64,000 nucleotides of DNA from Puniceicoccales bacterium (lineage in GTDB: Bacteria; Verrucomicrobiota; Verrucomicrobiia; Opitutales; JAIRLM01). The notes under the pieces are model-generated. The model had not been told where the DNA came from. It made no database searches and worked only from the letters and a program-made list of their open reading frames with translations. The position numbers and the translations under genes were made by a program. Where the stretch lies: positions 1,919 through 65,918 of the forward strand of contig JAIRXK010000014.1 in assembly GCA_031268315.1 (NCBI GenBank), written 5' to 3'. The first letter of the stretch is position 1, and each line of letters opens with the position of its first letter. Positions 1 to 64,000 of the stretch are shown piece by piece.

Positions 1-9023: not shown

Positions 9024-12000
9024 CTACTGCGCCACTCCGAGTTGGGAGGATTTTTGGCTCCATCGGACATAGAATATGCCCGTAAGCATGAGAAAGATGG
9101 CACCCGGTGCAAATATGAGCGTCTTTGCTGTGGCTACGCCAACCAATGCTGCAATGGTTGGCAAAATTCCAGTTCCAAATGCTCCAAAGAGTAGGAGTAA
9201 AGCCACTAGGACGGCTATCATAGTAGCGATGCTGAAGCCGATGAATAAGTACTTATCCTGCTTTACTTTTTCCATCAAAGCTGTCGAGCTCTTGTCGAAA
9301 TTCTTCTGACACTGGTTCGTTCCGCTTAAGAGCTGATTTGAGTCCGGGTTGTCCGCGATCTGGGTCTTGGTCGTGTCCGAGGTCTTATTGGGCAGGTCGT
9401 TCTCGTTCGATTTTTGACTTTGGCTCTCCTCATTTACGGGTGGGTTCGTATTCTGATTACTCTGGATCGTGTTGTTCTCGTCTGAGTTGATCTGCTTGAC
9501 CTGATCATTCAAGTTGCTCTTTTTCTCGGGCATGTTGATCGAATTTTCCCGGCTCTTACTCTCTTCGTTTGTGGGCAGGTTTTCACCTTTTTGACATTGG
9601 ATTTCCTCGCTCATGGGTGCGTTCGAGTACTCGCTTTTGGCTGAGTTTTTTCCGCTTGAGTTTGGATTCATTTGTTGAATATTCGTATTCATCTGCATCT
9701 GCATTGCTTTGGTATTCAATTGATTTGTGTCCTCATTGTTTTCGATTGGGCTTATGCTTTCGTTTGAGTTGATCTGCTTGTTCTGATCACTTAAGTTACT
9801 CCTATTTTCGCTTGAGCTGCTCTTAACCGCGATCGAAATCTTGGGTGTGCTCTTTTTTTTCAGATCCTGGTTCGGGCTCTGATTTACGAACATGTTGCTT
9901 GTGTTCTCGTTCTCGGTTAATTTGATTTGCTCGATTTCGGATTGGATTAAGTTTTCATTTGGGTCTTTACTGTCGCTCTCTAGTGCACTCCGATTTTCCT
10001 GACTTTTGCTCTGATCATCCACGTTTGCACTCACGTTTGTGCTCTTATTTTTACTCGAGTTGATCAGATTCTTCTGACGCGGCTCATTTTCGGGAATATT
10101 TTCGCTCAGTTCAATCATGAGTTCAGGTGTGCTTTTTTTGTTCGATGACTTGCTTTGGCGCGGGTAGTCAATCTTGGTCTGGCGTGAGGTCTGAGTGAGC
10201 GGGGTGCTTGCGATTGAAGTTGAGTCCGAGTTGGCCTTGATCGGGTTTTTGTTTGAATTTTCGCTATCGCTCTTTAGCGTACTTCGATTCTCCTGACTTT
10301 TGTTCGTGGTCTCATTGTCGCTCTTGTTTGAATTTTCTCCGGCCGCGATCGAATTCACTTGTTGAATGCTAATGTGTTCCTGTGCGGATTTGTCATCCAA
10401 CTGATTTGTGTTTTCAGGTAGGTTCTTTTGGTTCTGATCCTCGGTCGTGGTCGTAGATCTTCGCCCTTGGCTGAGTTGTCCTAAATTGATCTCTCTCTTG
10501 CATATGGGCCGATTGAAGTTCGAGTCGACCATGATCTGGGTCTCGCTGTTGACCGTGGTTTTAACTTCGATTGTGGCCTCAACTGTATCTTGATTTATGG
10601 GTCGGCTTGAGTCCAAGTTGCGGTGATTGATCGGGTTTTTACTCACGGGTATGGTCTGATTTTTGTTTTCTTGCGAATTTGTGCTTTGGAGTTCAATCGG
10701 AATTTGGATCGCCTCATCCGTGGTCCTTCTCAGGCTCGCGGACTGAATTATTTTCGTGCAGATTCTTTTGATTTCATTATTTTCTACATTCGGTAGTATA
10801 TTTTCGCTGTTTTTTTCGCAGAAGCATTTGCAAATTTCTGTAAGTAATTCACTTTCATTGGGAATGATTTTCATCAGGAGATTAGAATGTTGCGGAAGAA
10901 AAAGATTCGCAACCTCTGCATGGCCTAAAATTCCAAACTGCGCAATTATCATATCATTATTGCAATTAATGTTTTCCGCTTGTTTCTCTATAAGTGCGTC
11001 TAAGAAATTTCTGGAAAATTCCATGGAAACAATTTTATTGAAATCATTTTTCTTTTCCGAATAAATCTTTTCTAGGAATTGCATACTTTTGATGGGTGTT
11101 TTTATGCATTTTTCAAGCACAATTTTCAGCTTTTCCGGATCTTCTTCATTAATTAATTGGTCATTGCTCATATTAAGAAGATCGCTATTCATAAATTTAT
11201 AACCCTCCGCTTCAAATGGATTGAACCAATCGGAAAAAAATATGGCTTTTCTTAAGTTTTCATTTTCTTTAATCAGTGCACTAGCAATATTTGGAGTATC
11301 ATCACATAGAATTTTTATTTTATCCGGTGCATTTGGTATTCTGGCAGCACCTTCCTTTATAAACTTGCGCAAATTTGTTTCTCGCAATCGTGAAACCATT
11401 ATCTTGTCAATGGTATTTAGCATTAAATGGAATTCGGCATCTTTGAGACTGCAGTAATTAATGTTATTTAAAACATAATTAAATAAAGTGCGAACGAAAG
11501 CATTTTTTATTCTTTTACTTTTTGCATTAGTTATCCATTCGATTATTTCTTTTGCATCAGTTTTATTAATAGTTATTTTACTCAGCAAGGAAAATTTAAA
11601 CGTGTCCTCTTCAGTAAAGTAATTGCTTTCTTCGGCTTTGTTTTGGTTTAGTAAAATCATAGCTATGAGTTGCTGATCATTTGATTGAATTGCGTCATTG
11701 AGCGTGAAACGACTTAAAATAGTGTTAACAAATTTTTGGTCGTGGAACATTAATTTAATTAATGCTTTTGCAGTGTTTATGTCAGTAATTTTTTGAAATT
11801 GAGTGGTCTCAGTGACTTTAGAAATAAATAAACTATAGAGCGATTTATGTTTTGAGAATTGTAATGAATTTAGTGTGCATATAGTTTGAATCGCATTTTT
11901 AATGCCATCATCTCCGCAATTTGCTATAAAATTTTCAATGCTTGTTTCGAAAATAGAATTATCGAGCATTCTATTTGACATAGATTCGGGGAATAATTCC

Positions 12001-15000
12001 GAAGAATTCTTGATTAAAAGAAGAATTTCCAAAATATATGCATGTTTCTTTTGGGCAATGTAGGAAAAAATATTATTGGAATTATTTCCATTTTGCATTT
12101 CGTAGATTTCCTTTGATTTTTTGAAAATCTCACTGCGAGCTGACAGCTCATTAGATTCAATTACTGCAAAAGCCTTTTCTTTTTGGTCATCTGTTAATTT
12201 CCCGAAAAACACTATAGCAAAATCGATAAAATTACTACTTTCAACATCAATACTTCCACTTATGTCCACTAATTTCTTATCACACAGTTGATTTATCGCG
12301 ACTATGGCGTTAGTATCTTGCAGGAGATTTTCCGAAAACTTAATACAGGAAAAAATAAAGGTACTGAGAGGGTAGTTGCGAGGATATGCAGGGCTTGTGT
12401 CATGAATTTTCTGAAGCACTAAACTTGCATTGATGGGAGGAAATTTATTTTCTATAGTAATATCGATGCATACATCATATGCATCGATGGGGCGATTAGT
12501 CAAAAATTGCTTTTTAAATTCATTTGTAAGACCTCCTTTGTTTGCGCACGCGAGGCATAGTAATGCCGTATCTATGTCTATTTTTGCAAGATCGGCGCAT
12601 TCACTAATTTCTTTCCCGATATTGCATATTTTATCCCATATTTTTTTCTCATTTGGGGAATTTGCAGGTTTGGTATGTTTAGAACGCCTTGCGCCTATTG
12701 CTGATATAATTTTTACTGGGTTTTTTTGAGTAATATACGTAGAAATTGTTGTGCGAAAAAATTGATATGAATTATTTCCTGGGATAGCTCTTTTTATGGC
12801 GTCTAAAAAATCTTTTTCGCTCATCTCTTCCATCTTTGATCCAAAATACTCAACAAAGTTTTTTCTGTCAACTTGGTTCGATGGGTTTGAGTTAAAAAAC
12901 TTTCCGATGAAAAATTCAAATAATTCATTGCTTTTTTTATTTCTATATATTTCGAAAACACTTCGTATGATTGTATCGTCCCAATTTTTCCCTGCGCAAA
13001 ATTTTTCAATGAATTCGACGCATTGCTTTGAATTATTTTCAATATTTGCGTCTACAATCTTCCTTAATATCGGATCATTTATGTGAGGAAAAATGATTTC
13101 AGAAGTGAATGGATTTCGTATAAATTTTTTACTTGCCATTTCGCTTAAAATATTAAATTGAGGATTACTCAGTAATGCAGAAATGATTGCTTTTCCATTT
13201 TCCGCACTTAAAGCGTAATTAAATAAATAAAGAAATAGCGCATTGTATTCATCGTAGATTAATTTTAATTGTGAGAATTTACTACTTTCTAAATCCTTAT
13301 AAATTGCTTCAATTGAACTGAATATTTTTTTGCTTATTTCTAATTTTTTACTACTTTCTGGCACCCTATCGTTCATACGAAGAAATGCATTGATTTTTTT
13401 GTAATATGAAGGATCAGCGGAGTTACTAAAGAATTTATTTATTTCCTTTTTGGTGCATATTGCCTTATATAATGTTGTTGCATACTCATTGGGAAATTGG
13501 TCGCTTCCCACATAGAAAAGAAGAATTTCATCCAAATCGCTTTTGTTCCCAAATATTTCATTGCTGGCCCAGTCGCATATGGGCATTTGTTCGAAGTTTA
13601 TATTTTGGAAATGAGTTTTGAATTTAGAAAGGCAAATTTTGCATTGATTTTTGGAAAAATCACAAACTTGAGCAAGTGGCAATGGATTAGTTGGATCCGC
13701 ATGGACACACGCGGCGAACAGCGCAGCCATGTGTGGATTACGTACGCTTTTTACTCTTTTAGTGTCATTTTTTAAAATAAAAAGACACATTTTTTGCAAA
13801 ATTTCCAGTGATGCATTGTCGCTACGCAAAAATAAAGTTAATATGTCATTGTCATTAAGGGTGTCTAGAATGTTTTTTAAAAATTTTTCTTTGCATGAAT
13901 TGCATTGATTATTAATTTTACTTATCAACATATTTCGCTTTTTACTATTTTTAAGTATTGTATTTCCGTACATTAATATTGCCTTGAGAATGTTCCCAGT
14001 AATTAAACTTTCGCCGTTATTATTTAGAACTAGTTCGAAGAAAGTATCTATCTTCATTTCAATGTTGCCCATATCTCCATACGCTGCAAGCAATATGCTG
14101 CTTTTTGCTTCTTCGTCATGAATAATGTTTGCATTTTTGATTTCTTCCAAGCATTTCGTACAATTTCCACTGCGAAGCATAAGGAAGTGGTGAATTGCTT
14201 CTTTGTATTTTTTAAAATTAATTTTTTCATGAAGTATTTCGTAGCTTTTTTTCTCATTTTTTTGTAAAATTTCTATTTCCGCATTAAAAAAATGCGACAT
14301 CCATTTGACGTTGTCGAGAAATTCTATTATTTCATCATTTAATTCGGCTTTAACATGTGCATTTGCATAGGTTGTTGCCAAATAGCAATTGGTTAATCTC
14401 TTATTTTCAATGAGATTTTTTATTTCGCTTAAGTCATTTTTAGCGACAAATATGCATCTAATATCACTGGCATCTTCATTCCAAATAATAAGCGCGTCAT
14501 CTGCGCAGATTTGTGATCCGTGAAAAACGGACAACTCAACATTTGCTGCCCGTAAAAAGTTGTTTGAATAGGAAAAAGATTTAAAAAAAGAATTTCCAAA
14601 AAGTTTTCTAAATTCCCCAAAACACGGATCAGTTTTTTCAAATTGTTTGAAATGCGCTTCAAGATCTTTTGGACTATTTTCTCCTCCATGAGACCAATGA
14701 TTTTCATAATATTTATAGGCATTCAATGGGATAGAATTATCTTTTTCAGAATTTTCAAATAAAAGGGTTGGATTACGCAGATTTTTGCTGTCAATTTGAG
14801 TGCCAATTTGCGCAAGAGTTTCTTGATTGATGAGTTGCGCTACATTTATTTCTTGTTCTTGCATTTGTTCCATATTAACCTCCGTCTGCTCTTCGGCGTT
14901 CTCTTCCACTTCTTGCATTTTTTCCTGCATTGCGCCGGTATGTCCAAAATCACCATATCTATTGCATTCCAATGGTGCTAAAAATTCTTCACCCTTGGGT

Positions 15001-18000
15001 ATGCGCTTTATATTTTTCTTTGCCCGCATTTCTACATAGGTAATGTCGCTTAACATTTTCTTAAATTGTTCGGAAGATAAATTGCTTTCCAAATCTTTTA
15101 TTATTTCCGCCATCTTCGCTAGTTTTGTATCAAATTCATTTTTTATTGCATCATTGGTGGATTTTCGGCATTGTAAATATCTCCAGCCATCAAGTTCGAA
15201 TAATTTTTTCTCTATGAGAAATTCCGAAAAGGATTTTCTGAGTAGACTTTGGTTTTTGCCTTCATTCGTTGCGATATCATCATTTAACCACTTTTTTATG
15301 GCTTCCACTATTAGTCCGTGAAGTTGAATTTGAATGGCTTGTGCGCGTTGTTTAATTGTGTCTTTCGTGGTGTTATTCACAAAATGTTTGAGAAGATTAA
15401 TTGATAATTTTTTCTGACGAATTCCACTGTAGAAATTAGAGCTAGTACTTTCGTTTTCAATCATTGGGTCTATTTCCCTTAGTGCATCTTTACAAACAAT
15501 TAAGTCCATCTTCTGTCCTGGGTCATCGAGAAATTTTCGTTCACGCATGATGCTCTGCGTAAATGCGCTCATTTCCATGTTGTGCAAATTTGCAGTCATT
15601 AGTCCATGTCCGTTGCTCTTCATGGCGGGGTCGGATCCGACGCTGTGTCCCGCGTCGAGAAACGTGAAAATCTTATCGACGTCTTTGGGGCGCTGATACT
15701 TCGCGTCGTTCAAAACTGTTATCGGGAAATCTCCATTTTCGTGAATATTTTCGACTTCTGCAATGGCAAATGCTCTGACCCGGGGATCGTACCATTCAAT
15801 GTGGGTAACATCAAGCTCCGATGAACGTATAAATTCAGCGATGTCGCGGATAATATCGCGGGTTTCTTGGGATATGAGGAAGCACCCGCTGTCGACGATG
15901 ATGCGAAGATTTTTAATCACAGCTTCAGCGTCGTTTGGATTTGCCCTTTGAACATTCATTTTCCATTGTCGAAGTAAATTTTCGGCAGTTAAAACGGAAA
16001 TGCCCTTCGGAGTTTTAGTTTCTTCAGTGTCCATGGTTTCCGGAGATATGGCATGGATGTGGGAATGCTTATTTTCATTGTTTTCCACAAATTTTGAACA
16101 TACAGCTCCAAGAGAACCTGTTTGCGGACTGTAATGTTCTTCCATGCACAAAGGAAATGCACTTCGATTATATGTGGTTCCAGTTGCTCCAATGGCCGAG
16201 TGAAATACATTTTCTATAACTGTGGAAGGTGATGTGCTGTAGGAGGATGTATTCCAAACGGCAGCAGATGTGCAGACTTTTTGCGACAGTGTAGTCGTGA
16301 CATTTCTTCCGTCTGGAGTAGATGCATATCGTCGAATTGCATTTAAAATTTTATCTGAAATACAATATTTATGTTCTTTATTCATTTCAACTGCGTCATT
16401 TAGATGCAGCAGCTCTCCTTCGTGTGTCAATTTTTTGAAGTATATTTCAAACATTTTAAAAGAATTTGTTTCGTGGAATTTAATTTCAGCAGAAATTTCG
16501 TTATTCATCCCGTTATGGAGTTGCATAACAAAGTTGTAAATGGTTTTTTGGGAAAAACCTCCGGACAGAATGCTTAGGCATGAAAAGCAGATAATTTCCC
16601 ATGGATTTTGAAACTTACTCTTCGACGGTTGAAAATTCGCATAGGGTATCACTTCACCCGTTACGGAATCATAGCCAAAGTCCTTAGTGTAAACCTTTGA
16701 GAAGCAGTGTGGAATGAGGTTGGTGGCCATTGCCCGCAGGGCAAGAATGGACTTCAATTTATCGCCGTCCTCGAACTGCTTCATAATTTTGTTAATTTTT
16801 TGCTGCGTATCTATACTTTCGGGATTCGTTTCGGATTGCCCATCCAACTCGCCGACCATAAACTTAAGAAATAAGCTTTTCTCGTCATTGTCGGAAAAAC
16901 CCACATCCATCGAAGTTAATTTTTTTTCAACTGCTACCTTTAATTGATTGCGCAATTCCAACTTAGCAATCAAGCTTTGCTGGTTGTTTTTACAGGCGGT
17001 TAATAATTTATCAGGCAGGCAGTTAAATATAAAATCAGTGACTGCTTTGATTTCATTATCACCAATTTGCATTGTATCTTTTTTTCCATTTGGCGCTGCT
17101 TCAATGATGAATGCCTCCTTCGGATTAGCCGTGAGGTGAATTTCATCGAATATGCTGGTACATTTATTTAAAATTCCCATTACCTTGGCGTATTCAATGA
17201 GATATTCATTTGTGTTTTTATTGAGCTCCGGATCGATTGAATTGAAAATTGCAAGCAATGCCATGAGTTCGTTGGAAGTAAATACGGGTATTCGGGTTCG
17301 TTCTTTTACTATATCATTCAGTTTTTCATAGAGAGATCGCATTCCATTCACCGACTTTAAACTTTTGAAATCTAGGTGAATTGCCTCAATGACGATTCCT
17401 AATTCGCTAAAAATTGCGGGCAGCTCTTTGAGTACGGAGGGAAGTTGAGTCGAATGCGACACAATGACCGGATAGCCAAAGTAACAGCTATCCTCATTGC
17501 TGCCATCATCATATTTGCTGCGCTTTTTCTTTAGACAGAGCCCCATGAGCACCAGCGCGGGAATGAGGGCCTTCGACTTTCCGCTCCCCATGAGTTGCTG
17601 AATCAGTGCGCCAACTGCAACCTTATTTTCACCGTCGCCCTCCCCTTGGAGGGTCTCGAGAGTAAAATATATTTTTTCGATTTGATCAGGGCGCAGGCGA
17701 ATTTGCGACATCATCTCCAAAATGAGTGAAAATTGATAGATTAATTTATTGCGCTTTCCAACGTCGTCTGCCTTGAACTCATCGCTAGAGTCATCACGGA
17801 GTGAGCGAATAAGCGCAACGACCGTTCCCCATGTGAAATTATTTCTATCTTTTGAAAATGCATAAAGCGCATCATTTATCTTCTGAATATGGCGTATGGA
17901 GTTTATGCCGGAAATATAGTCTTCAATGGCCTCATTGAGAATACTAAGCTTTTTAACGTCAAAGGCAGGATTGCGATCGCGAATGTACTTAAGAGCCCTT

Positions 18001-21000
18001 TTTTTATGCCCTCCCGCGTAGTATCCAAATATGCGGTGAATGTCCTCGGGAATGTTTACCGAGCTCCACTTGCCGGAGCCGAAGGTTGTTTCAAATTTAC
18101 CAGCGCATAGCAAATCGCCAATTTTTTTTACAAGTTCAGAGGTTGCTGCGCGCAGATCGGTTGTTTTATTTTTTAATGAATTTGAAAAATTTCCTAAAGC
18201 GGTTTCTGCTATGTTTTTAAAGAAATTTTCATTTAAAAATGGATCATTTTGTCTTTTAGTCTGTTCGCACCCACTCGCATCCATTTCGCTTTGAAAGGCT
18301 TCTAGATCGCTTTGAAATTCAGTGCTCGCATTGAAAGCTTCATCGGAATTGTTTTTCCCGAGTATGTCATAGCGTTGCGCGGAAGAACTATTCTCCTGCG
18401 GTGAATCAGAAATGTCCATAACTTTATTGGGATCATTTACTTCTATCTTGAAAATCTCTCTTGCATTTTTTGCTATTTCTCTCTCTGCTAATTTGCATAT
18501 TTTTCTTTTCGTTGCCTCTTCCTCGTTTATTTCCGCTGAAGCATCGTTGAATGGAATGCCGTTCATCGCTTGTATGTTTTCGGATTCGCGCAAGGAGATC
18601 GCCCGCACTTTTTCGGATTCACGCAAGAAGAAATATAATTCATCTTTTTTTTGATGCACTTCTTTATTTTTGTAGTAGCTGCTTATATTTTCACTCAATG
18701 TAAGTTTTTCTTTGTGCACTTTTTCTAGCACTTCTAGATGCAAATTTATCTTTTTGATTTGGTCGAGATCGAGATGAAATTTTAATTGTCTCCACAGAGA
18801 TATTTCTTTTTCAAATGACATTTCTGTAAGTATTGAATAATGATCATAGCCAGAAAGATAGGTCGCAATTAACTCGGGGAAAAACTTAATACTTCCAAGT
18901 AATTTTCTCACCCCCATCGAACTCGCATCCCACTGCAGCATACGTCCAATGGCTCTAAAAATAAAATTGGCGGATTTGGGTGATCTTTCTTCTCCGTCAA
19001 TAAACCATAGTATCATATCCCGAAAGACGGCTATTTCATCCTTGCCAATCGCTCCATTTGTCGACAGTAGCTGCAGGTATTTTATTGCATTTTCATATTC
19101 TCCCTGTATTTGAAATGCTTGCGCAATGCGAAGCGTTCCGAGTGGTGTGTTCCCGGTCATGGGTTTTTCGCAGAAAATGACTGGATCACAGCTAAAGGAT
19201 ACTTCGCCCAGGCATTCACTTTTCCAAAAAATTTCGCCATCTAATTTGGGACTAGCAAAGGCAAAATTATATTGATGCATGAATTGATCTTTTCGTCGAT
19301 AGGTGCCTCTTGGGATAAGAAATTTATAGCTTTTCATGGAATTGGAATCAGTATTTTCAAGGCATAGATAATTAGTAAAATTAATAAGCGGATTATGTAG
19401 ACAATTATTAGATTCCATAGGAATGCCATAACCGTCCAATAGTGGTGTCGCTATGCCAAGGCATAGTTTATAATTTTTATTACCATTCCATCTCCACGAA
19501 TAAGTTTCATCAGGTTCTTTGAGTGGCGTCAAAAAGATCTCATTGCCGTTCGAGTCTTTTAACCTAGGGAAAAAAATACGTACTATTTTCCCGTCGTTAT
19601 CATAGAGAGCTCCAATGCATTCTTTATCTTCGAAGAGGGATAGGCACGTATTTTCGAAAGGCTGTATGGTTGATGTCGATGATAAAGGTCCTGAAAATGC
19701 AACAAAGTACCCGTTGTCCTGTTCGCGATAACTTTTTAATACATATGTGCTTTCTCCGTTAATTTTTGTTTCAATTGTTTCAAAAAGAAGCCTCCCTAAA
19801 GGATTATTTTCGTAGATTCTAATGAATCCATTTTTTGCTATAAAAATATTAAAGTCACTGCAAATAAAATACGATGGTATGAATTTTAAATTTTCAAAAT
19901 TACTATCTTTCGTGTCCATCTTACCTAAAAAGAGCCATTGATTTTGATCGCCATCCAAATCGCATAAAATACTGACATAATTCCCGTGTTCATTTCTTCT
20001 TACTTCGATGGCGCCGAAAGTCTCATCTTTAAAAAAAGAAAAATCTCCATTGCGAACTATTTCAAACTGTTTATCTCCAAATAAGCGCTTGCAATCATCG
20101 TCATCAGAAATGCAAGATTGGCATGCGGTTAAAATTTTGCCATTTACATGAATTGATAGCGTTAGGAGGTCAATGAAAATATTGTCGCTTTGAAATATGG
20201 CATTATTGTTCGATTCGCCATATTGCGTCAGTTCGGAAACCGCAATGTTGAGATGTTTGCACAATTCACCGGCAATTTTTTTTGCGGCATTTGGGTGATT
20301 CATCCAATAGCGATCGAGTATTTCGCAGGCATCGTTTGCCGCATAGAGACAACCTTTAGGTAGACCGCGTGCATTAAATTGTTTTAGCATGTAGCTATTG
20401 AAAATAATTCTTTTAATATATTTAACATTAATGGGTTTTTGCCATGCTTCCAACCTATTTTCACCAGTTTCTTCTACGGAATTCAATTCAAGCATATTTA
20501 AAATGCATTCATTTTCCATGATAGCAATGTAGTACTTAGCATCACTATTGGCATTTTCTCCGTTCATTATATATTTTTCAAGGTTTATAATTTTTTCCAT
20601 ATGATTCGTTAAAATCTCTAGAAGCATCTTGTAGGTATTTTCATCGGTTTTGTGTTGAGTGATGATATTGCGTAAAACTAGAGATTTATAGTGCATTACC
20701 ATTGCCAATGATGAGGCACTAATTTGATTGAAGGGCACGCGGGTACAAAATTTTTCTATACCATCATGCTCCAGCGCATTAACTGCATCAATTAATTCAT
20801 TGAAATTGCTTTTCGCATTTTTTTCGATTGGCCTAGGATCTTTCAGATTGTGCTGAATAGTATTTCCTATTTTTCCTATGGAAAAATCCTGCATCGTTTG
20901 CTCGAAGAAATGCATCAAGTAATAGTTTGATTTTTGCATTGACTCAGAATCATCGTTGGGGCTATTCGCATTAGTATTTTTCAAATTGCCAAAGGCATTA

Positions 21001-27508: not shown

Positions 27509-28069
27509 TTACTGCGTATGTTTGCTTTCTAAAGATCTCAGAGCCACTTCGACGCGCCGCATTTCTCGGCGGGAAAATTTATCGAAAAATAGAATGCCAT
27601 TCAAATGGTCAATTTCGTGCTGCAGGCAACGGCCGAGCAGCTGATTTGCCTGAAGGACATGGAGATTTCCATCCGTACCATGGTAATTGATGGTAACCAT
27701 GCTTGGCCGTCCAACGCGGCCAAATACATCAGGAATGGACAAGCATCCTTCGATAGAAAATATCGTATCATTGGATTGTTCCACAATTATAGGATTAATG
27801 AGTTGCAATGGGAAAAATTTAGAAGCATCTTCCTGGCTCCAATCCACCCCGTCAAGCACAACAACTTTCTCCCGATTCCACTGGTGAGATGTATCAAGAA
27901 CACAAAGAGTCTTGTTGATGCCGATCTGAGGAGCGGCCAGTCCCACACCTTCGAATCCATACATGATGGCCAGCATTTTTTCCAGAAGGATTGGCAAATT
28001 TTTATCCGAAGTGTTCACGGGTGTATTGGATGCGCGCAGGCATGAATCTCCATAAAATTTCATTGTCAT
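27509..28069 (-). CDS. def: peptide deformylase
   Basis: All three Def motifs are present: GVGLAAPQIG, EGCLSIP and HEIDHLNG. The start is moved to the internal ATG (MTMKFYGDSCLR), because the longest ORF would abut the divergent gene with no intergenic space. Confidence 0.9.
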   Translation of the reverse strand: MTMKFYGDSCLRASNTPVNTSDKNLPILLEKMLAIMYGFEGVGLAAPQIGINKTLCVLDTSHQWNREKVVVLDGVDWSQEDASKFFPLQLINPIIVEQSNDTIFSIEGCLSIPDVFGRVGRPSMVTINYHGTDGNLHVLQANQLLGRCLQHEIDHLNGILFFDKFSRREMRRVEVALRSLESKHTQ

Positions 28070-28138
28070 TTCGAAATTATCGCCTAGGAATGATTCTAGT
28101 CCCGTCGTTTCGATTGGATCCATTAGATTCGATTTCAT

Positions 28139-28780
28139 ATGCTAAGTACTCCATTTAAAAGTCGTATTTCGAGAGAAGCTATCAACGTACTACCCATCCA
28201 GTACTTTGACGGCAAGATCATTTTCATTCAAAATCCACAAGATGCTGCCGAATGTGCGCGAAAAATTATGGAAGAAAAGTTGCTGGGATTTGATACGGAA
28301 ACCCGACCGGCGATGAAGAAAGGCGTCTACTACGATCCTGCCATTGTGCAAATTGCCACACCTTCGGAAGTCTATATTTTTCAGCTAAAAAATTGCGAAA
28401 ATCTCACACACCTGATACCCATATTTGAGTCGGAAAAGCACCTAAAAGTTTGCCAGGGAGTGCAGGATGATGTGCGGCGGCTAAAGCGCCTTAAATCATT
28501 TAATGCCAGGGGATTTATTGAGCTTTCGAAGGTCACGGAAGCCATTGCTATCGAGGACCATGGGCTAAAAAAATTAGCGGCCAACTTACTTGGTTTTCGC
28601 CTGTCAAAGAAGGAACAGACGTCCAATTGGGCTAGGGAAGACTTATCAGATCGGCAATTGCGCTATGCTGCCACGGATGCCTGGGTAAGTCGACGCATCT
28701 ACGAGGTGGCCACTGAATTTGCCTCACTTGGCTTGCGTGCCAGCACAGAAGAGAAAAAGGAAGAAGAAATTGTCGAGTAA
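28139..28780 (+). CDS. 3'-5' exonuclease domain protein (RNase D/WRN-like DEDD family)
   Basis: LGFDTETRP (ExoI), a VCQGVQDDVRRL block and RYAATDAW (ExoIII-like Y..D) occur in the order expected for DEDDy exonucleases. Confidence 0.7.
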   Translation: MLSTPFKSRISREAINVLPIQYFDGKIIFIQNPQDAAECARKIMEEKLLGFDTETRPAMKKGVYYDPAIVQIATPSEVYIFQLKNCENLTHLIPIFESEKHLKVCQGVQDDVRRLKRLKSFNARGFIELSKVTEAIAIEDHGLKKLAANLLGFRLSKKEQTSNWAREDLSDRQLRYAATDAWVSRRIYEVATEFASLGLRASTEEKKEEEIVE

Positions 28781-28794
28781 ATTTCGAAAAATTT

Positions 28795-29532
28795 TCAGGG
28801 AAGTACGCTGACGTGGCTGCAGGTGCTACGTGGTACGTAGACTTTTTGCTTGGTTGGCAATTCGACGAGAAATAATTCATTGCGCTGATCCTTAATGTCG
28901 ACGGGCGTGCCTTCTCGCACCATGCACATTGGTTTTCCATTCATGCTGGGAATGTCATAGGCAAGGGTCGATGCGATGATGATTCCATCGTCTGTTGACG
29001 CCGCATATGTGGTTAGTGCAAATATTGCAAAAAAACCGATGGCAATGGCAACGGCAAAGGAAATTTGACAGTGCTTCCTCAGCGGGGTCACAGTGATATG
29101 AAATGTCAGCGAGAATAATCCAAGCCACAGTGTGCCAATGAGTAGCAATATCCAAATTTTTGGAGAAAACAGGTGTCCAATAACGTAGCATGGGCCATAT
29201 TTTTGCACTGGGAGGTTATAATTTTTTAGAAGTATCTCGAGTCCATTGATGGTGGAAAAATTACAGGGATGTAAAATTAATGCGCGCCGTAGGTTTAAAA
29301 TGCAAGGGCCAAGGTGCCCCATTGCTGCCTCAGCAAGGGCCTTGTTAATGTAGACCTCTTCGCTTTGCCGAAGCGGTGGAATTTGATTATAGAGGCAAAT
29401 GGCTCCGGCGTAGTCATTTGCTTCATAAGCAGCATTCGCCAAGCAAAACAGATCCGCATCACTCACATCCTTCCCATTCAATTGCCGTAGTGCCGCGACG
29501 CATAGCAATGCACATGTAAAAAATAACCTCAT
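28795..29532 (-). CDS. TPR / transmembrane / SH3-like protein (BatE-like)
   Basis: N-terminal signal-like segment, TPR-like ANAAYEANDYAGAICLYNQ, two hydrophobic helices and a C-terminal SH3_3-like tail (GKPMCMVREGTPVDIKDQRNELFLVELP). Its start overlaps the upstream stop (ATGA at 29529-29532). Confidence 0.45.
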   Translation of the reverse strand: MRLFFTCALLCVAALRQLNGKDVSDADLFCLANAAYEANDYAGAICLYNQIPPLRQSEEVYINKALAEAAMGHLGPCILNLRRALILHPCNFSTINGLEILLKNYNLPVQKYGPCYVIGHLFSPKIWILLLIGTLWLGLFSLTFHITVTPLRKHCQISFAVAIAIGFFAIFALTTYAASTDDGIIIASTLAYDIPSMNGKPMCMVREGTPVDIKDQRNELFLVELPTKQKVYVPRSTCSHVSVLP

Positions 29533-31370
29533 AGATGGATCTCCTGAACGAATTCAACAATGCCTATGACATCAAAAAAATTTCTCTCCCGCTCCTTCAG
29601 TGTGGGCATCGGCACATTATGCTGTTTTATCCAATTTGGAGTCTTCATGTAGTGCACGATTTTTTTTGCAATTTCCCGCTTCTTTTTGTCATTGGAAAGA
29701 CGAAGAGATTCCAATAGTTCAGTGACAGATTCCTTTAGACCATTGCGAAAAACTGCGTAAATGGATGCTGCCACAACGGCTGATTTAAGGGCTTCGTAGT
29801 AGGCAACTAGATCTTTTTCATGCATAAGTCTGTAAGCCTTTTGAAGAATTCGCCTAATTTTTTCTATTTGCACATTTCTTAGGTCCACAAATTTGCGAAC
29901 CCCTACCTTGCGCCGCTTCCAGCGGCGCACATAGAAGACGGCAGTATAGTGAACATAGGTGCCGACGAGTAATCCCTGGATTATCCAAAACCAGTAGCTC
30001 CTCAAAAAGCTCAAATCGCTGAAATTCTGCGACGGTGAATTTAAATCTTTTTGCAATAAAATTTTTCCATCTAGTATTTCCTTTGGACGAAGAATTTTTC
30101 TTTCCTTTGTCCGGGCATCACCAAATTCTACGAGACAATCAAATTCACACTGAAGGGTCACATACTCGCGAGCCTTAGGGTCGAAGTATGCGAAGGTGAA
30201 TGGGGGTAAAAGAAACATATCCCTGCTAAGTGGAACAAGTGTATAGTGGAATTCTACAATTCCGGACAAACCAAGCGGGTCCAATGGCTGAATTGATTTT
30301 TGAGAGCGTTGAAGACGCCACTGGGAACCCAGAGAAAGGTCTGGCATACGCAAATCGCTCAAGTTTCCTACCCCTTGCACGCAAAAGATCACTTCAATGG
30401 GCTTTCCCACCCGAAGTGCCTTTCCGGTGCGAACTTTCGCAGGAAGGAGTTCAAATTGGCCAATGCCGCCGGAAAAATTCTTTGGCCGATTTTCCTCGGG
30501 AACAGGAATGGCAAGTAGCGAAATTTGTGGACTGCTAACGGTAAGCGGAATCCATTGCTGAGATTGGCCAAAGAGCTTGCCGTAGCCATTTGCCAATTCG
30601 GCCTTCGTTAAGTGGCTGATATTTTTATCGGGCAGGATGGCCGATATGCCGCATAGAAATGCGAGATCCTGGTTGCCTACGTCCTTTGCGCTGACAATTG
30701 TTCGCCATTTCTTTGTTTTATTTTTCGGCGACGGAGAAGAGATATATTTGGGCAATGGTAGGCCGATGTCACTGCCAACGTGAATTCCCTGGCCAATCTT
30801 CATCGGTTCTTCGAGGTCGAGGCGAAAGCGGACATTTTCACGCACATTGAGAGCAATGCTTACGGGGATTATTTGCCCAACATAGACGGTTTGGGTTGGC
30901 ACTTTGACGCTAAGATTGGCTGCCTTCAATAGCACCTTCCTTTCCATGTCTTCACCGATTGCCGGAATATTTTCGCGGACAGTCAGTGTTACGGGTGGTA
31001 TGGCAATTGCTTTTCCTCCGACAACAATCGCCGAAGAATTCAAACGAAAGGTGCCGCTCTGCTTTGGAATTATCAAGTAGATAAAGCGGCAATGAAATGG
31101 CAAAGCATCACCATCTTTTCCCATTTCATAGGCAACCTGAATGCGGCGGATATTGACATTTTCCATATGTACATCCGCCTCCATTGTTTGCTTAATTGAC
31201 GAATGAACATTGATTATTAGTCGTGAATGTCCATCGGCAAAAATTTCCGCGGGCTCAAAGGAAGCAGTGACGGAAAATTTTGGCTCGTCTCCACACAGGA
31301 AAACTCCGCCAATTGCCACATAGAGAAAGGCGTATACAGCCAGCATCCATCCCCTGCACACCGAAATCAT
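29529..31370 (-). CDS. BatD-like (oxygen-tolerance family) membrane protein
   Basis: 613 aa with an N-terminal hydrophobic segment, a long beta-rich extracytoplasmic part, a late TM (YWFWIIQGLLVGTYVHYTAVFYV) and a basic tail. The architecture and the pairing with the TPR/SH3 gene resemble batD-batE. Confidence 0.5.
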   Translation of the reverse strand: MISVCRGWMLAVYAFLYVAIGGVFLCGDEPKFSVTASFEPAEIFADGHSRLIINVHSSIKQTMEADVHMENVNIRRIQVAYEMGKDGDALPFHCRFIYLIIPKQSGTFRLNSSAIVVGGKAIAIPPVTLTVRENIPAIGEDMERKVLLKAANLSVKVPTQTVYVGQIIPVSIALNVRENVRFRLDLEEPMKIGQGIHVGSDIGLPLPKYISSPSPKNKTKKWRTIVSAKDVGNQDLAFLCGISAILPDKNISHLTKAELANGYGKLFGQSQQWIPLTVSSPQISLLAIPVPEENRPKNFSGGIGQFELLPAKVRTGKALRVGKPIEVIFCVQGVGNLSDLRMPDLSLGSQWRLQRSQKSIQPLDPLGLSGIVEFHYTLVPLSRDMFLLPPFTFAYFDPKAREYVTLQCEFDCLVEFGDARTKERKILRPKEILDGKILLQKDLNSPSQNFSDLSFLRSYWFWIIQGLLVGTYVHYTAVFYVRRWKRRKVGVRKFVDLRNVQIEKIRRILQKAYRLMHEKDLVAYYEALKSAVVAASIYAVFRNGLKESVTELLESLRLSNDKKKREIAKKIVHYMKTPNWIKQHNVPMPTLKERERNFFDVIGIVEFVQEIHL

Positions 31371-31503
31371 GACCCCATTTTGACACAGGAAAATGCAAAA
31401 ACAAGAGGAAATAAAAAAGTTTTTAAAAAATGATCATAAAAAAAGTTTTTTGTGAAAAATTGCTTGAATTTTCAATGGTTTGGCCATTCCATGGTGTCAT
31501 GAT

Positions 31504-33198
31504 ATGACGAATCGATGGGCTACTTTGATTTTTGGGATGGCACTACTGATTTTTGGCTGCTTCTTTCTTTATCCGCTGTTTGCGACCGTTAGAGGTGGTT
31601 TTTTTCACAGCGATGGCCGATTTACCTTTGCCTATCTTTGCGAGGTTTTTATCAATCCCATTTACATTCAATCCCTAAAAAATTCCCTCGCCATCGCGAT
31701 GATGACGACGTTGGTTGCCCTTGCCCTTGCCCTGCCGCTGGCATTTTTTTCCTGCCGCTATGAATTTCCGTTTAAGAAGGTGCTGTCAGCTCTTGTTTTG
31801 ACGCCTATGATACTTCCGCCATTTGTCGGCGCCATCGGCGTTTTAAAAATTTTTGGCTGCCACGGAGTGCTCAATGCGTTCCTCTACAAACTTGGCATTT
31901 TTTCCTCCCTTCCCACCATTGATTGGCTGGGGCGGTATAAATTTTGGAGCATCATTGCCTTCGAAGCGCTCAATCTCTATCCAATCCTCTACCTTAACAT
32001 TTCCGCGGCCATGGCCAACATTGATCCCGCCATGGAGGAGGCCGCTGCCAATCTCGGCTGTGCCGGACTAAAGCGCTTTTTCAAAATCACACTGCCCCTC
32101 ACTTGTCCCGGTGTCTTTGCGGGACTCACGCTGATCTTTATTTGGTCATTTACCGAATTGGGAGTTCCGCTCATTTTTAGCTATGATCGGGCTCTTCCGG
32201 TACAAATTTACAGCATGCTGCGGGAACTGGGAAACAATCCGTTTCCCTACGCATTGGCCACCGTGGTATTGCTGGTTTCTGCGTCCTTCTACCTTATAGG
32301 GAAAAAATTTCTCGGTCGTGAAAACGTAGCCATGCTGGCAAAGGCTTCCCATGGAAGCACATTTCGCCATGTGAGCTTTGGGAAAAAATTGTTTTGCACC
32401 ACATTCTTTTTTGTCGTTGTCGGCCTATCCCTGCTTCCGCACCTCGCTGTCATCGCCTATTCCTTCTCCAATGACTGGTTTGGTTCTCTTCTGCCCAATT
32501 CCTGGACGTTTCAAAACTACATATCGGCGCTCGGACATCCTCTTACCGTATCGGCTATTAAAAATAGCTTGATCTATGCGGGATTGGCAACATTTGGCGC
32601 AATTATTTTCGGCATGTTCATTGCATTTGTAGTGGCTCGAAGCCGCTTTTTTGGGGCGGGACTTTTGGATACGCTATCCATGCTGCCACTGGCCGTTCCT
32701 GGAATCATTATCGCCTTTGGATACCTGGTTATTAGCCAAAAGGGACACCTGTTTTTTTGCCTCAATCCCATTAATGATCCAACCATATTGCTTGCCATTG
32801 CCTATGGAATTCGCAAGTTGCCATTCATGGTGCGCGCCGCCGTCGCCGGCTTGCAGCAGACGAGTGTAACCTACGAGGAGGCGGCGGCCAGTTTGGGGAG
32901 CCGTCCCATCAATACCTGTTGGAAAATTACCCTACCACTTATCTTTGGAAATCTGATTGCCGGTGCTCTTCTCGTATTTTCTCAGACCATGCTGGAAGTT
33001 TCCGACTCCATGATTATTGCCCAAAAGCAACAATTTTATCCCATAACAAAGGCGATTTATGAAATGGTCAATCTGCTGGGCGATGGGCCATTCCTTGCCT
33101 GCGCACTCGGCGTCTGGGCTATGGCTTTTTTAGCAGTGACACTGTTTAGCACATCCCTGTTCATGGAGAAAAAAATTGGTGCTATTTTTAAAGTGTAG
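31504..33198 (+). CDS. ABC transporter permease, fused two-domain (iron(III)/thiamine-type)
   Basis: About 12 TM helices and two copies of the binding-protein-dependent permease EAA-like loop (AMEEAAANLGCAGLKRFFKITLPL and TYEEAAASLGSRPINTCWKITLPL). ATG at 31504 is preferred over the upstream TTG. Confidence 0.75.
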   Translation: MTNRWATLIFGMALLIFGCFFLYPLFATVRGGFFHSDGRFTFAYLCEVFINPIYIQSLKNSLAIAMMTTLVALALALPLAFFSCRYEFPFKKVLSALVLTPMILPPFVGAIGVLKIFGCHGVLNAFLYKLGIFSSLPTIDWLGRYKFWSIIAFEALNLYPILYLNISAAMANIDPAMEEAAANLGCAGLKRFFKITLPLTCPGVFAGLTLIFIWSFTELGVPLIFSYDRALPVQIYSMLRELGNNPFPYALATVVLLVSASFYLIGKKFLGRENVAMLAKASHGSTFRHVSFGKKLFCTTFFFVVVGLSLLPHLAVIAYSFSNDWFGSLLPNSWTFQNYISALGHPLTVSAIKNSLIYAGLATFGAIIFGMFIAFVVARSRFFGAGLLDTLSMLPLAVPGIIIAFGYLVISQKGHLFFCLNPINDPTILLAIAYGIRKLPFMVRAAVAGLQQTSVTYEEAAASLGSRPINTCWKITLPLIFGNLIAGALLVFSQTMLEVSDSMIIAQKQQFYPITKAIYEMVNLLGDGPFLACALGVWAMAFLAVTLFSTSLFMEKKIGAIFKV

Positions 33199-33417
33199 CG
33201 TTATTCCGCTCCAATGTGGGTAATTTGCGAAACATCCGTTGCGAGCGGGCGGTGCAGAAGGATTTTGTTCTGTGCTTCGGCGGCGAAATGTCTGAAAATT
33301 TCAATTTCTCAGACCCAGTTTTAATGTGGTGGCCATTGCAGTGGGCAGAAATGTCTTCTCTCGTGAGCATTTGCTGAAAGAATCGATTAAAAAATTTTAA
33401 ATTTTGCTTGCAGTTTC

Positions 33418-33426
33418 TGGTATAAT
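33418..33426 (+). promoter_or_regulatory. possible extended -10 promoter element (TGgTATAAT) upstream of the MATE gene
   Basis: TGGTATAAT lies about 85 nt upstream of the ATG at 33511. No good -35 hexamer is present. Confidence 0.3.
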
Positions 33427-33510
33427 CAATCTTTCAATGATGCAATAGGGTTTGTTGTTTTTCTGAAAAATATTTTAAACTGACAAATCGCACATCGGAA
33501 GAGGTGTTCT

Positions 33511-34869
33511 ATGAATAGTCAATTAACGCGACACAGGCCTGGATCCATATGGGAATTATGGACGCTTTCGTGGCCGCTGGTCATCGCATCAGCAGCAAAC
33601 ATGCTCATGCTTTTTGCCGATCGAGTTGTAATGTCAAAATATTCTTCCATTGCCTACCAATCTCTAACGGGGACAGCCACATGGTGGTGGGTATTCTACT
33701 GTACTTTGCTCAACATTGCATTGATTGCCGATGTATTTGTTGGCCGATACAATGCATCCAAGGAATACAAGAAAATCGGATCCGTCATCTGGCAGACACT
33801 TTGGTTTTCTGCCGCTACGTTTCCATTTCTCATAGCCATTGCCATTTGGGTGGCTCCGTATCTATTGGCGGAAAAGCTGCGCGAATGTGGGCTATCCTAC
33901 ATGCGTATTCTTTTGGTCAGTACCCCGATTTCCGTTGCTGCAGCGGGTGGATTTGGCGCATTTTTTACGGGCCAAGGAAAGACGCGCACCATCCTATACA
34001 TCGCCGCTGCCTGCAATGTCATCAACATTCTACTAGACCTTCTCTTCGTCTTTGGATTTGGCCCATTTCCTGAGCGAGGTGTGACGGGAGCTGGCATTGC
34101 AACGGCACTTACGCAAATTATCGAATTTGCGGCTTTCGCTGCCATCATTTTTCGGAAAAAAAATGCAGAGAAGTATGGAATATTTAAGTGGCGCTTCGAT
34201 GGAAAAATCATTCGTCAACTTCTCCACATTGGCCTTCCAAATGCCGCCGATTGCTTTATCAACGGCATTTTGTGGAGCTGTCTCATTCAGGTGGCAGCAA
34301 TGCAGGTTAGCCATGAGCAATTTTCCGTTTTTTGCATATGCCATTCCATCTTTTGCCTGCTTTTTTTCTACAGTGAAGGAATTGGCCAAGGAGTAGCCAT
34401 TGTTCTATCCAACGCCTATGGATCGCGAAATTGGCAAATGGCACGGTCCAATACCCACTCGTGGACTTATCTAACACTGATTGCTGCGGTGGCATCGTTT
34501 TTCATATTGGTTATCTATCCTGATCCCATCGTTTCCATGCTGCGACCATCCGATTCTGTAATTTCTCCATCGATCCTATTTCACATGCTTATTTTGATGT
34601 GGATTTGCTTTGTGATGGAAAGCTATGCCTTCAATTTGCGCATGGGACTAACGGCATTTGGGGATACCCGTTTCATCATGTTTGCCAATTGTCTGTGCTA
34701 CAGCATATTTTTCGCGATACCCGGCTACATTGGCCTTTACATTTACCATGATGTACGAGTTGTTGGAATGGCTTGGGCGGCCTGCTATACGGCATTGAGC
34801 ATCATTTGCTTTCCCCGCTTGCTACGAAATTTTCGCATCAAGGAAAATTCCGCAAAGAAGCTAAAATAA
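33511..34869 (+). CDS. MATE family efflux transporter
   Basis: 452 aa with about 12 TM helices. The N-terminus (LWTLSWPLVIASAANMLMLFADRVVMSKYS) is typical of NorM/MATE proteins. Confidence 0.75.
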   Translation: MNSQLTRHRPGSIWELWTLSWPLVIASAANMLMLFADRVVMSKYSSIAYQSLTGTATWWWVFYCTLLNIALIADVFVGRYNASKEYKKIGSVIWQTLWFSAATFPFLIAIAIWVAPYLLAEKLRECGLSYMRILLVSTPISVAAAGGFGAFFTGQGKTRTILYIAAACNVINILLDLLFVFGFGPFPERGVTGAGIATALTQIIEFAAFAAIIFRKKNAEKYGIFKWRFDGKIIRQLLHIGLPNAADCFINGILWSCLIQVAAMQVSHEQFSVFCICHSIFCLLFFYSEGIGQGVAIVLSNAYGSRNWQMARSNTHSWTYLTLIAAVASFFILVIYPDPIVSMLRPSDSVISPSILFHMLILMWICFVMESYAFNLRMGLTAFGDTRFIMFANCLCYSIFFAIPGYIGLYIYHDVRVVGMAWAACYTALSIICFPRLLRNFRIKENSAKKLK

Positions 34870-34992
34870 ATGCCCAATGACAAGTGAGTAGTAGGAATTT
34901 TAGGCATTTTTGACAAAAATACCTGGTGGGGAATGGCAAAATTTCTTACGGCCGGTTGCCTCTTTCTGCAAAATCCACACTCATTTTGGTAT

Positions 34993-35454
34993 TTAAGAGG
35001 AAGATGAAATTTCTGCCGTTCCCGCAATGCCATCCCAAATTTCCTTATCTTTCTCGGTAAAAGTATTGCAATAGACAGTGATATTTGTATCCTCTAGTAT
35101 ATCGAATACATCCTTAAAAATTTCCAAATAAATATCGGATGAATTTTCATATATGCCGGCACCAATTAGCGTAAATGCGATGGAAACTGGTTTCGGGGGC
35201 GTTGATTTACCTTGCTCTGCCCTCCAGACGGCCTTTGCTGCATAGGCGAGGGATAGATATTGTTTCCTATCATAATTAATGCACAATTTCCTAAACTCAT
35301 TTTTTTCATCACCCTCTTCTAAATTTGCATTGCCGCCGTGTAGGGAGGATGTGCACGCGTACATATTCATATTTCCTTCCTCATCCACGTAAATGTTGGG
35401 TAGAATGGCGGTTTTGCCGACATTTTTTCCAAAATTTTCATTAATTTTCTTCAT
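34993..35454 (-). CDS. ORF fragment, macro-domain-like C-terminal part
   Basis: VSIAFTLIGAGIYENSSD resembles the macro-domain SIAFPxISTGxYGxP block. Motif-level resemblance only. Confidence 0.4.
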   Translation of the reverse strand: MKKINENFGKNVGKTAILPNIYVDEEGNMNMYACTSSLHGGNANLEEGDEKNEFRKLCINYDRKQYLSLAYAAKAVWRAEQGKSTPPKPVSIAFTLIGAGIYENSSDIYLEIFKDVFDILEDTNITVYCNTFTEKDKEIWDGIAGTAEISSSS

Positions 35455-35460
35455 TATATT

Positions 35461-36057
35461 TCACCGATTCCCCTTTATTGTGCTCAGCCTAAATGTTACT
35501 TGACTTTTATCCAGCTCTATATTACCGGATCTATTTGTGTTTAGGTCATTAAAGCCCTTCACAGCCGATGGCGGCGGATTCTTAGCGTGACATGCGTGCC
35601 ATCGAATGCATGCAAAGGTGAAATTGTCCGGTCCCAGGGAACTGCTCGGACCTTGGCTAGGGTCGTAGAAGTGATTTCGAAAATCTTTTCTTCCATCTAC
35701 GCCATTATCTCCCCAATTCATTTCATTGGCTCCTTGAATGATTTTAATGTCTTCTTTCATGAGAAAACTCAGATTGCTTCCGGGGGCATTGTTTAGCATT
35801 ACAAACTTTGATCTATTTTCATTTTCGGGTTTTTTCTCAGGTGAAGCTATCTCTTCGGTCCGGTTTTCCAATACTTCCACCGATGAACCAATTCCGTTCA
35901 TTGCAAGACTTTTCAAATCATTCATTGATTTTGGTTGGAGAAAATTTGGATTTCTTGCGACAAATTTCCTTACTGTACTGTTAAATGCAGCGTAGATGGG
36001 ATGGGCTCGCTGGGTTTTATCGTCGAAGCAGTTTGCCAAATATCTAATATGGCGCAT
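35461..36057 (-). CDS. ORF fragment of the composite gene
   Basis: 198-aa ORF in frame with 34993..35454 across a single TGA. No family recognised. Confidence 0.4.
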   Translation of the reverse strand: MRHIRYLANCFDDKTQRAHPIYAAFNSTVRKFVARNPNFLQPKSMNDLKSLAMNGIGSSVEVLENRTEEIASPEKKPENENRSKFVMLNNAPGSNLSFLMKEDIKIIQGANEMNWGDNGVDGRKDFRNHFYDPSQGPSSSLGPDNFTFACIRWHACHAKNPPPSAVKGFNDLNTNRSGNIELDKSQVTFRLSTIKGNR

Positions 36058-36298
36058 GTAATCTGGAAAGTTCTTTTCAGTTTTATCTCCATCATTTTTA
36101 TATATTTTATCATACTCCGGCCTATATTTTTATTTTTTTTGCCATTATTTACGGGAGCTGTTTCAGCTTTTCTCATGCGCATAAATGGACATGCCTTGGC
36201 AAGCTTCATGAAACTTGTATTAAATTCTTTTAGTGTCTGAAGGGTTTCATTCGGAGCACTGGCACTTGACCCAAATATATCCAATTGATTTTTCTGAT

Positions 36299-36820
36299 TT
36301 AAAATCTTTTCGAGTTCTGCGCAAGCATTTGCAAAATCTTGCAAAGCCACATTTTTTTTAATGTATGAGATTGGCACATGCCTGGATTTTTTTCTTCATA
36401 CGTTTGTGTGTACTTCATAATTTCATCACTGAAATTATTTGTATTCCATAATATTATATCATGATTTGCGGAAAGAGGCGCATACTTTTTTTTTCTTCTC
36501 TTTCGAAACATTGTAATAGCAGAATGTATCAAAAGCGATCCCAAAATGGCCGAGAGGATTATAAGCAAAACGGGTTGCGCACATACCGCTATCATTCCAA
36601 ATATTATATCCGCAATACAAAATACACTAACACTTATTAGGGCAATTCCAATGCAAGCCGTTGTTACTCTATGTCGCATACTAAGTGGCTTAGATTCAGT
36701 GTTCCCGGTAGGGCCGTCAATCTGTAACAAGTGCGGATATGATGAACCACCAACCCTACCTGAGTGTAGGACAAAATTTTCAAAAAGCAATGGGGAAATT
36801 TTTTTAGATCGACCGATCAA
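36299..36820 (-). CDS. ORF fragment / small membrane protein with bilobed hydrophobic domain (Inc-like), immediately downstream of sctU
   Basis: VTTACIGIALISVSVFCIADIIFGMIAVCAQPVLLIILSAILGSLLIHSAITMF forms two hydrophobic lobes. It starts 11 nt after the sctU stop. Confidence 0.5.
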   Translation of the reverse strand: MIGRSKKISPLLFENFVLHSGRVGGSSYPHLLQIDGPTGNTESKPLSMRHRVTTACIGIALISVSVFCIADIIFGMIAVCAQPVLLIILSAILGSLLIHSAITMFRKRRKKKYAPLSANHDIILWNTNNFSDEIMKYTQTYEEKNPGMCQSHTLKKMWLCKILQMLAQNSKRF

Positions 36821-36831
36821 ATTGCATTCAT

Positions 36832-46194: not shown

Positions 46195-48105
46195 ATGACA
46201 ACTTTTTCACAATCGCCAAACATTCCCGGGGAAAATACCGAGGGAATGGAAATAGGAACTTCTGCCAACGGTGGCGATGAATCTCCCATATTCATCGACG
46301 ATATCGCAGCACGGCAGAGGGAGCGCAGCGCAGCGCGCATGCGGCGCGAACAGACGGAATCGGAAAGGGCCACCACTGAGATGCCCGCGCGGGGCCGAAA
46401 GTCTCGCGGGCGGCAGTCGGGGGGAGCGCACGGAAGGAATAGTGATTCCGCCGAAATGGGTGGAGATCCACTTTTATTGGACGGAGAAAAGGAATGCTTA
46501 ACGCGAAATTCCGATGATCCATCTGGCTCCTTTGCTTCCCGCGGTGCCAAGGAGGAGGGAATGGCCGGCACTAATTCAAGGCAGCGAAATTTTTCCCGAT
46601 CTCCGCAGCAAAATTCCGCCCAGCGGCATTCAGCTGCGGCCAATTCTCGCAGTTCTTCCCAGTGGCCGGCATCTTCGCGGCGGGAATCCGGCGCCGCAGC
46701 ACCGCAGAGTTGTCCGCAAATTGCAGCCGCAAGGCGAAAGCTTCCCTTTGATTCGCTGAGGGAGTGGGATCGCATTCGCTCAGTGCAGTCCATAGAAACG
46801 TTGGGCATGGAATTTTTTTCCGATGAAATACCGATCAATTTCAATGAGATCTATGGCCTTAGCAATGCTCAATTGCATGAGCTAGCCGCATCTTTGAGTG
46901 GAGAAGAGGAGGGGGTGCGTACCGGCCAGCGCAAGCGGGTCTTGCACGGTTGCTTTTCGCGGGCACAGGCCAATTGTACTCCCATAGAAGTAAGGGGTCT
47001 GTTGGCCATGCTTTCCGATGGCAATGGCTACCTTACCTATGGCGTAGATAACTATCAGGCCAGTGATTTCAGTGTTTTTGTGCCGCGATGCCTCATCCGA
47101 GCCAATGCCCTCCGCCGCGGTCAACAATTGCAAGTGCATGCAGTCTACGTAAATCACATTCCCCATGTGATTGCCCTATGTGCCGTGAAAATTGTAAGCG
47201 TGATGGGAAAACCGCCACAGGATGCGGCACTGCTTCCGCAATTTCATGACCTTATTCCCTACTATCCAACGGAGCGCATTCTTCTGGAGTCGGCGACGGC
47301 CGATGCGAATCAAAATCTGTCCATGCGAATTATAGATCTCCTTTCGCCCATCGGCTTGGGCCAACGCGGGCTCATCGTTGCGCCGCCGCGCACGGGAAAA
47401 ACCATACTACTTCAAGCCATTGCCAATGCCATTGCCACAAATCGTCCGGATGTGCATCTCATGGTGCTGCTCATCGACGAGCGGCCCGAGGAGGTGACAG
47501 ATTTTCGGCGCATGTCTCGGGGCGAGGTGTTTGCATCCACATTTGATGAATACGCTGACAGCCATCTGCAGGTGGCGGAGATGGTCATAGAAAACGCACG
47601 GAGACGCGTGGAATGTGGCGAACACGTGGTGATCCTTCTGGATTCCATCACCCGGCTTGCCCGGGCCTATAATGCGGTCATGCCGAGCAGCGGTCGGGTG
47701 TTAACCGGAGGCATCGACGCCAATGCTATGCAGGGACCAAAGAGTTTCTTTGGCTCCGCCCGAAACATTGAGGGTGCTGGCAGCTTAACCATCCTCGGAA
47801 CGGCACTCATTGAAACGGGAAGCCGCATGGACGATGTGATCTTTGAAGAATTCAAAGGAACGGGAAATATGGAGCTGTACCTGGATCGGGATCAGGTTGA
47901 AAAGCGTATCTTTCCGGCCATCAATCCCTGCAAAAGTGGGGTGCGCAAGGAGGAGCTGCTCTACCATCCGGATGAATTGGGACGAATTTACGCATTACGC
48001 CGAGTCATCGATGGTGTTTCCTACAGTGAAACCATGGCCATGTTCATCGAACGGTTGAGGCAGACGAAAAATAACGTGGAATTTCTCATGTCCGTTGGCA
48101 TTTAG
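46195..48105 (+). CDS. rho: transcription termination factor Rho with about 220-aa R/S/G/E-rich N-terminal extension
   Basis: Walker A is [41 protein letters not shown] and the C-terminal [17 protein letters not shown] are present. The N-terminal third is low complexity. Confidence 0.95.
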
Positions 48106-48217
48106 GGCAATGGGGCGCATGGGAAGATTATTTACATTTTTTCGATGTCTTACTGCCTGCTTTGCCGGAGCATGGCCCACACTTCCATGCGAAGGAAAGG
48201 CGGATCATGTCGTTTCA

Positions 48218-49078
48218 ATGCAACAGTCCATTTTGCTTGGTGCCGTGCAGGGAATTTGCGAATACGTGCCTATTTCTTCGACGGCGCATTTGCTATTCGC
48301 TGAAAACTTCATGGGTTTAGTAGATTGGGATCGCGGCCTTCGGGATGCCGATTTGGTCACGGCGAATTTGCCGGCTTCGATTGACTGCTACAATCTGGTT
48401 ATTCAGTGGGGGTCCATACTTGCGGTTGCCGTTTTCTTTCGCCGGCGTCTTGGGAAAATTTTCCTTGGAATTTTTGGCCGTTCCCAGGAGGGGCTTTGGC
48501 TCCTAGTAAATCTGTCCATTGCTCTTTTCCCCACCGCCGCTGCCGGCTTTCTACTGGCCGATCGGCTGCAAATTTATCGCCGATCTCCGCATTCCATTGG
48601 AACGGCATTGGCCGTGGGAGGTATCTATCTTTTGCTGCTGTGCGCATACTTGCGCCGCAGAAAATTTTCAGGCAATGCCATCGAAGGGATGACCTTTGAG
48701 AAAAGTTTAGCCATCGGTTTCCTCCAATGCCTTGCCCTATTTCCTGGCATGAGCCGCTCGCTGATGACCATTACCGGCGGATTGTTGCTTGGGTTTTCTC
48801 CCGCCGCTGCCTTGGAATTTAGTTTTTTATTAGGCTTTGCGACCCTGTGTGCCGCATTGATTTATCAAATTTTCGGGGGACATTTGTATGGCTTTGATTT
48901 CTCTTGGCTCTTTCCTACGATACTGGGATGTGTGGCGGCATTTCTGGCGGCTATTTTTTCCCTGTGTATTCTCATTTACCTATTGCGTCGCCGGCTCTTC
49001 TGGTCCATGCTGTTTGTGTTCGGCTTGTATCGTATTGCCGCCGCGGCCGGTATCTTCCTAGGCGGCATTTCTCACTAA
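48218..49078 (+). CDS. uppP: undecaprenyl-diphosphate phosphatase
   Basis: ILLGAVQGICEYVPISSTAHL is the BacA/UppP signature, with a second block FPGMSRSLMTITGG. The start is set at the ATG 48218 to match the family N-terminus. The ORF is open from the TTG at 48095. Confidence 0.85.
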   Translation: MQQSILLGAVQGICEYVPISSTAHLLFAENFMGLVDWDRGLRDADLVTANLPASIDCYNLVIQWGSILAVAVFFRRRLGKIFLGIFGRSQEGLWLLVNLSIALFPTAAAGFLLADRLQIYRRSPHSIGTALAVGGIYLLLLCAYLRRRKFSGNAIEGMTFEKSLAIGFLQCLALFPGMSRSLMTITGGLLLGFSPAAALEFSFLLGFATLCAALIYQIFGGHLYGFDFSWLFPTILGCVAAFLAAIFSLCILIYLLRRRLFWSMLFVFGLYRIAAAAGIFLGGISH

Positions 49079-49132
49079 AATTTTTTAACATTGTCTTTTC
49101 ACTTTGGTGATTTTAGAAAAGTATTTCAAGCG

Positions 49133-49624
49133 ATGAAGCACTACTTGCATGCCTATTGGCGCATAAATTATATCAAAAGTCCGCGGAAGGAGCGTGGTTC
49201 GCCATTCATGGAGGCTTTTCATTCGGCTGATCCCCAAAAGCATTTGCTTCTCCACAGGAATTCCCTTAGCTTTATTCTCATGAATCGCTATCCATATAAT
49301 GCGGGACATTTGCTGGCGTTGCCTGCACGGGAAGTGTCCGATTTCGACGAATTGACGGAAGAAGAGCAGGCCGCCCTTTTCGGCGCAGTAATTCGCGGGC
49401 AAAACATACTGAAGCGAGCCATGCAGCCGGAGGGATTTAATGTCGGATTTAACATTGGCAGCGCGGCTGGCGCTGGGATTCCAAAGCATCTACATGCTCA
49501 CATTGTTCCCCGCTGGAATGGAGATACCAACTTTATGCCCGTGGTCGGTGAAACAAAAATATTGCCCCAGGCACTGGAAGCGCTCTATGCGCAGTTGCTG
49601 GCAGTTGTTTCCGAGGAGAAGTGA
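49133..49624 (+). CDS. HIT family protein (nucleotide hydrolase/transferase)
   Basis: Histidine triad HLHAHIVPRW, with an upstream NRYPYNAGHLL block. Ends in TGA. Confidence 0.8.
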   Translation: MKHYLHAYWRINYIKSPRKERGSPFMEAFHSADPQKHLLLHRNSLSFILMNRYPYNAGHLLALPAREVSDFDELTEEEQAALFGAVIRGQNILKRAMQPEGFNVGFNIGSAAGAGIPKHLHAHIVPRWNGDTNFMPVVGETKILPQALEALYAQLLAVVSEEK

Positions 49625-49630
49625 AATCCG

Positions 49631-52021
49631 ATGAACTTTTTTATTCAGTGGATCTCGAAATTATTCCATATATTTCGTCGAAAAAAAGGTTCCATTGCTG
49701 CACCAGCGGTACGGGAAGAAGGTTTGATTGGGCGGGAATTGCATATTGCTCGATTGGCGATCATCGCCTTTCCCATTGCCGCTGCCATTGCGGTGATATG
49801 CTTTTCCGGAAAACCATCTCTTCGCATCCACATCGTTCCAGGGCAGGTCCTTGACACTCCCATACATGCGGAAATTGCCTTCCAGTATGAAAGTGCCGTT
49901 CAGACAAATCGCCTGAGGGAGCGGAAAGGGCAGCGAATTGCTCCCATTTATAAGGTCGATCTGAATCGATTTAATCTTTTCAGGGAACAGATCACTCTCT
50001 TTGCCGAAGAATTGGAATCATTTAACGTAAAATTATCGGAAAAGCCGACGGATTCAAAGGCCCGCATGTCGGCAATTATTTCATTTTCGAAGGACATCAA
50101 TCAGCGCTACACATTCCGCGTCGATCCCAAGGATATTTCAACAATTTTAGCCAATTCAAATGCGCAGAAGCGTACCTACTACTGGGGTGAAGGCATGGAA
50201 ATTTTGAACAGCATCATGGAATTGGGTGTCATTGATTCTTCCATGCAATTGCAGTCATCCAGCTCCATGAATTACTTCATGGACGTTGACGTGGCGGGGA
50301 GAAATGGACAGCAGAAACTTAAAACCCAGGAGGAGGCACTCCTCTACTTGCGCATTCATTTGGGGGCTCTGGAGGAAGAGCGCAACGGAACCAATTCTCT
50401 TTTTCATATCCTTAGCCAAGGAATCCATCCAAACCTGACCTACGACCGTGAAAAAACCGAGGAAAAACGTGCATTTGCCGGATCACTTGTGACACCGGTT
50501 CTGGTTGCCGTCGACGTGGGGGACGTTCTAATTAATGCCCATACCCACATCACGTCCGTTGACTATGAAAAATTGCAAGCCTATCGCTATGAATTGCGCA
50601 AGCAATGTCGACATATTTGGGGAATTGACCATGATATTTTTCGGCACTTCATCCTTGCATTTGCCATTATTTTCAGTTTTGTCACCGCATTCTCTCTCGT
50701 TTTAATTTACCGGCGAGGCAGGCAAAACTCACAAATGCACGGCGGTGCCATAGCGTTTTTCATTGCATTTTGGCTACTTAATCTACTTTCGCTGAGATTT
50801 TTGTCGGACTTTTGGGAAGCACCCTATTTCCTTCGGTTGCCAACGCTTTTCCAAATCCTTCCTCTCTTGACGCCCATTTTCGTTGGCACCATTCTCACAA
50901 CATTGCTCCTTGGGTTGCTGGAAGGAATGTCCTACGGATTATTGTTGAGCATTTTTTTTGTGTTTATGATCGAAAAAAGTTCTGACTTTTTCATCATGCT
51001 TACCGGAATAATTATTCTAATTGCTGCCTTGTGCCGCAATATTTCGCACAAAATGCAAATACTGCGCGTTGGTGTAATTTCTGGCCTGTGCCTTGGCACC
51101 TCTAGTCTATTCCTTACCATATTTACCAATTCCGACCTTTCCGTAGCAATTGTGCAATTTTTCGGTGCCTTAGTTAGCGGAGTAATGAATGGATTGTTGG
51201 CCTTACTGCTTTTGAGTCCCTGCGAAAAAATTTTTCGCCTAATGAGTAATGTTAGATTGCAGGAATTGTCCGACTTTAATCACAAATTGCTGCGCCAGTT
51301 ACAGATTTATGCCCCTGGAACCTACCATCACAGTCTCATTGTGGCAATCATTGCGGAGCAGGCGGCCAAGGCGGTGGGTGCCAATGCTCTACTCTGCCGC
51401 GTTGCTGCCCTCTTTCATGACGTTGGAAAGATTACCAAGCCGGAATATTTCATTGAAAATCAAACGTCGCACAATCCCCACACGGAAAAATCGCCGCGTA
51501 TCAGCACGCTGATTATCAAAAATCACGTGCGCGAAGGTATGAAAATTTCCCAAGATGCGGGCATTCCGTGGGGAGTAATTCAGGTGATTGGCCAGCACCA
51601 TGGGACCACGCTCATTCAGTACTTCTACAATAAGGCTCGGCAGCAGCAATCGGGAAGGTGCGGTGCCGATGGAGAGTGGGGGGGAGATGGATCGCCGGCG
51701 GATGTGGAAGAATCACTCTATCGATACGGGGGCCCGCGGCCGCAATCCATGGAAGCGGCCATACTGATGTTCGTTGATTCCTCCGAAGCGGCCAGTAGAA
51801 CACTACAAAAGGCGACGCAGCAAGGCATTGAAACTCTAGTTGGCTCTATATTTAAGTGTAAAATTGAGGATGGGCAATTGGAAGAATGCCCCATCACTTA
51901 TCAACAATTGCATCTCATTCAAAGGAGCATTGTCAGTGCGCTTACAAACATGCTTCACGCGCGAATTAGCTATGCATTTAATGGAAGCGAAGAAGATGAA
52001 TCTGCCGCAAAAGAAGTGTAA
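49631..52021 (+). CDS. 7TM-receptor HD/HDIG-domain phosphohydrolase (YqfF-like)
   Basis: An N-terminal extracytoplasmic domain, seven TM helices, then the HD domain (GTYHHSLIVAIIAEQAA...LFHDVGK...NHVREG...HHGT). Confidence 0.85.
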   Translation: MNFFIQWISKLFHIFRRKKGSIAAPAVREEGLIGRELHIARLAIIAFPIAAAIAVICFSGKPSLRIHIVPGQVLDTPIHAEIAFQYESAVQTNRLRERKGQRIAPIYKVDLNRFNLFREQITLFAEELESFNVKLSEKPTDSKARMSAIISFSKDINQRYTFRVDPKDISTILANSNAQKRTYYWGEGMEILNSIMELGVIDSSMQLQSSSSMNYFMDVDVAGRNGQQKLKTQEEALLYLRIHLGALEEERNGTNSLFHILSQGIHPNLTYDREKTEEKRAFAGSLVTPVLVAVDVGDVLINAHTHITSVDYEKLQAYRYELRKQCRHIWGIDHDIFRHFILAFAIIFSFVTAFSLVLIYRRGRQNSQMHGGAIAFFIAFWLLNLLSLRFLSDFWEAPYFLRLPTLFQILPLLTPIFVGTILTTLLLGLLEGMSYGLLLSIFFVFMIEKSSDFFIMLTGIIILIAALCRNISHKMQILRVGVISGLCLGTSSLFLTIFTNSDLSVAIVQFFGALVSGVMNGLLALLLLSPCEKIFRLMSNVRLQELSDFNHKLLRQLQIYAPGTYHHSLIVAIIAEQAAKAVGANALLCRVAALFHDVGKITKPEYFIENQTSHNPHTEKSPRISTLIIKNHVREGMKISQDAGIPWGVIQVIGQHHGTTLIQYFYNKARQQQSGRCGADGEWGGDGSPADVEESLYRYGGPRPQSMEAAILMFVDSSEAASRTLQKATQQGIETLVGSIFKCKIEDGQLEECPITYQQLHLIQRSIVSALTNMLHARISYAFNGSEEDESAAKEV

Positions 52022-52087
52022 CAATTATTCGACTAAGAAAAGGTGAACGATGAAAAAATTGACCGCCATTGGCAGAGGTCATAGAAG

Positions 52088-52711
52088 ATGAGGCATATGG
52101 TGTTTCTCTGCATTGATACTGCAACGGCCAGGACGCAGGTCGGACTTTTCGACGGAGTTTCCCATCGCTGGGTGGCATTTCGATGGGATTTCACGCCGAC
52201 CGTTGAGTGTATGGATTTGCTCATTCAACGGACCCTGGAAGATGGAAAGCTTGCTTTAAATGACCTTGAAGGCATCGCCGCCTGCGCCGGTCCCGGTGGG
52301 CTTCTTGGACTGCGAATGGCTAAGATTTCAGTGGATGTTTGGAGAATTCTCACAGCAAAAGTGCCCATTTTTTCCTATAATGCATTGCATTTGGTTGCAG
52401 AAGATCTTCTCTTACAAAAAAAGGAAAACTTTGCCCTGTATGCGCAGATAAATCGCGAAAAATTCTATGTGCTTAGAGTAAAAAAAGGAAATTTTTCTCC
52501 GATTGCATTGGAAAACTTCCAAATTTGCGAAATGGAATATTATTTTCTACCCATCAACGGGGATAAAAATAATGCCCAACGGCTGCCTAAATTGATTTCA
52601 TATGATCTGAAATTCATGGGAGTTGCCCTTGCTAAATCTATGGTGCAATTATCTTTTTGGGAAGAGTTTAGGCTTTGCGTTATTCTCAATGACTTTTCCG
52701 GCAGCGCCTAG
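52088..52711 (+). CDS. tsaB: tRNA threonylcarbamoyladenosine biosynthesis protein TsaB (YeaZ family)
   Basis: FLCIDTATARTQVGL and IAACAGPGGLLGLRMAKI match the TsaB N-terminal ASKHA blocks (IDTS..., GPGSFTGLRIG). Confidence 0.65.
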   Translation: MRHMVFLCIDTATARTQVGLFDGVSHRWVAFRWDFTPTVECMDLLIQRTLEDGKLALNDLEGIAACAGPGGLLGLRMAKISVDVWRILTAKVPIFSYNALHLVAEDLLLQKKENFALYAQINREKFYVLRVKKGNFSPIALENFQICEMEYYFLPINGDKNNAQRLPKLISYDLKFMGVALAKSMVQLSFWEEFRLCVILNDFSGSA

Positions 52712-53372
52712 GTTATGGTGCTTGTTTAATTTAAATAATGCATTAAAATTATGCAGTATAATACTAAGCCATTATTTCCGGCAATCCCCGCAGGAAAAAG
52801 AGAAATATTTCATTTTTCAGGATAATCCTTCGTCCGATCAGCTAATTAACCCAGATAGTAATCGTCCGCACGGCCAGACAATCGATCAGTCCGCTGGAAC
52901 GGGGAGTCCTCTGTGCAGCCAACTAATTGGTCAATTTAATGGGACGAAAAGTGATTCAATCGACGAAATTCAGAAGGAGTGTGATGGGGAGATAGAAAGG
53001 TTACTCGAATGCATATCCATTGAGGATTTATCACTTTTGCTCAATTGCATAGAAGAAACCGTAGCAAGGATTCGAAACCAATATGAAGTAAATGAAATTG
53101 AAATCAATTTAATAAGGCAATTTCTTAGATTCCCAAATGCAAATTTCATAAATGTGCGAGAAATAGCATCATCTTGTGATCCAACGGCTATCAATAGTAG
53201 AGAGCTAAGCCTTAATGCATTTAGAGTAAGCGGAAATGCGACTAATATTTTATTGAATAAATGCAGTAATTTAACTATATTCATGTCAGATAAATCAGTT
53301 AACACTGGATATTTACCGCCGTCAATCACGAAGTTAATATTGGAATCAAGAGGTAATTTTATTGACATGTAG
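52689..53372 (+). CDS. leucine-rich-repeat protein, N-terminal part (ends at in-frame TAG)
   Basis: AT-rich ORF whose C-terminus starts the LP.S..K repeat register (LPPSITKLILES). The next ORF continues in the same frame straight after the TAG at 53370-53372. The start is uncertain (ORF open from 52623). Confidence 0.5.
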   Translation: MTFPAAPRLWCLFNLNNALKLCSIILSHYFRQSPQEKEKYFIFQDNPSSDQLINPDSNRPHGQTIDQSAGTGSPLCSQLIGQFNGTKSDSIDEIQKECDGEIERLLECISIEDLSLLLNCIEETVARIRNQYEVNEIEINLIRQFLRFPNANFINVREIASSCDPTAINSRELSLNAFRVSGNATNILLNKCSNLTIFMSDKSVNTGYLPPSITKLILESRGNFIDM

Positions 53373-54023
53373 GTGCTTTGCGATAATCTGCCTAATCTTG
53401 AATTTCTATGCATTGAACGTGCTAGAATAAATGGCCCGGCGAAAACGCTTCCGTCGACACTGCGAAAGATTCATATCGTGGGCATTGGCATGCCATTTTC
53501 CAATTCGGCATTTAAAAATTTGAATGCACTTGAAGAGTCGGGACTTAACGGCGCAGGCGTAGAAGGAATCATCAAAACTTTACCGGCCACGCTTAGAAAG
53601 ATTGACATTGAAAGCGGAAAAGTAAAGTTTGCCAGCTCAGTATTTGAAAATTTAAATGCACTTGAAGAACTGAAACTTATGGGAGTAAGCGCAGAGGGAG
53701 TCATCAAGACTTTACCAGCCGCACTTAGAGAAATTTCAATTCGAAATGGTGGAGGGATAACGTTTATCGACTCAGCATTCGAAAGCATAAGTGCCCTTGA
53801 GGAACTGAGACTTGAAGAAGTAAGCGTAGGAGGAGTTATTGCAAATTTGCCAGCCATGCTTAGGAAAATTGGATTTTTCGGCAAAAATATAGCACTTGAC
53901 AGGGCGGCATTTGGAAATTTGGATACACTTGAAGAGTTGAATATATCTGACGATATAAATGTAGAGGGCGGCATTGAGTCTCTACCACCGGTTACGCTTA
54001 AGAAGGTGCGAAGGCGAAAATAG
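53373..54023 (+). CDS. leucine-rich-repeat protein, C-terminal part (BspA-like LRR units of 44-45 aa)
   Basis: 4.5 tandem units such as IKTLPATLRKIDIESGKVKFASSVFENLNALEELKLMGVSAEGV. Confidence 0.65.
   Translation: MLCDNLPNLEFLCIERARINGPAKTLPSTLRKIHIVGIGMPFSNSAFKNLNALEESGLNGAGVEGIIKTLPATLRKIDIESGKVKFASSVFENLNALEELKLMGVSAEGVIKTLPAALREISIRNGGGITFIDSAFESISALEELRLEEVSVGGVIANLPAMLRKIGFFGKNIALDRAAFGNLDTLEELNISDDINVEGGIESLPPVTLKKVRRRK
53439..54020 (+). repeat. tandem coding repeats (about 132-135 nt units) encoding LRR modules
   Basis: Units begin AKTLPSTLRKIHI, IKTLPATLRKIDI, IKTLPAALREISI, IANLPAMLRKIGF and IESLPPVTLKKV. Confidence 0.75.
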
Positions 54024-54164
54024 ATTTCTGAGGCAAGTGAAAATTTCCCATGCAAAGGAATGCTTGCGATTGCGCGGACAGGCTATTTAAAAATTTTTGA
54101 CATTGCAATGGGCGAAGCGATTGAATTCTCTGGGGATGCTTAGAAAAATTACTTGGAGGAACCC

Positions 54165-54587
54165 ATGGAAAAAACGATTATTATTTTAAAGCCGGATGCC
54201 ATAAGAAAAGGGTGCGTTGGGCTTGTTTTACAGCGCTTTGAAGATGCGAAATTTCGCATTGTTGGAATGAAAATGATGCAACTCAATGAGGCGGTTTTGA
54301 GGGAACACTACAGCCACCTCACCGACAAGCCATTTTTTTGCGAGATTGTCGACTTTATGAGTTCAACCCCCGTGGTTGTTGTTGCCCTTGAGGGAGTCAA
54401 TGCGGTTGAGAAAGTTCGAAAAATGGTGGGACCAACGGACTCAACTCAGGCACCGAAAGGAACCATTCGCGGAGATCTCGGAAAGGATAAAAATCAAAAC
54501 ATTGTCCATGCGTCGGACAGTGTGGAGAGCGCAGAGAGGGAAATGAATCGCTTTTTTAATGCCGCTGAGCTGTTTGTAAAGGGGTAA
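54165..54587 (+). CDS. ndk: nucleoside-diphosphate kinase
   Basis: MEKTIIILKPDA, the GPTDSTQAPKGTIRGD block and the active-site NIVHASDS are present. GGAGGA lies 4 nt upstream of the ATG at 54165. Confidence 0.95.
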   Translation: MEKTIIILKPDAIRKGCVGLVLQRFEDAKFRIVGMKMMQLNEAVLREHYSHLTDKPFFCEIVDFMSSTPVVVVALEGVNAVEKVRKMVGPTDSTQAPKGTIRGDLGKDKNQNIVHASDSVESAEREMNRFFNAAELFVKG

Positions 54588-54619
54588 TTTTTGCGAAGCA
54601 GAGATTTCTGAAAACTGCC

Positions 54620-55456
54620 ATGAAGTTTACCGGAGAAAAATTTATTCTCATTGCCGGGCCATGCGCCATTGAGAGCGAAGAAATTTGTATGCAGGTGGCC
54701 GAGAAGCTGAGTCGAATCCGCGGACAGCGCAGCGACTTGGAGATTGTTTTCAAAGGTTCCATAGACAAGGCAAATCGCTCTTCGGGGAAGAGCTTTCGCG
54801 GCATTGGAATTGGGAAGGGGTTGGAAATTTTGGGGAAAATTCGCAGCCGATTTTCCATGGCCGTCACTACGGATTTCCACTCTCCCGAACAGGCAAAAAT
54901 CATCGGGAAAGCCGTTGATATTATCCAGATACCCGCGTTTTTATGCCGACAAACGGATATGCTTCAAGCGGCTGCGGAGGCCTGTGAGGTCGTTTCCGTA
55001 AAAAAGGGACAGTTTCTTTCCCCATGGGATATGAGGCATGTGGTGGAAAAGCTGCGGACATTTGGGGCGAGAAAGATCCTGCAAATGGAGCGAGGAACAT
55101 CCTTTGGCTATGGGAGTTTAGTGGTGGATATGCGAAGTTTTCAAATTTTACACGAAAATAATTGCCCCGTTATTTACGATTTGACCCACAGTTTGCAATT
55201 GCCAGGGATGGGTGCGGAGACTACCCGCGGCGCCCGTGAATTTGCCGACACACTGGCCCGCGCGGCCATAGGCGCTGGAATTGATGGCCTTTTCATCGAG
55301 GTCCATCCCAATCCGCCGCAAGCGCAGTGCGACGCGGAAACGCAACTGCCGCTAAAAGGATTGGAGGAGCGCCTGGATGCCTATCTGCAACTCCATTTGG
55401 CGCGCAAAAAATGCCAAAGGAGTAAATTTCCAATGGCAATGGACGAAAAATACTAG
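54620..55456 (+). CDS. kdsA: 3-deoxy-8-phosphooctulonate synthase
   Basis: LIAGPCAIESEE, DIIQIPAFLCRQTD, ERGTSFGY and VIYDLTHSLQ are KdsA blocks. Confidence 0.9.
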   Translation: MKFTGEKFILIAGPCAIESEEICMQVAEKLSRIRGQRSDLEIVFKGSIDKANRSSGKSFRGIGIGKGLEILGKIRSRFSMAVTTDFHSPEQAKIIGKAVDIIQIPAFLCRQTDMLQAAAEACEVVSVKKGQFLSPWDMRHVVEKLRTFGARKILQMERGTSFGYGSLVVDMRSFQILHENNCPVIYDLTHSLQLPGMGAETTRGAREFADTLARAAIGAGIDGLFIEVHPNPPQAQCDAETQLPLKGLEERLDAYLQLHLARKKCQRSKFPMAMDEKY

Positions 55457-55851
55457 GAATTTGCTGAAAATCTTCCCGGATGAATGAAAAGAAATCCGAA
55501 GCAAACGGCGGCGAGAATGACATGCAGCAGCATGAGGTCGATTTCGCCGGGCTGGGAAAATGTTGACTGTTTGATGAGTATTAGCTCGACAAGGGTCAAT
55601 GTAATGCAACAACTCCGGAAAAAACTGCCCGCCATGAAGAGTATTCCGGCAATGAGATAGCTGATGGCCACAAGCAAAATCCACGTCCGCGGTGGCAAGG
55701 TAATGGCAAATAGTGTAAAGGGTTGGTCTAAAACAACGATCGCCGATTGGCCTCCACCTAACATTTTTACCCCATACCAGGCAAAAATTAATCCCAAAAT
55801 AACACGTATGATCAATTTACCGATATCTGGTCTGTCAAAAAAGCGTTTCAC
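55453..55851 (-). CDS. DoxX-like small membrane protein
   Basis: Four hydrophobic helices. A GTG start at 55851 gives 132 aa and avoids overlap with uppS. The longest ORF (to 56031) would overlap uppS by more than 100 nt. Confidence 0.4.
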   Translation of the reverse strand: MKRFFDRPDIGKLIIRVILGLIFAWYGVKMLGGGQSAIVVLDQPFTLFAITLPPRTWILLVAISYLIAGILFMAGSFFRSCCITLTLVELILIKQSTFSQPGEIDLMLLHVILAAVCFGFLFIHPGRFSANS

Positions 55852-55923
55852 GGCGACAAATCTAAAAGAATTTTGTCCGCGCACAATACTTGCGTAAAAA
55901 AAATCAAAAAATATTTTGTTGAA

Positions 55924-64000: not shown

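Follow-up and report, generated by a model that had tools for sequence, protein, structure and literature searches.

An intact giant protein of the DUF3638 branch in a Puniceicoccales bacterium, a candidate host-directed effector with a Cys/His domain, an SF2 ATPase and a C-terminal anchor

We examined a 64,000-nucleotide stretch of contig JAIRXK010000014.1 (hereafter, the window) from an uncultured verrucomicrobial bacterium of the Puniceicoccales, and found that one of its genes, genuine and intact, encodes a giant protein of several domains. This protein is placed in the branch of the DUF3638 superfamily that PVC bacteria (Puniceicoccales and Chlamydiota) carry, and it is a variant form within DUF3638, a family already known but uncharacterised. 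The best overall explanation, to which we give about an even chance of being right, is that its Cys/His head, SF2 motor and tail anchor make up a host-directed protein exported by an injectisome; judged from its sequence, it is a good candidate for an effector.

The gene occupies positions 9024..23849 of the minus strand, as do all the parts of the protein described below. The sequence-only reading had reported a single uninterrupted frame, and indeed 4941 codons follow one another from a GTG start. The NCBI start is the ATG at 23837, four codons downstream, which gives the 4937 aa of the 'hypothetical protein LBI69_01765 [Puniceicoccales bacterium]' (here P0001). Two numberings are used, ORF residues being counted from the GTG (4941) and P0001 residues from the ATG (4937). 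On translation, all the motif strings quoted in that reading were found where it had placed them. P0001 itself did not match any Pfam, NCBIfam, PADLOC or PDB sequence profile.

Since the source is a MAG with at least seven intact, diverging paralogues, and a true pseudogene copy adjoins the intact gene, the frame could have been wrongly assembled from several of them or be a pseudogene left open by chance, but we consider this very improbable. Given the base composition of the same strand, the probability of 4941 stop-free codons is about 1e-158. Paralogues align with it at 44% identity across 81% of its length and at 54% across 51%; this similarity is colinear and full-length, spanning the whole conserved core, which argues against a chimera, and all the catalytic-type motifs are intact. 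At 44-54% identity, a comparison made with the proteins only, near-identical DNA able to mislead assemblers is not expected. The neighbouring copy illustrates what local decay looks like, in contrast with the intact ORF. It is a tandem paralogue at 485..8613 (minus strand) made of ORF fragments, which tblastn recognised as seven colinear pieces with 38-53% identity. It is frameshifted over all three frames of its strand, and nothing in it corresponds to aa 1866-2641, where the intact protein has its first ATPase lobe with Walker A/B and most of the insertion, or to aa 3147-4770. A DDE transposase fragment (2646..2945, minus strand; PF13612, 1.9e-11; PF01609, 6.9e-8) occupies the gap where the ATPase of this copy would be expected.

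The core of the intact protein is a DUF3638-type SF2 ATPase module with two RecA-like lobes (15138..17720; ORF aa 2044-2904), supported by conservation, AF2, Foldseek and hhalign. Translation places Walker A (MGSGKS) at 17574-17591 and Walker B (DEIH) at 17136-17147; the latter lies 147 aa after the start of LMGSGKS, in agreement with the spacing of about 146 aa given before. A motif III-like GTTYN is found at 16167-16181 and a motif VI-like QSIMRER at 15537-15557. Motifs Q, I, II, III, V and VI are all present (in P0001 numbering R2049/Q2052, GxGK2087, D2231-E2232, G2553-T2554, D2728..G2734.D2736 and Q2761..R2765.R2767). They are conserved in 41-47 of the 47 non-redundant members, the G, K, D and E of Walker A/B being invariant in all 47. 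Structure prediction returned the anticipated P-loop as a two-lobed SF2 fold, with alpha/beta lobes visible in the AF2 model (pLDDT 85.4, pTM 0.83).

The module had been likened to the DUF3638/DUF3645 P-loop module. The homology stood, both transitively and by direct profile-profile comparison, whereas P0001 itself falls below all Pfam thresholds: it did not match PF12340 (DUF3638; gathering score, 31 bits) as the whole protein or as the ATPase fragment, even at E<=1, and it did not match DUF3645. PF12340 matched 18 of 24 relatives at E<=1 (best 3.6e-23) and 14 of 15 distant ones at E<=0.01 (best 1e-25), these matches not necessarily being above the gathering score. Out of 1.84e9 sequences, a profile of the three closest paralogues retrieved 70 proteins, and every one with a looked-up source name came from Puniceicoccales or Chlamydiales/Chlamydiae; profile A2 reached DUF3638-positive proteins in these 1.84e9 sequences with E values of 1e-55 to 1e-4. 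With hhalign, the alignment of the six closest paralogues (P0001-P0006) matched an alignment of the Estrella clade with fungal and other proteins at a probability of 100% (E 9.6e-41, 689 columns). An HMM from homologues of P0064, which include chlamydial, fungal and other proteins and none of the LBI69 paralogues, scored P0001 at 92.8 bits over aa 2040-2878. These profile comparisons indicate that the ATPase core is homologous to proteins of Chlamydiae and fungi that Pfam does recognise as DUF3638(+DUF3645). The four fungal members combine DUF6606, DUF3638 and DUF3645; where UniRef supplies a name, which it does for three of them, that name is 'ubiquitinyl hydrolase 1'.

Between Walker B and motif III, the secondary structure of the model delimits an insertion domain of about 310 aa (16203..17135). 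It carries a family-wide motif, FGYD..G.VIPYAN..PS.S.FQNPWE, in which G2388, P2398 and P2404 are conserved. DUF3645 (PF12359, a 33-position HMM located about 115 aa after DUF3638) matched one relative only and not P0001; the motif lies at roughly the position of the fungal DUF3645 and may be its equivalent. A helix of 54 residues (15264..15425; model helix H770-823, located by translation) directly follows the second RecA-like lobe.

In Foldseek searches with the ATPase model, SecA came first (1.4e-5), followed by INO80, ISW1, CSB, other SF2 proteins and a chain of the Pol II pre-initiation complex; every match was to SecA or to an SF2 protein. The SecA matches had E values of 1.4e-5 to 9e-4 and TM scores of only 0.31-0.44 (<0.5), the common plan being read from secondary structure alone. 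Comparison of the ATPase with E. coli SecA by hhalign gave a probability of 0.2%, and no SecA Pfam match was obtained; the similarity appears to be only at the level of the fold. With such a SecA-like plan, the motor could be one that handles proteins and not nucleic acids. A helicase or translocase acting on nucleic acids in a defence system or mobile element, and not directed at a host, seems improbable to us. It would be in keeping with the SF2 motifs, with the weak ResIII and DEAD matches among relatives (ResIII in 10 of 24), with a weak sequence match to XPD (E 0.0045), with the Snf2-type and other SF2 folds among the structural matches and with the nearby transposase fragment. However, the best fold match is SecA, which is not a helicase, no PADLOC model matched, the giant gene has no nuclease or methylase partner beside it, and the transposase fragment sits within the decaying copy, unassociated with the intact gene.

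Near the N-terminus, an iterated HMM and an AF2 model (pLDDT 82.4, pTM 0.80) defined a conserved alpha/beta domain of about 265 aa (22443..23237; ORF aa 205-469), which the HMM detected in 42 family proteins. The only positions conserved at >=80% are His256 (23082-23084, within SGHQTFAYVKK), Asn275 (23025-23027), Gln365 (22755-22757), Cys370 (22740-22742, within AAQKSGNCVMRS) and three Gly; they include the His of the His-box-like string and the Cys of the Cys-loop-like string singled out from the sequence, with the Gln five residues upstream. Among 33 members, 27 have both His and Cys and four have neither, the His alone is missing in two, and the Cys alone in none. This joint disappearance in degenerate members fits a catalytic pair, and it favours catalysis generally, not a peptidase specifically. 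Model confidence is high at the His, Asn and Cys sites; Cys370 caps a helix (in model numbering, Cys181 opens helix 181-204), and His256 and Asn275 are on a beta-hairpin (His67 within strand 66-76, Asn86 just past strand 79-85).

The sequence-only reading had spoken of peptidase-like motifs. Its choice of residues was sound, His256 and Cys370 being the best conserved of the domain, but no known peptidase family was recovered. Profiles of OTU, UCH/USP, PPPDE and other peptidases matched neither P0001 nor its N-terminal homologues, and Foldseek found no PDB neighbour of the model, papain-like (permuted forms included) or other (best E 0.14). DUF6606 (PF20255, a 267-position domain at the N-terminus of the fungal proteins) had no Pfam match in P0001 or in 30 homologues of the domain, and its fungal version aligned with the domain by hhalign at a probability of 1.7%, with no counterpart of the His or of Q-x-x-G-x-C in the alignment. 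The model did match giant-virus DUF3638 proteins (Foldseek E 3.5e-6). His256 precedes Cys370 by 114 residues, and after the Cys the domain has no further conserved His; since the His box precedes the Cys box, as had been cautioned, this is not a standard USP or OTU. Both identities were rejected: OTU (PF02338) has the order Asp-Cys...His, USP/UCH has its Cys box N-terminal to the His box, and neither gave a profile match.

We do not favour, but take seriously, the possibility that the domain is not a peptidase, and that its His, Asn, Gln and Cys serve acyl transfer, deamidation, transglutamination, metal or nucleotide binding, or structure, the 'ubiquitinyl hydrolase 1' label of its relatives being mere automatic annotation. 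The missing peptidase profiles and PDB neighbours point in this direction, as does the order of His before Cys, seen typically in permuted NlpC/P60-LRAT enzymes, which include many acyltransferases or lipases; moreover, the fungal proteins that bear the label carry DUF6606 instead, without a counterpart of these residues. Conversely, a Gln-x4-Cys at the N-terminus of a helix together with a hairpin His and Asn 19 residues apart is a papain-like arrangement, and the co-loss of His and Cys speaks for catalysis of some kind. A papain-like fold is at most a candidate, as the secondary-structure context fits but the PDB gave no structural neighbour. A peptidase assignment is plausible at the level of motifs, and we regard the domain as a candidate Cys-dependent hydrolase or transferase.

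The two domains are joined by a conserved middle region (17721..22442; ORF aa 470-2043; 35-65% identity to paralogues), which is best conserved at about aa 1400-1700, is partly detectable in other MAGs and has a weak TPR_1 match at aa 1574-1593 (E 0.9). After the ATPase comes another conserved region (13938..15137; ORF aa 2905-3304; 38-73% identity to paralogues), covered by profile A2 in many relatives. The remaining 1,600 or so residues form a C-terminal extension that ends in a polar linker and an anchor. Its first part (10698..13937; ORF aa 3305-4384) is divergent, poorly conserved even between paralogues; the Asn/Ile/Lys-rich composition noticed earlier over more than 1,000 aa was confirmed for about aa 3300-4380. 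The low-complexity linker of 480 aa (9258..10697; P0001 aa 4381-4860) contains 40-60% S/N/Q/T. It had been described as about 470 aa of S/N/Q repeats, which holds for the polar stretch; the word repeats is generous, because only faint degenerate units of about 282-294 nt (about 95 aa) are seen at the DNA level, and BLAST found no repeat at the protein level.

The protein ends in a hydrophobic block of 63 aa with three lobes, the C-terminal membrane anchor (9063..9251, 189 nt; aa 4863-4925), very close to the 60-aa block seen at first. The paralogues and the degraded copy conserve its sequence, and C-terminal hydrophobic blocks recur in many family members. It is the only hydrophobic segment of P0001, whose sequence has no N-terminal hydrophobic signal peptide. 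The chlamydial forms of about 3,100 aa have no long terminal hydrophobic block, and anchoring is therefore not a core property of the family.

Immediately upstream of the giant gene, next to each other on the minus strand, are a tRNA-Pro (24101-24177) and the SRP RNA (24188-24286); a tRNA-Ser is located at 25093-25185. These tRNAs and the low GC of 1-27 kb of the window suggest an island at a tRNA locus. On the minus strand, Pfam and NCBIfam models identified sctU (36832-37947; SctU, 412 bits, cut-off 358), sctT (37954-38742; SctT, 200 bits, cut-off 163) and sctS (within 38765-39235; SctS, 97 bits, cut-off 76.5), whereas the flagellar NCBIfam models stayed below their cut-offs at these loci. 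By these scores, the export-apparatus genes at 36832..39235 are those of a true non-flagellar T3SS, as expected from the earlier description of a T3SS-encoding genome. Neighbouring small ORFs encode Inc-like bilobed hydrophobic blocks.

Four observations favour a host-directed setting: amoeba-associated chlamydiae, giant viruses and fungi have members of the family; the MAG holds its diverging paralogues and a decaying copy; the region around the gene is low in GC and flanked by tRNAs; and neighbouring genes have Inc-like blocks. A protein of the same anatomy could also remain unsecreted, tail-anchored in the inner membrane of the bacterium and facing the cytoplasm, with a bacterial substrate (envelope or protein quality control, or membrane DNA/RNA handling), which we find possible though doubtful. 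A lone hydrophobic segment at the C-terminus without a signal peptide could equally hold the protein on that membrane, SecA, whose fold is nearest, is a bacterial motor associated with the membrane, 4,937 aa make a very large T3SS substrate, and no T3SS chaperone gene is adjacent to the giant gene. On the other hand, the looked-up profile matches all fall in Puniceicoccales or Chlamydiales/Chlamydiae, seven diverging paralogues with a decaying copy fit host interaction better than housekeeping, the chlamydial clade works without an anchor, and the block, of 50-70 aa and lobed, is like those of Inc proteins and of the neighbouring small ORFs. With 63 aa and three lobes, it corresponds to the bilobed Inc domain of about 40-60 aa, but it is C-terminal rather than N-proximal.

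In the host-directed reading, the bacterium would be intracellular or associated with protists, the injectisome would export the protein, and the anchor would insert, Inc-like, into a host-derived membrane. The tail would tether the protein to a membrane, the roughly 4,860 residues before the anchor lying on the cytosolic side; the ATPase may grip and move or remodel a polymer, polypeptide or nucleic acid, and the Cys/His head may cleave or transfer an (iso)peptide, ester or thioester bond. At 550 kDa the protein is very large for a T3SS substrate, and its secretion is only predicted. A bolder proposal, which we think rather unlikely, sees in the N-terminal domain a circularly permuted papain-like isopeptidase or deubiquitinase of a new class, mechanically coupled to a SecA-like polypeptide motor; the T3SS would inject the whole assembly, and its tail would anchor it in the membrane of the host vacuole. 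Giant viruses and amoeba-associated chlamydiae would then use the same pair of enzyme and motor, and fungi only the motor.

Few conserved proteins of fungi, giant viruses and chlamydiae equal those with DUF3638 in size; the latter carry the database name 'ubiquitinyl hydrolase 1', and we found no functional study of them in the literature. The present protein offers three handles: a compact, confidently folded N-terminal domain whose co-varying His/Asn/Gln/Cys set is amenable to activity probes, an ATPase module with a SecA-like plan, and a bacterial lineage with an injectisome that has expanded the family to at least seven copies and gained a membrane anchor. If the effector reading is true, Puniceicoccales symbionts would join Chlamydiae as PVC users of Inc-like, eukaryote-type giant effectors; if it is false, the DUF3638 family is still without any known function.

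Among known systems, chlamydial Inc proteins and giant T3SS or T3SS-associated toxins such as LifA/Efa1 and the chlamydial cytotoxins are alike in the bi- or tri-lobed block of 50-70 aa, the injectisome and the huge size with an embedded Cys-enzyme motif. In contrast, chlamydial Inc proteins carry their block near the N-terminus and not, as here, at the very C-terminal end, and the sequence resembles neither the Inc nor the LifA families. Papain-like hydrolases (USP, OTU, permuted PPPDE/DeSI, NlpC/P60-LRAT) share a Cys that opens a helix and has a Gln five residues upstream, and the His on a strand with an Asn 19 residues later, after the next strand; the GH..(A/Y)Y...K....W...(E)xN of the domain resembles the USP His box. 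Standard USP and OTU enzymes differ in the order of the His and Cys boxes, and for none of these types, permuted ones included, was there a match by profile or to a PDB fold. SecA, the best PDB fold match (3jv2_A, E 1.4e-5; 6itc_A, TM 0.40/0.44), seems to have the same layout, a DEAD-like motor in which Walker B and motif III are separated by a large inserted domain, in SecA the preprotein cross-linking domain, and lobe 2 is followed by a long helix, reminiscent of the SecA helical scaffold. The motif III strings, G(M/A)TGT, are similar; the insertion of P0001, in contrast, is twice as long and largely helical. The DUF3638 proteins of Klosneuvirinae (Harvfovirus A0A3G5A476, 'ubiquitinyl hydrolase 1'; Hokovirus A0A1V0SFG7) share the predicted N-terminal fold (Foldseek E 3.5e-6 to 5e-4, probability 1.0) at an identity of only 12-19%; they are viral, with no anchor known.

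The closest counterparts are the DUF3638/DUF3645 giants, such as those of Estrella lausannensis (P0100, 3158 aa) and Chlamydiales bacterium 38-26 (P0043), and the fungal ones of Mycena, Triangularia, Aspergillus and Apiospora (P0114-P0119). In all of them the whole two-lobed ATPase is homologous and in the same place (about aa 2040-2900), with 'MG.GK' as Walker A and 'DE' as Walker B. Chlamydial members such as that of Estrella lausannensis also share the N-terminal His/Cys domain (GGW..P.GHAIYY and QRSG.C), whereas fungal members have an N-terminal DUF6606 that is not detectably related to it. P0001 differs from the giants in falling below the Pfam thresholds and is about 1,800 aa longer than the 3,100-aa chlamydial clade; the divergent helical region, the polar linker and the membrane anchor are absent from that clade and from the fungi, and the family is expanded to at least seven copies in the MAG of P0001.

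Translation of positions 9024-23849 (-) from a GTG start gave 4941 codons without a stop, in agreement with the sequence-only reading, which had called the ORF intact. The probability that such a run is stop-free by chance, calculated from the base composition of the same strand, is about 1e-158. The NCBI gene model starts at an ATG located four codons 3' of the GTG, and its 4937-aa product is annotated as 'MAG: hypothetical protein LBI69_01765 [Puniceicoccales bacterium]' (P0001); residue numbers of the ORF equal those of P0001 plus 4. The strings that had been singled out earlier were all found in their places: His256 (23082-23084), Gln365 and Cys370 (22755-22757 and 22740-22742), MGSGKS (17574-17591) and DEIH (17136-17147), and the terminal hydrophobic block proved to consist of 63 aa in three lobes. 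The stretch described as S/N/Q repeats does exist as a polar linker of 480 aa (P0001 aa 4381-4860), but it is of low complexity and has only a faint, degenerate periodicity of about 95 aa. No internal protein repeats were detected in the C-terminal 1,700 aa at E<=0.01, and Tandem Repeats Finder gave nothing relevant.

The giant gene is a member of a gene family and not an orphan. A word-indexed search with the whole protein retrieved only two paralogues and missed the other copies of the source genome (LBI69 MAG) that were later found by a profile search. When the ATPase regions of P0001 and two paralogues were combined into a profile and compared with 1.84e9 representative proteins, 70 matches had E<=1e-3, 31 of them E<=1e-30, and the matches whose source names were looked up all belonged to MAGs of Puniceicoccales or of Chlamydiales/Chlamydiae. 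The LBI69 MAG carries at least seven intact copies, 3,605-5,221 aa long (locus tags 00295, 00775, 01765, 02565, 02635, 04390 and 04665). In 100-aa windows, the giant protein is 35-78% identical to its two closest paralogues across most of aa 200-3300, with lower values in a few windows and before aa 200; identity collapses at aa 3300-4860 and is regained in the C-terminal anchor. This extended identity, together with the negligible chance of the stop-free run, makes it unlikely that the ORF is an artefact of the assembly. Neither contig look-up nor scans of genome and metagenome contigs found paralogue contigs, and the literature on Puniceicoccales symbionts held nothing informative on the LBI69 MAG.

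The giant protein itself had no match in Pfam or NCBIfam, and searches of Pfam, NCBIfam, PADLOC and PDB sequences with the protein and with a three-paralogue profile returned nothing useful; the PADLOC outcome argues against a helicase of a defence system, which we consider an unlikely identity for this protein. Among its relatives, PF12340 was matched by 14 of 15 distant members and by 18 of 24 ATPase fragments, weaker matches to ResIII, DEAD and DUF3645 were obtained, and several proteins carry the NCBI name 'DUF3638 domain-containing protein'. A search with the distant family member P0064 reached Estrella lausannensis, one Simkaniaceae MAG and four fungal proteins with the domain set DUF6606+DUF3638+DUF3645; the UniRef name 'ubiquitinyl hydrolase 1' is given to the Estrella protein and to three of these fungal ones. 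With the family HMM, the fungal proteins scored 143-208 bits, and the whole ATPase module was covered. Reciprocally, an HMM of P0064 homologues, which included none of the LBI69 paralogues, matched P0001 at aa 2040-2878 with 92.8 bits, a match visible only with the --max option of HMMER because the speed filters had hidden it. An hhalign comparison of the six closest paralogues (P0001-P0006) with the P0064 homologues (the Estrella clade, fungal and other proteins) gave a probability of 100% and an E-value of 9.6e-41 over 689 columns. The DUF3638 P-loop module proposed earlier was therefore right in terms of profile-profile homology, although the giant protein itself falls below formal Pfam membership. 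The idea that the DUF3638 giants might be 'VTD' herpes-tegument-like DUBs was dropped, as no such proteins are mentioned in PMC9741609.

The ATPase module is an SF2 motor, in which the standard SF2 motif set corresponds to positions conserved in 47 non-redundant members (P0001 numbering: R2049/Q2052; Q2080, M2083-G-x-G-K2087; D2231-E2232; G2553-T2554-x-x-N2557; D2649/G2651; D2728/G2734/D2736; Q2761/R2765/R2767). The AlphaFold model of this region (870 aa, 24-sequence alignment; pLDDT 85.4, pTM 0.83) contains two alpha/beta lobes; about 310 aa are inserted between its Walker B strand and motif III, and lobe 2 is followed by a helix of 54 residues. When the model was compared with the PDB using Foldseek, SecA ranked first, with seven entries (E 1.4e-5 to 9.4e-4; 6itc_A, TM 0.40/0.44), followed by INO80, a chain of the RNA polymerase II pre-initiation complex, ISW1 and CSB. 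In SecA, the preprotein cross-linking domain occupies the site between Walker B and motif III, and a long scaffold helix comes after the second lobe; the insertion and the 54-residue helix of the model would sit in corresponding places. An hhalign comparison with E. coli SecA was not significant, and only the motif III strings aligned; for this reason, we take the predicted SecA likeness as a lead, a possible clue to the mechanism.

Another conserved part of the protein is the N-terminal domain that contains His256 and Cys370. An iterated local HMM seeded with P0001 aa 191-470 detected it in 42 family proteins and in 24 of 32 additional P0064-derived homologues, Estrella lausannensis included, and did not find it in the fungal proteins. 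A word-indexed protein search with the alignment of this domain gave zero matches, probably a limit of the word index. In 33 non-redundant copies, the only positions conserved in at least 80% were three glycines, His256, Asn275, Gln365 and Cys370. Both His and Cys were present in 27 copies and neither in four; His alone was lost in two and Cys alone in none. From these counts, a hand calculation, uncorrected for phylogeny, puts the probability of finding every one of the four Cys losses within the six His losses at 15/40920 (about 4e-4). The His/Asn/Gln/Cys set is partly or wholly lost, with the ATPase motifs kept, in the family members P0005, P0008, P0013, P0036, P0060 and P0063; in P0005, a paralogue from the LBI69 MAG, His is replaced by Asn and Gln by Gly. 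Judging from these residues, such members could be pseudo-enzyme copies.

In the AlphaFold model of the N-terminal domain (30 sequences; pLDDT 82.4, pTM 0.80), His is residue 2 of a strand, Asn lies just past the next strand and Cys opens a helix of 24 residues, each of the three being in a block with pLDDT >=91; locally, this predicted arrangement resembles the geometry seen in papain-like enzymes. The sequence strings are reminiscent of the His box of USPs and of a Gln/Cys box, but here His precedes Cys. No peptidase profile matched the domain, and Foldseek found no fold match in the PDB (best E 0.14). The peptidase assignment proposed previously is therefore plausible, at the level of motifs. 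Structurally, the domain resembled only the N-terminal parts predicted for DUF3638 entries of Klosneuvirinae (E 3.5e-6 to 5e-4), whose names are 'DUF3638 domain-containing protein' or 'ubiquitinyl hydrolase 1'. With the fungal DUF6606, which occupies the same position, hhalign detected no significant relationship, and neither the His nor the Q-x-x-G-x-C motif has an equivalent there. The N-terminal domain is likely a Cys-dependent catalytic domain, for which a peptidase or deubiquitinase role is one possibility among several.

After the conserved core, the giant protein continues with a divergent, N/I/K-rich stretch of about 1,080 aa, the polar linker and the anchor, and no signal peptide was detected at its N-terminus. 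Members of the chlamydial clade of about 3,100 aa end soon after the conserved post-ATPase region and have no hydrophobic tail. A terminal hydrophobic block of 50-70 aa is found in many Puniceicoccales members, and a shorter one in a few others, including a Chlamydiales 38-26 protein.

Directly downstream of the giant gene, tblastn revealed a degraded, frameshifted and colinear tandem paralogue (485-8613 (-); seven pieces in different frames, 38-53% identity). Its N-terminal His/Cys strings and C-terminal anchor are still recognisable, while nothing in it corresponds to P0001 aa 1866-2641 (the first ATPase lobe) or to aa 3147-4770. A DDE transposase fragment (2646-2945, also 3027-3317 (-); PF13612, 1.9e-11) lies exactly inside the first gap; the ATPase of this copy was probably destroyed by an IS insertion or a deletion. 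At 73-381 (+), an alpha/beta hydrolase is represented by a C-terminal fragment (Abhydrolase_3, profile positions 148-209 only), which is either truncated at the window edge or a further remnant of a gene. Upstream of the giant gene are tRNA-Pro(GGG) and the bacterial small SRP RNA (24101-24286 (-), directly adjacent) and tRNA-Ser(GCT) (25093-25185 (-)); a listed ORF at 24100-24552 (+) overlaps the former two and is probably spurious. Given these RNA genes and the low GC of the first 27 kb (0.32-0.40, versus 0.35-0.53, mostly >=0.40, in the remainder of the window), the region resembles an island located at a tRNA locus.

The statement that the genome encodes a T3SS was borne out by sctU, sctT and sctS (36832-39235 (-)), which score above the NCBIfam equivalog cut-offs for the non-flagellar system, with the flagellar models below theirs. 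A 669-aa ORF (25413-27422 (+)) without a Pfam or NCBIfam match has a bilobed hydrophobic block of 55 aa (aa 19-73) ahead of a hydrophilic body, the classic layout of Inc proteins. Three small ORFs flanking sctSTU (36299-36820 (-), 39129-40043 (+) and 40565-41269 (-)), each with a hydrophobic block of about 50-55 aa and no family match, are candidates for further Inc-like or T3SS-associated membrane proteins. A Rho-like terminator factor of 636 aa is encoded at 46195-48105 (+); its RNA-binding and ATPase domains do not begin before about aa 267, so that a long N-terminal extension is implied. In the best-supported explanation, the giant protein would be a membrane-tethered enzyme-motor machine acting at the host interface, probably exported by the injectisome; the main rival has the same machine kept on the bacterial inner membrane. 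The motor may handle either protein or nucleic acid. The injectisome of this Puniceicoccales (Verrucomicrobiota) MAG has a parallel in that of the Chlamydiae.

In the literature searched, the DUF3638 giants are catalogued only, and we found no functional studies of them. The giant protein represents a bacterial variant of them that has diverged, has expanded and carries a membrane anchor. What it adds to them is a conserved, co-varying His/Asn/Gln/Cys domain common to bacteria and giant viruses, a C-terminal anchor, a paralogue expansion with ongoing decay and, as the model suggests, a motor with a SecA-like plan.
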